Below are positions 1-64,000 of a stretch of DNA of 64,000 bases, piece by piece. The stretch spans positions 2,886,627 through 2,950,626 of the forward strand of contig MU004230.1 of the NCBI GenBank assembly GCA_010405405.1. The letters run 5' to 3'. Positions within the stretch are counted from its first letter, which is position 1; each line of letters begins with the position of its first letter. This DNA is from Microthyrium microscopicum (taxonomy: Eukaryota). The notes under the pieces were generated by a model that searched no databases, was not told where the DNA came from, and was given only the letters and a program-made list of their open reading frames with translations. A program made the position numbers and the translations under genes.

Positions 1-255
1 GAAGGTTATAGTACAGTGCTATGTTGGTCAGCCAGTGAATCTTGGAAAATTCGGGGTATTACGGATGGCCATGGGTGCTCCGCTCGCGTGCGATTTGGCA
101 ATTGATATGGATCGGTTTGAGGTCGTGGTAAGGAAGGATGAACAAGTGCTTGATAAAATGATGGTTCTCGCTAAATATTATGAGAGAATATAAACTTACC
201 CATTTAAGGCGCCCCCATGGGCCAAGACATTCACATGATGGTGCTGTTTACCAAG

Positions 256-546
256 TCAGTAATTGTCCAGTTCCAATTGCCATGGAAGTTTGCCACGAAG
301 AGCAGCTGTGAACCTCTTAAGAGGGTAGCGATGTAAATTTAATACCATGGATGCAACCACCAGCTCTGGCTTTTGAATGGCCATGTCCCAAAAGAACTTA
401 CGCCAATAGGCATCGCGTAACAGGTCCAAATGAACCGCCAAATACAACAAAATCTCCGGGGCGAATACGACAAGAACGAAGACGACGGCCGCCATCCAAA
501 CTAGTAGGCGGGTTATGGCGCGCATAATGCGCTGGAGGAATGGCAT
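256..546 (-). CDS. possible small membrane protein (96 aa), unverified
   Basis: ORF starts at a true ATG and has one hydrophobic stretch (LLVWMAAVVFVLVVFAPEILLYLAV). No family recognised. Confidence 0.3.
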   Translation of the reverse strand: MPFLQRIMRAITRLLVWMAAVVFVLVVFAPEILLYLAVHLDLLRDAYWRKFFWDMAIQKPELVVASMVLNLHRYPLKRFTAALRGKLPWQLELDNY

Positions 547-1272
547 ATTGCCTTGTTGCTGTTGCTGTTGCTATTGCTGTGATGAGTGATTGTGGTCGAC
601 AGGTTTGAAGGTCTTGGAGTTGCTCAACAAGTTGATGTTGTGGGAAGACTGGAAGTGTCAATTTCGAATTTGGGGAGCAACACGGGGGTAATGCTGAAAA
701 TAACAACCGCAAGTGGATGACCGATACACGTTGTTCATGCTTCTCCCCTGAGTAGTTCTTTCTAGGATAATACATATGGTTTCACTCTGAATAGCCTCTC
801 AATTCCATTACGTTTATATACATTTGCCAACTACGCAATACAGCATGAAGCTTTATTATTCGCGGCACTGATAGCCAGAATCGCCAAGCCTGAGCTTGTC
901 ATGCTTGTAGCGTCCTAGGTCTTCGAAATCGTCCACAATGGCTCACTGACCAACTCCCAAACACCCTCCTATCTGCTTAGCATAATCACACCCACATTGT
1001 TTAAACATTCCAAAACTCCTCGCGTCCACTATATACAATCGCACAAAGCGCCGGGGATAGTTTTTATTAGTTTTGAGGTTGGTGGTGCGAAGTGACGCGG
1101 CTTGTTGACAACCTGTTGTCGAAACTTGACCAGCCAAAATCGCATCGAAGAATGGATTTTTGGTCTATTTCTTCGAAACAACTTCACGGATACAGTTGAG
1201 CTTCATCTTAATAGCCAGCTCCGCTTCATATTCACGTCGCTGCATGTCGGATAGTCTCACTCTCGTCCCAAG

Positions 1273-1822
1273 GTATGACATCGCTAGTCTCATTTTCAGC
1301 ACACTGCGTGCTCAAAATCCGCTCAAATTCGCGTTTTGCACCTTCTGCCCTAATAACTGACTTAAATATCAGGCTGAGATAACTCGAAGCTTCATCCACT
1401 CTTCAATCTCCAGGATTGGCCTAACAGCATCTTTCAGCCTCACACAAGCATCCCGATAACCTTCATATTGACCAGTAAGTCTCAATGTCCTGTAGCTCCA
1501 TAACACTCCATGGCTAGCATAGAACGCCACGGTGTTACGTGCCCGAAGAACCGTCTATCTCTTTCAGCGCGTGCTGGCTGGCTTCTACAAGATTCTTACA
1601 TCAACCTTACACTGACGAATAATTTAGTCAAAGCCTCTGAAGTACGTTTTCCCATTACGCTTTTTTCCAACTGCTTTTCATGATGATCAAACATTATTCC
1701 AAAAGAGTCTTCATGCTTAGCGCCTGTTGACGGTGAAAACAACACAAATGCTATTTTCTGAACAGTCAAAGCTCACAGCTGCTGGTATTTCTACTTACAT
1801 GGCGACATGCTAATACGTCTAG
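1273..1822 (+). ncRNA. putative spliced non-coding host transcript (three introns; true ends unknown)
   Basis: Three canonical introns: 1273-1372 (GTATGA/ACTGAC/CAG), 1475-1627 (GTAAGT/ACTGAC/TAG) and 1642-1822 (GTACGT/GCTAAT/TAG), with a 14-nt exon at 1628-1641. No convincing ORF. Confidence 0.55.
1676..1766 (+). ncRNA. intronic box C/D snoRNA candidate
   Basis: Box C ATGATGA at 1680-1686 and box D CTGA at 1758-1761. Complementary flanks ACTG..TTCA / TGAACAGT. Lies inside intron 1642-1822, with box D 61 nt from the 3' splice site. Confidence 0.65.
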
Positions 1823-3226
1823 GAACAACAATTCTTTCAAATCAAATTGAGATAGAACTCTCTTCCGAATCCAGTTTCGGTTCGCTTTCCTTTCGATCGA
1901 CTCTGACGACCGGCGGCACATCTCCGGACCTGGAATACCACCCCCATCCTCCTCGTCGAATCCTCAATAACAAAAAGTGCAAATAATTCAAGTAGGTACA
2001 TCCCTCTGGCTCTGGACTACTGGAGTCCACAACTTCACAAGGTGGGCGATGATGATAGATTATCGCCTGCAGCGCGCGCGCATCCAATGCGGCTTTGATT
2101 AAAGACCACTGCGAGTTAGTAGCTCAAGGTGGCGACACTCGTAGCTTAGGATGCAATGGTTATCCGCGACTGGTCAGGTAAAGGGCGCAGTGATGGGTAG
2201 TGGCCCTGAGAGCGACATGCTTGGTTTTACCACCACGATGGTGGTAGTCTGAGCCCATTTTGTTATCCATATTTGATTTCATGTTTGGTTGTAAGCATCA
2301 TGAGCTAACAGTTCTATTTATACCAGATATAAAGCGCCAGAAAAAACAATAGGAAGCGGCTCCGACATCTTCGTCGTCAGAATAAAGGTCAGTGTCACCA
2401 CCGATACATTGCATTGACAAGTACTTGTCGGTCCAAGCTAACGGGTAGGCTAGGTTATTTGCTGAGACCAAAGAAGGGGACCGGAGCCTCTTCAATGTTG
2501 CCTATGATTCTAGTTTCAAGAACTGAATGTCGTGTGGTCTCACTACAGCTTCGTTGTCGAGAATACAGCCAAAGCTCCAAACAAATCCACCGTCTCAGCA
2601 CAGCTTCAAGTTTCGATTTTACCAGGTATTGCACTGGTAATCATTCATAAGGGTCATAAGCTTACCAGTTTATTCAGAGCATTACCTTACCGACGTCGAA
2701 TGCTATCATGACATTGCCGCTGAATCCTTTATTATCATTCGGTCCATTCCTGCCTCCTGAGTCACTACTCCAGCAACGAGCACCACATGGTGTTTGAACT
2801 TTACTTAAGGGTTCCTTCAAAAACAGCAAGCGCATCAAGTCTATCCACGCTTTTCGGATTGGTTGGGTTACACTTCAAGAGTCGTGGAGACATGATAGTC
2901 TCTGATACCCAACTTTCAGCATTTTGACAGTTTAGCCCCTTTTCACGAAATCATGTCAACAAATCAGTTGATAGTCCGCCACGGCGAGAATTGAAAGTTC
3001 GAACACCGATATATCTGGAGGAGAAGTCCTCGCAATGCGGCTACAGCATAGTAGCTACAGGATGACCTACTTCTTCCCTGTTCAAACATAAAATCGTTGA
3101 GAATATTGAAGAGCCAGATGCTAGCAGCTACTCCACGAAGTCGTATTCGCGGCGCGAAACTAAACACAGACAGTTGTCGTGGAAAGGTAAGTCAAAGCTT
3201 CTTTTCCTTTTGACATTCCTTTGCAA

Positions 3227-3333
3227 GTGAATGATGATTTGTTTTATCTTCATCTTCTTTTTGATCCCACTCAGGGTAAGTGAAGGTAAGTTCGGTGGGC
3301 TCCATGATATAAAAACGCAAGAAATCTGAAGGT
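3227..3333 (+). ncRNA. box C/D snoRNA-like element 1 (most divergent array member)
   Basis: Box C ATGATGA at 3231-3237, box D CTGA at 3326-3329. Internal CCCAC/GTGGG stem followed by CCATGATAT (C'-like). Confidence 0.65.
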
Positions 3334-3487
3334 TTTCACAAATTCATCTCATCCATAATCTTGGACTTGATCTGAGCTTTGCTAACATCTTCCAAACTTC
3401 TCAGATTCCTAATGCGAACTTGTTCCTATCTCGTCTCCAGTCAGTAAAGTTTTATCCCTGCTTCACTCATCCATATCCCATTGCAAC

Positions 3488-3588
3488 TTTCATGATGAAT
3501 TTTGGATCGTTTCTTTGCGAACATATCCCTCGCGGATCCGACACGAGGATTCCTGTGTGTTAATGGCATCAATCCCAATTCTGATCGA
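3488..3588 (+). ncRNA. box C/D snoRNA-like element 2
   Basis: Box C at 3492-3498, box D at 3581-3584. External stem CCCATTG/CGATGGG. Carries the conserved core CATATCCCTCGCGGA..CGACACGAG. Confidence 0.75.
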
Positions 3589-3733
3589 TGGGCATCTGTT
3601 TTCCCAGATTCAAATATTTTCTGCTTTGCCGCCTGTTGATAACTTCTATAATAGGCCTGTTCACAAAACGAGACGCGGAGATCAAAGCTAAGGTCAGTCG
3701 TGCTTACTTATTTCACAATTACCCACCCGCGCT

Positions 3734-3846
3734 CTTTATGATGAAACCATTGTACACATGTGTAGGCGTGCTTCTCTCGAGAGGCTGAAATTGCTTCGCA
3801 GCGAACATTTTTGTCCCATGGCATATATGTTACCAGTTCTGATCGA
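3734..3846 (+). ncRNA. box C/D snoRNA-like element 3
   Basis: Box C at 3738-3744, box D at 3839-3842. Keeps TTTGTCCCATGGCAT of the shared core; the rest has diverged. Confidence 0.7.
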
Positions 3847-3989
3847 TATCTTGCCTTTCTGGTCCATCTCGTCCCTTGTACGCGATTTGCTAATTCGTCA
3901 TCTTCTTCGCAGTGCAACACCTTTCCAAGACGAAAGAGTCTATAGGTCAGGCCTCCATTTCGCTCATTTCTCGTAGATCCCGACAGAGA

Positions 3990-4095
3990 ATCTCTGATGA
4001 TTGAACAAACATCTTGAGTTATTACACGCATATCCCTCACGAACACGACACAAGTTCTTTATGCCATGGCATGAAAATTTGTTCGTTCAGATTTC
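3990..4095 (+). ncRNA. box C/D snoRNA-like element 4 (degenerate boxes)
   Basis: CTGATGA at 3994-4000 and CAGA at 4088-4091 occupy the box C and D positions. Flanking stem GAGAA/TTCTC. Conserved core present. Confidence 0.6.
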
Positions 4096-4268
4096 TCATT
4101 CTTGTTGCATAGAAGTCATCGTAGTGGTACTGGAGAATTCTAATAACCCAACGAATACATGCGTAGGATCAAAAGTTTCTAAGTCGACCTAGAGCTCTAC
4201 CGTGGATTGAAAAACTAAGGTCAGTTTTCCATTTCCTTCTCCTTTAAACAGCGATTCCTCAACCTTGT

Positions 4269-4370
4269 TTCAATGATGAACAAAAAATTTCCTTTTTTGC
4301 AAACATATCCCTCGCGGATACGACACGAGTTCTTTGTGTTATGGCATAAAAATTCGCACATTCTGATTTC
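4269..4370 (+). ncRNA. box C/D snoRNA-like element 5
   Basis: Box C at 4273-4279, box D at 4363-4366. Conserved core present. Confidence 0.75.
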
Positions 4371-4538
4371 TCGTTTATCTTCCTTTGCCCCAGTCATTCT
4401 GGAGAAACTGTGCTAACTCGATGGCCACCTGCTTAGGATTGTATGCCTCTCAAGCATCTTAAAGTCCCCACCGTGAACATCAAAGTCAAAGTGAGTTCCT
4501 ATCTCTTCCTTTTTCTGTTAACAACACCTCAACCATAT

Positions 4539-4654
4539 TTCCATGATGAACAAAATTCAAAGCTTGTCCTTCTTTGCACGCATATCCCTCGCGGACACAA
4601 CACGAGTTCTTTGTGCCATGGCATAAAATTGAATCCTAATCAATTTCTGACTCT
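4539..4654 (+). ncRNA. box C/D snoRNA-like element 6
   Basis: Box C at 4543-4549, box D at 4647-4650. Conserved core present. Confidence 0.75.
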
Positions 4655-4821
4655 TCGTCTATCTTCCCTGGTCTCAGTCGTTTTGGCGAACTTGGCTAAC
4701 TCAATGGCTTCCCCGTTAGGATTGTGTGCCTGCTAATCACCTTGATATTCCTACCGCCATCACGAAGCTAATGTGAGTTCCCCAGTTCTTTCTTCTTCTA
4801 GTAGCAGCACTTCAACGTTGT

Positions 4822-4938
4822 TTCCATGATGAACCAAAATCCAAAACTTCTTCGTCATTTGCAAGCACATCCCTCGCGGACGCGACACGAGTTCTTTGTG
4901 CCATGGCATAAAAATGGTCCTTATCAAATCCTGATGTC
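4822..4938 (+). ncRNA. box C/D snoRNA-like element 7
   Basis: Box C at 4826-4832, box D at 4931-4934. Conserved core present. Confidence 0.75.
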
Positions 4939-6762
4939 TTTCTTTCTATACTTGCATACATGCCCAATGTTTTATGTTTTACTGACTTCTTGCAATTCGA
5001 GGTATTCCATGACACAAAAAAGTTGTCCCACACAGTATCATGCACCCTACCAGCTAAACTACCGGCTCCAGGTTTAGTTGCCAGAAAGGATATTAAGGCT
5101 TGTAGCTCATCGAGGTCAAAGGGCCATGCCACATCCACTATGAGCAGAGGATGGTGGCAGCCACTACCATTGAAGGAAGCATGCAATCTGACTTGTCAGT
5201 TGCCAATTCAAAGCATCTGCAATACATGGATACTTTCAATGCTAAAAAAGACTTCGAACATGGATCTCATTTCTTTTGCGATCTTGTTCACCACCTAGTA
5301 GGAATCAAATCAAGAGGACTCGCATATGATGCCTTCTTCTGATGAGACGACTTATTTTCCCTACACACAATCTTCTCAGCTTGGTTGAAAGTACTGCTAA
5401 TAGTTCCTCTTGCTTGGTCCATATCTTGTCCAGTCTCACGGTCACACCTCGATCTATCTAATTTGGATCAACAACATTTATGCTCAAAGTACTACTCATC
5501 CTCTTGTATTATACAAATCACGCCCAATTGTTTATGCGGAGATTACAGAAGCTGTCATTTTGATCCTAATGAGATTTAAGATTTCATATCTGCGTCAATG
5601 ATCAACTGTGCTGGAATACCAAAACGGACGCTTAAGCTACAACACTCACGACGCTTTTGAAAAAAAAGTTGCAAAACTGAGAGGTGTCAAGAAGCAAATA
5701 ATGCTTGCCTGCAGCGGTCGCATTCTCATTTCTACATTGTCCCGATCTCTTCGTGGAAAAGGTTAAACGCCTCATACAATGAGCAAGCTTTTTGAAAGGA
5801 GATGCTTATTGTCTAGGCCAAGGAGTCCCCTTGCTGGAGACAAGGAAGAGCTGATCATGGGCCTATCCACGAGGCAAGCTTTTATGTACGATGTGCGGGA
5901 TCCTTGGTTGTTGTATGCACGTCTTCGTTTGTTTACCCCCTGACTTTCCTCAGGTATCGGTGATGTTAGTAAAAGGGATTTAAAAAATTGTAGGCAATGG
6001 TACAACAAGTGTTAGAAGAAAACCATCGTCAATACAAATCAGAGAGAACTCTTCTCGTTAGTGAAACACAAAGCTTCATCCTGGAGAATCGCCGACTGGC
6101 TGTTTCAAAGAGCAAGGAAATAAATATCTCATGACCCGGCCATGTCTCCTCACAACATCAATGCACTCCGCGAACAAGCTCATTTAACCACCACTAGAAC
6201 GACGATCATCAAGCTCCCTGGTCATCCGGATCACCGATCTGTCAGTAAGCAGAAACCGATGAGCAACTTCGTGCCACTCAACACGAAATGTTGTCATTTC
6301 TGCGCCCAAGGTTACACTCCGTCAAGCTGCATCCACCATGATCAAATCCTTTGCCTAGCTTACCAGCTGTCTATTGGATAATTTGAAGGCCCTGCTCACT
6401 CAAGCTATACCTGTTCGCAGTGGGGAACCTTCATGAGCAGGGCTGTTCCGGTCGAAGAACAACCCAAAGGCTGGCAGATGAAAAAAGTAGAGTACAAATG
6501 ACAACCTAGGCCGGCAGACGTAATATTAAACCAATATGCCGACCGCCCGGTAGGCATACTATCTATTTAAGTAATAACTAGTCCGTGAGCCATTGGGGTT
6601 AAGGTGACCATAAAAGCTTGCCCAATTATTTCCTAACTGCAATATTAATTCTTAAAGGGCGCTATAATATCCCAGCTTTTGGTCAACATCACTAGTTGTT
6701 GTCTGTACTTGAAGCATCCCACCACTCTTGTTGGAGTCTGTTGTTGCGGTAATAATTTCGAT

Positions 6763-8224
6763 ATGGCCCGGCATCACTTGGCCGTTCTTTTTGCATGTCT
6801 GGTTTCGCAGACTCTGGCAAAGTATGATTGGCATGCTCCTCCACCAGCTGGAACAAACGATGCGCCTATACCGGTAGGGCCAGACGGAAAATATACAATT
6901 GTCTCGGAGGGAATTCGAGCTCAGTTCATTCCATATGGCGCCAGCATAACGAACCTTTTCATAAACGACACGCATAACGTGGAAAGAGACATTGTTCTGG
7001 GATTCGACAATGCAACTGCATACACTTTGGATACATCTCATCCTCATCTAGGCGGAGTTCCAGGTACGAGAAATCTGTGGAAGAATGAGTAAAGGGCAGT
7101 CGCGCTGACACGTTTGATTGAAGGTCGTTATGCGAATCGTATAAAGAACAGGTAACACGATTGGACTACGTTATATGGCTTCGTTAACGATAGTACAGTA
7201 CATTCACCATCGACGGCGTAACATCCAAGGTCATACCGAATGAGAACAACGGCGCTGATACTCTTCACGGAGGGCCTGACGGTTGGGACTATGTATGATG
7301 CCTGCTTTATGATCAATTTCAATACTAATCGAACGCAAAGCGCAACTTTACCGTAGTCAAGCACACCCGTTCGACAATCACCTTCAAAATCGATGATCCA
7401 GATGGCAAAGAAGGATTCCCAGGAGCCGTGACCTCCTACATTCACTATGGACTCTCACCATACCGGTGGCACTTCTACATGAACGCTACCGCGACCAAGG
7501 TTACACCCGTCATGCTCTCATCGCACACGTACTGGAATCTCGACGGTTTCCAAAACCCAAGCACCAATCTCGCACTCAACCACAGCCTCCTATTACCATT
7601 TTCTGGCCAGCGTGTCGACGTGGATGGCATCCTAATTCCCACGGGAAATATCATTCCAAACAAAATTGGCAGTGTCAACGACTTTTGGACAAAATCCAAG
7701 CAACTAGGCGCAGACTTGACCAAGAAGGAGGCACAAGGAAACTGCGGTACAGGGTGCACTGGCTACGACACTTGCTACCTGGTGAACCGCGAGCAATTTG
7801 GCCCCAACTATTTTGCACCACTGACTGATGGAGGCGCGTGGTGGGAGGGCGATCCAGTCGCAACAGTCCGAAGTGATTTCAGTGGCATCCAGCTTGATAT
7901 CTTTTCTGACCAGGATGCTTTCCAGGTGTACAGCTGCAATGGACAGAACAGTAAGCATGAAATGTGGTCCAAATCACACAAGGCTAATGTGTTATGACAG
8001 GTACCATGCCGCTGAAGAAAACCCAAGGCTTTTTCGGAGCAAACGCTACTTTTCCGCGCGTAGTACCACAATACGGATGTTTTGTGATGGAGGTTGAAGA
8101 TTGGATTGATGGCATAAACAATCCAGAATGGGGACGCGATGCGAAGCAAATTATTGGACCCAAAACTTTGCCATACGAGCTGGAAGCTATCTACTCATTC
8201 TCGATAGCAAACAAAAAGCAGTGA
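6763..8224 (+). CDS. secreted aldose 1-epimerase (galactose mutarotase family)
   Basis: Exons 6763-7063, 7124-7151, 7199-7292, 7341-7950, 8001-8224. Signal-peptide-like N terminus. Motifs GRYANRI, LHGG, EGFPG, HTYWNL. Confidence 0.9.
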
Positions 8225-8346
8225 GTAGGAATATATCAATAATTGAGGCAGCGATAGGGTGTAGCGAGTTTGCGTATTTGTTTCCCATATGAACGGAAGC
8301 ATAATAACGACCTAATGGAACTTGAGCGTCGTTGTCTAATGCGTTT

Positions 8347-10955
8347 TCATATATTGGTGAGATCTAGCTGATCGAATTCCTGCCATCGTGATCCACCGCG
8401 CGGGCGTTTGGAGTTTTGCGGACTGTTGTCGAATGTGAATGCTCCTGGTAGGCTTTCTCGTACTCGTATCCGTTGCTTGTTAAGATTGGCTACGCCGAGA
8501 GGTTTTCCTGGAGGTACATCTGAAGCACCAACGAGCTGTGACTTTGACGACTTGAAAGATGAAGAGATGCTCGATTGCATATTTGTGTGGTGTGGAGGTA
8601 CATCTTTTGACAGCTCTAGCCGGCTAACAGGCGCACTCTCGTCGTTACCAAGTCTCCTAGAACTTGATTGTGATCGAGAGAACATGTGGCGAGATTGTGG
8701 AGTTTTTGATGGTGAGTTTGGAGGAGATGATGCAGTCAGGTCGATTGCTAGAGTTGCTGCAGCTCTTATAGATGAAGACGAACTGGGCTTATCGACGACA
8801 GTGTTGGCCACCAGCGCATTGATTTTTTGCGCGGAGCTTTGAAATTGTGGTTGGTGTATTCCTGATGGTTTCGCAGGTGAAGACATTGTCAAGTCCATAC
8901 AGTCGATTTGTCTAGTCTTGGAAGGCGAAAAGTAGTGTGTTATTATACCTCTTCCAGATGGAGAATCCACTGAGACAGGTCTTGCACTCCGCTTATTTGC
9001 TTTGGGAGTAGCCGCTGGCGATTGCACGTTGGCCTTCCTTTTGGTGGCTGTGATCGAAATTCCCAGCTCGGGCTCATCATATCGATTATCCCCTTCTGTT
9101 TGCACTCGTCTGAAAGCTGTTCGCCGTCCTCTACTAGGCTTCATTGGTGGAAGGTCCGTCCCAAAATGCTTAACAGCAACACTGGTATTGACCGACCGTG
9201 AGTCCTGTGGGCGAGGAGGCGAGGAGGAGAGAAGACTGATAGACTGAACTGGCTCCTCCTCCAGGGGTACGGGTGAGAGAGTGCGAAAAGATGGGACTTG
9301 ACTCCGCATTGGTATCTCCCGAAAAGTTGGTGTTGAGGCTTGCTTTGAGGGATTACTCCCGGCTGGAGACTGTGTTGATGAAATACCTTTGGTGACTCTA
9401 GTAAATTTATGCAAAGCACCTGCCGGCATGGCTTTGTCGATACCTTCCTTTTTTGCTGGAGCTCTAGCGGCTTTTGTTGTAGCTTTGGACGCTTTCTGTA
9501 GTTGCGAGTCCGTCCATTCACGAAATATCCGTTTCTCGCCCAACTGAACGTAGTGTTCCGAGATCCACTCTTTGGCAATATCGCTTGGCTCGAAGAGGTA
9601 CGGCCGTCTCTCCTGGGTGCTCCCAATTGTTTCAGCAGGCTCATTATCTTCCAGGTCTGCCTCTTCATCATCTGGATCGGCTGCCATGACCTGATCATCA
9701 GGTCTTTCGGTTGAAAGATCAATATCAACCACGTCTAGAGGTATGAAGCTAACTCGTAGCTCCGGTATGTTGTCAGTCGATGAGTGCGTCCGAGCTTGAT
9801 GTATTTTCTTGAGAATATTCGACGGTTGATTTTCCGAACTTGATCTCAGCTTTCTCACCAACAACGCCGGAGCGAGAGTGCGAATAAACTTTTTGGCACC
9901 GGTAAGGTTCTCCCATTTGAATGCTTCCTCTGTAAATTTTCTCAATGCTGGGAGATCCATGGGTTTCTCCCAAACGAGCTTTTCGCGTATCTCATCCAGC
10001 GCCTGCGCAGATGAAATTGCAGGATGTGTGTAGTACTTGAGGATATCGCGATTGGGAAACGATTCCGGAATTTGCAATGCGCCGTGTTTTCGCTTGAATA
10101 GTTTGTTTTCGTTAGTCTTGAGCTCGTTAGATAGTCGTTCCTTCCATTCCTCGTACCCCTTCTTATCATTACGTTTTATTTTGCACAGATCCAGACCAAA
10201 ACCAGCTCGCGCAGCCTCGCATGCTAGCTTAGGACCACAACCTGGAATGCCCTCAGGAATATAATCGCCACCACTCATCATGGCAACCAAAATCATGCCT
10301 TCTCTATCCAAACCTGATACACCGGCTTTTATCTTGACTGAATCGTAAACGTTGACATGGGTGGGGGTCTTTCCTTTCCCCTCGGGAGACCAACTGCGCA
10401 GAGTGATTCCGCTTCCAAACATGATTGTATCAACATCCTCACTCAGCACCGCATCCACGATTCTCTCTCTCTGCAGCAAGGCGCATTCTGCTTCAGCTTC
10501 GCCGGGGGCAGTATGATATGGTAAGCCAAACTCTTTCAACAGCTGTTTTGCGAGGAACTCGGGAACAGTCGCAACGTTGGGACCGCTCCATTTATTGCGC
10601 TTGAATTGAGGTTTATTTGGGCCATCGAAGACGAAAAGGGGTTGGATTGCAAGAGACGTGAGCCTAAGGATACGATAATAGAATGTGCGGAGTGCTGGTT
10701 GTTCGCCACCTAATACTGTCAGCGCTGTAAAGATTCGAAGGAAGTATGCCGACCTTTGGAGGCTTTGATCTGGAACAGCCATATAGATATGTCAACGGCT
10801 AATCTCAAAGGCCGTCCAGTCTCTTTGAACTTCTGTAGAGCAAACTTGGAAAGAGCAATGCGCTCTCCGGGGCCAATTTCCTTGTAAATGCTACAGGCTT
10901 GATTAATATGGATATTTGAGAGCAAAAGAAGAATTACATACCCGTGAATACCCAT
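8347..10955 (-). CDS. GEN1: XPG/Rad2-family nuclease, GEN1/Yen1-type Holliday junction resolvase
   Basis: Exons 10955-10942, 10890-10754, 10709-8347. MGIHG start, AVDISIW, FVFDG, EAEAECA, SEDVD, GGDYIPEGIPGCG. Long disordered C terminus. Confidence 0.85.
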
Positions 10956-11346
10956 ATTTAAATAATGGAATAATTAGGAAGACATCTTGCTTTCCGAAAG
11001 TAGGGATCAGGCAGTTTACGGAGCGGTGGAATAGCAGGTAGTTGATGTTTTGAAAGTATCTCAATGAGGAAAACATGATGCGGCTCAGGTTGCTATGGGG
11101 GTGCCGTGACCAATGATAGCACCCCCCGATGTTGAGCCGGAACTCGGCGCGTCCCTCCAACGCGACTTTCGACTCCGGTTTTTATTTACTCCACCCAGCA
11201 TCTCCAGTGATGGCATAATTCGATCCCTACACAATTGAGAAGGGAAAAACGCAGAACACAAAAGGACAAGTCTGCGCCAGCATTCCTAAATTACATTCTT
11301 TGCGCCAATAGCCGCGGGAGCCTATGACATCAATCTGGGCAACAGC

Positions 11347-14300
11347 ATGGCTCCCAAACGCCCACGCGCTGCTCTGGATGACAGCGTGTCGTCGCTGGAT
11401 CCTTTAGCATACTCTGCTATCATGCAATCTTCGCCTATGCGGAAGACTCCTGCGCGACAAACCCAGGACATATTCGTGGAACCCACAACATACCTTCGAG
11501 GCCCATCTCCACAGAAGACCTTGATAATTGATCCCGAGCCCAACTTTGGACAGGGAAAGAGTCCTTATAGGATACGAGTGACGGTGCAAGCTGAGCCTCA
11601 GGAGGAAGACAGTTTTCAGGGAGGCGTGGTCGAAGATTCACCGTTAGAGGACAAGGTTAAAAGATCTATCAGCCCAAAAAAGTCGCCTGTGAAAAAGGCC
11701 AAAACAATCACTGTACCTTTACATGATCCTGATGATCTATCCAAAACTCCTCGAAAACGGAAACCGCGGCGATCAGGAACGCCCGCTCCCAGGCGGCGCC
11801 GGGCAACTCCAGGCACGAATAAAGCAATCAATGAGTGGTATGATAGCGACTTTAGACCTGGGCATGCTAGACCAGCCCGTAGACTTTCTGCGGCTGGCAG
11901 GGCCAAGAGGCAAGAGCAATCAGACGATGATCACATAGAAGACCGCTCCTCGGAGCCAGGTTTGAGAAAATCAAATACGCCAGCTGCGTCGTCACAATCA
12001 AAGAACCCGACTGATCGAGGAGCGGCTCGGAAAGCAACCCGGTCTACATCTCGGCAACCTTCAATCGGATTGATCAGCGATTTTGCTCGAGGTCAGAATA
12101 TATCATCACCAGGGCCGCAGCTCCTTGAGGCCGAAGATTTCTCTATCGCCGAACAGTTATCGGGAGCCTCGGAGTCAAATGAGGATGATGATGAGGAGTC
12201 AGAAATAGTACGACAGATCACTCCGCAAGACAGGATTGGATCCCCTTCGTATACCATTCCAACTCCACAGTTTCCCTCAACCTTTGATCTGGAAGCAATG
12301 TCTATGCGAAATGCTATGGATTCTTCCAACCCCAACAAAATTTCGCAGAGACGCGAAACACCCGAAACGACACAGGAGAAGAACTCGACACTCAACAGAT
12401 GGACCCAATTCAGTACCATACCGAAGCGAGCGCCAATTGAAAACGAGACGTTGGACTTGGCTGAGGCAGAAGGTCAACTATCTGAGGCAGAAGACGAGCC
12501 CATTCTGGATGCGATTGGTGGTGCGTCGGACAGCGACAGTGACGATGATAAAGCCTCCCCACCTCAAGATGATGGGGATGAGATACTCCTCGCCTCAGAA
12601 GAGGACGAGGCTTCCGAGGATGAATTAATAGAAGAGGAGCCCGTGATTGAAGATATCGACATGGAGATGACAGGTGTCGTAGGTGATGATGGACCAATCG
12701 GAGATGCAACGATGCAGAGAAGTATGGATATGACAATTGTCTCGCCAAGTGCTTTGTACAGCAAGCTGGATATTGGTAGCAGCATTGTGCACGCGTCACC
12801 TGAAAAGCGTGTCGCGTCCCAGACAACGAACAAAGACGCGTTCTTGCCCAGGCCATCTCCAGTCCCACCATTCTCACCTGCCGTTCCAACAATCGAAAAT
12901 ACCGACCAGTCACTCGAGTCTTCTCCGCACGTCAGATTCAGCTCACCGCTCATTATTACACAGTCTAGAAGAAGGTCCCCATCGGAACAAATCAGAGAAA
13001 CAACTCCTGGAATCATCAGGCCTCCATCAGTTAGAGGAAACTCTCCAACTCCCCACCTTCCAACCCCAGAATCGGACGAAAAATTTGCAAAACAAGAAGA
13101 GATTTCACAACATTCGGCGTCCATGGCTGGAGGGCTTGATGCAAACACGGCGGAAGTCGCAAACCAATCGCCTCACTCGGACCTATCGTCACCCAAACCA
13201 AGAAGTTCTCCACCTCAGACGGAAAGCGCGAACCGTAAACAAGAACTAGAGGAACGTTGGCAAAATGAACGCGAGAAAGTCAAAGAGCAAGCTCGACAAA
13301 GCTCAGCAAGCAAACAACTCACGATCGACGACGATGAAGATGAAGCCAGCGATGTAGATATGTGGGCAGAAGCTGCAGGCGATTCTTCACCGCCTATTGA
13401 GTCAAGCCGCATCTCGAATAGGCCTTCTGTTGCCTCATATCGTGCGGCGCAACGGCAAACTTCCAATAGTTTCCAAGCTATAGGCCACATGGCGGATTCG
13501 AAACGTCCTCGACCTACGAAGAAATTGGCTAAAGACAAATTACGCGTTGCAAGTGGTGGAATGAGCCAGGCTAAGGAAGAAGTTGCTGCTTTATTCGCAA
13601 CTCTGGCGAAGGACAAAGAGGCGCTACCTGCAGAGATCACGGAAATTGAGAGCTCTGATGAAGAATCTGGTGTCCACCAGAATAACGCACACAACTTCAG
13701 TTCTATCATCAGGAACAAAGTTAGAAACATGATGGAGGACGTTGACTTTTCTATCACCGGAGCCAACAGAAAACAGCACAAAACGCCATCTCCACCGCCA
13801 ATGCCACTACAGCCATCGCCGATTATCGTACAGAAATCAAGCGAACATGCAAAACCATTGCTTAGCCCTCCTCTCCTAGCACCTCCTTCATTGCCTCATT
13901 CGCCACGTCGAAGTAGTCCTTTAAAGCACCGCCTGGATCTAGATGAAGAAGAAGATACGACCGTAAATAATACTATGGCATCTGATGTACGACAGCTCCA
14001 ACACGAAACCCGAGCCGCAAAACGGCCAGCCTTGGAGCGAAATACATCTCCCAAATTGACACAGCCACGCCCACCACCACGACCACATCGCACATCGTTG
14101 TTGAAGTCTACTCAAAAGCGCCTAGCGCGTGCCGCCATGGAGAAGTCTTCTCACGTCGCAGCTGTAGACAACTCAATATTTTCCAGAATTTCGTCTCTGA
14201 TCTCTCCCGACGAGACGAGCATCAATGCAAGCCTCGCGTCAGCCACAGACACCATATCACCGCCAGACCACCCAAATCATCCTTTATTACAAAACTTCCG

Positions 14301-14787
14301 AATGTTGCCGCAGGATCACCCTTGGACTGACGACCATTTCCAAGCACTGCTTTCACTTTATAAGCATTGGTTACTACACGAAGACATGTATTCACCACGG
14401 CATGCTATCAATGCGCGCCTCATCACGCCAGAGTGGAGCAAATTGATCAACATGTCATTCTCGAATTGGGGATATGAGATGCTCGTTACTGAAGGGCTTG
14501 TCGTGATTGCTGCACTTTTCGAACAACTGCTACGATTACGTGACCAGGCTGAATTCGAGGAATTGTATGGTGCTGAATTGAGAATTGGAGTTGTTGGCGC
14601 CCGTACAGTTGAGAGCGGCCCGATTTCCAAATGGCACATTGCCTTGCGCCTATTCACGGTGATGGTGGGAGACTTGATCCGAGCCGATGAGAGAAAGGGC
14701 GTGCCTATTGATCGCACCCCGAAACTCAAGTGGCGGTATAGGGATCAGTGGCTTTGGCGACGCGGCTGGTTCTCTGGTCTTCTCTAA
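11347..14787 (+). CDS. large low-complexity hypothetical protein (1146 aa) with a folded-looking C-terminal domain
   Basis: Uninterrupted 3.4 kb ORF, S/P/E-rich with basic NLS-like stretches. Short SPYRIRVTVQAEP block and a helical aromatic C terminus. Confidence 0.8.
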   Translation: MAPKRPRAALDDSVSSLDPLAYSAIMQSSPMRKTPARQTQDIFVEPTTYLRGPSPQKTLIIDPEPNFGQGKSPYRIRVTVQAEPQEEDSFQGGVVEDSPLEDKVKRSISPKKSPVKKAKTITVPLHDPDDLSKTPRKRKPRRSGTPAPRRRRATPGTNKAINEWYDSDFRPGHARPARRLSAAGRAKRQEQSDDDHIEDRSSEPGLRKSNTPAASSQSKNPTDRGAARKATRSTSRQPSIGLISDFARGQNISSPGPQLLEAEDFSIAEQLSGASESNEDDDEESEIVRQITPQDRIGSPSYTIPTPQFPSTFDLEAMSMRNAMDSSNPNKISQRRETPETTQEKNSTLNRWTQFSTIPKRAPIENETLDLAEAEGQLSEAEDEPILDAIGGASDSDSDDDKASPPQDDGDEILLASEEDEASEDELIEEEPVIEDIDMEMTGVVGDDGPIGDATMQRSMDMTIVSPSALYSKLDIGSSIVHASPEKRVASQTTNKDAFLPRPSPVPPFSPAVPTIENTDQSLESSPHVRFSSPLIITQSRRRSPSEQIRETTPGIIRPPSVRGNSPTPHLPTPESDEKFAKQEEISQHSASMAGGLDANTAEVANQSPHSDLSSPKPRSSPPQTESANRKQELEERWQNEREKVKEQARQSSASKQLTIDDDEDEASDVDMWAEAAGDSSPPIESSRISNRPSVASYRAAQRQTSNSFQAIGHMADSKRPRPTKKLAKDKLRVASGGMSQAKEEVAALFATLAKDKEALPAEITEIESSDEESGVHQNNAHNFSSIIRNKVRNMMEDVDFSITGANRKQHKTPSPPPMPLQPSPIIVQKSSEHAKPLLSPPLLAPPSLPHSPRRSSPLKHRLDLDEEEDTTVNNTMASDVRQLQHETRAAKRPALERNTSPKLTQPRPPPRPHRTSLLKSTQKRLARAAMEKSSHVAAVDNSIFSRISSLISPDETSINASLASATDTISPPDHPNHPLLQNFRMLPQDHPWTDDHFQALLSLYKHWLLHEDMYSPRHAINARLITPEWSKLINMSFSNWGYEMLVTEGLVVIAALFEQLLRLRDQAEFEELYGAELRIGVVGARTVESGPISKWHIALRLFTVMVGDLIRADERKGVPIDRTPKLKWRYRDQWLWRRGWFSGLL

Positions 14788-15473
14788 TGTTTGGATGCAT
14801 AGCGTGCACTTGTACAGTGTAGTTGTTTTTGTTTTGAGCGATCATTTTCAGATACCCCTTGTATAACGCGCTCTGTTGGATGTGCACCCGCTGATATAGC
14901 AGCGATGAATGAAATGACGAATTTGAATAGACGAGGCCTGACTTGGATGTTAGTCGCTTACGATGCTGGTGAATAATGTCTTTCGCTATATGCAAGCAGG
15001 AATGCCGTTGCACACTCAATACTACCATTGGCTGTAGTTTGACGCCCGCTTGTACCTGGCCTTCGAGCAGAGTCCATCGACGTAGCTGCCAAATCGTGTG
15101 GTAAATTTTCTAGACACGCGCATAAGTGCTGTAAAAGGTGACCGTGTCTCAAGCAAACAAGCGCATCGCCGCATGCCTGCGGGTACCACGGACGCAGTGC
15201 AAAGGCCCTAATATAAAACGAGAGTTGGAAGCCCTTGTTGACGTGACGCAAGCCTAGCTAGAACTATTTCAAGCTTTAGCAAATTGCAGCAGGAACCGTG
15301 AAGTTTAATAGAAATATTGTGAGCACTGAAGTTGTGGCTCTGAGATCTCCACAACGTGGGTGGCTTTTGGTTGGACGATTTAATGACTTGCATCTGACGT
15401 TTCATGTTTGCCTTGTTTCACTTTGCGCCTAAACACTTTCATAGCACAACATTTCTTTGCATATACCACCAAC

Positions 15474-17878
15474 ATGGCATTGCAAGGCGTGTTATCGCGA
15501 CTGCTTTTGCTGGTGCTTGTGCTGGCGATATGCGCCACGCAGACCGCGCACGCGGCGCCGTCTTGGTGGAAGCGAAGCTTTAGTCGCTGGAAGATGGGGA
15601 TTGAAGGTGAAGAGATGCTTGCGCCTGCTGCGCCGGATGGACATCATTATTTGTTAGGCGTCGGGAAAGGTGATATCACCGGGTAAGAATTTTCAATTGC
15701 TGGGCAAGAGGATGAGCTAATTTTTCTAGTCCGGTCGTGGATTTGATATTCATGGGATATGCGGATGCAAATCAGATTGGAAGTGGAGTCCGGCAGCGAC
15801 TTTATTCTCGCGCGTTCATCATTGGTGACCTAAAGAAACCCGAAGATCGAATTGTTTATTTAGTCCTCGATATCCAGTCTGGAGATATTGCCGTTCGGGA
15901 TGGTGTTCTTAAGGGACTCCAACAGCTAGGACCCGAGTATTCAATGTATACAAAAGACAATATTGCGCTTACTGGAACTCATTCCCATTCCGGACCTGGA
16001 GCATGGACGAACTATTTCCTACATCATGCAAGTACCAGAGGCTTTGATAGGCCATCCTGGGAGGCGATTGTGAACGGCACTGTTTTGTCGATCAAACGTG
16101 CTCATGAGAAGTTGAAAGAAGGACGCATTAGCTGGGGAAAAATAAGACTCGAGGATGCAAACTTCAATCGTAGCCCGTCTTCATACAGAGCGAATCCAGA
16201 ATCAGAACGCACCCAGTATACAGATAATGTTGATAAAGAAATGACCATGCTACGGTTCGCGGATCTGGATCATAAAGATTATGGGGTCTTGACTTTCTTT
16301 CCAACACATGGCACTTCAATGTATTTGAATCAAACTATGGTCACAGGAGACAACAAAGGCGTTGCAGCATACCTATTCGAGAGAAAAATGCAAGCCAAGT
16401 TTCCAGGATTCATTGCCGGCTTTTCTCAGTCAAATGTTGGAGACGTCACTCCTAATGTGCTAGGTGATTATTGTGAGAGTGGACCAGATCTTGGGAAGCG
16501 ATGTAATGAGACGGATACTACTTGTGGTGGTATAGTCGCTCCATGTCACTCAAGAGGGCCTTTCTTTGGTCTCAATGATGGTGGAAGGAAAAGTTGCTTC
16601 GAGATTGGCAAGCGTCAATTTGAAAAAGCGTATGAACTTCATCAAATAATGAGTGTCCGAGGACCAAATGCAACAGAGATTCCGGTTCGAGGACCAGTCA
16701 AGGCATTTCACACTTTCCAAAACATGAGCTGGCAGGAATTTCCGCATCCAAATGGCTCTACTGTAATGACATGTCCATCCGCTATGGGCTACAGCTTTGC
16801 AGCTGGCACATCAGATGGCCCAGGAATTGCAGACTTTCGGCAAGGTTTGACGGGTGATCAACCACCAGTCAGTCCGATCTGGCCCATTCTAAGAGGACTC
16901 CTCAAGAATCCAACGCCGCGCCAGAAGGAGTGCCATGGAGTCAAGCCTATCTTACTAGACATCGGAGAGATGACAACACCATATGAATGGGGCCCCAATA
17001 TTGCCGATATACAACTAATGCGAGTTGGACCAATCATCTTGATCATTTCAACCGGTGAAGCGACAACCATGTCTGGTCGGCGATGGAAATCGGCAATCAG
17101 CAAGGCCGTACTTGATCAAGGCATCTTCAAAGATCATCCAAGGACGGCAAACGAAACTCCTGTTGTGGTTTTGGGCGGGCCAGCAAATAGTTATACTCAT
17201 TACATCACAACGGAAGAAGAATACGCAAAACAGCGATACGAAGGTGCCAGTACGCTTTATGGTCCACACACGCTGAATGCGATGATCCATTATAGTATTC
17301 AGGGCCTCAGATATCTTTCGGCAACAAATGAGGTGAAACCACCAGCAGGACCACAACCTCCAATAAATGTTGATCGAGCTATGAGTCTCATTCCAAGTGT
17401 TTCTTCTGACTCCACGCCCTGGGGCAAGAATTATGGCGACGTACTGAATCCACCCAATGCCACATACAACAGAGGAGATACCATCAACGTGACATTCGTA
17501 GGAGCCAGTCCGCGAAACAATCTTAGGCTTGAAGGTACTTTCGCCGCAGTGCAGAAGCTGAATGCAGAGAAAGCGATCAAGCGAGAACAAGCCGTGTTGC
17601 CAGATCCAGAACGTTCAGCATTTTCCACCAATGAGATCACACTTGACCAATCTGATGCTGAATGGACCACCGTACGGGATGATTTCGACTGGGAGTTGGT
17701 CATGGAGTGGAAGAAAGTCGGGACTGTTTTCAAACATAGCGAGTCTACAATAAGTTGGGAAACAGCCGCCGACACTGAACCTGGGACTTATCGATTTGTG
17801 TACAATGGGGATTGGAGAGCAATTAGTGGAGCGATTACTCCATTCCAAGGGATCAGTCCGTCTTTTACGGTCAGTTAA
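15474..17878 (+). CDS. neutral/alkaline non-lysosomal ceramidase
   Basis: Exons 15474-15682 and 15730-17878. Signal anchor, GVGKGDITGP, RQRLYSRAFI, GTHSHSGP, YEGASTLYGPHTL. Confidence 0.92.
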
Positions 17879-18542
17879 TGATGTATCATAGTCACGACAA
17901 AACGAAGAGTTTGGAAATTGAAATGTATTTCTGAAAGTCGTAAATTGCAATCTAGACCTGTACAAAGTTCGAGATGAATAGAGAGATCAAGAGAAGGAAA
18001 ATCAAGTGCAAGCAAGTTTCGGAAAACAATCTATGACTTGAAGTCTTGGGAGGTATGAATACATTCACCAGCCCGATTGCAACATTCAAGAAGAAGCCAA
18101 ACAGTGCCGGTACACGCAAAGACCACAGAATCTGCCAAAGTCCCGACTTTTTGGTTGCCCAAGATATGGTGAAGGCTCCTAAAAAAAGAAAGTTGTGGAC
18201 CTTGTGCTTGACGATCGATGTCCTTTAATGGGTGCTGAAACTTTCGTAGAAAGTCTGTCGAAATCCCAGAAAAACCGTGACCGCCTAGCAGAAAAGAAGA
18301 GTGAAACAATTTCAAGGGAATATTGTGAAAAGTGGTATGGGAGTTGGAGTTGGATATCAAGAGCAATGTGCAGATTCGGCCCCTCAAGAAAGGACTGGGA
18401 CAACAGGGAAGTAGAAAGTTGAGCTAGGGAATGGCAACATATTAACTTGATTCGAGGCAAAATAGAATGCCCATTCTCGTGAGCTGGGAGTGTCCACGAT
18501 GTCGGACAGGAATGAAGTGTGTGCCTGCTTCAGACTCGAGAA

Positions 18543-19513
18543 TCACTCTTCGGACTTGACGTCCAACAGAGTTGGATTGAGCCAGACTTCCTGCTGAGAT
18601 TGAATCCGAGCAACGCTCATCAAGTCCTTGAAGGTCTTATTGATGACGGTATGGAGATCGGGACCATCTTTCTCTGGGCCATTGTGCGGGCACTTGATGT
18701 TGGAGTTTTGAAGCATTTTGACAATGGAGTCGCCAGACTCAAAAGACTCTTGCAGTTCTGTGTGTGTCCGCGCAAGACACCAACCACAATGTGTGCCTTG
18801 AGCAACATTGGTATAGTGGCTGATCATTTTGTCCGCCATAGCCTTGTACGTTTCTCCACGAGCATGTGCCATTGCAGCTTGAACAATCCGGTTAGTATGA
18901 CAAAAAGTAAATTAGAGGATGACTTACCTAGAACAATGACGGGGACCCATTTGATTTCGGGATCGTTGCCAGGGCCTCCCAGTGTATGAAGCTCTTGCTT
19001 CTGACCAATACGGTTGACAAGTGCGGTCGCAATATGAGAAAAGACTTCCTCATTCTTAGCCCAGTAGGCCACACCAAGTCCCAGCCAAAGCATTTTAATG
19101 CTAGTTTTCTCTCCTTCAAGTATGTCGCGCCACTTTGGTTTGTCCAGCTCTTCGCTGATGACCAGCTGACCTGCGGCAATATGAAGCTCATCACACAGCC
19201 GGGCAGCAAGCCAGATGTTGGACAACTTGTCCAAGTTTGTCTCGCCGGTTACCACCAACTTCAGCTGAGAATGATGTAGGAAGTCCAAGAATACCTTAGC
19301 ACCGGCTTCCAACTCCTCCTTATCCAAGATCTCGCAGCCGGCACGGAACTCGAGCTTGAGAGTGAGTTTAGTACCGGAACCTGTTGCTCCAGGAATATTA
19401 GGTCGGACTCTCCGAAGATCGATCTTTCTCTTGGTGACGAAAGGTTTGTTGACGTTTGGGGGAATGGTGAAGACTACGCTGCCTCCATCGACGTAACCAT
19501 CTTTCGGGGCCAT
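18543..19513 (-). CDS. hypothetical protein, divergent BTB/POZ-like
   Basis: Exons 19513-18928 and 18877-18543 (intron GTAAGT/CTAAC/AAG, phase 1) join two ORFs in frame. Helical pattern parallels the neighbouring BTB gene. C-terminal CxxC...CxH. Confidence 0.65.
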
Positions 19514-20548
19514 CTTTGATATGCTTGGAAGTGTGGAAGTTGTTGAAAGAGACGAACCTGGACGAGGATATGCTTTTCCAAGTCGGCCAATGAACAACTG
19601 TTTGTGAGGAGATGTTATGTGTAGTTGACGGCAAGAATGAGTTGGGATAAGATCAAAACTGTCCGGCAATGCGGATCTAACTCTGAGACGGGTTGAGGAG
19701 ATTGTAGGTGAATGTGGTCAATGTTGAGTGCCTGAGGATTGTTCGAAGAAGAGATCTTGGTTGAGAGGAAGGATTTGGTGTTCAGATGAAGTTGGGAGAT
19801 TGAAGTGATCGGATTTGAAGATCTTTTGGAAAAGAAATTTGTAACTTGACTTCCCTCTATCTAGAGTGCTTGATATATGTGGGCTTTCGTGCAAGTTAAG
19901 AAGTGGATTGGGGATTTTTAGGATATCGGACAAGTTAGTGTGATGTTGGTTGGAGATCTTATAGACTTTAGGAGTTCTTCGAGTCAGGAATCAGAAGTGT
20001 TGTGATGGAATGGAGTGTAGGAAAGATGGTTAGGATGGAGAGTCGAATCGTTTAAATACAGAAGAATTGATCTTGATGGATGGTCGAGCTGCTTCGAGAA
20101 GGCACACAATTAAGTGACTGCCTAGTGACTGCTAGGCAGTGAGGTTTGAAAAGTGCTGAACAAGTATTTCCAGTATGAGAATGTCTGATCGTGAAGTTGT
20201 GACTGGAAGTCGCGTAGGAGGTAGGAAGACTTTAGGCACTCAGTCAAGTGAGGACTAGTAAGAAGGTACATTGATAGAGAAAGTCATATGGAGTAAGAGT
20301 TGGGCAGAGTGACGACAGGACTCAGTAATTCAAAAAAGAGCTAAAAAACTCAATAGCTGGACTGAGAACTGGCTCAGTAAAACCTCGCTCAAGTTGTCAT
20401 AGCATGCATCTGATAGGAGTGATGTTGCCTAAATGCCATTGCACTGAACGATGTATGATATTCAAGAATGGAAGATATATTTCCCCGTATCTCGAGTAAG
20501 ATAGAAATTTGAAATTCTGAGGCGGAGATGAGATGAGCAAAGCAAATT

Positions 20549-22856
20549 CTACCATCCAGCTGACGGTTTCTCTGGCTCCTTGGACCATTTTGATTGCTTG
20601 CCAGTCATATTCTTCTCCTTGCCCGGGTTCTTCTTCAGCGCGGACGTAGGATAGCCCAGGGACTCTTCCAGACCAATGACATCTGGAATCTGAATGTCAA
20701 ACTCGGCCGAAGCAATCTCGACCGGGTCAGCAATCCAGTTTCCAAGCCGATGGTCTCGGCAATTCCAGGATATACGATTGCGGAAATGCTCAATCAATAA
20801 GCTGACTCTCCTATGATCTCTGATGGTCTTGTAAGCATCCGCGAGCGAGGACTTGCAAAACTTGCAGACACCTGGTCGAGGATCTCGTCCGCCATCGCGG
20901 TCGGCAAGAAAACTGGAGGTGATCTGTAGCAGTGCCTGAGAGCGGCGTTCTTCTAGAAGATCTGAACTTGTTAGCTGATGACTTGCAAGGTGGAGACGAT
21001 ACTTACACCAGAAAGAGGCTGGAATATCTTCACTGAACTCTGGATTTTCAGCAGCTAGCTTCAGATATATATAATTCCACTTGGTCCCAATGTGCTTTGC
21101 CAACTTTCTGAATAAATCATTGTCGGACATGGAATACGCATAGGCTAGTGCAGCCACGATATTCTTCCATTTCCAACCTTGCAGTTCCTCAAACATGCTA
21201 TGAAAGTTTCGCTTCCTCAACTCTCTGTCCAAGTGATCGGCGAGATCAAACTCATGGGCTGTTTTGGCGGTGTGGTAAATGTTGGGTAGATCACTCGGAT
21301 ATGGCCAGCGCTCATGTATCTTTTCGGCTTGAAATTGCACTATAGAGAGCAAGATAAACCAACGAGTTGCAACAGCTCTGTTTGTGTCTGGGCCATCATA
21401 TCCAGGAACTCCATACGCGAGTGGAGATGTTCTGCTTTTGAAAACTTCGTTGGATGGAAGAAATGAATCGAATCTCGAGCTGGCGCGTCTGAGAAGCATA
21501 GAATCAACCTGGAAATCGAAATCACCGAGGATGAGACCAAGATCGCCATCCTCAGAAAAGGAGTGGCTATTGGTATGGAAGAGGACTGTAGGTGGTCCAT
21601 TGGGCACAGTTGTGCAGACTCTAGATCCTTGTGAGGCTGGTTTCGCGGCTGGAAAAACTTTGGGTGCATGCGTGGACGCTTGAGATGTTGCGTAGCGACT
21701 GGTATTTAGATTTGAGCCTGGATTTTGGTTTTCAGTGTAAGCTGAAGGTCGACGGGCTGAACTTTCGCCATGAGATACTACAGAAGGTGACTTAGGCCCA
21801 CTCGGCGTTCTCTTCGTGGACCACCTTTGTTGGTGGGAGTAATTCTGGTTTGGTGAATTTGGTTCTGGCGAGAAGGGTTTCGGTGAATTCAGAGTTCGGG
21901 ATCCATTTGACGACGCTTGTCTGCTCCATGATCTCCCCATCGCAGGAGGCCCCGCTGGGCCGCTGGCAGGCTCATTATGAAATTCGGGATCTTCATCCCA
22001 TGGAATATTTTGGCGTTTTGGAAATGCATTGAAGTTCTGATCATTATTGCCGAACGGAATGTTCTTGTTTGGTAGACTCTCAGGATTAACATCCCAAGGA
22101 TCTGCTTCCGGCTTAGCAGTCGCTGATGGCCAATTGTTATCCTCAGGCACAACTGGCTCAGAAGGCCAGTCATCATCCTTAGGTACAGCTGATGTATCCC
22201 ATGGATCGTTGGATTGGCTTGGGGCTTTATATGTATCCCTCGGTTGCTTTGGCTCTCGCCAATTCTTCGGGCCAGTGGGTACCCCAGCCCAAGAATCTGC
22301 TGAATTGAATTGCCTCTTGACGGGTCCTTGTTGCTGTGGAGTCTTGAGATAGGAATTTGATGATCTAGAATCCAAGGCCGGACCCTTATGGATGGGCAAA
22401 CTCAGAGTTTCGGGATCGAGATCCCAAGGATCAATTTCGGCTTGATTATCCACAGACGGCCAATCATTATCGGGCGGTTTAATGCCGCCAGGAATAGCCC
22501 ATGGGTCTTCGGACTCAGTTGGATCTTGAGCCGCCGGTTCTTGAGCTTCTTCCTTTGTTGGCGATGGTTGATTAGAATGGGAATTATCCCATGACCCTGT
22601 AGATTTAACTTCAGGTTTTGCTTCTTTCGGTACGGGAAGTTGAAGTGTTTCTGGGTCAAGGTCTGAACTTGTTAGTACAAGAAACTATAGGAGTTTGGTG
22701 TTAGATATATCATCTTGAGCAAACGACTTGTTAATCTGCTTTTTCTACTATGTCAGAATTCCACAGAAGTAAATTTTACCAGAGGACCAAGTCATCGGCG
22801 CTAAATGTCCATATCAACTGGGAAATCCTACCCCACGGATCTACTTCTTCTGCCAT
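20549..22856 (-). CDS. BTB/POZ-domain protein with disordered DPW-repeat N terminus
   Basis: Exons 22856-22832, 22662-21007, 20961-20549. BTB-like signature DGDLGLILGDFDFQVDSMLLRRASSRF. Repeated DPW/DWP motifs. Confidence 0.75.
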
Positions 22857-23848
22857 TGGGAATTTGGGATTTCAGTCCCAATGTATCAACCCGAGATCAA
22901 GCTCCTGTCGAAAAAGTCTACCTTGTTGTTGTATCAGGCTGGAAGGCCAGGTAAATATATCGTCGATTTATCGACCAATTGATTGGCCCAAGGGGATTAA
23001 AAATAGTGATTGATTGGCTCTCATGCAGCCCACCGATATTGGTTTTCCGAGTGTTACAGACAAACAATTCCAGAGAAAATCGCGTTGAAGTACGCGAATA
23101 CACGTGACTTAATTGTGGCTTGATTTTATGTCCAACTTCATCTGTTCGATTGAGTTGACAAGTTCTGCCTTTCTTATTCCAGAGCAAAAATTCTTTCTTC
23201 TTCTACATCTCTTGAATACATTGACTAGTACTTCAATTGTCCTCTGCCACCGGGAGTTCGAGGACTGGCTTTCCGAGCCCGCTAATATAGAGCTAGCTCA
23301 CAATCTTTATCTGAACCTCCAAGACTACAGGTCGAATCTATGCTCACATTGGATCTCTATGCAGAGCCAACCTGATCCCTGAAACCCCAGAGTTTATTCA
23401 GAGCTTTGACAGTTGTCAATGGCTGAGACCTTATAGGCACGCGACTATCTGCGACAGGATGGTGTCGCCATTGGTCTATACCTTTCTGTACCTGATAGCT
23501 AGGATCAATCAGAAAACTAATCCAATTCCTCGTGCTAGTAGCCAAGTTCGAGCGTACCTGTTATCTACCGGATGTGCAAGAGCCGCATCCGAACGTACTG
23601 ACTGTACGAGCTTAACTTCACGGTCTAGGCATCCGTTGTCTGGGCTGGGATAACGGTCTATTCTACGACCCGTAGTCTTATATGTTCGTACTACTTTATG
23701 AAGTAAACAATAGTAGGCATGTGGTGGAGAATCAATAAACTTTTTAAGATGTAGACTTTTTGATGTTACTTCCATAAGCCAGCTGTCGTCTTGATCTGAA
23801 ATATACTGGAATCGTACCGAACCTTTCACGATCCTCAGAATCACCACG

Positions 23849-25070
23849 ATGACTGTAGAAGTCGAGGGTCCAATATTCGTGGATGACCCATTCGGCTCCA
23901 ATTGGGTCATGCTGGACTGCGCGGCAGAAGGCTTACTAGCAGCAATCGACTGGAAAGCTCTCGAAGAATACGCAATAACCGTCAAGCTAAAGAACTACGG
24001 TCACCATGTCACCTGCGATCTCTCATCCGATATCAGTATGGGTGGGCGGAACGTGGTCAGGCGTCTTGATTTTAGCGACGGCACATCATGGATTGCACGA
24101 ATCCAACGGCAGGAACCAACACCAGAAACACTATACCGTCTCGTGCGCGAGGTCAGCACCCTTCATTTAGCGCGCGAACGAACGAGCATACCTGTACCGG
24201 AAGTGTTTGCTTTCGAGGCTAATGGTACCAATCCTGTTGGTGTCGCCTTTACGATAATGGATTACATACCTGGAAATTCCGCAATGCATTCATTCGGCGG
24301 ATGGCCGGCGCATGGTGGCAGAACTCCGCAGATATTCAAGAAGAAGTTTCACGCGCAAATGGCCGAGATACAAGTAGGTGATATCCCATGATCTGAGCCG
24401 CCCTGGCCAAGAGTTGACCTTGAAGCAGGTCGGGATGGCGTCAATACGCTTCCAGCAGATCGGAAGCATAATCAAGCTTTCCGATGGAACATATTCCGTA
24501 GGCCCAATACCAGGCATCGGCGGACCTTTCAAGACAGCAGCAGATTTCTTCAAAGCCTGGTCAACGAAAGCGCAATTTCCAGTCAACGAGGAAGTGATAC
24601 GGGAGTGGGCGCCTCCAGACATGGTGGACAACATTCTCTCTTCCATACAAGCGTTTCCGTCTCGATTAAAGAGATTCGCGAAATCGCATCGTTGCCAGGA
24701 CGGTCCATTTCCTCTGTTCCATGGCGATTTGTTCAAAAGCAACATTATCATCGACTCTAACTATAACGTACTATCCGTCATAGACTGGGAAGATGCCATC
24801 GTTGCGCCCTGGGAAATGATTGAGTGTATCAAAGATCTCTGTATAGTTCCATCTGGGATGTCAGACACTCAGTATTGCGAGGGCGAGACTGCAAAGCAGA
24901 TCTTTGCGGACAGAAAACGGTACATTCGCATGGTCAGACAGCTGGAGAAGAAACATGAACGTGATAGCAGGCTATCCAAAACATTGAGTAATGAAAGGGG
25001 TCAGAGCATGGCACATGCCATGTGGATGTTCTTGGGCGGCAGAATCGGATCCTTTACGAATCTTCTTTGA
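23849..25070 (+). CDS. aminoglycoside phosphotransferase (APH) family kinase-like protein
   Basis: Exons 23849-24373 and 24429-25070. GGRNVV, WIARI, IPVPEVF, IMDYIPG, HGDLFKSNII, VIDWE. Confidence 0.88.
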
Positions 25071-25369
25071 CGCCGGAGTTGTATGGAATCGGCCATTTGA
25101 GATGACCTATGTAGTTGATGTAATAAAAATCATGGAAAAGTCTCATGCTGGATCAAGGGGATATCATGGTCAATAAACTTGATATAGCTCTGCTGACGTA
25201 AGCAAAGTTGGCTTGACTGATTTGATAAGATCTTGAGCTTTTCATTCTTCGTCATCATACATGTTGATATTTTATTTACCAGACACTTATGACAAGTCCT
25301 TTTGAATCATAAAAGAACTGGTATTCAATTGACCCACGAGTCACGCTCTCGACTTCACGGTCCCTCAAA

Positions 25370-26128
25370 ATGCCTTCTATATCACCTGCCGCCCTCCGCG
25401 TCCTCCGAGCTGCCATTGAGGGCACCCCATTTCGACCTGTCGCATGCCAGTCTTCCCGCATACTCTCGAGAGGCCATATTGTTCGATATCCATTACAGAG
25501 ACAGCAACGGCCGTACAGTGCGGCAGCATCTCAGCATTCGACACCACCTACTCGTCCACCAGACGAGCACTTCGATCACCTACTCCAAAACCCACCCAAA
25601 ACATACTACGACTTCTTTCCCAGCCTAAGCATCACAGGCCCACCACCAGACGGTCCATTCACTATCGACCAAGCAGCCCTCAAGCGGGACTTTATCCGCC
25701 TACAAGCCGTCGCCCATCCAGACCGGCATCCAGCAGAACGGCGCCGAGCCGCCGAGCGTCTAAGTGCTCAAATAAACACTGCCTTCAAAACATTATCTTC
25801 GCCGCTACGTAGAGCGGAGTATATACTAGACCTCAGAGGGGCACGAGATAGTGCGGATGAGGAACGTGTGGTGGGTGATGGGGAAGGCGACCAGGAGACC
25901 TTGATGGAGGTCATGGAAGCTCAACAGGAGGCGGAGGAAGCGGCGGATGATGAGGAGATGATACGAGAGATGAGGAGGCAGAATGATACGAGGATGGGTG
26001 AGGTTATTGGGCAGTTGGACGATGCGTTTGAGAAGGATGATTTGGTGAGGGCGAAGAAGGAGGCGGTCAAGTTGAGTTATTGGGATGGATTGGAGGAGAG
26101 GTTGCGGTATGGAAGTGTGATGCATTAG
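25370..26128 (+). CDS. JAC1: mitochondrial Fe-S cluster J-type co-chaperone (HscB family)
   Basis: R-rich presequence, YYDFFP, J-domain HPD, INTAFKTLSSPLRRAEYIL, LMEVME, KLSYW. Confidence 0.92.
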   Translation: MPSISPAALRVLRAAIEGTPFRPVACQSSRILSRGHIVRYPLQRQQRPYSAAASQHSTPPTRPPDEHFDHLLQNPPKTYYDFFPSLSITGPPPDGPFTIDQAALKRDFIRLQAVAHPDRHPAERRRAAERLSAQINTAFKTLSSPLRRAEYILDLRGARDSADEERVVGDGEGDQETLMEVMEAQQEAEEAADDEEMIREMRRQNDTRMGEVIGQLDDAFEKDDLVRAKKEAVKLSYWDGLEERLRYGSVMH

Positions 26129-26560
26129 TATCTTAGTCAATAGGACTCTATATACCCCCTTATGTATGATCTTTATACTTACTCTTATGTAGCATACAAA
26201 TGTTTATGGATGATGAGGTAGACAATGGATGTTGGCTGCAAAGACCTGATTCTTGCACGATCCCCTAAATGCCGCTTTTCTTGTTGAACTTTTCAACTGC
26301 TCATTAGATCTCAAACTGAAAGTAAACGAGTGAAATAATATAGACAATGATGGATGGTTGCAATTCGGTTGATGAGCGAGGAGTTTAGGAGCAGTTGGTC
26401 GCACGGATGGGAAGCGGCGATTGGTGAAAGCTCCGAGATGACATTCTGGCCTTTGACAACATCAATCTCCCAGCTCTCTCTCTTCAATACTTCATCATTT
26501 ATACTTCTTCAACCTCCAACTAACCTGCAATTCTTTCACATAGACAGTAGAGTTCACACA

Positions 26561-28292
26561 ATGAAGAACTTCTGGGCTTTGCCCGCCTTCTTGCGCCTGG
26601 CCATCGCTACTCAACAGGCTTTCAATGTCAACGATGATCTGTTCGCTTTCCCGCAGGTATGGAACACTTTGTAGCTCTTCTTTGCGCGTACAGTCTCAAT
26701 ACTAATCATACAAATCCAATAGTACGAAATAATATACAACGACGAGTCTCCAGTCACGTCCGAATATGCTGCCGAAAAGCTTGGTCATGGTCAAACTACT
26801 CTCACACCCGGTTCCGACCTCTCCAAACCACGACCTTCCGATCCTCCCGATATCGTGCACGACACACCATTAGTCTTGAAGTGGGAAAAGCTCACTTATC
26901 ATGGCTCTCCATATCTATGTTCGATACCAACGATACCTCCACCTCCCCCAAGCGTCGCATCGAACCGCACAGCCGAAGATGAGGCCAATGACCTCGCCCT
27001 TGCAGTACACCGTGGCCAAGAGCTACTGAAAGGCATGGAAGGCAATTGCATATACTTCGTCAGTGGCTGGTGGAGCTACAGCTTCTGCTACAACGAAGGC
27101 GTGCGCCAGTTTCACCCTCTCCCGTCTGGGAGAAACGTGCCCATTTATCCACCCGTTGAAGACAAAAGTGTAGGCGCGTATATCCTCGGGCGCTTCCAAG
27201 GCACTGAGCGTGAAGAGGATGACGATAATACTCCGGATGATATTGAGGAACCTAGCAAGAACCACAAGAGCACACCTAAGAAAGAGCAGGAGACTGGACT
27301 TGCGAAGCTAGAGGTCAAAGGACAAAAGGGCGCTATGAGATACTTGGTACACAACCTCAAAGGTGGAACAGTCTGTGATCTGACCGGCGAAGAACGTAGT
27401 ATTGAAGTCCAGGTTGTCACCGCCCTTGATTACGGATTGTGATGAAGACTAACCTTTTTAGTTCCAATGCGAAAACATCCCAACTGATCGGATATCCATT
27501 ATCAAAGAAACTTCTATTTGTCAGTATCGGATGGTCATTAGCACTCCCCGTCTATGCAACGACGTCGCTTTTCAACCTCCTAAAGGCCCGAAGCCACACC
27601 CAATATCCTGTTCGCCCGTCATGGAAGCAGACAAAATCCAACCTTACATTGATGAGCTTCAAGCAGCTACCGCTGATTATGAAGCCGAGTACCAGAGAAC
27701 AGCCAAGGAATACGTCAACGAGGCTATGGAGGATATCAAGGCTATATTGGGTGTTGGATCCAAGGACGCGGACGTCGATGGAAACGAGCTTGTGGACGGC
27801 GAGTACGATATCGAAATTCCGAAGACCAAGAATAAGGTGCCATCGATTATGGTTGGCGACATTGAGATTGGTGGCCACAATCTCGTACCCAAGAGTCTGA
27901 AATTGCCTAAACGGATACCGATGGGTGCAGCTGGATCGGAGAAGGTGCTTGGAACTATTGCCAAAAGTGACGGGTTTACGGCGTCAGAGAAGGATTTGGC
28001 TAAACTCAACATTCAAGGTGGCAAAGAACTGGAGGTCATAAAAGATAAGGTTCGAAGGACCGCCGCTGGCGCCGACTGGCAGATCGATGTTGTGGAAACG
28101 GGGCGTGGCGTTCGTGAGCTTAGAGGGATCATAGGAGATGCGAAAGTGCCAGCAAAGGAGCCAGCTGCTGAGGGAAAGGAAGACAAGGAAGCCCCCAAAA
28201 AGAAAGAGGCTGAGGACTTTACTGACACGAAAGATAAGAAAGATGACGAAGAAGAGACGGGAAGCGAAGAAACCTACAAAGAAGAGCTATAG
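26561..28292 (+). CDS. YOS9: ER lectin for misfolded glycoproteins (OS-9 family)
   Basis: Exons 26561-26656, 26723-27412, 27462-28292. Signal peptide, MRH motifs GWWSYSFCY and GTVCDLTG, TPRLC, C-terminal KEEL ER-retention-like signal. Confidence 0.92.
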
Positions 28293-28671
28293 TTGGGATG
28301 AATAGAGTCTTTCCAGTTTCATGGCAATGCCATTTGCATTAGCAGGAGCGTTCAGTACTAAGAGTAGTAATTATATTCCCCGTATTCCTTGTTTTCAAAG
28401 CTCCCAGACTGTGGGCAGATATTGTGTGGACTGCTACTTCCTTTTGTTTATGACTATTTTAGCTCTAGATCTTTACCTCACGACCATTGAGCTCCGACAC
28501 TTTTAAAACACTTTCCGAATATCAATCCTCACCATCTACCTCGTTTTCACTCGGTTCACAAACGCTTCAACTCTCGGTAAATGGAGTAGCCTCTCGATCA
28601 GCGCACCATCGTCCTCTCCTCTTACTATCGAAAACTCTGACTGCAATAAAAACATCAAATCAAGCATCATA

Positions 28672-31111
28672 ATGCCCTCCCTAGGTGCACTTAAATGTGA
28701 GATCCTTCTTCCCGGCAGTATCCCACTTTCAGAGCACGGCCTTAAATACGACGACTCAGCTGTAATCGTCTACATACCCACACCAGTCTACTCTGTTCCA
28801 TTTTCCATCCGTCTTTGGGCCACTGCGCCAATTGTCTCTGGCCTTACAGCCAATGTCTACATCGACGGAACATATCAAGCCAGCCACACCTGGCTTCCGC
28901 ACCAAGAGGACCTTGATGTCACCTTCGATGGATCCGAAGAACGTTCCAAGTCGAAAGCCAATTCCACTGTCGTCAAACGCCCATGGCGGTTCGAAAAACT
29001 TCAAGTCGTGAATAAGGCAGCTTCCACGGATGAAGCAGACGAAGCCCGCTGGTGTGGTGTCGGATGTATTGAAGTCATCATTTTACGAGCTTCAGCAAAG
29101 CAGGATCCACGAAACGCACAACGGTGGACGACAGGTCCACGATCTTTGCCTACCGACAACATGAGTGATCGCGAAATTGCTGAGCTCGCGTCCAAGGCGA
29201 TGAAGCGGAAAGTAAGACCGGTGACTGGTCTGGACGGCGCAAACGATTACACCGATGATGAAGGATACATTCGAGGTGCGAGGCGGCGTACTCGTCGCCG
29301 TGTTGAGGAAGAGCAGGTTCGCCAGCGAGATCAGGATAGAGGAGTACCGCCTGGATATAATCCGAATCAGGCGTGGTATCCTCCTCCTCCGCCTCCTCCG
29401 CTTGCGACATGGTACATACCGCCGAACACACATCAGGCTCCAATGGTCCCTCCGGAGCCGGTCCCAACGCAGCCTACGCAGCCTCAATTTCCAGGTTATC
29501 AGTATCCCTATGTGCCGCCACCTATATATCCATCTTATATGGGGTATCCACCGGCATTTCAACCACAACCACAGCCAAATGCTGGACAGCAAACTAGACA
29601 GGAAAAGCCTAAGAAGAAGGAAAAGAAGAAAGTCGCCGTGATACATGATTCTGATTCCGAGTCTGATTCTGATGCCAAAACTGCCAAGGGAGAGTATGTC
29701 AAAGTGGACGAGATCAAAGAACTGATTCGAAACTTGGACAACAACAAAAAGAGTCACAAGAAAGATAAGGACGAGGATAAAGATGCCATTCTTGCGGCTC
29801 TGCTGGCAAAACTTGGGACAGACCACAAGAAGAAAATTGAAAGACAGATGGAAAAGACCAAGTCCAAAAAAGATGAACTGGATAAGATCCTTGATTTGCT
29901 GAAGGAGAAACAGAAAGAGAAAGGTGGAAAAGAAGATAGGAACAAGCACGATAAGGCCGATAAACCCAAGAAAGAGAAGACCGACAAGTCCAAAAGACGA
30001 AGCAAGGATGATGATGGCTACGCCTTCAAACTCGCAAGATTCTTCGGATACAATGAAACCGCCACGACTACCTCCTCGGCAGAATCTAGTGATTCTGAGC
30101 CCAATGAAGACATCACCGATGCTCTTGCACGGTTGCTTGGTACAGCATCTGACAAGAACAAGAAAAAGAAGAAGCATCGAAAGAGCAAATCAAAGACATC
30201 CAGCAAGAAATCCTCCTCTAAAAAGGCCGAGACGGTGAAATCCTTCAAGGCAGTCTCCTTGCAAGATGCATTCGCAAACAATAACAACTTCCAAGCTTTC
30301 AACGGCAATAACTCCAACAAAAGTAGTAGCAAAAAGAACGACCCCTGGGCCACCAACGATAACGACAACAACAATGGCAGTTGGGGCAATGACGATAAGA
30401 AAGACAGTGACAAAGATAAGACTGAAGACAACACATGGGAAAACGACAACAACAACAACAACGACAATGCAAGCGAACATAAGTCAGAAACCAAGGGCAC
30501 TTCTACCAAGACATCTGATCAAAATGTCGGAAAGCATCGTCTATATCGTTCATACTGGGAAGATCGTGAGACTCGAAAGATCGATAGCAGTCGGCAGCTG
30601 CAGCAGCAGTGGGCTCCTCAGTATGGCGTGCCAAAGGGTAAAGTTGCTGCGAGCGTTTTGCAGCAGGTCTCTGTTGGTCCGCCTTCAAAGCCCGTCCATA
30701 AGATGAAAGTGAAGAATCCGAAGTGTATTGATAGCTTTGACAAGCCGTATGCTATCTTTCGGTTTCATTATCGCGATCCTAGTAAGTCAAAGGTTCGTTG
30801 CTGTACTGGGACTGTATTAATTTCGATGTATAGAGGTTCTTAAGGAGAAGTATAAGTTCAAGATCAAGAAACTTACTCCGGAAGAACATAAGCAGATGCT
30901 TAGCGCGCTGCCACATGATATGTTGGTTGAGATTGCTGTGGCCGGTGTACCGAAGAAGAATGACGATGATGGTGAGAATGAGGCTGAGAATGAGAATGCT
31001 ACTGCTGGTGCAGATGATAATTGGCCCAGTGCTGACAACAGCAATGACAACAAGGGAGGAAATGATGACTGGCCCGAATCTGTCAAGCCAAAAGCTGATA
31101 GCAGCTGGTAG
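28672..31111 (+). CDS. hypothetical protein: beta-rich N-terminal domain, P-rich, K-rich and N-rich middle, conserved-looking C-terminal block
   Basis: Exons 28672-30781 and 30834-31111 join two ORFs in frame. DSFDKPYAIFRFHYR block precedes the intron. Confidence 0.75.
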
Positions 31112-31173
31112 AAAATCATGTAGTAGTCCGCTGTTCCTTCTTCCATCGAGATTCAAGTCATAATGCATTACCA

Positions 31174-32841
31174 TTAACATCTAGTCTCTACCCCATCCTG
31201 ACTGACAGTAACATATTTGACCCCTTTATATGGCTTGACACCAGCTCCCAGCCCAAGCGATCGCTGCGTATCTATCACCAACTTATCAACCTTGATGCCA
31301 CTGGCTAGCCATCCCTTGACCTGAAAGCTCACGCTCGCACTACTCGGCATAAGCGACTCATTTGCCCGTGCCTTTTTCTTATTTCTCGTCTCCTCATCAT
31401 CATCAGTCGGCTTCTCTGGCATATCTTTCGACGATTGATATGCATCCCCCTCATCATAGTCCCACTTTTGCCTATTCACCTCTTGCACTTCATCATCGGC
31501 TTGCGCATCATCTTCTGTCGCTCCTGATACACTACATCTGAGCGTGGCTACCACGTCTGCTGTAATGCCATGCGAATTTGCCACAAGAACGCCAACGTCT
31601 TTGCCGGAAACGCGCCACTCTAGCTTGTCTTCACCTGGTGCCCATCGTGCTTCTCCCCTTGAGGGCTTTAGATCACCTAAACTGCGCACGCCGGTTGGTA
31701 TCGGTACTTTGACCCACACATCTTCAACGACAGGATGTACCGACGTGCCCGCGGTCTTGGCAGCACTAAAACCAGTGGGCGGTTTGAACGCATCGGATTT
31801 ATTTCCGGCGCGACTCGCAAACGTCGGGTTCAGTGCTAGTCGCACCTCAAAATCTGCCCCTGTTGAACCTAGTCCTTTGCGTACTGCGACGGTCGCTGGG
31901 ACGTGGAGGGGAGACTTGGCGGTCTTCTTGCCTTTGGTAGCGCCTAGTGCGCGCTCGGCGTAGTCGGGCCCTAGTAGGTCAACTTCGTAGCCCATGAGCA
32001 GGAAACGGCCGTCTGGTGGGACGAAGCTGAGGTCACCGGGGCGGTCTTTCCAACGGGTTAAGCGCACGCACGGGTGGAAGACGGGAAGGTTGAGTGTCGT
32101 GGCAAGGGCGTTGGGTCCGCCTGCTTGGGAACCGAGGGAGAGGAAGAGATCTGGGACGCCGGAGACTTTGGAAGTGAAGACGATGGAGCCATGAGCGAAT
32201 GCGGAAAGCGGTTGACCGGATGGAGCGGTGATGATGTGTAATGTTTCAACAATATCTGCGTATAGCTCATTGCTGGTGTGGCGGACATTGGACTTTCGCC
32301 AGGGTATCGTGGGCGCGTTGGCAGAGCTTGTATTTGATAGCGATGTCATGGACCGTGAGTGCGATAGTGATGGCGCAGGTGTAGTCAGACCAACATTGCC
32401 GAGCAATTTATTCATCCAGGAAGGTGCTTCCACCAGATCTCTAAGGGCGTTAGGCTCAGTGGTGGCGATGGCGCCGCAATCACACATTTCACCGAGGAGT
32501 TGGGCAACGACATCGTAGGAACTGGAGATTTTGCTGGGCAGCAGGGGTGAGCCTAGGAAGTCTTCGAAGACGTCAACTATCCGGTGGAGGAATTCGAGGA
32601 CTATGAGAGGGTCTATGTCTTGCGAGGTTGGACACAAGAGAATTAGTCCATCTTGAACTATTGAATGTACCAGTGTGGATGGATTGGTGCTGGATTCGTA
32701 TATCAATGAGGGCCTTGGGGTTGAGTGGGCCAAATACAATGGAAGTAGCACTTGGGCGGAAGGAGGCCGACTTGTCCAGACATGAGAGAGGACTAAGGAG
32801 TTGTTCTCATCGAATATATACAGGGCATCAATTGTGGCCAT
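31174..32841 (-). CDS. APM3: AP-3 adaptor complex mu subunit
   Basis: Single exon. Longin-like N terminus, IPWRKSNVRHTSNELYADIVE, FHPCVRL, SFVPPDG, KPYKGVKY. Confidence 0.92.
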   Translation of the reverse strand: MATIDALYIFDENNSLVLSHVWTSRPPSAQVLLPLYLAHSTPRPSLIYESSTNPSTLVHSIVQDGLILLCPTSQDIDPLIVLEFLHRIVDVFEDFLGSPLLPSKISSSYDVVAQLLGEMCDCGAIATTEPNALRDLVEAPSWMNKLLGNVGLTTPAPSLSHSRSMTSLSNTSSANAPTIPWRKSNVRHTSNELYADIVETLHIITAPSGQPLSAFAHGSIVFTSKVSGVPDLFLSLGSQAGGPNALATTLNLPVFHPCVRLTRWKDRPGDLSFVPPDGRFLLMGYEVDLLGPDYAERALGATKGKKTAKSPLHVPATVAVRKGLGSTGADFEVRLALNPTFASRAGNKSDAFKPPTGFSAAKTAGTSVHPVVEDVWVKVPIPTGVRSLGDLKPSRGEARWAPGEDKLEWRVSGKDVGVLVANSHGITADVVATLRCSVSGATEDDAQADDEVQEVNRQKWDYDEGDAYQSSKDMPEKPTDDDEETRNKKKARANESLMPSSASVSFQVKGWLASGIKVDKLVIDTQRSLGLGAGVKPYKGVKYVTVSQDGVETRC

Positions 32842-33094
32842 GATACACTGACTTTGTTCTCTCCCTCTAGAGGATCGAAATTGGCGATGGGGATGGAGTT
32901 AAAGATGTGGCTTGGGCTTCAAGGCGAATGAGGAAGGAACTAAAAATAATCCCTGTCAGTCCACAATTTTCCCAACTTCATCTCATCAATCCCTTTTTAT
33001 CCCTTCGAAGCACCAATAAATCCCACACTACGCTCATCTGATATCTGCATTTTGAATCTCTGCGCGTCTCGGGATTCATCGGAGGTCGCGCAAA

Positions 33095-33433
33095 ATGGCA
33101 CAAGATGGGATGCTTAGAGAGTTACAGACGCCTATATCAGCACGCGAGACCATTCGATCAGAGGTGAGAAACAACGACGACTGTTTAGGTTGTCGAATAG
33201 TCGGTAAGCCACACTTGATTTTTTCGAATGAGAGAGATTAAAGTATCATAGGCTCAGCTGCTTTCGTTGGTCTTGGAGGCGGCATGCTATACACGGGCAA
33301 TAGAGACTTGAATGCCAATAGACAAAAAATACTCCAGTCAAAAAGCATATTTGGATTCAAGACAAGGCAATCGGCATTATTTGCTACATCATTCTCGATG
33401 ATCGGGCTTGGTCTTTATCGCTGGTTCAACTAG
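33095..33433 (+). CDS. small membrane protein, DUF4536/DMAC1-like (96 aa)
   Basis: Not in the ORF track. Exons 33095-33203 and 33252-33433 give MAQDG...DDCLGCRIVGSAAFVGLG...MIGLGLYRWFN, a CxxC motif plus two hydrophobic segments. Confidence 0.85.
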
Positions 33434-34494
33434 ACAGTAGGAACCAAGGTTGAGTTGTTGTCATTATCCGTAGTGGTGGAATCCTGCTATAATCTTGGCA
33501 AATTGAAACAGAATGTAAGTATCAAGTTCTACATCACTAAATCATCAATAGCTAACTGTCGCCAAGGTCATAAATATTTTGGTGTAGACATAAAGCCTCT
33601 TTATTTCTCCCTGGATTCCAGGTTGACGGGTCCCACACACATCTAAGCACCGCCATACTTGTAATATTACATTGTCCCGATAGCAATCTCTCGAACCAAG
33701 CATAAATTCATGTCGCATCCCATACTCAAATTGATTTCTTACAAACTAAGTTCATTTGCGGTTGCTCCTCTCCAAAGCGATAGCTTTGTCTAAAAAATCT
33801 TTCCGCTCTGTTTTGTCGTTTGTTATTTGCACAAAGAGCAGTGGACTCGAGAATAGGGTGATTGTTCAAACACCGGCCTCGAGGTTGCGCTTATACACTC
33901 GCACAGATCGGCCGGAGGACCGAAATTATGGGGTGCTTTTGGCAAACGGGCCATCAAATGACGCCGAAACTGTGACCCCCTTCGATTGTTCCCAGCTTCT
34001 TGTGGTGGCCCACCTCAACTTTGTACCGCAAACACGCCAGTCAAACCATAGTTGATCAACACACTGATGCATATATTATTTTCAAAATGCGCTTCTGCTA
34101 TTTTCCAGAACGTCCAGGGCCTATATTAGACCTCAGACATTGCTCATTCTTGGTCTCGCTACCTCTCATCTTGCAAAACCACGAATATAATCACAGAACT
34201 CACGACCTGTCAAGCTCAGAACAACAGCAACACTATTTCCACCAGGCTTCTTATCATCTACACCTTCTCAGCATATATTCATCCTCCCAAGCCAGCGATA
34301 ACCACCAGTGGTAACCCCCAACAAGACCAACAACCACTGACCTCCTCTCACTGCTTCCTCAAACGGCCACGCCAACACCAACACCAACACCAACAAAATA
34401 ACAACACCGAAACTTCTCCATAAGATCCACCCTCCAATCACACTCTCACCGCCACCAGTCCAGCCTGCCCAGCCAACCCATTCTCGTCGTACCC

Positions 34495-35394
34495 ATGTGC
34501 TGGGTCAACCACGTCTACTACACCTGCACCCACTGGAAAACCAGCGTCGCCCACCCCGGCTGCCCCTGCGCCAAACGTACCGGCCCATTCACCCTCCTCC
34601 CATGCCACAATGCGCAAGTCCTCGGCATGATGAGCGATCCGGGAAAATGTCCGTCATGCATTGGCATCGGGAGACGACATACGAGTCCTAGCCTTCCACT
34701 TCTCAAAGACTTTGGCACTACGAGCTTTGGAAGTATGGACTGTGGGGTAAAGGAGTCTGGGGAGCGGCATGATGAGATTCTGAATGCAGGTGATGTAGGT
34801 AAAAAGGTATCGCAGGCGACGAGAGTAGTGAGACAGCCGTATTATGGTATGCTGGTGGATTTTCTGGGACGAGTGGATCCAGAGTCTGGGCTGACGCGGG
34901 AGGATATCTTTGAGCGGGCGCGGGCTTCGCCTGTGGAGGAGGTGCCGAGTATTACGGATGTTTTGGCGGAGGGCGAGGAGAGACGGGATAGTATGTTGGA
35001 TGATGTGGATGATGGGGCGCCGTATCCGCTCGAGGGCAAACCAAGAGGTAATAGCGAAGTATCGGGGATGTCGACGAAACCTTCGATTCGGAGTCGGATG
35101 TCCTGGATTGACTCTGCGATTTCGGGGAATAAGAGAAAGTCGAGAGCTAAAATCGGAAATGCAAGCTCCGCTGAAGAAAAGAAACCGAAGAAAACCAAGA
35201 CTGTGGATGGAGGGAAAGCGGTTGTTGATGAGAATGAGAAGCCGAAGCGGCCGAAGGCTGTATCGAGAGACTCATTTCATGTCAACATGTTTCGACGGAG
35301 AGGCTCCTCTGGAATTGACTTTGGCAAGCTATTCAACTGGCAGCTGCGCAAAGCAAAGACCGCGACATCAGAAGACAATGGGGAAGAAAGATAG
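34495..35394 (+). CDS. hypothetical protein with N-terminal Cys/His cluster
   Basis: 299-aa ORF. MCW...YTCTH...CPC...C...CPSC putative metal-binding N terminus, basic disordered C terminus. Confidence 0.7.
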   Translation: MCWVNHVYYTCTHWKTSVAHPGCPCAKRTGPFTLLPCHNAQVLGMMSDPGKCPSCIGIGRRHTSPSLPLLKDFGTTSFGSMDCGVKESGERHDEILNAGDVGKKVSQATRVVRQPYYGMLVDFLGRVDPESGLTREDIFERARASPVEEVPSITDVLAEGEERRDSMLDDVDDGAPYPLEGKPRGNSEVSGMSTKPSIRSRMSWIDSAISGNKRKSRAKIGNASSAEEKKPKKTKTVDGGKAVVDENEKPKRPKAVSRDSFHVNMFRRRGSSGIDFGKLFNWQLRKAKTATSEDNGEER

Positions 35395-35767
35395 CACACA
35401 GAACTGCCCTCGCGCCGGTAATCTTGTACTCGGCTAAGAACACCGCATGAATGATTTACGGATAAGTGATACCCCTGATTTTGCCATATTGTCTTTGAAT
35501 TTCACCGGAGGCAGTGGTCAAGAACTCCGTGCTGGAATTTTGATCTTTCGACATGGTGCTAGGAATTGGAATTTATGATTTTTGCTTTATAGGATACCCA
35601 AACGCTGCCGCGCAGCCATGCATTTGATAGCGTTGGCCATTTCCCGCCATTTTGCATATGATATGATAGTAATAGTAATAGTTTTTTAGGAAGCCAACGA
35701 TGATATTCAAGCGCGCCGAAACTCTTCTGTCCATGTCGCTTACAAGATGTTTAGTTCCATACGAGCC

Positions 35768-37218
35768 TCACTCCACTGAATGAAGCTCTCTGTAGCCGGC
35801 CATAACTAGACTTCTCTCTGCCACCGAGTCCCCAGTGACCGTCCAGTAAAATAGACCAGCCAATCCTCTAAAAATTGTTAGTATAATGGTACAATATCGA
35901 AACCCACAGGCGCTGGAAAGGCCATGTGGCTTTCGTGGTGAAATCCCATGGCGATCCATGGATGTCAACACGTTCGATTGGAGCCACCACACTCTGTCAA
36001 AAACGGCTACGTTAGGTACACCATCGAGCGCGATGGCACACGCAACATATATTGACATCGTGGGAGATCAACTAGATGATTGAAATCAGGGAAAATCTTA
36101 CCTCTCCTTCGCATACGCCGCCTTGACTCGCACCGTTTCCGGCACATCATAACTGATCCATCCACCCGCCTCATTCGTGCCCACACACCACGCAGCTCCC
36201 AACTGCAAGTCCACCTGCTCCACCGCGTCATTTCTTGGTAAGTCGCGGAACTCGAACGTGCCTTCATCGCCGGCAGAGCCAGCGTATGCCTGGCCTGCTG
36301 CTTGCGCGCCGAGAAAACTGCGGCCGTAGACTGGGATGCCGAGTAGAATCTTTGAACAAGGTACTCCACATTTTACTAAATACTCGATTGCTGTGTTCGC
36401 ACAAGGCGTATCGGGCGTGGGTGCGTAGAGGGCTGCTTGGTGGCCGGCGATGGGTGACCAGGGGCCAAAGAAATCGTAGGCCATGAGGTTGATGAGATCG
36501 AGAAGTTGGGCTGCTGGTGCGAGGGGGATGTACTGGAGTGCCCATTCACCGGCTGGTAAGGCCGAGGTGAGTAGATATCGTGGGGCGGGAAGGGCGGCAC
36601 GCAGACATTGGAGGAGAGATAGAAAGTTTGTGCCTTGGATGGCGTCTGAGGGGTGTTCCCAGTCAACTATCAGTGGTTAGCTATTCACGATATCAGAAAA
36701 GGGGAGAAGGAAAGAGGTACTGTCTATGCCATCTAACTCGTACTTGTCCACCATAGCGCGTGCCGAGTCAGCGAACCGGGTGCGGGTTGTTGGATCTTGC
36801 GCCATGAGTGGAAATTTATCGCTGCCTGCACCGCCGCCGCCGACGGAGAGGATTACTTTGACGTGGGTGTTACTCGGGATCTTTTTGAGAGCGGCGAAGG
36901 AGCGGAGACAGCCCTTGACGCCGTCTACTTCCATTTCATCGTCTGCCCAGGAGTCACTCAGCTGGTTACGTTAGTGATGAACGTGAACAAAGGGGATTTC
37001 GAGGAACGTACACATATCGAGCCGTCGTCGTCAATCCTGCAAATGGGTAACAATCAGTAAGTGTCTGGCCCAGACTTGCAAAGTAAAGTGATGCAGCAGA
37101 GGACAACAAACCGGGCAAAGGCGTAGAAGACATGCGAAATCATACCGAAATTGAGACTCGAGGGAGGTTGATTCCGGTAAACGCGCCAGTTTGGATAGTA
37201 AACGGCATTGGTATACAT
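35768..37218 (-). CDS. GH18 chitinase, no signal peptide
   Basis: Exons 37218-37112, 37036-37012, 36961-36721, 36666-36102, 35867-35768. NAVYYPNW, LSVGG, spliced catalytic DGIDIDWEHP, LMAYDF, GIPVYGR, GLFYW. Confidence 0.92.
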
Positions 37219-39974
37219 AGTGACTGCTCTTTGGGTATAGCTAGTTGAGCGATGCGTTCGATTGAATGATATCTGCTGCCTGTTAGAACAAACTGCTCAT
37301 ACATCTGGTAATAGGATGCTGGAATGAATGCTTTTGTCGGGAATAGATGCAATACATTTTTCAGGCTTGATAGGTATCCAGGTATAATAGTGTTGATTGA
37401 TGTTATGAATAAGAAAGTCAAAATGTCCAGTCGCTCTCGGTAATCTACCAGAAGACAAATGAAAGATGATAAAGAATTACGCGTCACAACGTACTTGTTC
37501 TCGTGTCAAAGGGGGTAGCCATCGCGGTGAAAGAGGACCGAACATTGGTTCGGAAACGTCAGAGGATCTGTTTTCTTGGGCCGGGAAGCACTCCGGCCGA
37601 GACCAAGGACCGGGCCGGAAGGGATAGTTAGTATCAAAGGTAGTAACGATGGCACTAGGGTAAATCTAGGGCCAGTGAGGCTGAAGTCTTGTGTCGTAAA
37701 TTGGCAAGAAAGATGCTCAAGTTCGAATATAATGAGTCCAAGAAGTAAATACCAGGCAGAAGCACGACAAGTTGGCAGTGATGGTTTCGAGAGTAATATA
37801 TGTCCATGATCATGATCGCACATATCTGCAACTAGTGGATTTACGGGATAAACGTATCAATACCCAATGATCTGACACGATGCAAGCCATAGTCTGCGCT
37901 AGTTATAGTATGATGTCCGTACGGCAAATCCCTTGACCCAAAGTAGGCAACCAGCTACCTGAGAAAGATTGGGAGTATTCAATCAGACCAAGAAACACGA
38001 TTGGACTGACGGAGTGGGGAAGAGTGCAATAGCTCGTCTCAATGCGGATATGGGAAGACTCGATCTCGGTTACCCTGCAGGCATGGTGGTGTATCGATCC
38101 ATGGATGAAGCCTGAAGCATCGGTATAGAGCGTGCTTCTGGCTAGCGCCCAAAGTGTCGGGACAATGATTTTTTTCTTCATCTCATACTAAGACCATGTA
38201 GAACGAGTACAGGCCTTTGTAAAAGTCAAATATATTAGTTCTTGAATTGGTCAGCGAGTACGAGCTTGTTACTCAAACATTCGCAAGCTGTACTATGCGC
38301 AGATATCGTTCGTTAGTTGCTAGTCCTTTGAGTGTAGTAGGTTAGGTTATAGGAACGCGGCTATATGCATATATCCCTGGAGAATATCAAGCATGATGTT
38401 CAGCTGCATACTGATACAAATAATACCCGGATAGTCGATAGGGACAAGCGCACGAGATTACCGGAATCACAGGCTGGATGTCTCAGCTCACCGAAGACTA
38501 CACCTTTCATTCGATGTTTGTGGGCAAAATTGCAGACGAAAGTATGTCGATATCGTATCCAAAGAGGCTTGTACTAAGCTAGCTTCGAAGAGATTGGAGA
38601 AACCAACAAATCAGGCGGAACGATATTGAAGGATGATTATTTCCAAGGTGCTTGTGTGGATGAAGTTGCATATTGAAGATATTATTGCCGGGGTTGGTGG
38701 GATGCAAGCTGCATGCTGCAGGTTTGGCGGTTTCTTGAGTCTAGTTCGCGGCCAGTTAAAGAGCACCCAGAAGTCGTGCATCGCGAAATCGACCCTATTG
38801 ATTTTTGTCTTTTCCGCTCACCTCATGCTTTGTATCCGATGGAGAAGAGAGGCCGCAAGTAGTCCTCATACGATCAATCGATTGCCAAGTATTGCCAGAT
38901 ACGATACACAGATCCATCGAGGTTCCATTTAAGGCTCATAGATGAAAGTTCTCCACGACCGGGTTTTGGGTAGAAGTTCAATATCGGCCTATAGCAGCAT
39001 CAGGTCCGAGCAGGTTCAGGAACAAGTTCAATTCGTTGCTCAAGCGATTGAAAGATGCCTATCCAGGACATAGTAGCCGGCATATAGGTAGACAAACAGC
39101 TTGTCTCACTTACTCGCATTAAGCCACGAGGGCAAAGAAGCAGAATCAAGCTGCCAGCTCATCGACCATGCCATGAGAGATTTCTTAAAAGTAAGGCTTG
39201 ATGATTTTGACGAGCTGTCCTCATAGTAACCTTGGATCCAAAACGCTGATATCTCTAGCTGGAGGAAGATATTTCAAATGAAGCCATGAACTCGAGAACA
39301 TAGGATATGAGACATTCGCATCAAAGGTGTGGATACACGAATAAGCGAAGTTGGAAGAGGAACGAGAATACGATGCATAGGAGCTGAACGTGCAGCTTGC
39401 TGCACTTTCGAACGCCCACGATCTATAGGCTAGGTACGTGCATTTTCAAGGATCTCAAGATCTTGTTAGACCTTTCGCAGTATGCAGCCCTTGAGGTTAG
39501 TCCGAAGATAGTTGCACAAAGTTGGAGAGGAAGTTAGAGAGACGAAAGGGAGGTGAATATTCTTGGCTGCTTTTTGATAAGCTACAAAACTGAAATGGTC
39601 TTGGCACTAGCGAGTGGGATACCGTTTTTACCCTTTCAGTTGGGCCACGGTAGCGCGGTTTTTTAGGCGAGGTTTGTCCGTGAGCGATAGCGAGTCACTG
39701 CCTAAGTTCAAGGCGCCACCAGCAAGAAAAAGCGCGCTACCGTGGCCCAACTGAAAGGGTAAAAACGGTATTTTGATTGGTGTATAGACAGCTTGTCCAA
39801 TCACATGACTCGTATTTAAACCGCGACGTTTATCAGTCATCCTATATCGACAACATCTGAACCAGCTCGAAGATTCCATCCTCTGCTCAACTCTCAACTT
39901 CATCCTATCTAAGACGATTGACCATTATCACTTCTCCATCATAGTGAATTCATCACACACGACCTACCAGAAAG

Positions 39975-40799
39975 ATGGCGATTGTTTCGCAAAATCAGGT
40001 CCAAGCCGCAGCAGTTGATCAGATACTTCATCCATCCACCAGCCAAACACCACAATACGACTTTAACTTTTCTAATTTCTTAAAACGAGAATATCGATAC
40101 GGCATAGACATCGACCGCCCAATATGTAAAGCATTTGTTCAAGGCCACTGCCCAGCCGGGTCAAGTTGTCCAGACCGTCATCCAGCGCAAACCGGCTTTA
40201 ATAGGTATGTCAAACCACATCACATGGCTTTGGAGATCACACTAACCAGTTACCCCGGCAGTTTAGTATGTAAGCATTGGATGCGTGCGCTATGCAAGAA
40301 AGGTGAAGGCTGCGAATTCTTGCATGAATACAATCTACGTCGGATGCCTGAATGTCACAGCTACGCAGATGATAGCAAATGCCCCAACGGCGACGACTGC
40401 ATGTATCAACATATCGACAAGTCACGTAAGCGACCTCCATGTCCTCACTATGATCGCGGGTTCTGTCCCCTAGGGCCACTATGTGCGAATAAGCACGTCA
40501 AGAAAGCCAAGCTATGTCAGCTTTATCTTGCAGGCTTCTGCCCCAATGGCCGAGAATGCCAGCTTGGCGCACATGCAAGATTTGCTTTCGATCTTAAAAA
40601 GCCGGTGGTCAAGGGCCAAGAGCCGCCCGAGGAAGCAAAGGCAGAGACACATGCAGACCAAGAGCAGAAATATGACGATGATGGACGGTTCAGCAAGGAT
40701 GACCGACAATTTGGTGGTGGACAGCAAAAGTTTGGACGAGGCGGATGGCAAGGGAAGAAGCGAGGACGGGGAGGCTTCAAGCCTAGAGGACGTGGATAG
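39975..40799 (+). CDS. YTH1: mRNA 3'-end processing CCCH zinc-finger protein (CPSF30)
   Basis: Five CCCH fingers (VCKHWMRALCKKGEGCEFLHEYNLRRMPEC). In-frame 57-nt intron at 40205-40261. Confidence 0.95.
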   Translation: MAIVSQNQVQAAAVDQILHPSTSQTPQYDFNFSNFLKREYRYGIDIDRPICKAFVQGHCPAGSSCPDRHPAQTGFNRYVKPHHMALEITLTSYPGSLVCKHWMRALCKKGEGCEFLHEYNLRRMPECHSYADDSKCPNGDDCMYQHIDKSRKRPPCPHYDRGFCPLGPLCANKHVKKAKLCQLYLAGFCPNGRECQLGAHARFAFDLKKPVVKGQEPPEEAKAETHADQEQKYDDDGRFSKDDRQFGGGQQKFGRGGWQGKKRGRGGFKPRGRG

Positions 40800-41499
40800 T
40801 CTCCCGATCACCACCAGCGATTCGGACGCATGCAGCCACGGCCTAGCGAACTTCTGAAGTTTAGAAGGAGATATGCGGAAGAATAATAGCATTGTCTAAT
40901 AGTCGAGTCAGTCGAAGATGTCTCAAAACTCAAGGTTGAGATTGGACCGCATGGAAGAAGTATTGATACGATAACTCGCCGTGCAATTTCGGCAGCAACC
41001 ACAAAGACAAACCACGACTGAATCTAGTATTATAGAGCTGCTTTACGAGTCCGAAGGTCAAGTATGTACGATATTGTTACGAGTATTGCGCAGAAATGTG
41101 ACTAGGCTGTTGGTTCTGATGAAGAGGAGAATTGAGAGACGATGTCCACCAGAGATACCAACGATCTTCAGGCCTAACAAACCAGCCAAAATAACAGATT
41201 ATGTCTTAAATTTTCCATTGTCTTTTGAGTATCTCATGAATTACCGTGTCTTTGAAAAGAAAACTGATGAGGCGGTGACCCCGCTCTGGTGCTGGTGCTG
41301 GCTGGCCCACTCTGTTGCTTGCCTGGTTCTGGTGGGCGGCGCGTCTCTGCGCAAAAGGGGGGCGTCAACCATCCTTCTCTTTTTCTCTCCACCGCGTCTT
41401 TGCACCAATTCCATCGCATCAACAGATCCCCATCAATGCGACCGAGTGGTGTTGTCAACTAGTTTGTAGATCTGCTAGTCCGCACCTCCCAAACAAAAC

Positions 41500-43274
41500 A
41501 TGCAACCAAACGTCGGCGCCCGGAACTTTCCGCACCCAGCGCGCAACAAGACTGGTTAGTAGTACCTCTCCAACTACACCTCTACACACACCTGATCCTT
41601 TGCTCCAATATTCCATTTCCCACCACTCTTCCTCCTACATCCCATTATTCACGTGTATTCTCTCTTTCTCTCTGTACCGAAGTTGCTCTATACTTGCGCT
41701 CCTACCCGTTGCCCGGCATGGCTACCCGCCACACGAGAAACAAGACTTCTCTTGGCAGCATTACATATGCCGATCTTGCTAACACTTTCCAACGTCCAGG
41801 CCTTCCTCCAGTTGGCGCGCAATATCAGTTAGGCCAGCCCGTCGCACCGCAACGAGTTTCTCAGGATGAATCTGCACGCGCCGCCATCTACAAACGGCTG
41901 TCCATAGTCCCTACCGATCGCGAAATTCCAGATGGCGTAGCAGATCTAGTGGTCGGCGATGTGGTAGAGCGGTATCAGTCACTGCGCGAGCTCGAGAAAA
42001 AACTAGATGCCGTCCTGATCAACAAGCGTCTGGCTGCTAAGGACTCGAGTCAGCGATACGAGCGCCGTTTGCGTACTATGCGCGTGTGGATCAGCTGTCA
42101 GTCTTTGGATAAAGATAACGGCGACACGCGTATGGAGGACACATTCGACTTTGGCGATGAGTCCGGCGATCGCAGCTACAAGATGCAAATTCAAGGTCGT
42201 TTGCTACCTGAAGACGACGAGGAAGCCGAGTCCAAGGACAAGTCCGATGACACAAGCGGCATGGATGTCGACAAACCCTCGGAAGAAGCAGCAAAGAAAG
42301 AGGGCTCATCAAAACCATACTTTGAGAGACAAAAGTTTTCTCATTATTTCCAAACTATCACCGTCACCTTCAATCCGCCTCAACACGCTCTTCCCAACGC
42401 CACAGTTCCTGCTCCAATACAATGGAAACGACCAACTCCTACCCAAGAAGGCCAATTTCCAACTAGCCCCAACGCAAATTTCGATTGCTTAGATATCGAG
42501 CGCAAACTCGAGGAAGGTGTCCAGAGCGTGACTGTAAAATTGGAGCGTGCGGATCCAAATGGCCGGGTCCGAGGAAAGCTAAGTCCCGCACTTGCTCGAG
42601 TTCTCGATCGACAATATGAGGACCAGAGTGGTGCCATGATGGGCATTTACAATTATGTCCGTCTAAAGGGACTAGAACAGGAAGGCCAACCACAATACTT
42701 CAGATGCGACGAGGCTCTAAAAGCTGTAAGTATTGTAATACATTACCTGAAACATCTCTAACATAATTAGGTCTTCGGTCAAGACTCGATGCACTTCACA
42801 TACGCCCCTGAAAAAATCATGGAGAACATTACTCCACTTCCAGATATATCTCTCCCATTCACTATCCGTCTATCTAACCCACCCGCGCCACCAACTATCT
42901 ACGACATCCCCGTTCTTGTGGATGATCCTCTCGATGTCTTCACATCCTACTTTCGATCTGCGACCAATCCTCGTGATCAAAACTTTGTCAAACGCCTCGA
43001 GACAATCGCCCAACTCGATAAGGACATTGCCCTTGCTATTCAGGGCATGTATGCGAGCAAAGCCAAAATCGACTTTCTCAACCAGTTGGCCAAGGAACCA
43101 GTTGGCTTCATGAAAAAGTGGGTCAGCTCACAGCAGGCTGACGAGGCAGTCATTCTTGCCGAAGAGAACGCCAAAGGACCCGAGTGGAGTCGTGGCGGTC
43201 AAGAAAGTCTTTGGGCTTCGCAGGGTGCTAAGGAGAGTGTGGGGCTGTTGTTGGCTCGAACGAAGCCTTTGTAG
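41500..43274 (+). CDS. SWI/SNF-RSC complex SWIB-domain subunit (Snf12/Rsc6/Ssr3, BAF60 family)
   Basis: Exons 41500-41554, 41800-42725, 42771-43274. PTDREIPDG, EKKLDA, KFSHYF, KLSPALARVLD, GIYNYVRLKGL, PVGFMKKWVSSQ. Confidence 0.9.
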
Positions 43275-44033
43275 TTCATTGGGGAGCAGCCGGAATCTCT
43301 GGCATCTCTGGGTCAGGTTCCTGGTTTTCCTTCAGTTGTGCCAGATGTTTTGGATGGAGGCTTGGTCGAAAAGTCACCAAGTTCTTCTTCAACCATGGCA
43401 AACATGCCGTATGTTTCGTCCCAAAAAGTCTCCAACCCCCCTTTAGCTAGGGCAGACAGTCCAAACGATGTTTTGATTGTAAACTCCCTCAAACCTCCTT
43501 CAACTATGGCAAACCTTTCGAATGATGATTTGATCGCAAGGATTTCCAAACCCCCTTTAGCTATGGCAAATGTACTGAATGATAATTCGATCGAAATATT
43601 CCCGGAACACTCTTCAACTGTGCCAAATATTCGGAGGCAATCGCCACTTGTTGATCACAATCAGCAAGAGAGGCATAACAAAGTTTCAAATTTTATTCCG
43701 TTCGTAACTTCAAAAGAGGACAAATGCGGTGTCTGCAAAGAAGAGAGAAGGGAATGTCTCATTGAGAAGGATGGCGAAAGATGCAAGCCCTGCCGTTTGA
43801 AAGGACGCAAATGTAGTCTTATTGGGAAGCGAGCGGGGGATATCCGGGTCAAAAGCGAAAAATGCGATGCCTGCAAAAAGGACAGGAGAATCTGTGTCGT
43901 TGTCATGGCTGGCGAGAGATGTGTGTATTGCGAGTCAAGGGGATGCAGATGTACTCTTATTGAAGAGCGAACGCCGAAGGGGAAACTATCGAGAGACAAG
44001 AAGCGCGTCCTCTCAGATGCCCAGAGTGTATAA
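43275..44033 (+). CDS. ORF with two tandem Zn(II)2Cys6-like clusters; in frame with the preceding stop codon (first ATG at 43395)
   Basis: Two C-x2-C-x6-C-x8-C-x2-C-x6-C motifs at 43725-43814 and 43863-43952, preceded by degenerate S/P-rich repeats. Confidence 0.7.
   Translation, partial: FIGEQPESLASLGQVPGFPSVVPDVLDGGLVEKSPSSSSTMANMPYVSSQKVSNPPLARADSPNDVLIVNSLKPPSTMANLSNDDLIARISKPPLAMANVLNDNSIEIFPEHSSTVPNIRRQSPLVDHNQQERHNKVSNFIPFVTSKEDKCGVCKEERRECLIEKDGERCKPCRLKGRKCSLIGKRAGDIRVKSEKCDACKKDRRICVVVMAGERCVYCESRGCRCTLIEERTPKGKLSRDKKRVLSDAQSV
43329..43630 (+). repeat. degenerate coding tandem repeat (about 55-60 bp units, about 111-114 bp higher order)
   Basis: YCTTCARYYRTGSCARA at 43329, 43386, 43497 and 43611. 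CCCCCTTTAGCTA at about 43437 and 43551. Confidence 0.75.
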
Positions 44034-44220
44034 TAGTTGGACTTCATGAAAGGCTGGACACGCGGAAGCTTCGCAATAGATCCATTATTTGGTGTGACTA
44101 GTGTAATTTAATACATGCTTTCTTTTGGTTATCCGCTTTATCTCTTTTAGGCGCATCGATTCAGCTATAAACTTCTTGGGCAAGGCCATCACGATGACTA
44201 CTTATCTATCCATCAACAAG

Positions 44221-45980
44221 CTAAACCCCAATGAAATACAGGCGCGTAGCCTCATCATACTCCAAAACCACCTCCTCTTCCATCTCAACTAAGTCGACAT
44301 CCATTTGCTGCCACACATTCAACACATACGCATCCCTCAAGGCATACTCCGCTGACCGAAACGTAGCACAAACATAACAATTCCCCCCAACATTCGTTTT
44401 TCCGGAGCCGTGCATCTTGCCAAAAGCATCCACTGGACTCATCACCATCAGCAACTTACCCGCCTTTCGAACCACCATACCCGCTCTTACACGCCTTCGC
44501 CATTCAATACCTTGGTTCTCCTGAGCCTTGCTCGAATTCACTACCTCCTCCGCCTTGGCCGCGGCTCCACGCAAGCTGTCCACGTGCATCTTCCACAGCT
44601 TCATGCGTAATGCGACAGCTCGCTCGCGCGCTACGCCTTCCGCTTTGCAGCACCTCTCGTCGAACTCTCCTTCGGCCATGGCGAGGACTTGCGCACCCGT
44701 ATGCCAGGGAGCCACACACTCCACGTCTACGGGCACGGCACTCGCGCTGAGCCAATCCCGCATGTGCTTGTTGTTCCAGGTACGTGGAGCTAACGGATCA
44801 TACACAACCTCGCGCTTCGGCGGGACAGGTACGCGTAGGAGCGAGGCATAGCGGAGCGTATTATGGCTACTTCCCACATCAGGCTGCGCAGGTGCCAAAC
44901 ATGCCACAACGCGTGTTTTTGGCGTACGTGTGGCTAGTGGATCAAAGACGTGCTTCAGCACTTTCGTTAGCGCAGACTGGCGGAAGGGGATATATGGTGC
45001 TCGTCCCGGCTTTCCCTCCTCCGGGGTAAGCAGGGCGCGGCCACGAATACAGGCTTGTAGGACGGACAAGCTGGTATTGATGTCGCGGGCCTCATGCATG
45101 CGTTCTTTCGAGTGCGTGGTGGATGTATCGCGGAGTGCTTCACTGCCTGCGAGATCAACGAGGTATAACAAGCCATCCGGGGCGGCGGGCGTGACAGGGT
45201 CGGTGATGGTGATACGTGTAACCGCATGCGCTCTTGAACTCTGTGCATTTTTCACTGTCTCTGCTGTACTTCTCAGCCGAGCAGCATTGTCCACATGTGC
45301 TAAGAACTCAGATGCCTTCAAGACGCGGGGCTCAGAGCAGCCGACGAGACGTGTTTCGCCGAAAGAATCTTCAAGTAATGCGATGGGTTTTCGATCGGCG
45401 AGTAGATCATAGGCAGCGTTGAGGGTAGTTCCAAGCTCAAAGATAGCGATATGCACATTACGATAGCCACCGTCCTTATCGCGTTGGCCGCAAAGTTGAT
45501 GAGCAAGTAGGTGCTGGAGGGCAGAAATGGTATGTGTTTTGCCACTGCCGGTTTGGCCGTAGGCGAAGAGTGTCGCGATACCGCCTTTGAGGGCGTGGGT
45601 GACGAGAGGAGCGGTGAGGTCCTCGTAGAGTGTTTCTGTGGACTCGGTGGGTCCGTAAATGCGGTCGAGGAAGAAGGCAGAGGACTGGTCTTTGTTAGCT
45701 GATGCTCTTGCGGACTGTTGGAGATACATACGCGAAGCTTGGGCCCACCTGGGAGGCCGAGAGCTAGATTGTGTAGTTCGACAATGTTGTTGGTTCGTGA
45801 ATGGACGCCTGAAGTTTGCCCCTTCTCGGCTTCATGTTCGAGAATTGGACGGATGCGAGCAGTAATGACAGTATCGTCATTGCGTGGGAGGTTGACTTGT
45901 TCTTTATCGACGTTTACTGGCCTGGTTCGAGCCTGTTCGACTAGAAATTGGAAGGTCTCTGTGTGTTCTGCTGGATTCAT
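44221..45980 (-). CDS. atypical kinesin motor protein (kinesin-13-like) with C-terminal accessory domains
   Basis: Exons 45980-45732 and 45684-44221. ARIRP, AYGQTGSGKT, NAQSSRAH, LVDLAGSE, IPFRQSALTKVL, TLRYA. Confidence 0.88.
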
Positions 45981-46587
45981 TTTGAGAATGTAAACAGTGG
46001 CGGCAAAAGGGGTTAGCAGCTTAGAGTAGATCAAGCGATTGAATTTTTTAGATAGTATTGATGGCAAGATAGTTGGAAATAACGATTTATTCAATGCTAT
46101 TCTCTTTCAGTACTAAAAGGCGAGATTCAAATTCTAAAGGCGGATGTTCTATTTTATACTGATAGTGTTTTGTTGTTGCCTGGTTGCTCGGCGGGAAACA
46201 GTATTCAGGGGTTAGTGATCATTGATAAACAAACCGCGTTCCATTAGGCAACACTCTTTGCACCCATTGACTGCTCATACCTACGGATAGCATCGAAGGC
46301 ATTGATTGGAATGAATTATTTTTTAGATTGGGAAGATTTGACATTAATGTCTTTCAGCCAAGTGAGCCATAATAAACTCCCATATGCTCTACCCGCGCCG
46401 CGGGTGTGACTGACAGGACATCAAAAGGTACTTTACGTATCTTTATGTTTACGGACCTTTCATGAATCTTTCGATGAGCTTTGGACATTGATGTAGTTCT
46501 CACTTTCTACGAAGAAAAGAAAAAGGAATCACAAAATACGTAGTTGCTTGATGAAGCACCATTTTGTTCAACTTCAATATCAAGAGC

Positions 46588-49500
46588 TCATCTTCTCGGC
46601 ACCAAAGGTATTCCAGAACTTGAAGTTTGCTTGTCCGACTTCCTATCCCTCAACTCCGATTCTAGCTTTGCACAGGTACTATCCTGGACACGCGTATGTT
46701 GGCTTGATTTCTCCATATACAACTGGATCTTGTCCTCCTGATTTTGAGATGCCCTATTGCTCGTGGCGTACTGGTGCTTGATGTCAACCTCGTTTTTCAA
46801 GGCAATTTCATCGATCATTGAAAGATTATCCATATGATTTCTAGATAGAGTGGAGAAATGGTGAGCCGGTAAAGGCTCTGAACCAATAATTGTCTTTGAC
46901 TGGTTCTCATTTGACCCGCCTAGGGCTCCAGACGATGTCACCGATGCTGAAGATGACTGGCCAAATATTACTGCTCCATTGGGATATTGAAACGGGTCAG
47001 AAGAATCTAGACGTCGCGACTGTTTTGGCACAGTCCACAGAGCCTGCCTCCTGTCACAGCAGGAAGGGGAGAGATTCAGTACCTGACACTTTTCGAACAG
47101 CTCATTCTGTTGGGGCCAATAGATGTTGCCCACAAGATTCCGCTTGTTGGACCAAGTTGTGGAATATTCGTCGCGAATATGTTGTAAAACTGAAATACTA
47201 ACAGCCATCAGCCCTCTATCCATTGGTACTTGAGACCAATTGCGACAAAGCTCTGCCCCTGAGGCTGGCTGAAGTAAACCCTGAAAATTCGAAGCAAATA
47301 TGGTGATAGCATTGATTTCTGTAGTGAAGCTTGCCCAACCTCCACTTGTCAACTGGAGATATGTCTCCCGGGGACGAAGAGATGATTGCCCTCGGATTAT
47401 ATCGAGGAATTCCCAGCCTCGGACACCTGGCTGGCGAGAAGCATGCAAGAAGGTCTCCTCGTAGTCTTTGACTACCACTTGATAATCGTGAAGATCAAAG
47501 AGAAGATTTGTGTTTTTCCGTATCACTTCATGGAGAAGATTGTTTTTGGTTCTTTGAATTGTTTTCGTAGAGATAATGTCACCGTGCTCGTTTCGTGTAA
47601 CCTCTTGGAATTCCTCAGCGGGCTCTTCTCCCACCTTGAGACCCCAGTTTGATTTATCCAGCAAAGCTGCGACCGCTGCATTCGGATCAGCGCCGTCAAT
47701 TACATGATTGAACCTGTCAATCTCGAAGAATCGGCTCATGCTATGTGGGCTCTGAGCATGAGATAGCTGCGTACGCGTAAGTAATAAGATTGCACTTGCT
47801 CCATTGACAAGCCAGGCTCGATCATCTTGGCTGTCATAAAAGCTGACTCGAACATTCTTCTGGGCAGCTCTTATGAGAGCCTCAAAGCTGGTGTGAGAAG
47901 TGCCGTGAAAACTCCTATTTAGATGTCCCCGGCCGACTGGCATCCCTCCTTGCACAATCTTTCCGACTGTGAGCGAGCTGTCTCGCAGGTTAAAGCCTCG
48001 GGCACTAAAGTAAGTATTACTGGCACCAATCTCGTTGTAACCAAAAAATTCAGTACCTAAGTGAATTAGAAGAGATTTTCAAACTAAGCGTCTTTCTAAA
48101 GAAAGGACAGCAAAAGGACATTCTCACCAGCAAGTGTTTTAACCGTTCTCGTCCATCCCACAAAGTGCCTCGCACTACTTTCGACTTCTTCTACCAGTTT
48201 GTCTGACGTTACTTTTGCTTGTAAATCAGCTGCCTTGGAAGATGCAATCCGATTTCCTGCGTGATCCCACATGAAATGCCATTGTATAGAGTCACTTGTG
48301 GCATCTGTTGCCACGAACATTGTGGAGAATCCTCTCAATATTTTGGCCCCTTGGAAGTCCGTCAGCCAATCGGCGTTACCCAAAGTAACCATCAATGGTA
48401 GCGAGAGTTCGAGCCCCCGTTGACCTTCTGGTCGAGGTGAGATGGGAAACCCTTGTATCAATGTAGCATGCTCGAATAAATCAAACCAGCAACAGTTGAC
48501 GAAGTCTTCGCGTTTCAGTGAGCTAGGCCTGGTCTCGGACACTATGAGTATTTCAGGATAACCCTCCTTTTGATTGCGGGGATTTACTGGTGTCTCCAGG
48601 ACCTCAGAAATTGCTACCCGATCTGTCATGTTGTCTGATATCAAAGCTGCACTAAGCCACGAGAGCAGCTCCCCAGTCTCAGACAAGCAGGGGGCCCGAC
48701 CGAAAGCTAGAACATCCAGTCCTTTTTGCGTGATTTCGCATCGAACAACGGTTCCATCAAGTAAAGTTGCTGAACCTTTTAGTAATTGTTGTATGAAGCG
48801 TTATGAAACAAATACTTGCCTGAAGATTGCTGTCCAGTGTCCTTGAGTGCCTTTTGAACCACATCAAGGAGCTCGGGACCACCTAAGGGCCAGGTCTGCC
48901 GTACATATTGTTCAATAGACACTGCCTGAGCGTGGCTTGGCGAACCAGTCAGTGTAATGATTGAATGGAGAGGTCTTTCGCTTCCTTCGCTGTAGTATTT
49001 CTGAAAAAATTCCATGCAATTAACATCAACCAAGAAATTAATAAAGAGTGAACCCCCTTTCAAGAATATTGACTCATCGGATTTCAGATCATTGATCAGA
49101 CTCATCATTGTCTTTCGCATCCATGATATTGCTCCACATTCATGGGAACTGAACAAAATGCGTAACTTTGCCAATAGCCAGAGATATTCCGCACCTGACA
49201 GTAAGATTGCCCATGTCTGACCATGGTTTTCATCAACGGAAGCATTTTCTATGGCGTCCTGTGATATACCATCACCATATGAGTCGCTATCTACTTCTTC
49301 AACTGGAGGTATCGATTGTTTATGTAATAGAGGCTTTATGAAGTCAGTCGAAGACGCCTTCGTTTGAGTAAGTTTACTGACATCGTCACCTCTACTTCCA
49401 GCATCTGCCAAAGCCTGGAGATATTCGTTCAATCTTTTTTCAAGGTCTCTCGCGATGGACCTAAGCGTCTTTAGTGACAGTGCTAGACAGTGCTATGTCC

Positions 49501-49888
49501 TAGAATGCTGGGGTGAATCGAGAAAGAGAATCATTCTCAGCTCTATAATCCACGCTAACAACCAGGACGTACACCAAAGGAGCATGGTAAAATCATCTTA
49601 CTCTGCGTTGTCTCGGATGAGTGAAGCAACCTCACTGTGACCCTTTTGCCTGTACTTAAGATCCAATTTGTTCGAAAACTCCTTCAACAATAAGGTTATC
49701 GAGTGGTAGTTACGCCCAGCCGAAATTATTCGGGGACTGTAGGCTTTGATCTCGACCAACACATGTCGGGTAAATCGAGACATGAGTATCTCATTGGATC
49801 TATGAGAATAGTGTAGTTTTTTAATATGGGAGCCAGACGCTGCCTCTCCTATCGCTTGCGATGTATCGTCGCGAAAAAGATAATTCAT
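46588..49888 (-). CDS. large multi-exon hypothetical protein (start and junctions approximate)
   Basis: Four consecutive minus-strand ORFs (49598-49918, 48779-49432, 48096-48686, 46588-47955) separated by intron-like gaps. Globular-looking motifs GLELSLPLM, GFSTMF, IQWH, RHFVGW, FYDSQDDRAWLVNGASAIL, GWEFLDI. Confidence 0.7.
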
Positions 49889-50788
49889 TTCGAAGCGAGT
49901 CTGTTGGGCAATGTACAAGATAATTGTGATCTTCGATTCGAGTTATGCTCCGTACTGAAATATAGCTTCTCAACAAGCATGCTAGCGATTATTGAGCTTG
50001 GAACAAAAGTACGACAAATGAATTGAGGAGCGACCGGATTTTAAGGAGTTCAGTAAAATGCCTCGCGTACATACTTGGTAGGTTGGGAAATGGCATCGGG
50101 CTGAGAGTGGCGCAGTGCATGCGTTTCTCAGGTGCAAGGCGTTCTCGGACAGTCAACGAATTGTTACGACGTGAAGTGCAGAAAATTGGTTGTCGTGGTT
50201 AGATCTGACCTTGAAGTATTTCCGAATTTGCCATTCAGCCCTAAAGCTTGCAGAAGCCAATTCGCTTCAAGACTTGATTTTAGACTTCAAGGCGTTGAAG
50301 CTAAATTTGGTGGTTGGAAAGTAGCCAATTACCGTGGCCTGTGCCTGATGTTGGGCTTATAAGGCTGAAAACGACATCGGCTCACTGCGATCTACGGTAG
50401 ACCTGAAATACAGGAAGCCACAGATATGGCGACTGCTTCCCAGAACTCGTCTGCCCTGAACTCGGAACCAGACAGCTTGACTTTGGCAAACGGGAATGCT
50501 TTCGAGAAAATGTAAACATACTAACATATGCATTGAATAGAATGTGTTTGGATTATATTACACACAAAAAGTAGGAAGAGAGCGACGAGTCTATAGTGAT
50601 TTCGGGAAGTCTGTGGTAGCCTTGGAAGTATGGAGTTGCATCGTTTTCTTGATCTTTTCCAGAGCTGGAGCTGGCAATACAGTCCCAAAATGCAGCGAAG
50701 CTTTTCGATTGAAGGGAGGCCACAGCCTCACTATCAGATCGAACATTTTTGAAGAGGCCTGAGAAAGTTTCCAGACAACGGCCTAGAT

Positions 50789-52350
50789 CTAGTAGATTCC
50801 AGGTAGGATACGCCATTTCACAATCTTCTTGTAGCGGGCCCAATCATCACCATATTTCTTTGCGCAGGCAGCATCGTCTCTGCCCTCACGATGGACGAGC
50901 AAAAAGGCAAAGTAGGCCACGTAGAAGTACGTGTAGAGCATACCCCACCCTTTCGCACCATCCTGAGCCACTATACGACCATCAAGCATTTTATTCACGC
51001 CCACGGTTGCCAACTGGCTGCCCGCCGGAAGAATGATGTAGCCAGAAATAGCAGTTGGCAGGCTGAACGGCGAGGCCTGAAGCCAGTCGCCAAAGTAATT
51101 GATATGTCGCGATACTCCCCACCATCCGGAGGTAAGAAGTCTTGTGCCTCGTTTTGTTTGAATGTAGGACAGGTTTGCAACACTTGGATCATTCGGATTG
51201 GTGCGGAAGGTGTACTTTTGAGAGTTGGAAGCGCGGAAGATAGAAACTCCCACGGCGAAAACGGCTGTGACAGCAGCAAGGCCTGTCCAGCCCAGTTGCA
51301 CAGGGTACGTTGAGATATAGCGAGTTTGAGTTGAGTACAAGAACGGCACCCAGACAATGTCTCCAAAGGTGAGCATGAAACCAAGGCCGTCTGTGGTCAT
51401 GTCCATCATTCCTAGTATGCCAGCTTCGGAGTATTGTCCTTCGAGCACATAGTAGGACTGAACAGCAGCGATGAAGACAATGCTGTCAGAGACATATCCG
51501 AAGTTGCGATATTGTTTTGCTATGAAAGCGAGGTCCATAAGGATCCATCCTGTCAATCCAGGGCGCATCTCAAGCCAACCCTTGATATCAACCTCCCCGA
51601 AAAATGGAAGAGTGATTCTTGGGTTAAGCTCACGGCCAATATAATAGTCGTAGATGAAGTTTCCAGTGTGTCCACCTTCGGCCAGCTCGCGAAGTTCACT
51701 ATTGTCTTGCTTGACGCTAAAGCTGGCGATATAGACATAGGTTGAGATGATGTAGGCGCCAATAATGCTAGCCGTTAGGAGTTGCAGGTAGTTTTCGTCG
51801 ATGAAAGTCCAGACTGGAAAGTTTGCTCCAAAGATGTATGTGCCAATTGCACAACCTGCCAACTGGAAGACAGTGGCATTAAAGGCTAGATATCATAGTA
51901 AGCACAATTTATGTCTCGTTAGTCAGCCAACTTTCTTACCATTGAATCTGTACTTGAGTGGTTTACCAGACTCGCGTAGTTTTGGTCCAAGAACCTCATG
52001 GGCAGGAAGCACGCGATAGAGAACCAAGCTGAGCAGGTAATAGGCAAACAACCATCCAGTTGCTTTCCAGCTTGCAAATCCCCAGATGCCATTTTGAGGC
52101 CAGGGAATCTGAGCCTTCAGTCTGTCCCATGTAAGGGTACTAGGTTCAAGAAGAGCTGGAGCAGGACAGCCAGTGATGTCGTTGCAGGTGAAGAAGAAGA
52201 AATTTAGCAGTAGAGGAAGCCCAAACACAATTGCGGCAGCGCCCGGACTTTCAATTGACGAAGAATTAGTTGATATGTAATTGAGATGGAATGATTCGAT
52301 GGAAGAACTTACGGGCCTCCGAATTCATATTCAATTTTTGGCTGAGCCAT
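50789..52350 (-). CDS. ERG24: C-14 sterol reductase (ERG4/ERG24 family)
   Basis: Exons 52350-52313, 52247-51940, 51885-50789. YEFGGP, IGRELNPR, EMRPGL, GFMLTFGD, LLTSGWWGVSRHINYFGDW, CAKKYG. Confidence 0.93.
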
Positions 52351-53201
52351 GATCTAGACGCGTTTGTTACGCGATATATGTATCGATGGATTTGCAGAAA
52401 TCAAGAAGAGGTTGAGAGTTGTATCATCTGGCTCTATACAGGTACAGAGTCAATTTATATGTATCTGAAGTCCCGCTCGGGTCCGTACTACGTAGAGTTC
52501 TCCGTACAAGCCGTAAGGAAAAAGTTGAGGAGATGCGAATTACGAAATACGAGACAGCAAAGCGAGGAGAAGTTGGAGGCAGGAGCCCCTGCTTAGCGCG
52601 GCGGCCCGTTCCGTGACGCTAGCTATCCGATTGGGTCGTCCAATTTATCAGCATTCTTGCAACTTGCATCTTTCCATCAATTCGTATCTCTATTTTTATC
52701 TTTAGCTAACACCGGTTCTGCAGTCAAAAAGTTCGTCGAGCTGTCAGTCATCCTCTACTCATGAGGAAGTGGATGGTGCTGATAGGCACATAGGCTACAT
52801 CGATCGTTGTTGTTTACGCAGCCGTCCAAAAACAACGCTCATGGAACTTACGAACAGCTTGCTGGCCATTTCGCGAGAACAGATTATTCAGTCATCGTCC
52901 TGCGGAACTTCTTCAAAACTCTAATCAGTTTCTCTGTGATGTGATATTGAGGAAGAAGAAGAGAAGGAAGAAAAGCATGTGATATCTCGTGTGGCCATGC
53001 AATGAAACAAATGGTGACCCGTAACGACCAATGTGTCGTGTTGGTGAGAGAGCACCAAACAAGATCAAGGGAAGATAAAGCTGTTGAATCCCTTGAAATC
53101 TTGAAAAGAAAGACGACTGGTTCTTTCTGCACCGCTCTCATTTCCAATATTTACTCCCCAAATCCTCCATCGTGGAGGATATTGCCAGAGGTCGTTTCAA
53201 T

Positions 53202-53894
53202 ATGTCGTTGCCTACCAGAGAAACCGAGCAACAACCTTTCTTGATGTACACCGATAGTCCTGCTATCGGCGAATTGGGCCCAAATCATCGATACCAAAAG
53301 ACACAGAGCAAGCGAAGAAAGATCCTCTCTCACTGTCTGGTGTTCGTTGCCACTTCAGTCTTCTGGATACTAGCCATGACAGTCATATCTTCCAACAGCA
53401 CGAATGGCTGGCATCCCCTCAACACAGCAAATAGTCGCCATAATGTCACATCACACGCCAGACTTATCACCTGCGGCAATACTACAGCAGAAGCAACAGC
53501 CCGTGGCTGCAAATACGACATCCTGCTGAACAATTGGATACCTGCACAATGCCACGACCACGAATTCCTTGAAGAATATAGGGAAGACGAAAGCTGGGGC
53601 GCATTCGCCGACAAGAACCTTACACAACGATTGAGAACAGTAGATGAGATGACTGATAGGGATCACTATTATACTTCAGTAAGGGATCACGTCAATCATT
53701 GCGCGATGATGTGGAAGAAACAGTTCTTTTACCTTTTCGAAGAGCGTCCGGCTTTCGATACAGTTATTGCCAGCCCTGGACATACGGATCACTGCGCTCA
53801 GTACTTGACTGACGCTCCATTCAGCAACCTGACTGAATCTACTATGGTTGAGGTGGGCTTCGCGGGATGTTGGGTGAGAGATGAGAAGCTATAA
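53202..53894 (+). CDS. DUF3328/UstYa-related protein (twin HxxHC)
   Basis: N-terminal transmembrane helix, CGNTTAEATARGCKYD, HVNHC and HTDHC motifs. Confidence 0.7.
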   Translation: MSLPTRETEQQPFLMYTDSPAIGELGPNHRYQKTQSKRRKILSHCLVFVATSVFWILAMTVISSNSTNGWHPLNTANSRHNVTSHARLITCGNTTAEATARGCKYDILLNNWIPAQCHDHEFLEEYREDESWGAFADKNLTQRLRTVDEMTDRDHYYTSVRDHVNHCAMMWKKQFFYLFEERPAFDTVIASPGHTDHCAQYLTDAPFSNLTESTMVEVGFAGCWVRDEKL

Positions 53895-54808
53895 TCGTTG
53901 TAGAAATTCGCCTTTTGTAGATACCTTGCACTCTGAACGAAGGGCGGCTTGAAGCATGACAACCTGTACACAATGTAATTGATGAGAAATTTTACAGTAC
54001 GAACTGGAGGAGCTTTCATATCCACCGTGCGCTCTGAGAAGACCAAGATAATTCATCATATCCATTTTGCCAACAACCAACATTCTTGATGCTCAGCAAT
54101 TGTATTTCGGGCTTATAGAATACCTTTTCCTCGCAAACACGTTGTTTTCCATAGTCCACTTGCAAAACCGCCAGTCAAATTCTCAATTTGGAAGGTAACT
54201 ATATCTTTGTTACTAATAATTAGAGGGTTGAGATTCGAGGTAATGAAAGTGTTTCTTATTTTCAAGACGCTACTGTACAAATTTTCGAGAATGACAAGGC
54301 GAACTTGTGGTTTAAGCAATACACTTATCGAAAGTATTGCCTGTTAGACCCAAGCTCTGAAGCCCTAGTAGTAAGGTTCTTGTTGATAGTATCACCCATT
54401 GGACTCCGGAATGTTGAGACTCGAAGCAAACTTCACGTTGTGTCTCACTACGATACTCTGTAAAATCGTTCTAGTAGCCAAAAAGCGGAGCCAAAGACAA
54501 TCAAACTTGGTGTTCAAGACAATAATATTAACCTTCGCATCACCATCTGTGCGAACGATGGATCGCTATGCTAAACTAAAGCAAATAATAACAACATGAT
54601 TTGTGAATAAAATCAGTCAAGCCCTTCTTCAACGACCATGATCAGAGTAAAAGACCCTTTTCTCATGTATACGGGGTATATAGAGATTCCTCAGCACTTG
54701 AGGTAAGGGCGAAAAGTTCCAAAGATGGATAATAACAACAGCAGCAGCCTTCCTATCAGCGTCTCTCCCAAAAGCCTGATATCTTACAACAACAATCATC
54801 TCCATAGC

Positions 54809-57800
54809 TTAGTTCTCGTGTCGATATGTACAACTGCTACCCTTTGTACACTTGCCCATGGGCCAAAAGCGACACGCTTGCGTGAATTTCTTGGAATCTG
54901 CTGGTGCACCACCAAAACCTCCGCGTCCTTGGCTCCACTTGCCACCACGACCTCGGCCGGCGGCGTTGTTTTGGCGTTTGTTCCAGGGTTCGTCGTCCTC
55001 TTCATCGGCGGAGACTTCGCGGAATCGTTTACGTTCCGGGTTCTCGTAGGGGCCGGGTTGCGCAGTGTTTAGTTGTGGTGTGGCGTAGGCGTTGAAAGCG
55101 GCTGCTTGCGATGGTGCGGCTCCTAGACCGGCGAGGATATCTTGTACGCTTAGTGCGGGCTGCACAACGGGTGGTGTGGAGACTGGCGCGGGTGCTTGTA
55201 TTGGTGCTTGGCCGCGGATTTGAGCGAGGAAGGAAGAGATGTCGAGAGGAGCGGCGGGGGCTGGGGGTACCGGCGCGACTGGAGCCGGTGCGAGGGCTCC
55301 TAGCAGGGCGGCGAGTGGGTTGGATGTGTCGACGGGTTGGCCCATTGAATATGCAGCTGGTACTGCAGCGTTTTGAGCTGTCGGTTGAGCAGTGAGTGTA
55401 TTTAGGATAGAGACGAAGTCGGGAACGGCTGAAGTGACCGGTAGTGCCTGAGCGGAAATTGGTTGTGGTTGCAATGGCTGTGCCATGGGCTGTGGGGTGC
55501 CAGAGCCAAACATTTTAAGCACTTCTGCGATATTTACGGGTGCTGTAGTGGCTGGCAAGATAGAAGGCACAGCTGTAGATAGGACACCTAGTCTCTCTAG
55601 CTTATGGCGAGTCTTATCTTCTATGGGTCCAAAGTCTATAGGACCATATTTATCCAGAGTGCTGGTAGCTTCTACAGGGGAGTTTGGTCGAGATGGAATA
55701 TCCGAGCGCTCGAGATAGACAGCTAAAAGTGAATTCTCTTCTCGCGTAACTTGTATCTTCCGTTCCTGGGATTCCGGTTCCAGTTTACCGCCGTAGCGGG
55801 AGTAGTTGCGGTTTTGCTCAGTGCCAATATCGGAGAAATCTACAGAAGAAGGACCGGTATACTCGCCAAAGGTCTCCTCACGTTCCTCCTCGTCTATCTC
55901 CATTTCTGTATCAACGATCTCCATATGGTCCTTGTGTAGCTGCTTGAACATCCGTCCCTCGTTGCCAACATCGCCGACATCACGCATTGAGCTTTCAGTA
56001 TGTCCAGCATCTTCATCAGGATCGTGGGTAAAATACTTGACGGCAACAAGCTCATCATCGCTCTTCCAGGATACACGAAGCTTGCGACGAGCCTCTTTGC
56101 GAAGCCGTTTGGTCTTTTGTTCTTCGGTTTCCTTGGGTCTCGCTGCTTCAGGTTTTTTCTTCTCCGTTTCTTCCGCCTTGGGATTTAGAATTCCTTCCAT
56201 CATGCCACCGAAGCTGAAAGCAGGCTGAGGAGATGCATTCGCGGAACTCGAGCGTGATGGCAACGATGCGCCTCCTGCTGATGACTGTACTGACTTTTTC
56301 ATGCCCGCGAGTATGTTTGACATGGACTTTGAGGCGCCTGTTGGAACCTTGGCTTTGGTTTGACCAATCGCACCTGTGGATGCGTTCGCTGATGACTTTG
56401 AACCAAGAGCAGACGCAGGGCGTTTGGCAGTGGCAGAAGCTAGAGATGCAGAATTGCCAATTGCAAGTCGCTTGACAGTTGAAGGTCGTGAGGAGTTAGA
56501 GTCTGAGGGTAGGGGTCTTTTGAGACTGGATCCATTGTTTTGGGTATCCGCGGATTTACTTGTCATCTTTGCAAGTGATGATGAGTTGCTCTTGCCATTT
56601 GGGGAATTTTTCATAGATGAATCGCCATCTGAATCTAAGCTATTGGGTTTGGGAGTTCCATTTGAAACCGACTTCTCGGTATTTGCGGCAGCCATGTCAA
56701 TGATAGACTTGACATGACGCTTGATTTCATTGCCGCCTCGTTTGAGCATTACTTGAAGAGCCTTTTGAAGCTTTGTAACCTCGAGATCCTCTGTGGTGAT
56801 GCGCGTTAAGCATGCAAGAAACTTGATAAAGTGTTAGGGCTGCACATTTGGAAATCTGGGAGAATCATACCTTCAAGGTGGTCACTGATAGCGAGCCATT
56901 CACATCTCCTTCTTTGACGCGGTCAACGAGGATAGTATAAATCGCCGCAAGAAGCTTTTTGTTTTCACTGAGCCTGGCAAAACAGTTAGCAAAGATTGAG
57001 CATTTCTCGGCTTCTCAGATAAGAGATTTTTAGCCAAAAAAGATGAAACATATTTATTATGCTTTTAGACAGCACGAAAAGTGTAGCGCTTCAGTTGAAG
57101 TGGAATTTCTTTTTGATTGTAGGATGCGGTAAGTGGGTTTGCAATCACAAAATTTACATGTGACTGTACACCCCAACAAGCCTATGAATCAACAAGCCAT
57201 GATACTAAAGATCATTCTGGGCTTCCTGGGATTCCCAACTGAAAGTGATATAATAGTCGTATATAGATATGCACGAAGAGAGAAGGGCAGGAAAGAGAGG
57301 AAAAGGGGTGGACCTACATGTCGAGAATATGAGGATGACCATGCGTGACCGCAGCTTGTAGTGCAACCTCCAAGATGCCTCGATTCTGCTTAACCTTTGG
57401 CTTTAATATTTGGTCATTCTGTTTCTTGTCTGTGGCAGCTTTGAGAGCTTCATTCGAAAACCGCCAGCGATCACGTAACTTAAAGAATTGTTCAGAGAAT
57501 TGAGCAAGACGAGCCAACAAAACATTGTCTTCAAGATATTTCGCCCGGGGATGCCATACGGCTTTTATCGTGTCATATTCTGCCAGCTTCACGGGGTCAG
57601 TAGGACGACTGGCTGGCAAAGGAGCATGCTCTTCAATCTCCAGTTCGTCGTCAGAGTCAGAATCCACAGATGATTCGCTATCACTACTAGTTAGACTGGG
57701 CGATGAATTCGGTGAGCCAGGAGATTTGGCTACAAGCATTCCAGATATAGACTTGACGCGATGTTTCTTGTCAAGTTTGCTTATCTTGGCTTGAGTGATA

Positions 57801-58858
57801 TTAGCTGAGGGGTTTATTAGATGATGAATTGATATGACCTTACCTTTTAGTTCTTTGTCCTTCTCAGCTACTTTGCGAAGCTCTCCTAATGTTTTACGCT
57901 GCTCGTACTTGGGTTGTTGAAAAACTAGGGGGGGATAAGCGGAATCACAAACACTGGAAAATAATTGCTTACCTTTGTTGTAAGGAAGCTCGAATGTCTG
58001 ATTGCTCATGGCGAGAAACGGCGCAACTCGGGAGGAGTTGTTGGCTCGAGGAGCCTGCTGAAGGTTGGCCATTAAAGAATTAGGACCAGATGAGTTGCGC
58101 GCAGGGACTGGCTCGATAGCAGTGTCGTATTTTATTGGTGCAGGGTTGAAAGAAGTGGACGTATAAGGATTGGGTGGCAAACCAGGCGCCATGGAATTTT
58201 GCGGTGTTTGAGAAGCAAAGGAAAGCGGGGACTGGTAATTTACCAAATTATTGGCGAGTGATGTATGTTGTTGGTTAGGGAGCCGTGAGGTCACTGGTAA
58301 ACCTTCCTGATAGTGACCTGGAGCTACCTGTTTGGGTTGCAGAGCTGGATTGCCCGAAAAGGCGGATTGAGTTGCTGGTTTTGGAGCCAGTGAAGGGTGA
58401 GGTTTGAACATTGGTGACTGTGAGGTCGTCTGTGATGGAGGGGTAGGAGCATGGGATGCGCGAGGCACAGAAGAGTAAGACTGCTGAGACGCCGGCATGT
58501 TGTGCTGGGACGAGATTGCGGTGGTTGGATTAGGAGATTGATATGGATTTGGTGGAAAGGCTGTAGACAAGGCTGAAGTGACATGCTGAGGGCCTTGTGA
58601 TGGATTAGGCTGAGAAGCGACACCTGGCGGCCACTGAGACGACCGGGCAGCAAAGAATTGCTCGTAGGAGGCATAATGTGGGCCAGGGGTGGAATCTGCG
58701 TTTTGCACCATTGAGTTTGGTGGTTGCTGGGCCATTGGCATCTTCTTCACAAGGCCAGAATTAATGTTTAGAGACTGATTTTGGAGGTTCGCAAAGTCAC
58801 GTGAGTTGTTTATGTGAGGGTCCATGGCTGTGATTGGCTGCATAGCGCGACCTTGCAT
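54809..58858 (-). CDS. PNUTS/Ref2-like PP1-regulatory nuclear protein with C-terminal CCCH finger (start uncertain)
   Basis: Exons about 58858-57318, 56973-56871, 56821-54809. KLRVSW RVxF-type motif followed by LVAVKYF, helical central domain, RGG stretch, CRFWPMGKCTKGSSCTYRH. Confidence 0.75.
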
Positions 58859-60188
58859 TTGACTGGACGAAGCGCTGACAGCGCCGAGAGATCTGACTGA
58901 CCTTGATGCAGCCAGCGATTTTGGGGGGTGGATCAAATTGTCAGAAGCCTGGAGGCCCTGTTCCTGGGCGACAAATGCAGGTCGGGAATACCGAACGATG
59001 GATCCCAAGGTACAAAGTACGAAGATACCTGTTGGTTGCCCTGCTTGTTGATTATTGCTCTGCCTGCTTTACTCAACTGGGTCCAAGACCTGATGCGCTG
59101 TACTTCTCAAGCAGCCGTTGAAAGCGGTACTGTGCTCAATGTTGCCACTTGATGAATCTTCCTGATACGCGTGCTGTATGCAGATGCCCCGTTTGAAAGG
59201 AGGATAACGCGAGAAAAGAGGACCTTTGATAGCACAAGGATCGGATTATTTTAGCGAGTTAGCCGCAGTGACTTTGGTTTGGTGTAGAAAAATCCTTCAG
59301 CAAAATGACAAGACTTCGGAAGCTTTCAACAATCTCCGTAAGAACCTTACCGCCAGTGTAAACTGAGCAGAAGACTCGCAACAAAGGTCGTGAGCCTGTT
59401 ATTATTACCAGCAATACTCCTTTATCCCTTGCAATTACAAAAATGCAGACGGCGAAAAGTGTAAGAGCCGTTGGACAGTTGAGATCTTGGATTTCCTCCT
59501 CCGCTGTCCCCAACGTAATAGATCAGCGAACCCAACCCCAGAGGCTTATAGCTCAGATAATAGAGTGAAACGGGAAACAAATCACTTCATTTAATAGAGG
59601 ACGACATTGCGAATGCAGAGAAAGGTATAGAGGAGATGGATTGACAGTGTAGAGGGGAGAAGGTGGATGGATGATGAAGATGGAGAGAGGGAGATGGCAG
59701 ACTCGGTTGAGATGAAAGGAGACGGACGGAGAGTGACAGCTTTGACTTTGGACTTTGAGCGCTGGCCGCTGGGAAAGCTTTGTGGGGCGCCTGCCACCTG
59801 TGACCCGGATCGCACCTGACTTGTTTTGCCTCTGCATTTTAATGCGAATTATCTGATTGGTTGCTTTGCCAAGGGCACCAACGCTAGACACTTCTTTGCC
59901 TAGCGTCTAATCTCCCAGTTGTTACCACGCTGATATAATGAATGCAGTCCTAAAGAAGCCTAGCGTTATTCTTTCGCTAGAGCATCATCAGAATACATTG
60001 GTCTATTGAGCTTTGGTGGTTTGGATGTTGCCTACTACTACAAACCAAGCTCAAAGAACACCTATTCACAAGCACTTCTTTACCATCTCGAGAGCCCAGC
60101 GAGTCAAAGATACGCTGCCTCATCTTTCAGTTCATGATTTCCAATCCCGTCGCATAAAGTTGGGCCACAGAGCCGCTGCTCATTCAAG

Positions 60189-62453
60189 ATGGCCTCTAAT
60201 CACCACACACAGGCACTACGCGATCGCCAGATAGGTATTGAATCCTCTGTTTTCAAGATCATAGATTGCAAAAGCTAACGTTAAGCCAGCGTCAATCGAA
60301 AAAATCTTAAGCTTGAACCATACTACAGTCCATTCCGAAGACCACAACCCTCTCCACGCCGATGGTTTCCTCCCAGATTCAACCCCCATCATCAACGCCG
60401 ATGGTGAGCCGATCTGGAAAGTCCTGGTCTTTGATAATTTGGGAAGAGACGTTATCAGCAGCGTTATGCGAGTCAACGACTTGCGATCATGTGGCGTCAC
60501 GATACATTTGTGAGCACTCGAATACTACATCTATAATGAATCTAATGGAATATAGACACATAAAAACACCAAGACATATGATACCCGATGTTCCTGTCAT
60601 CTACCTCGTCGAACCAACCTCGGACAACCTCAAACTCATAACTTCCGATCTCTCAAAAAAGCTGTACTCCCCAGCCTACATAAACTTCCTATCTTCCATC
60701 CCTCGGCCGCTACTAGAGGACTTCGCTACCGATACAGCTACCTCCAATACCTCCGAACACATCGCCCAAGTTTACGACCAGTACCTCAATTTCATAGTCA
60801 GCGAACCCGATCTCTTCAGCCTTGGCATGGGGAAGAATACATACTATACAATGAATAGTGCCAACAGTACAGACGAGGAAGTCGCCGTTGCTGTCGAGCG
60901 AATTGTGAATGGGCTATTCAGCGTAGTAGTCACCATGGGATCCATCCCAATAATAAGATGTCCCAAAGGCGGCCCTTCAGAACAAGTGGCCATGCGATTA
61001 GATCGCAAACTCCGAGATCACATCCTCAATTCAAAGGACCAAAATCTCTTTACTGGTAGTGGGCAAAAAGGCGGCGCAGCGGGAACCACGTCTTCAAGAC
61101 CCGTTCTCATCATCATCGACCGAGAAATGGACCTGATCCCAATGCTTTCACATTCATGGACATATCAATGCCTGGTCCATGATGTCTTGAAGATGCGACT
61201 AAATCAAATCACCGTCGAAATACCGAGCGACGATACAGGAACCATCAAACCGGTCAAAAAACACTACGATTTGAAGGCGAATGACTTTTTCTGGGCGAAA
61301 AACGCTGGAGAGCCATTTCCCAATGTCGCCGAAGATATAGATACGCAATTGACACAATACAAGGAAGACGCAGCTGAAGTCACGAAAAAGACTGGAACAA
61401 GCTCCTTGGAAGAGCTCGCATCTGATTCCCACGCGTCAGCACAGCAACTAAAAGCTGCCATTACACTTCTGCCAGAATTAAGAGAACGAAAAGCCATACT
61501 GGACATGCACATGAACATTGCCACAGCCCTCTTAACGGGTATCAAGGATCGACAATTAGACAACTACTTCCAACTCGAAGAAAACATCACAAAGCAACCC
61601 AAAGCCGAAATGTTAAAAATCATCAACGATCAAGACAAGGGCAACGATCCAATGGACAAACTCCGCCTATTCATAATCTGGTTCCTCAGCTCCGAACAAG
61701 AAGTCTCCCGCGGTGACATGGAAAGCTACGAATCCGCTCTCAAATCCGCCGGCGCAGACATTACCTCTCTCGCCTACATCCGCAAGTACGTGCCACCATC
61801 CTTTTATCCTTCCCCTAATCCCTCAAGCCTACTAACAATCATCCAGAGTCCGCGAAATCACCCGCATGACAATGCTCTCCGCCCCCACTCCCGGTCCCGC
61901 TCAACCAACCGCATCCTCCGACCTCCTCAAAGGCTTCTCCTCCCTCTCCAGCCGTCTAACCTCCGGTTTCAAAGAAGCCGGCATCGGCGCCAACTTCGAA
62001 AACCTCATCTCCGGCGTCAAAAACTTCCTGCCCCAAAACCGCGATCTTACACTCACAAAAATCACTGAATCCCTCATGGATCCCGCCAACGCTTCCTCCG
62101 CTGCCATCGCGCGCACAGAACACTATCTCTACTTTGACCCGCGCTCCGCCAACGCGCGCGGCACAATGCCGCCTGCTAGCCGCAATGCTGGGGGTGCAGG
62201 AGCGGGTGCGAGGGGCATGGAGGCGAGTTTCGGGCAGAGACGACAGGGCTTTAGCGAGGCGATTGTGTTTACGGTGGGCGGAGGGAGTATTGATGAGTAT
62301 GGCAATTTGCAGGAGTGGGTTGCGAGGACGAGTGGTGGACCGAACCCGACGGCTGGTGTGGGGAAGAGGAGGGTTGTTTATGGGAGTACGGAGATTGTGG
62401 CGGCGGAGGACTTTGTTAATGAGGAGTTGGCGAGGTTGGGTAGAGAAGGATAG
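60189..62453 (+). CDS. SLY1: Sec1/Munc18 family ER-Golgi protein
   Basis: Exons 60189-60234, 60289-60509, 60556-61785, 61847-62453. [43 protein letters not shown]. Confidence 0.95.
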
Positions 62454-62786
62454 ATGGTGTAGGCAACAATATAATTTACCACTTGTGTACCAGTTGACAA
62501 TGTGTTAGTGTGGTTTGGTCTTATGAGTTGGTATTGTGAACTTTATTACTATATACCGAAAAACGGGTACCTTGGAGAGATACTGTACGAGTCTACTGAG
62601 TGTTGTGCTAGATTATGATATGCTGGAAAAGAGGGATCCTTCATAAAGACTGCGAGAGTACAATTTCGAGAACGTTGTTCTTAAACTTGTGCTCATGTAA
62701 AGCACTGTGGCACTCCTAGAATATGTATTGCCCGTTTACGCCCTCTACATGCTTTGATCTATTGTGCAAGCAGTATTACGAACATC

Positions 62787-64000
62787 CTAAAACACCCAGG
62801 TAAAGGAGCTTTCCAGCTGAAATGATGTGGAGCACCTGGAAACAGTAAGTAACATACACGGAAGAGGAGAAAGAGAACTAACCTAATATCAACAGACGAT
62901 GCACCGATTAATATGTCAAACGATCCCTCTTCTGCAATCCACGCAGATATCGCAGTATCATAATACCCAAGCGCATGCTTATCAAGCACCATCTTGATGA
63001 CTGTCGTCTCGCCGGGTTGTAAAAACACCTTTGCAAAGGCCTTCAACTCCTTCTGCGGACGCACCAACTTGGCTTCGACATCACGAACATATAGCTGCAC
63101 TGTCTCATTGCCAGCCACATCTCCCGTGTTCGTCACTGGCACTGACACTGCCATCTTCTCGTCCGCTGCAATGCGCCCTTCGACAGTGGGCTGGCCATAA
63201 TCAAAGGTCGTATACGACAGTCCATGTCCAAAGGCAAACAGCGGCTCAATCGCTCGAGCCTCATAGTGCCGATAACCAATAAACACGCCCTCCTCATAAA
63301 CAACCTCCAAGTTCTCGCCCGGCCAATTCGCATAGCTCGGCGTATCTTCCAGCCTCTTTGGAAAAGTCGTTGGCAGCTTGCCGCCCGGATTATGTCGTCC
63401 AAACAGCACATCAGCAAGCGCATTACCCGCCTCCTGCCCCTGATACCACGCTTGTAGTATAGCAGGCGCCTGCTCAACCCACGGCATCGCCACAGGCGTA
63501 CCAGACTGATTGACAATCACGCAGTTTGGATTCGCAGCCAGCACGGCGGAGATGAGACGGTCTTGGCTGCCATGTTTGGGCAGGTCGAGAGTTTGGCGAT
63601 CATATCCCTCTGATTCCCACTCTGCGTCAAGACCGACGACGATGATGGCAACGTCTGCGGCGGATGCAATGTCTACGGCTTCTTGTAGGAGGTTTACGCC
63701 AGACTCTTCCTGGTATCCGATGCGGCAGCCGCCGTATTTGTGGGAAAGGGGGCCGGTGGATTGTTTGGACAGGGGACGGACTTCGTTGGTGCTTTCAACG
63801 AGGAGGTCGACGGTGGTGTTGGCTTCGAGATGGATGGATTTGTGGACGTCTTGGGAGGCTTCGAACATGGCTTCGCCTTCCTCGGTCCAGTCCCAGTTGT
63901 CGATAAATAGCTTGCCGCCCACGTAGAAGCGGCCGGGTCCGACAGAGTTGAAGCTGAATGTGTGGTCGCCGGATGATTGGGGAGTGATGGTTGTCTTGAC
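62787..64000 (-). CDS. GH3 beta-glucosidase (PA14 insert, Fn3 C terminus), 5' end outside the window
   Basis: WESEGYDR, QAWYQGQEAGNALADVLFG, GKLPTTFP, YEEGVFIGYRHY, FGHGLSYT, RPQKELKAF. Last intron 62836-62882. Confidence 0.93.

Follow-up and report, generated by a model that had tools for sequence, protein, structure and literature searches.

A spliced non-coding host gene with seven intron-borne box C/D units, at least five of them paralogues, in Microthyrium microscopicum

Introduction

UHG-like non-coding host genes that carry one C/D snoRNA per intron have been described in Neurospora crassa (clusters I-VI) and in Euascomycetes (Luo 2013; Liu 2009). In Neurospora, snoRNA and 5' splice site are 41-60 nt apart, the ORFs of the host genes measure 159-267 bp and the snoRNA genes are mostly singletons (Liu 2009); the predicted targets of the Neurospora C/D snoRNAs include snRNAs and tRNAs as well as rRNA. 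Fungal clusters I-III hold up to seven snoRNAs per host (Luo 2013). Cluster I, with the order snR78-77-76-75-74-73-72, is present in nearly all fungi analysed and entirely intronic in Euascomycetes (Luo 2013); it is about 1.5 kb long (Canzler 2018), and its members, each a single or double guide, are unrelated to one another and have rRNA targets that are conserved (Luo 2013; Canzler 2018). A many-species comparison has shown that snoRNA paralogues persist in fungal clades and has given targets to several fungal "orphans", including a D' guide to U6; CD_41 (AM921940, identical to Afu-298), an orphan of Aspergillus fumigatus, has paralogues that persist in Leotiomycetes (Canzler 2018).

Here we describe an array of seven box C/D units in a 64-kb stretch of the genome of a Dothideomycete, referred to below as the window. 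An earlier note on this DNA knew of no such array in fungi; the view that they are unknown there does not stand, as one-per-intron non-coding hosts have been described, including a seven-snoRNA cluster (Liu 2009; Luo 2013). Filamentous fungi are documented to follow the one-C/D-per-intron layout as a rule, and this part of the architecture is not new. What is unusual is that a single host contains five or more members of one family, for which neither an rRNA target nor an Rfam family was detected.

Results

Between positions 3187 and 5001 of the window, on the + strand, seven introns of 215-229 nt lie back to back, and every one of them contains a single box C and a single box D (Table 1). Six of the seven units carry the exact signature of the box C/D class (RUGAUGA and CUGA, 60-130 nt apart), with ATGATGA as box C and CTGA as box D, and unit 4, the most degenerate copy in the array, reads CTGATGA (CUGAUGA in RNA) and CAGA. 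All seven units place box C 44-53 nt after the donor and the end of box D 67-75 nt before the acceptor, and the span from C to D is 93-109 nt. The donors are GTAAGT (one intron), GTCAGT (three), GTCAGG (one) and GTGAGT (two), and branch-site motifs resembling CTAAC, CTAAT, CTGAC or TTGAT precede every acceptor by 15-26 nt. The earlier figures for introns, boxes, spacings and exon sizes were all reproduced from the sequence.

Table 1. Coordinates of the host gene and its box C/D units in the window.
Feature	Position	Length (nt)	Strand	Evidence and elements
Putative first exon(s) of non-coding host	2775..3186		+	3' edge is the GTAAGT donor at 3187; 5' end provisional
Intron 1	3187..3404	218	+	splice signals, spacing-pattern match
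C/D unit 1	in intron 1		+	box C 3231-3237, box D 3326-3329
Exon 2	3405..3439	35	+	splice signals only
Intron 2	3440..3654	215	+	splice signals, spacing-pattern match
C/D unit 2	in intron 2		+	box C 3492-3498, box D 3581-3584, core 3514-3569
Exon 3	3655..3692	38	+	splice signals
Intron 3	3693..3912	220	+	splice signals, spacing-pattern match
C/D unit 3	in intron 3		+	box C 3738-3744, D' CTGA 3785-3788, box D 3839-3842
Exon 4	3913..3945	33	+	splice signals
Intron 4	3946..4166	221	+	splice signals, spacing-pattern match
C/D unit 4	in intron 4		+	box C 3994-4000, box D 4088-4091, core ~4021-4072
Exon 5	4167..4219	53	+	splice signals
Intron 5	4220..4436	217	+	splice signals, spacing-pattern match
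C/D unit 5	in intron 5		+	box C 4273-4279, box D 4363-4366, core 4296-4347
Exon 6	4437..4490	54	+	contained in spliced RNA contig
Intron 6	4491..4719	229	+	RNA contig junction 4490/4720, GT..AG
C/D unit 6	in intron 6		+	box C 4543-4549, box D 4647-4650, core 4573-4624
Exon 7	4720..4772	53	+	contained in spliced RNA contig
Intron 7	4773..5001	229	+	RNA contig junction 4772/5002, GT..AG
C/D unit 7	in intron 7		+	box C 4826-4832, box D 4931-4934, core 4858-4909
Host last exon	5002..5589		+	contiguous with exon 7 in RNA contig; 3' end provisional

To the extent that RNA-derived contigs cover the locus, they agree with these boundaries. One contig joins 4490 to 4720 and 4772 to 5002, the exact predicted ends of introns 6 and 7, and splice junctions were therefore seen at the predicted nucleotides for two of the seven introns, introns 1-5 lying outside spliced contigs. 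An unspliced contig spans 4253-4452 in the region of intron 5, and a further RNA-derived contig, devoid of strand information, covers 2775-2955. All of these contigs come from a single assembled run whose RNA label is assumed, with the intron-less GT..AG joints favouring RNA. Separately, an opposite-strand transcript with a 60-nt intron at 5590-5649 overlaps the last exon of the host.

The anatomy of the array and the coding potential of its transcript bear on whether the pattern could be a chance arrangement or a protein-coding repeat gene, to which we give practically no credence. A regular expression that required a donor, both boxes and an acceptor at the observed spacings, run on both strands of the 64-kb window, matched six times on the + strand, always within the array, and never on the - strand; it passed over unit 7 solely on account of the GAG acceptor. 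The same pattern occurred on average 0.14 times (maximum two) in 200 shuffled windows, which together with the exact splice junctions led us to reject chance. As to coding, stop-to-stop frames of 88-128 aa do run over the array on both strands, but none of nine reading frames of 71-128 aa that overlap the array, both strands included, reached the Pfam cut-off, and the modelled spliced RNA of 1266 nt contains stop codons in all three frames. Its longest ATG-initiated ORF has 63 codons, and the ORF at 2333-2650 gave no Pfam match. The earlier reading of the locus as seven intron-borne C/D units in a spliced non-coding host is borne out by junctions, box anatomy, short ORFs and the lack of Pfam matches, and the locus is a real snoRNA host gene.

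The units differ in detail. Within its RNA body, unit 1 has a hairpin (CCCAC...GTGGG) and two copies of the motif GGTAAGT, and the internal CTGA of unit 3 is a canonical D' box. Duplexes between the flanks that would form the terminal stem reach -6.9, -6.0 and -3.8 kcal/mol in units 2, 4 and 1, respectively, and -2.0 kcal/mol or weaker in units 3, 5, 6 and 7. Two predicted internal hairpins showed no compensatory changes, and no other snoRNA gene was found in the 64-kb window outside the array.

Alignment, with identities compared to those of shuffled sequences, identified units 2, 4, 5, 6 and 7 as paralogues. The snoRNA bodies of units 2 and 4 are 64-85% identical to those of units 5-7 (null maximum 57%), the body being the only part in which these two can be aligned to the other three. 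Units 5-7 additionally have intron and exon flanks in common: their 5' intron flanks are 67-74% identical (null maximum 61%), the pair 5/6 reaches 71% in the 3' flank and 67% in the next exon, and a tandem period of 283 nt with 77% identity extends over 4296-4913. A covariance model of the family (R1) scored between 1e-14 and 3e-23 on the five paralogues, values that are self-matches to its own training sequences. Its best match outside the training set was unit 3, which was not significant (11.4 bits, E 3.7), unit 1 went undetected at E<=10, and no further copies appeared in the 64 kb; short common motifs alone tie units 1 and 3 to the others. Duplication of the whole unit in tandem, as proposed previously for the entire array, is consequently upheld for units 5-7 by flanks and exon, extends to units 2 and 4 for the RNA body only, and is not supported for units 1 and 3 by the model. 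The copies lack an excess of transitions and so give no sign of repeat-induced point mutation.

We found no relatives. Rfam gave no match that reached the gathering score, and the + strand had none even at E<=10. Families derived from A. fumigatus (Afu) are held in Rfam, and none of them matched the array at E<=10. These results also speak to the notion that the array is the orthologue of fungal cluster I (snR78-snR72), which has the same count and architecture, occurs in nearly all fungi analysed (Luo 2013) and measures ~1.5 kb (Canzler 2018). We hold this to be very improbable, since the members of cluster I are unrelated guides with conserved targets (Luo 2013; Canzler 2018) as opposed to the five paralogues found here, and since neither a box-anchored complement above chance to the heterologous rRNA described below nor a + strand Rfam match at E<=10 was obtained.

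The five paralogues have in common a central core of 52-56 nt (TTTGC..CATATCCCTCGCGGA..CGACACGAG..TTCTTTGTGCCATGGCAT), with a mean pairwise identity of 0.82 and 35 of 56 columns invariant, and the two segments at guide positions have mean pairwise identities of 0.36 and 0.43. In all 10 unit pairs, which are not independent of one another, conservation is higher in the core than elsewhere in the intron (Fisher p between 0.0036 and 4e-11), and gene conversion could be a partial source of this conservation. Immediately 3' of the core lie D'-like tetramers (CGGA or NCGA), which the alignment places opposite the canonical CTGA of unit 3; the D' boxes of units 2, 4, 5, 6 and 7 are degenerate. Such conservation weighs on the idea that the array is mostly evolutionary debris, in which duplicated units are kept by the splicing need of the host or by neutrality and most copies yield no stable or functional RNA. 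The aberrant boxes of unit 4 (CTGATGA and CAGA), the weak terminal stems, the diverged flanks (50-74% identity) and the failure to find targets would fit this idea, but it appears quite unlikely to us given that boxes C and D are intact in six of seven units, that box-to-splice-site spacing is kept within 9 nt although the flanks are near-random, and that conservation is significantly higher in the core than in the remaining intron.

Guide function was assessed against SSU, 5.8S and LSU sequences of contaminant eukaryotic rDNA from bacterial assemblies, a heterologous reference with a gap of ~9 nt in the LSU; the search was confined to these three mature rRNAs, and it had no positive control because the window contains no other snoRNA. 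Ungapped duplexes of at least 10 bp to the heterologous rRNA were few and none was anchored at a box. Likewise, at 24 D-like box positions no guide scored higher on this rRNA than the top one among 60 shuffled guides (25.0 at most, versus 28), duplex energies of the core (-23.5 and -24.3 kcal/mol) fell inside those of 30 shuffles each (best -28.1 and -27.0 kcal/mol), and no antisense element to the heterologous SSU, 5.8S or LSU that was 10 nt or longer and adjoined box D or D' was found.

The RNAs might still be ordinary methylation guides whose targets escaped this search, for example lineage-specific sites in variable rRNA regions, or sites in pre-rRNA spacers, snRNAs (U6, U2) or tRNAs of this species. 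In favour of this explanation, the reference was heterologous and incomplete, the core ends just before the tetramers aligned with the CTGA of unit 3, C/D snoRNAs of Neurospora are predicted to act on snRNAs and tRNAs too, and fungal orphans were later assigned targets, the D' guide to U6 among them (Canzler 2018). We nonetheless judge it unlikely, because no D-like position gave an anchored duplex above shuffles, because conservation is weak in the segments that immediately precede box D (0.43), the opposite of what guide families display, and because D' boxes are degenerate in all five paralogues.

Discussion

On balance, the locus is probably a UHG-like host with seven intronic C/D genes, at least five of which are lineage-specific paralogues that arose by tandem duplication and whose RNAs have a non-canonical target or are non-modifying. 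The primary transcript is spliced, each intron of ~220 nt carrying one C/D snoRNA gene, and the excised lariat would be debranched and trimmed by exonucleases to the C/D-assembled particle, as in the established pathway for intronic snoRNAs, leaving predicted RNAs of ~95-115 nt. Repeated tandem duplication of an intron probably produced units 2, 4, 5, 6 and 7, with the neighbouring exon included for units 5-7. Within the family the core and boxes C and D have stayed constant, and the stretches beside the boxes, where guides are normally located, have drifted. No unit gave a canonical antisense element to the mature rRNA searched. In our reading, the RNAs may work via the core on a target other than the usual sites of rRNA methylation, or they may form snoRNPs that carry out no modification. 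A further-reaching reading, possible but in our opinion doubtful, is that the array is a fungal counterpart of the mammalian orphan arrays, that is, a lineage-specific family amplified in tandem within its own non-coding host, defined by its core and not by rRNA guides, and directed at a non-rRNA target (mRNA, pre-rRNA spacer or another snoRNP) or acting as non-modifying chaperones.

Fungal clusters are usually described as comprising unrelated, deeply conserved rRNA guides, and most snoRNA genes as singletons, whereas here the same host architecture amplifies a single family. The usual pattern of conservation is reversed, in that the interior stays constant and the guide positions drift. Should the RNAs prove stable and bound by core snoRNP proteins, the array would offer a tractable haploid model for the origin of orphan C/D RNAs by unit duplication and for roles of C/D RNAs outside the guiding of rRNA methylation. 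If they are unstable, the locus still illustrates the multiplication of an intron-exon unit within a non-coding gene, with repeat units of ~280 nt that bear no sign of repeat-induced point mutation.

Compared with described systems, the array resembles the UHG-like fungal clusters in that its host is spliced and non-coding, with short ORFs only and canonical splice signals, and it resembles the Neurospora genes in its one C/D unit per intron, 44-53 nt from the donor versus 41-60 nt. It departs from these clusters of unrelated rRNA guides by its five or more paralogues, for which neither an rRNA guide nor an Rfam match was detected. With SNORD115/SNORD116 it has in common the amplification of a unit of intron-borne C/D RNA plus exon in a non-coding host, as well as the lack of known canonical rRNA targets there, none having been detected here against heterologous rRNA; the orphan-array analogy drawn in the earlier note is consistent with that failure to find an rRNA antisense element. 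By contrast, SNORD115/SNORD116 comprise tens of copies as opposed to five to seven here, there is no homology, Rfam giving no match, the RNA bodies of the array are far more diverged (64-85%) and its guide-position segments are unconserved, and imprinting and tissue specificity are inapplicable to a fungus. CD_41, likened here by description only, is similarly a multi-copy C/D family, restricted to Pezizomycotina and first annotated as an orphan, with its paralogues in Leotiomycetes and not, as here, in a Dothideomycete. Finally, the clusters of rice and Arabidopsis, some of them intronic, in which a C/D snoRNA has multiplied into several variants by local duplication (Liu 2009), present a similar mode of growth; the plant isoforms, unlike those of the array, retain rRNA guides, and whereas several snoRNAs may occupy one intron in rice, the array holds strictly one per intron.

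Layout of the host gene

Sequence reading over 2700-5500 and a motif scan reproduced the coordinates, lengths and spacings of the seven back-to-back introns described in the earlier note, each of which carries one box C and one box D and is taken here as one box C/D RNA unit (units 1-7) of a single host gene. The introns are 215-229 nt long (n = 7), open with the donors GTAAGT, GTCAGT, GTCAGG or GTGAGT, have a branch-like motif 15-26 nt from the acceptor in every case and are separated by internal exons of 35, 38, 33, 53, 54 and 53 nt. Box C lies 44-53 nt past the donor and reads ATGATGA in six of seven units (CTGATGA in unit 4), box D lies 67-75 nt ahead of the acceptor and reads CTGA in six of seven (CAGA in unit 4), and the C-to-D span is 93-109 nt across the seven units. 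When the donor, box C, box D and acceptor were combined into one pattern at the spacings of the array and scanned over the 64 kb on both strands, six matches were obtained on the plus strand, all of them inside the array, and none on the opposite strand; shuffled windows (n = 200) gave a mean of 0.14 matches and a maximum of 2. Unit 7 escapes this pattern solely through its GAG acceptor. The body of unit 1 also holds GGTAAGT twice, 10 nt apart, within a CCCAC...GTGGG hairpin; these are consensus 5' splice-site motifs which, if used as donors, would shorten the intron to 129 or 119 nt and place box C in the exon.

Features of the host gene and its surroundings, in window coordinates (introns from sequence reading, motif scan and coordinate table)
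Feature	Position	Strand	Remark
Intron 1	3187-3404	+
Intron 2	3440-3654	+
Intron 3	3693-3912	+
Intron 4	3946-4166	+
Intron 5	4220-4436	+
Intron 6	4491-4719	+
Intron 7	4773-5001	+
Paired GGTAAGT motifs	3275-3292		body of unit 1
Palindrome, unit 4	4063-4072		core
Palindrome, unit 6	4615-4624		core
Palindrome, unit 7	4900-4909		core
Last exon of host	5002-5589	+
Opposite-strand intron	5590-5649	-	60 nt
Aldose 1-epimerase	downstream of host	+	neighbour gene
GEN1/Yen1-type nuclease	downstream of host	-	neighbour gene
Ceramidase ORF	15716-17878

Splicing, coding potential and neighbouring transcription

A single public sequencing run (X1), whose RNA label is a guess, contains part of the stretch (0.19 of the sampled words), and its assembled contigs were placed on positions 1500-7000. 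In a contig of 1184 nt whose sequence is the same as that of the window, 4490 is followed directly by 4720 and 4772 by 5002, and the two skipped stretches, 229 nt each with GT..AG ends, are exactly the predicted introns 6 and 7; such intron-less joints argue that the run is indeed RNA. A second contig (4253-4452) passes from unit 5 to exon 6 without splicing, and a third (2775-2955) possibly represents the first exon. Since no contig covers 2972-4252, introns 1-5 are predicted from sequence signals; this gap carries no information on expression. Of the seven predicted junction pairs, splicing was confirmed to the nucleotide for those of introns 6 and 7, the only ones within a spliced contig.

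Removal of the seven introns from 2775-5589 gives a modelled spliced RNA of 1266 nt, which contains stops in all frames and has a longest ATG-initiated ORF of 63 codons. A Pfam scan of the nine stop-to-stop frames over the array (71-128 aa, either strand) returned none above the cut-off, the best two scores (E 0.015 and 0.089) being far below it. Both the short ORF and the Pfam result uphold the earlier reading that the array harbours no coding gene.

The 1184-nt contig, whose cover takes in 5002-6125, also skips a stretch with CT..AC ends that corresponds to a canonical GTGAGT...CAG intron of the minus strand, pointing to a spliced antisense or divergent transcript that overlaps the last exon of the host. 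No ORF was found in the minus-strand transcript around this intron, and it may diverge from the aldose 1-epimerase promoter. Read depth over a 4531-nt RNA contig (6220-7000 and beyond), which spans the aldose 1-epimerase and the GEN1/Yen1-like region, is ~257 versus 3-10 over the host gene. The ceramidase ORF is 99% identical to an NCBI protein of Microthyrium microscopicum (next best 66%), and the source of the window is thus this Dothideomycete or one of its very close relatives. The source lineage is thinly sampled.

Kinship among the seven units

Units 2, 4, 5, 6 and 7 can be aligned over the full RNA body with pairwise identities of 64-85%, compared to a shuffle mean of 49% and maximum of 57%. 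The 5' intron flanks of units 5, 6 and 7 are 67-74% identical (null maximum 61%), units 5 and 6 are also alike in their 3' flank (71%) and in the exon that comes after it (67%), and Tandem Repeats Finder detects, over 4296-4913, a repeat with a period of 283 nt and 77% identity. On the basis of the shared flanks and exon and of this period, the whole exon-intron-snoRNA unit was duplicated at least in units 5-7. The tandem duplication of whole units that had been proposed for the entire array accordingly stands for units 5-7, can be traced for units 2 and 4 in the RNA body only and is no more than plausible for units 1 and 3.

The covariance model R1, trained on the five paralogues, recovers its sources by construction; its best other match in the window is unit 3, a weak one (11.4 bits, E 3.7), and its search of the 64 kb missed unit 1 and revealed no further copy beyond the array. 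Units 1 and 3 have only short motifs in common with the others (CCATGRYAT before the D-side segment; ATCCC..CTC), and a common origin with them is no more than plausible. Substitution counts among units 4-7 are 35:22, 28:35, 21:33 and 42:39, and as transitions are not in excess there is no sign of repeat-induced point mutation among these units.

Conservation pattern and RNA structure

In the five paralogues the mean pairwise identity is 0.94 for box C and 0.82 for a central stretch of 52-56 nt (the core), in which 35 of 56 columns are invariant, and it amounts to 0.36 and 0.43 for the segments after box C and before box D, respectively. In each of the ten unit pairs the core exceeds the remaining intron in conservation (Fisher p 0.0036 to 4e-11), although these pairs are not independent and the poorly alignable flanks inflate the differences. 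The end of the core adjoins D'-like tetramers, CGGA or NCGA, whose counterpart in the alignment is the canonical CTGA inside unit 3, so that a D' guide may be located inside the core. In the RNAalifold prediction the core forms two small hairpins that show zero compensatory changes, and only units 1, 2 and 4 have appreciable terminal stems next to the boxes. In units 4, 6 and 7 the core also includes a perfect 10-nt palindrome, TGCCATGGCA, which cannot fold on itself and could pair between two RNA copies.

Search for rRNA targets

Because the window is devoid of rRNA genes by Rfam, the reference was taken from eukaryotic rDNA contaminating bacterial assemblies, with a 5.8S primer scan (59 loci) as the source of contigs. 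According to Rfam, one contig (L053) carries a complete SSU and another (L050) SSU, 5.8S and LSU 1-1773; two more contigs of the same assembly extended the LSU to ~2215 and added 2270-3401, with a gap of ~9 nt. The comparison comprised SSU, 5.8S and LSU. A sarcin-ricin loop motif hit 14 loci in viral contigs, and the eight that were scanned held no rRNA; U6 snRNA was not found in one rDNA-bearing assembly and 14 control genomes. Contamination by eukaryotic rDNA (SSU, 5.8S, LSU by Rfam) was seen in contigs L050/L081, L080, L053, L010, L027, L031 and L048 of bacterial assemblies, and one contaminated assembly includes LSU pieces of two different eukaryotes with a mutual identity of 84-86%. At one end of contig L075 (G001:C361:1-4225), which may be chimeric, lies a complete 5.8S rRNA gene with no LSU downstream, and L016, from a 245-kb contig, matches the 5.8S primer exactly over 20 nt yet holds no rRNA by Rfam.

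Between the units and this heterologous reference, few ungapped duplexes reach 10 bp when up to two G-U pairs are allowed, and only two adjoin a D box: one of 10 bp between unit 5 and the LSU at its variable 3' end, and one of 10 bp with two G-U pairs in the degenerate unit 4. A box-anchored score over the 24 tetramers that differ from CTGA at no more than one position peaked at 25.0, compared to a maximum of 28 and a median of 20.5 for 60 shuffled guides, and for the two core halves the lowest duplex energies (-23.5 and -24.3 kcal/mol) fall inside the range of 30 shuffles each. As a measure of chance background, 6 of 522 CTGA sites in the window are preceded by a perfect rRNA complement of 11 nt or more, none of the six with a box C. 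Two candidates were rejected, namely a D guide of unit 3 to LSU ~2063-2074 of the reference, which has only 8 Watson-Crick pairs outside the box, and a guide role of the core toward SSU 193-204, for which the 12 bp include a mismatch and lie within the null. On this evidence, drawn from a heterologous reference and without a positive control, all seven units would be orphans toward mature rRNA.

Known families, relatives and precedent in fungi

Nothing in the 64 kb reaches the gathering score of an Rfam 15 family. At E<=10, four matches fall in 2900-5300, three on the minus strand and one mir-375 fragment on the plus strand, all far below the cut-off, and no snoRNA-like match lies on the plus strand of the locus. 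By gathering score, the array elements are thus assigned to no Rfam family. Over metagenome contigs, a first core pattern had no match and a second had four (L082-L085), which represent one marine sequence and were judged to be chance: the 21 specified core bases match, C/D boxes and the remaining core are missing, and the sequence looks protein-coding. For the aldose 1-epimerase next to the host, the best metagenomic homologues (67-73% identity) are encoded on contigs of 1.5-1.8 kb, and as these are shorter than 2 kb, synteny is unusable for finding relatives.

The architecture had been thought unknown in fungi, a view contradicted by two papers (PMC2780460 and PMC3596301). In Neurospora crassa, according to the first of these, 45 of 55 C/D snoRNAs are intronic with one per intron, mostly 41-60 nt from the 5' splice site, and six snoRNA clusters reside in host genes, of which those of clusters I-V have short ORFs only (159-267 bp) and resemble mammalian UHG/gas5; snoRNA genes there are mostly singletons, which the authors tie to repeat-induced point mutation (Liu et al. 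2009). Nearly all fungi possess three snoRNA clusters, including the seven-member snR78-snR72 cluster, and in Euascomycetes every member of the three is intronic in a non-coding host (Luo et al. 2013). Non-coding hosts with one snoRNA per intron are hence on record in fungi, where the architecture is standard. Two further papers report that several snoRNA paralogues per species are frequent and that some persist in clades, such as CD_41 (AM921940) in Leotiomycetes (Canzler et al. 2018, PMC5824354), and that AM921940 is the Aspergillus fumigatus orphan Afu-298 (Jöchl et al. 2008, PMC2377427). One orphan family repeated at least five times in a single fungal host was not found described in a literature search of incomplete coverage, and a search by sequence string gave a sole, unrelated match.

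This is a genuine host gene for snoRNAs, spliced and non-coding and of the common fungal type. Its cargo is unusual, a predicted, probably lineage-specific C/D family with no recognisable rRNA guide, a conserved interior and tandem duplication of the unit. In ordinary guide families the antisense elements beside D and D' are the conserved parts, and a conserved interior with drifting guide positions is the reverse of that pattern.

Follow-up and report, generated by a model that had tools for sequence, protein, structure and literature searches.

A tandem family of box C/D snoRNA-like units with a conserved internal block in the introns of a spliced host gene of Microthyrium microscopicum

Organization of the host gene and its intronic units

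The window, a stretch of 64,000 nucleotides of contig MU004230.1 of Microthyrium microscopicum, carries seven introns of 215-229 nt between positions 3187 and 5001 on the forward strand, and one box C/D snoRNA-like unit (u1 to u7) is located in each of them. The parts of the host gene are as follows.

3187..3404, + strand: intron 1, holding u1; 5' site GTAAGT, branch GCTAAC, 3' CAG; placed by splice signals alone
3440..3654, + strand: intron 2, holding u2; GTCAGT at 3440, AATAG at 3654; placed by splice signals alone
3693..3912, + strand: intron 3, holding u3; GTCAGT, GCTAAT, CAG; placed by splice signals
3946..4166, + strand: intron 4, holding u4; GTCAGG at 3946, TCTAAT, TAG at 4166; placed by splice signals
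4220..4436, + strand: intron 5, holding u5; placed by splice signals; an unspliced contig of RNA run X5 spans 4253-4452
4491..4719, + strand: intron 6, holding u6; spliced out in RNA, joint 4490|4720, GT..AG, X5 contig
4773..5001, + strand: intron 7, holding u7; spliced out in RNA, joint 4772|5002, GT..AG, same X5 contig as for intron 6
3405-3439, 3655-3692, 3913-3945, 4167-4219, 4437-4490 and 4720-4772, + strand: internal exons, lying between the introns
5002..5589, + strand: last exon, from an RNA contig; 3' end of the modelled transcript assumed

RNA support comes from contigs assembled from a single run (X5) that is probably RNA; these leave positions 3028-4204 uncovered, a gap that has no bearing on expression there. 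The contig with the joints 4490|4720 and 4772|5002 matches the window sequence exactly, and the introns carrying u6 and u7 are removed in it. Two of the seven introns (6 and 7) are thus confirmed by RNA, and the other five were placed by splice signals. The longest open reading frame of the modelled spliced transcript, of which both the 5' and the 3' ends are assumed, encodes 79 amino acids. Host genes of the UHG/GAS5 type are spliced, carry one unit per intron and have no substantial reading frame; all three features were found here, splicing being seen in RNA for two of the seven introns, and we assign the gene to this type of non-coding snoRNA host. The spacing within the introns is uniform: in all seven, box C lies 44-53 nt from the 5' splice site, and box D 67-75 nt from the 3' splice site. 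In Neurospora, the distance between the 5' splice site and an intronic snoRNA is mostly 41-60 nt, according to the relevant part of the Neurospora study (PMC2780460).

The seven units are listed below.

3231..3329, + strand: u1, 99 nt; ATGATGA, a C'-like ATGATAT followed by AAAAA, and CTGA; without the central block
3492..3584, + strand: u2, 93 nt; central block 3513-3569; a diverged member
3738..3842, + strand: u3, 105 nt; canonical internal CTGA (D'); from comparison of units and repeats
3994..4091, + strand: u4, 98 nt; boxes CTGATGA and CAGA; block 4020-4072 with helix P3 broken
4273..4366, + strand: u5, 94 nt; central block 4295-4347
4543..4650, + strand: u6, 108 nt; central block 4572-4624
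4826..4934, + strand: u7, 109 nt; central block 4857-4909

All sequences quoted in the preliminary description of this DNA were found at their positions, and u1 was added as a further unit. Members of the box C/D class have RUGAUGA (box C) close to their 5' end and, 60-130 nt further on, CUGA (box D) close to their 3' end. As box C, ATGATGA was found in six of the seven units and CTGATGA in u4; as box D, CTGA was found in six and CAGA in u4, with unit lengths of 93-109 nt. The off-consensus member, u4, is probably a decaying copy. When six units (all except u4) were tested for a terminal stem, fewer than three of the six flanking bases were pairable in u2, u3, u5, u6 and u7, and u1 alone reached three, with four of six. 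Some intronic snoRNAs exist without a terminal stem. No pair of UGAUGA-like and CUGA-like internal boxes (C'/D') was detected in u2 and u4 to u7. The internal CTGA of u3 aligns with the NCGA of the other units, and u1 has ATGATAT at the position of their ATGGCAT. The likeness of u3 to the family is limited to its 3' part, where it comprises the surroundings of ATGGCAT and the end next to box D.

Conservation among the paralogous units

Identities were calculated as pairwise means over u2, u4, u5, u6 and u7, V1 being the segment after box C and V2 that before box D. A constant scaffold with variable segments at the guide positions of box C/D-type units had been described beforehand, and this pattern was reproduced: the central block of about 53 nt showed an identity of 0.82 (range 0.67-0.91; 0.88 among u5-u7), against 0.47 for V1 and 0.53 for V2. 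The boxes themselves were best conserved, with 0.94 for box C and 0.90 for box D. Identity of the intron flanks was 0.50-0.58, and the shuffled baseline was 0.42-0.50. Divergence of V1 and V2 tracked that of the intron flanks pair by pair; for u6 and u7, for instance, V1 (0.71) and V2 (0.73) were close to the upstream flank (0.71). The guide-position segments thus diverge at the rate of the flanking intron. Such divergence without targets had been named beforehand as the observation that would count against a diversified guide repertoire, and among the paralogues it was observed; by comparison of paralogues alone, neutral drift and copies with conserved targets of their own are not distinguishable.

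A search of the 64 kb with 32 nt from the core of the block, leaving two positions free and allowing up to three mismatches, detected three copies, all within u5-u7, and none in any of 100 shuffles. Between these three units, 9 of the 53 block columns differ: the first base, two P2 pairs, which remain paired, and the P3 loop. The P3 stems, TTCTTTGTG and ATGGCAT are identical in all three. This distribution favours selection and disfavours recent gene conversion. Repeat-induced point mutation (RIP) was considered as the source of divergence between copies and was dropped, as its signature was not seen in the ratios TpA/ApT (0.55) and (CpA+TpG)/(ApC+GpT) (1.43). Together with a transition/transversion ratio of about 1 among the copies, this indicates that the copies are old. 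Units u2, u4, u5, u6 and u7 descend from old tandem duplications, in which an intron was copied together with an exon (about 277 bp in all).

Fold of the central block

A nested model with three helices was obtained for the block: P1 (UGC/GCA), P2 (RCAYA/UGUGY) and P3 (CUCG(C)G/C(A)CGAG), and the predicted minimum-energy architecture was identical in u5, u6 and u7. On the alignment of the five sequences, 62 of 65 cells pair under this model, as compared with 18-60% in slid controls. P2 pairs in all five units and includes one compensatory pair (GC in three, AU in two) and a second variable pair (UG in three, CG in one, UA in one). Of the pairings proposed in the preliminary description, the CTCG/CGAG stem is present in four of the five units, two G-to-A changes having disrupted it in u4. 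The GCAC/GTGC outer pairing is exact in u6 and u7 only, the aligned helix being RCAYA/UGUGY. Its suggestion that TTGC/ATGGCA stand in place of C'/D' agrees with the model, in which the two pair with each other as P1.

Stability of the block fold was not above that of shuffled sequence (z -0.66 to -1.21; whole units, -1.3 to +1.1), and the covariation score, with five sequences, was reached by 41 of 500 shuffles. A model of two hairpins (P3 plus UUUGUGC/GCAUAAA) pairs 93% of the cells, but no pair in it has changed on both sides, and it was rejected. As modelled, the block is compatible with a single irregular hairpin of nested helices, sited where the C'/D' boxes normally are.

Search for RNA targets

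As references for rRNA we used 122 rDNA loci, all of other organisms, in which the 3' half of the LSU came from eukaryotic sequences contaminating prokaryote assemblies; all pairing controls were shuffled sequences. Among 643 10-base words of the seven units, three had a perfect complement in at least three of the 122 loci, and none of these was usable as a guide. For 9-base words, 42 had a complement in these loci, as compared with 39.9 on average in shuffles (range 24-55). The best duplexes anchored at box D scored 7.0-9.5, values matched by 21 to 60 of 60 shuffles, and RNAduplex gave -38 to -40 kcal/mol at best for the central block against rRNA, as compared with a shuffled mean of -41.4. 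Ungapped duplexes in which G-U pairs and a single mismatch were allowed, and duplexes anchored in turn at each place that a box could occupy, likewise gave no acceptable guide. The antisense stretch of at least 10 bases to rRNA next to box D or D', which belongs to the box C/D class, was thus not seen above chance level against the rRNA of other organisms. The preliminary description had likewise recognised no rRNA complementarity, and in the rDNA of other organisms none stood above the shuffled level.

Four individual matches were dropped as lying off the box, mismatched at the fifth base or not common to the copies: V1 of u4, matching LSU at 14 of 15 bases of one site; the CATAAAA stretches of u6 and u7, also against LSU; u2 against a site in 18S; and V2 of u7 against an 18S site (9 bp). 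Identity with the conserved snR72-78-type cluster (CD_5/snR77-73) was ruled out, as the expected guides are absent: no conserved complement of at least 10 bases was found in complete Pezizomycotina 18S, 5.8S and LSU 1-1760, and none in LSU 350-3401 of three other eukaryotes.

Elsewhere in the window, the only complements were the antisense strand of the units themselves. A search for U6 gave no match in five contaminated prokaryote assemblies, and likewise none in 14 control genomes, so that this negative carries no weight. With Rfam 15, no match was obtained at gathering score over the whole window and none at E <=1 over positions 1-12000; at E <=10 over 3200-4960, three matches at chance level appeared (17-21 bits against cut-offs of 42-60). 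A literature search with the block sequence returned only unrelated primer matches.

Discussion

We put at about even the chance that the units form a lineage-specific, multi-copy orphan box C/D family, with the boxes and the internal module under selection and with dosage increased by the copies. Such a family would have arisen when an intron-plus-exon unit was duplicated in tandem long ago, giving u2, u4, u5, u6 and u7. Selection would then have kept box C, box D and the internal block of about 53 nt in each copy, and both canonical guide positions would have drifted like neutral intron. We infer that RNAs of about 100 nt accumulate from the units and assemble into box C/D particles via boxes C and D. 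Their activity would depend on the common internal module, which may be a protein-binding site or a common antisense element (...AUAUCCCUCGCGGAY, then NCGA), and the presence of several copies would raise the dose of one function rather than supply different guides. That the conserved hairpin is the functional part had been offered beforehand as an alternative reading, and the data fit it. The difference between a kept module and drifting guide positions points to where the function should be sought.

The preferred reading of the preliminary description was a diversified guide repertoire, in which each copy has gained a target of its own through V2, V1 or both and the middle is a scaffold only. 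Boxes C and D are indeed intact in u2, u5, u6 and u7, V2 sits at the exact guide position of box D and differs in every copy, and the variable antisense elements of SNORD116 have been proposed, in the part of PMC8789076 that deals with them, to give its copies different RNA targets. Nevertheless, in each pair the divergence of V1 and V2 matches that of the flanks, as expected under neutral point changes, no complement above chance was obtained in rRNA and none elsewhere in the 64-kb window, and a scaffold of about 53 nt far exceeds what the boxes need. We consequently regard a guide repertoire as unlikely. The units may instead be ordinary rRNA methylation guides whose targets were missed and would lie in the organism's own rRNA, in expansion segments or spacers, or in a lineage-specific variant of a core site. 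In favour of this, the conserved TCCCTCGCGG pairs over 10 bp (one G-U) with CCGTGAGGGA of the LSU in 13 of 116 metagenome rDNA loci; CCGCGAGGGA is present in one locus. If NCGA, aligned as it is with the canonical CTGA of u3, served as D' box, the fifth-base rule would designate the G of CCG. At that site, however, all 20 Pezizomycotina-type loci have the non-pairing GTAGAGTGATCGAAAG, and the LSU sequence CCGYGAGGGA is absent from them. None of the 153 loci contains the block's full 15-nt complement at up to one mismatch, and the only matches to it, at 2-4 mismatches, are scattered and unconserved. Furthermore, u6 carries ACAA and not NCGA, and by our own estimate and by shuffles a 10-bp match is expected by chance between an RNA of 100 nt and about 6 kb. 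Altogether, this explanation appears quite improbable.

Decay of the array, with one or two working copies, the rest being pseudogenes and the similar middle a product of gene conversion, would account for the off-consensus boxes and broken P3 of u4 and for the strong divergence of u2 and u3; gene conversion is documented for SNORD116 arrays in the corresponding part of PMC8789076. Recent conversion would, on the other hand, have erased the differences at 9 of 53 columns between u5, u6 and u7, and the sharp block boundaries common to the copies, next to flanks of 0.5-0.7 identity, fit selection better, so that we hold decay to be very unlikely. Least probable of all, with hardly any weight in our judgement, is a cis element in splicing or processing, or a site at the DNA level such as the 10-bp palindrome TGCCATGGCA, with no trans-acting RNA. 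The host RNA is spliced, and the palindrome is present in u4, u6 and u7, with eight copies at up to one mismatch in the window against 1.63 expected. The block, however, always lies between boxes C and D, with snoRNA spacing and at a distance from the 3' splice site typical of snoRNAs. In u5 and u2 the palindrome is broken (TGTTATGGCA) and yet the RNA pairing is kept via G-U or A-U, indicating constraint at the RNA level. A transcription-factor reading of the palindrome (an RFX-type site) was rejected, as the half-sites did not fit.

Among known systems, the box C/D clusters I-V of Neurospora crassa (Liu et al. 2009, PMC2780460) are likewise hosted by genes with several introns and short reading frames, one snoRNA per intron and similar distances to the splice sites. 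As the relevant part of that study describes them, these clusters consist of unrelated, mostly single-copy snoRNAs with rRNA guides of 10-17 bp, in contrast to the array described here, in which five units are mutually paralogous and none has a detectable rRNA guide. The ascomycete cluster CD_5/snR77/76/75/74/73 is also similar in size, spanning some 1.5-1.8 kb and containing as many as seven box C/D snoRNAs, but its members are, in the section of that work concerned, distinct families with known rRNA targets, unlike the units here (Canzler et al. 2018, PMC5824354). Since fungal snoRNA families mostly have one gene per species (PMC5824354) and those of Neurospora are mostly single-copy (PMC2780460), so far as the corresponding parts of these studies go, a tandem family of five copies without a detected rRNA target is uncommon for a filamentous ascomycete. 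For those yeast snoRNAs in which the C'/D' motifs are unusual or additional base-pairing occurs, part of PMC5389607 reports that an internal, non-guide part likewise carries function; these RNAs keep canonical rRNA guides, with the extra elements acting on the same rRNA region, and no such region was found here.

In architecture, the array resembles the SNORD116/SNORD115 arrays, which, in the part of PMC8789076 describing them, are also tandem intron-snoRNA-exon repeats of orphan box C/D RNAs in a non-coding host. Among SNORD116 paralogues the boxes and stem are reported there as best conserved and the antisense elements as variable, the same contrast as in the present array, so that this pattern has a precedent. 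The mammalian arrays, as that source presents them, belong to placental mammals, have tens of imprinted, brain-expressed copies and retain canonical C'/D' boxes and a basal stem, whereas here a fungus has five to seven copies with a module of about 53 nt replacing C'/D' and without a terminal stem. The likeness is one of array build; it is an analogy and implies no homology, the SNORD116/115 families being eutherian-specific. By this analogy, the array might be a fungal counterpart of the mammalian orphan arrays, with the internal module rather than the canonical guides as working part and copy number setting the dose, a reading that we hold only tentatively and at well below even chance. The module could then be antisense to a non-rRNA target (mRNA, snRNA or pre-rRNA spacer), or could be a folded protein-binding domain that replaces C'/D'.

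In terms of annotation, this locus gives the genome a non-coding host gene that was not listed before, together with seven snoRNA-like genes. The array occupies less than 2 kb, could be removed in one step and offers a small, tractable case for the function of orphan box C/D RNAs.

The host gene and its seven units

The + strand at 3187-5001 carries a real non-coding host gene, previously unannotated as were its units, in which seven short introns are separated by exons of 33-54 nt. Each intron harbors one box C/D snoRNA-like unit (u1-u7) of 93-109 nt, with ATGATGA at its start and CTGA at its end except in u4.

3231-3329, +, u1
3492-3584, +, u2
3738-3842, +, u3
3994-4091, +, u4, boxes CTGATGA and CAGA
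4273-4366, +, u5
4543-4650, +, u6
4826-4934, +, u7

Splice signals were located by a script search, and two sites (3′ site AATAG ending at 3654; 5′ site GTCAGG at 3946) were read by eye. A contig of sequencing run X5 (probably RNA), identical to the window, showed joints 4490-4720 and 4772-5002 with GT..AG ends and continued through 5002-5589, indicating that at least introns 6 and 7 are spliced out of a + strand transcript. The longest ORF in the modelled spliced transcript is 79 aa. In all seven units the 5′ splice site is 44-53 nt upstream of box C, and the 3′ splice site 67-75 nt downstream of box D.

Five units (u2, u4-u7) form an old tandem family sharing a central block of about 53 nt. 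Both boxes of u4 are off consensus, and two G-to-A changes break a helix. What u3 has in common with the family is limited to its D-proximal end and the region around ATGGCAT. The block is missing from u1, which has ATGATAT then AAAAA where others have ATGGCAT then AAAA. Two GTAAGT motifs (3276, 3286) were also noted within u1, and splicing at either would cut this presumed snoRNA.

The X5 contig with both + strand introns also skips 60 nt (5590-5649) with CT..AC ends, a GT..AG intron if read on the minus strand; this may represent an antisense transcript overlapping the last host exon, or assembler fusion of two transcripts. Upstream of the gene, at 2775-2986, short contigs identical to the window were present in both X5 and a further run, X6. 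This may be another transcribed or conserved piece, and neither an ORF nor an RNA family was found in it.

Among the ORFs tested in 1-6600, none gave a Pfam match. The neighboring genes are:

6649-7997, +, aldose 1-epimerase, probably interrupted by an intron, as its ORF is in two pieces
8347-10791, -, GEN1/XPG-type nuclease
15716-17878, +, neutral ceramidase
31174-32898, -, adaptor-complex medium subunit

The ceramidase ORF is 99% identical to an NCBI protein of Microthyrium microscopicum and the next relative 66%, indicating a Dothideomycete without close sequenced kin in that protein search.

Divergence within the tandem family

A period of about 277 bp, spanning intron plus exon, was detected by repeat finder and alignments. 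As judged from the whole-repeat identity of 0.51-0.70, a transition/transversion ratio of about 1 and the absence of a RIP signature, the repeats are old.

Mean pairwise identity over u2, u4, u5, u6 and u7
Central block: 0.82 (0.88 among u5-u7)
Box C: 0.94
Box D: 0.90
V1, segment after box C: 0.47
V2, segment before box D: 0.53
Three 50-nt intron flanks: 0.50-0.58
Shuffled sequence, same aligner: 0.42-0.50

The contrast between conserved middle and variable guide positions proposed in the preliminary description was borne out by this profile, and the block core was restricted to the array within the 64-kb window (none in 100 shuffles). Between any two copies, V1 and V2 were each about as similar as the intron flanks: u6-u7 gave 0.71 (V1) and 0.73 (V2), with 0.71 for the upstream and 0.54 for the downstream flank, and u5-u6 gave 0.68 and 0.55, with 0.66 and 0.71 for the flanks. 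Unit alignments revealed gradually accumulating point changes and small indels, and no wholesale segment replacement. The simplest reading of these comparisons would be neutral drift of the guide positions, with selection in each copy maintaining the central block as well as boxes C and D.

Predicted structure of the central block

Three nested helices were predicted:

P1, UGC/GCA
P2, RCAYA/UGUGY
P3, CUCG(C)G/C(A)CGAG

The u5, u6 and u7 blocks folded alone gave the same nested architecture with a 7-nt P3 loop. With the five units aligned, pairing holds at 62 of 65 cells, compared with 18-60% in slid controls. P2 is paired in all five units, one pair being compensatory (GC in three, AU in two) and another occurring as UG, CG and UA. 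The covariation score was reached by 41 of 500 shuffles, and folding energies were no better than those of shuffled sequence. We consider the fold a reasonable predicted model. In this model TTGC and ATGGCA, suggested in the preliminary description to replace the C′/D′ boxes, would pair together at the usual D′/C′ position.

A second reading starts from u3, where a canonical internal CTGA stands at the alignment position that is NCGA elsewhere in the family; ATATCCCTCGCGGAY would then be a shared D′ antisense element. The complement of this element was absent at one mismatch or less from all 153 rRNA-bearing loci of other organisms, gave scattered, unconserved matches among them at 2-4 mismatches, and within the window was confined to the units' own antisense strand. 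A 10-bp match to LSU sequence CCGTGAGGGA was found in 13 non-Pezizomycotina loci, and this site differs in all 20 Pezizomycotina-type loci.

The blocks of u4, u6 and u7 each contain the perfect 10-bp palindrome TGCCATGGCA (4061-4072, 4613-4624, 4898-4909); it is broken in u5 and u2 with RNA pairing kept.

Comparison with known systems

No Rfam 15 family matched, and the block sequence was found in the main text of none of the relevant papers searched. In Neurospora, most intronic box C/D genes are found at 41-60 nt from the 5′ site, inside UHG-like hosts whose ORFs are all short (PMC2780460). The architecture is the same here, but those hosts carry unrelated snoRNAs with clear rRNA guides, unlike this array. 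For fungal snoRNA families, a single sequence in each species is reported as the usual state, and paralogues are known from some species (PMC5824354). The conserved ascomycete CD_5/snR77-73 cluster, as outlined there, was excluded, its expected guides being missing here when judged against the rRNA references from other organisms. The pattern had been described as reversing the usual one in snoRNA paralogues. Although unusual for rRNA guides, it is not unprecedented: in SNORD116, tandem paralogues in a non-coding host, boxes and structure are likewise conserved and antisense elements variable (PMC8789076).

Search for rRNA targets

The references were rRNAs of other organisms: 116 metagenome loci anchored on 5.8S, six of them Pezizomycotina-type (18S, 5.8S and LSU 1-1760 covered; 18S complete in L024, L032, L059 and L072, partial in L002 and L034), and six eukaryotic LSU stretches contaminating prokaryote assemblies, three reaching the LSU 3′ end. 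The seven units yield 643 10-base words, of which 3 had a perfect complement in at least three of the 122 loci: a word overlapping box D, a T-run, and a word from the u7 P3 loop. Nine-base words matched in 42 cases versus 39.9 (range 24-55) for shuffled units. Box D-anchored pairing under the fifth-base rule, with G-U pairs and one mismatch allowed, gave best scores of 7.0-9.5, reached by 21 to 60 of 60 shuffles. Nothing above chance emerged against these references when pairing was tried at all conceivable internal box positions, or when the central block was scanned by pairing energy. Neurospora guides listed in PMC2780460 have 10-17 bp with 0-1 mismatch, and a guide of this type to a conserved rRNA site should have shown up. 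This agrees with the preliminary description, which recognized no rRNA complementarity. In u1, T-rich stretches form loose duplexes, rich in G-U pairs, with several LSU sites.

We favor, with about an even chance of being right, an orphan multi-copy family whose boxes and internal module are under selection and whose copies add dosage. The diversified guide-RNA repertoire first proposed fits the variable V1 and V2, but these diverge like intron flanks and no target exceeded chance in the foreign rRNAs; it is now unlikely. That the units are ordinary rRNA guides, missed because the fungus's own rRNA was not among the references, is quite improbable. Decay with gene conversion is very unlikely: among u5-u7, 9 of 53 block columns differ, namely the first base, two P2 pairs still paired and the P3 loop, with the P3 stems, TTCTTTGTG and ATGGCAT free of differences, a distribution unlike what recent conversion would leave. 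A cis element has the slightest chance of these readings.

Among the reference loci, L137, L138, L140, L142, L129 and L133 carry eukaryotic LSU rRNA on contigs filed as bacterial or archaeal assemblies, which is contamination of those assemblies; in L138 a 5S gene lies beside it. Two fungal rDNA contigs from metagenomes have group I introns within 18S (L034, 2931-3286; L031, 3245-3530).

Follow-up and report, generated by a model that had tools for sequence, protein, structure and literature searches.

An open frame with two zinc-cluster-like motifs behind the stop codon of SNF12 in Microthyrium microscopicum: stop-loss RNA editing as a candidate explanation

In the genome of Microthyrium microscopicum, a fungus classed as a Dothideomycete in the supplement of a published study, the TAG of a gene for a chromatin-remodelling subunit is followed in the same reading frame by a long run of sense codons with two motifs that resemble fungal zinc clusters. 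This raises the question whether the tail is translated as part of the upstream protein, for example after A-to-I editing of the stop, whether it is a gene of its own, or whether it is a frame without function. The locus was analyzed within a window of 64,000 nucleotides, to whose first letter all positions refer, and was compared with other genes of the same genome.

The SNF12 gene and the open tail behind its stop

The upstream gene had been predicted to encode a SWI/SNF subunit, and this was borne out. Its protein belongs to the SNF12/SWP73/SMARCD family by a SWIB domain (PF02201, 35.4 bits against a cut-off of 25, E = 8.9e-9), and the PDB matches include SMARCD (E = 4.7e-23) and yeast SNF12 (E = 2.1e-7). 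The spliced coding sequence gives 494 amino acids with no internal stop (Table 1). Of the 14 homologues, two extend as far as the C-terminus, finishing at the same place or no more than about three residues from it; the other 12 are gene calls truncated by introns. Judged by these homologues, the TAG is the ancestral stop of SNF12, a canonical UAG at a conserved C-terminus, so recoding, if it occurs, would count as stop-loss.

Behind this stop (context CCT TTG TAG TTC), the frame remains open over the predicted 252 codons up to a TAA, and the other two frames close at 56 and 57 codons. The first in-frame ATG was found 120 nt past the stop, also as predicted, and it is preceded by out-of-frame ATGs at 43345 and 43354. 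Among the 51 TAG ends of an 864-kb sample of the genome, which includes the window and in which gene ends are noisy, SNF12 was the only one with a tail of at least 200 codons. The combination of a TAG with such a long frame is more than chance, and the tail is a real and unusual feature. The GC content downstream of the stop was 0.50, a value equalled or exceeded in 21 of 94 controls. A crude scan for poly(A) motifs gave a match 296 nt past the stop, with 38 of the 94 controls showing none within 750 nt; neither measure was informative here.

Table 1. Features of the SNF12 locus and its tail (positions within the window)
Feature	Position	Strand	Basis
SNF12 exon 1 (ATG 41500)	41500..41554	+	contig X5 begins at 41472 and splices here
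SNF12 intron 1, 245 nt, GT..AG	41555..41799	+	joint in contig X5
SNF12 exon 2, SWIB domain ~42576-42722	41800..42725	+	PF02201; PDB SMARCD/SNF12
SNF12 intron 2, 45 nt	42726..42770	+	joint in contig X5
SNF12 exon 3, C-terminus ...LLARTKPL	42771..43271	+	homologue C-termini
TAG stop of SNF12; candidate edited A at 43273	43272..43274	+	sequence; A in every covering contig
40 open codons ahead of first ATG: repeat unit 1 and the beginning of unit 2 behind 18 unique codons	43275..43394	+	codon log-odds
Six tandem 19-codon (~57-nt) units; unit 2 has 18 codons	43329..43667	+	sequence
First in-frame ATG, TCAACC ATG GCA; start of public model P0004	43395..43397	+	sequence, P0004
132-nt in-frame intron implied by public model P0004	43409..43540	+	P0004 against window; unspliced in contig X5
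Zn2Cys6-like motif 1, Cx2Cx6Cx8Cx2Cx6C	43725..43814	+	sequence; no Zn_clus match
Zn2Cys6-like motif 2, Cx2Cx6Cx8Cx2Cx6C	43863..43952	+	PF00172 E 0.11, below cut-off
TAA closing the tail	44031..44033	+	sequence
Convergent kinesin gene	44221-45831	-	its stop 187 nt from tail TAA

The tail begins with unique codons and then enters a tandem repeat array. The presence of a repeat unit upstream of the ATG, at 43329, was confirmed by a z-score of 6.1 for unit 1 against a profile of units 3-5, and a seventh unit overlapping the SNF12 stop was ruled out (z = 0.4). The two zinc-cluster-like motifs follow at a distance of 138 nt from each other, and the tail closes with a basic end. With regard to the double Zn2Cys6 domain of the original prediction, the spacing stood and the domain assignment did not fully hold. 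The family spacing is Cx2Cx6Cx5-12Cx2Cx6-9C, and both motifs fit it with six cysteines each; motif 2 reached 13.1 bits against Pfam Zn_clus (PF00172, gathering cut-off 21), motif 1 gave no Pfam match, and neither did the rest of the tail.

Relatives of the tail are scarce. Motif 2 shows a weak match (E = 0.01) to a zinc-cluster motif at another place of the genome, which gave no paralogue of the whole tail. Among 1.84 billion representatives, the only homologues were the tail's own public model and one 38%-identical multi-cluster protein. The tail had no match in PDB and NCBIfam, the best scores in the ESM Atlas (0.78 and 0.86) indicated no family, and scans of metagenomes gave no related locus; the sequence of run X6 leaves the SNF12 stop uncovered. 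When the read-through protein was used in a word-based search, just two proteins came back, both SNF12; a profile search for proteins of 260-933 aa returned 15, the longest of at most 533 aa, with the intron-truncated calls described above making up 12 of the 14 homologues. The confidence of a single-sequence AlphaFold model (pLDDT 41.6) was too low for a fold comparison.

All six cysteines are retained in both motif copies though 38 of 117 nt differ between them; a neutral simulation gave P = 0.003 for this, a value that applies to a motif which was itself the reason the locus was picked. The sole indel in the repeat array is 3 nt long, and each of the two repeat periods can be divided by three. 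The repeat copies show no third-position bias, with pN close to pS. Since a stop-free frame is expected by chance with a probability of 0.19 in the repeat units and 0.30 in the pair of motifs, the openness of the tail alone is weak evidence. These last values, together with a synonymous codon score of about zero, would suit a non-adaptive, decaying frame in a long 3' UTR, that is, a captured zinc-cluster fragment that was tandemly expanded and is no longer under selection. Such decay is at odds with the retention of the 12 cysteines, the 3-nt indel and the two periods, and we consider it improbable. Instead, we read the pattern as that of a probably translated, loosely constrained linker with constrained cysteines.

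Translation from the stop or from the ATG

The 40 codons between the stop and the first ATG have a codon log-odds score of 0.284, compared with means of 0.148 for coding and -0.069 for non-coding sequence. A score at least as high was reached by 33 of 3264 stop-free non-coding segments and, counting this stretch itself, by 8 of 141 post-stop segments; it reflects mostly amino-acid composition. From the ATG onward, the tail scored -0.006, which is not coding-like. Furthermore, the repeat array seems to predate the ATG. Its terminal units 1 and 6 read GTG CCA, and units 2-5 read ATG or AGG followed by GCA. By tandem-duplication parsimony at these two informative sites only, the ATG appears derived, because the ends of the array cannot be a recent pair yet share GTG CCA. 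No further in-frame ATG occurs ahead of motif 1.

A contig termed X5 runs unbroken and spliced from 41472 through the stop and the tail into the convergent kinesin gene; in the same run, a gap separates the upstream tandem gene from SNF12, which is a weak comparison. X5 was taken to be RNA by guess, backed by its two spliced joints, and a contig of this kind cannot prove a single transcript. Taken together, the codon score, the derived ATG and the continuous contig favour translation of the tail from the stop rather than from the ATG.

The public annotation takes the opposite side and treats the tail as a gene of its own, with 168 aa from ATG 43395 and an accession adjoining that of SNF12. This would be a small orphan double zinc-cluster protein of 212 aa, or of 168 aa after removal of the modelled intron, and the context TCAACC ATG G looks favourable for its initiation by the fungal consensus. 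Its transcription would have to start inside the 3' end of SNF12, or it would form the second cistron of a read-through RNA; polycistronic fungal RNAs have been reported. The in-frame position and the 40 open codons would then be due to chance plus repeat descent. The original prediction had set a one-in-three prior for the frame and considered 40 open codons attainable by chance. The first consideration can be extended to an estimate of roughly 1 in 10 for the whole geometry given a tightly packed neighbour (unit 1 staying open by descent, P ~0.72; the 1-in-3 frame; 18 further codons, ~0.4). A separate gene has to contend with the coding-like score of the codons ahead of the ATG, with an apparently derived ATG, with coverage that has no gap at the junction of SNF12 and tail, and with the single 38% multi-cluster protein as its only relative besides itself. 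We therefore regard it as possible, and on the unlikely side.

Two further routes would join the tail to Snf12. Alternative splicing past the stop had been dismissed since no branch site was seen; this was not upheld, as a weak branch TTGAT accompanies a weak donor GTAGTT that overlaps the stop at 43271 and an acceptor AG at 43539-43540, which together define an in-frame intron of 270 nt. With donors further upstream, in-frame candidates of 423 and 492 nt share this acceptor, which the public model uses as well, and Snf12 would be fused to the last repeats and both motifs. The donor at 43271 lacks the G at +5, which counts for donor strength, contig X5 contains no such joint, and the coding-like stretch ahead of the ATG would be left unexplained; with the weak branch, these points make splicing hardly probable.

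Ribosomal readthrough of the UAG, aided by a stem-loop starting 3 nt past the stop, would account for the coding-like stretch with no editing at all, and a long hairpin does fold at ~43278-43335. However, this folding is ordinary (z = -1.53, with 14 of 200 shuffles equally stable), and TAG showed no general leakiness in the 864-kb sample. A CAR-type 3' context makes a leaky UAG motif; TAG TTC ATT lacks this hexamer, in agreement with the prediction that TTG-TAG-TTC is not the classical readthrough motif. Accordingly, readthrough appears very improbable.

The candidate site and signs of editing in the genome

The candidate A43273 is computed to be unpaired (0.76-0.99) and lies outside a hairpin loop in all three folding windows; position -2 is G and position +3 is U. 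Editing sites in Fusarium prefer purines at +3, and 62.4% of them lie in hairpin loops, according to published work. SNF12 does not have this preferred context; U at -1 and a purine at +1 follow from UAG itself, and the context is a tendency, not a rule. An A>G change at 43273 was not seen in X5, the one RNA-like contig, which reads A and may stem from a stage other than the sexual one; contigs drop rare variants.

A-to-I mRNA editing is on record for Sordariomycetes and, independently, for Pyronema, and no report for Dothideomycetes was found in the literature searched. Pseudothecial species are named as untested for editing in a 2020 review, and the editing papers themselves treat editing outside Sordariomycetes and Pezizomycetes as an open question. 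The sources are PMC13684035 and parts of PMC13123824, PMC10776026, PMC11087585, PMC4817773, PMC11156358, PMC13431901, PMC6794485, PMC12422049, PMC7306014, PMC6959994 and PMC10041177.

The AMA1-like gene of M. microscopicum was examined because FgAMA1 is a known target of premature-stop editing. It carries an in-frame TAG at G000:C7:1977912 (context ATA TAG AAT, in a hairpin loop in two of three folding windows), placed between the C-box upstream and the WD40 domain and IR tail downstream, and only weak candidate introns of 483-489 nt span it. The residue at this position is presumably Trp in other fungi. The stop could also be a plain loss-of-function allele. In Sordariomycetes, the premature stop of FgAMA1 arose six times, and Qi et al. 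note that single species belonging to other classes also have premature stops at sites of this kind, leaving open whether they are edited. Neither the genus nor the class is named in the text and table supplement of PMC10776026, and its Fig. 4 might mark a Dothideomycete AMA1 stop.

One of the five genes chosen from Fusarium targets carries an editing sign. Over the parts covered, the RID-like and SPO11 genes were free of a premature TAG, and DBF2 and MOB1 terminate with TAA and TGA, respectively, neither with TAG. Six WD40 matches with an inner TAG were also discarded: in L111, L122 and L123 it belongs to an intron acceptor, in L121 it is the terminal stop, and L115 and L120 have no long in-frame TAG pair.

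The editing cofactor Ame1 was approached through the three DUF726 genes of the genome, one of which reads G-L-V-RADKAG and another RT at the matching place. The corresponding G-M-V-RAEKAG of FgAme1 was placed by a primer of the Ame1 paper, and in Fusarium MV500-501 are needed for binding of Tad3. Of 120 homologues, 99 fit the pattern, with K first in 74 and M or L first in 16; LV occurs in two, the query included, and KN in none. Because the site is variable and two Ame1 orthologues are common in the class, the LV-type homologue is to be taken as a lead.

At pre-selected loci, further TAG stops are followed by open codons, namely in RPC5 (202), HIR1 (29, then 141, with two stops), RSC7 (101, C2H2-like) and CWC21 (65). 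Each of these stops has A at +3, and a hairpin loop holds the stops of RPC5 and CWC21 and the first one of HIR1 in three of three folding windows. For the controls, A at +3 was found in 12 of 31 TAG ends and a hairpin in 10-17 of 36.

The 864-kb sample consists of the window and 80 ten-kb stretches, 78 of them evenly spaced and two picked around a DUF726 pair. In this sample, tails after TAG were no longer than those after TAA or TGA (p = 0.86; 51, 44 and 46 noisy ends, 141 in all), which rules out a genome-wide reassignment of TAG and is powerless against a rate near 1%. The long-tail TAG candidates of the sample were rejected as one intron, one wrong frame and, judged from their translations, shadow frames for the rest. 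Screening the sample for premature stops gave a blank, which is a weak result given that the positive controls, the AMA1-like gene and SNF12, were missed as well.

In our judgement, M. microscopicum probably edits mRNA. Recoding of the SNF12 UAG by A-to-I editing, as originally proposed, emerges as the likeliest single reading of the tail, and we give it slightly less than an even chance. Its prospects are raised by the premature TAG of the AMA1-like gene and the Ame1-like LV, because both hint that the species edits; they stay under even because of the poor context, the unedited contig, a public annotation that makes the tail its own gene, and the absence of any relative for comparison.

Proposed stop-loss editing and comparison with known systems

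According to the stop-loss editing model, SNF12 would end at its ancestral UAG in most cells, yielding the 494-aa subunit, with the tail left in an extended 3' UTR. Deamination of A43273 by a Tad2-Tad3-Ame1-like activity would occur in sexual tissue, and the UAG would be decoded as Trp. The edited share of the protein would gain 253 residues, for a total of 747 aa, and the added part would comprise a fast-evolving low-complexity repeat linker, the two zinc-cluster-like motifs and the basic end. If the motifs bind zinc and DNA, this could tether SWI/SNF or RSC to DNA, comparable to Rsc3/Rsc30 in yeast. A second possible effect would be a lower dosage of the subunit, as for other edited tails; all six Fusarium tails that have been tested made GFP less stable.

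If editing holds, the mechanism would be a known one, with the lineage, a Dothideomycete, and the cargo being new. It would be a stop-loss event adding a folded module of DNA-binding type to a core chromatin remodeller, and it would bear on the current dispute whether stop-loss editing is adaptive; a recent letter considers it mostly non-adaptive. By analogy, the edited tail could provide conditional, hard-wired targeting of the remodeller, the alternative being dosage control. If SNF12 is not edited, the locus would amount to an orphan gene lying unusually near the end of SNF12, which is of modest interest. The genome offers A43273 of SNF12 and the TAG of the AMA1-like gene as named candidate sites.

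A wider and rather doubtful extension would be a further, own origin of sexual-stage editing in this Dothideomycete, marked by the AMA1 TAG and a Fusarium-like Ame1 surface. Through editing, core remodeller subunits would acquire zinc-binding tails: Snf12 two zinc clusters, Rsc7 a C2H2-like finger. The result might be a SWI/SNF or RSC that is specific to one stage and targets itself, copying Rsc3/Rsc30 with no new genes.

The closest known system is the stop-loss editing of Sordariomycetes. In F. graminearum, it concerns DBF2 and 403 genes, and the nearest precedent is white collar 1 of S. macrospora with a domain-bearing stop-loss extension of 131 aa and peptide evidence. Searches of two Fusarium stop-loss tables by annotation words gave no entry for an SNF12-type subunit. 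SNF12 resembles these cases in that a canonical UAG closes its conserved C-terminus and is followed in frame by a low-complexity tail of poor conservation; a domain in such a tail has precedent. It differs in belonging to another fungal class, in that no edited base was seen at its stop, in a site outside the hairpin loop, and in a longer tail with two zinc-cluster-like motifs. The premature-stop correction of FgAMA1/PSC33 resembles the AMA1-like gene in the in-frame TAG, its interval between C-box and WD40, and the preferred context; unlike SNF12 with its ancestral stop, this concerns the supporting gene, and the equivalence of the sites is putative.

With regard to the motifs themselves, six cysteines at family spacing occur twice, with basic residues between the second and third cysteine, as in Zn2Cys6 (PF00172), whereas the clusters of the tail are C-terminal, in tandem and below the Pfam cut-off. 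The zinc-cluster pair Rsc3/Rsc30 of yeast RSC binds CGCG at promoters and is sub-stoichiometric; in one structure, 75% of the particles lacked it. The tail gave no sequence match to Rsc3/Rsc30. Both arrangements would attach two zinc clusters to a remodeller of the SWI/SNF family; Rsc3 and Rsc30 are separate large subunits with N-terminal clusters, in contrast to the SNF12 tail, which would be a conditional fusion to the Rsc6/Swp73 homologue. Xyr1 is a zinc-cluster protein. In Trichoderma, Xyr1 is reported to recruit SWI/SNF via Snf12.

The SNF12 locus and its tail

Among the 1.84 billion representatives searched, the only non-self match to the SNF12 tail, the frame that stays open behind the TAG, was P0005, an unnamed protein of 472 aa that carries zinc-cluster-like repeats in a long series. 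At the other end of the gene, the spliced intron 1 contains an in-frame ATG and a RHTRNKTSLGSITYADL-like peptide, and since both are kept in 7 of the 14 homologues, a conserved alternative N-terminus, reached via intron retention or an inner start, is suggested. The neighbours in the window are a kinesin gene and a CCCH zinc-finger gene, which we take to be CPSF30/YTH1-like.

Features and their coordinates (G000, the M. microscopicum genome; C, its contigs; L, stretches or genes read from it)
Feature	Location	Strand	Remark
CCCH zinc-finger gene	window 39948-40799	+	
In-frame ATG and peptide	window 41718-41799		inside SNF12 intron 1
Kinesin gene	window 44221-45831	-	convergent
RSC7-family open frame after TAG	L069:2962-3267		101 codons, C2H2-like finger
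RPC5 tail	L071:2093-2701		202 codons, codon score 0.25
HIR1 tail	L072 about 2519-3034		
Orphan ORF broken by TAA	L083:5250-5252 (G000:C5 near 1405250)		243 open codons downstream
In-frame TAG, AMA1-like APC/C activator	L113:1027-1029 = G000:C7:1977912-1977914	+	
DUF726 gene L004	G000:C7:54677-58714	minus	
DUF726 genes L005 and L006	G000:C1:945825-954298		

Open frames behind other stop codons

One of the two RSC7-family genes ends in a TAG with an open tail behind it and, judged by its sequence, is a second remodeller subunit with a putative zinc tail beside SNF12. The RPC5 tail resembles that of SNF12 in its basic end and internal repeats, and HIR1 shows approximately 90 coding-like codons without an ATG behind its second TAG. 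The TAA in the orphan ORF may reflect an intron or a pseudogene.

The AMA1-like TAG and DUF726 genes

The AMA1-like TAG lies in a preferred editing context, after the C-box and before the WD40 domain, and is the best single site for testing editing in Microthyrium microscopicum. Three genes of the DUF726 family, that of the editing co-factor Ame1, were found in the genome, with L005 and L006 spaced by less than 5 kb. At the position of Fusarium Ame1 MV500-501, one of the five closest homologues of the C7 copy (L004) was unmatched and the other four have MA, while the C7 copy itself has LV.
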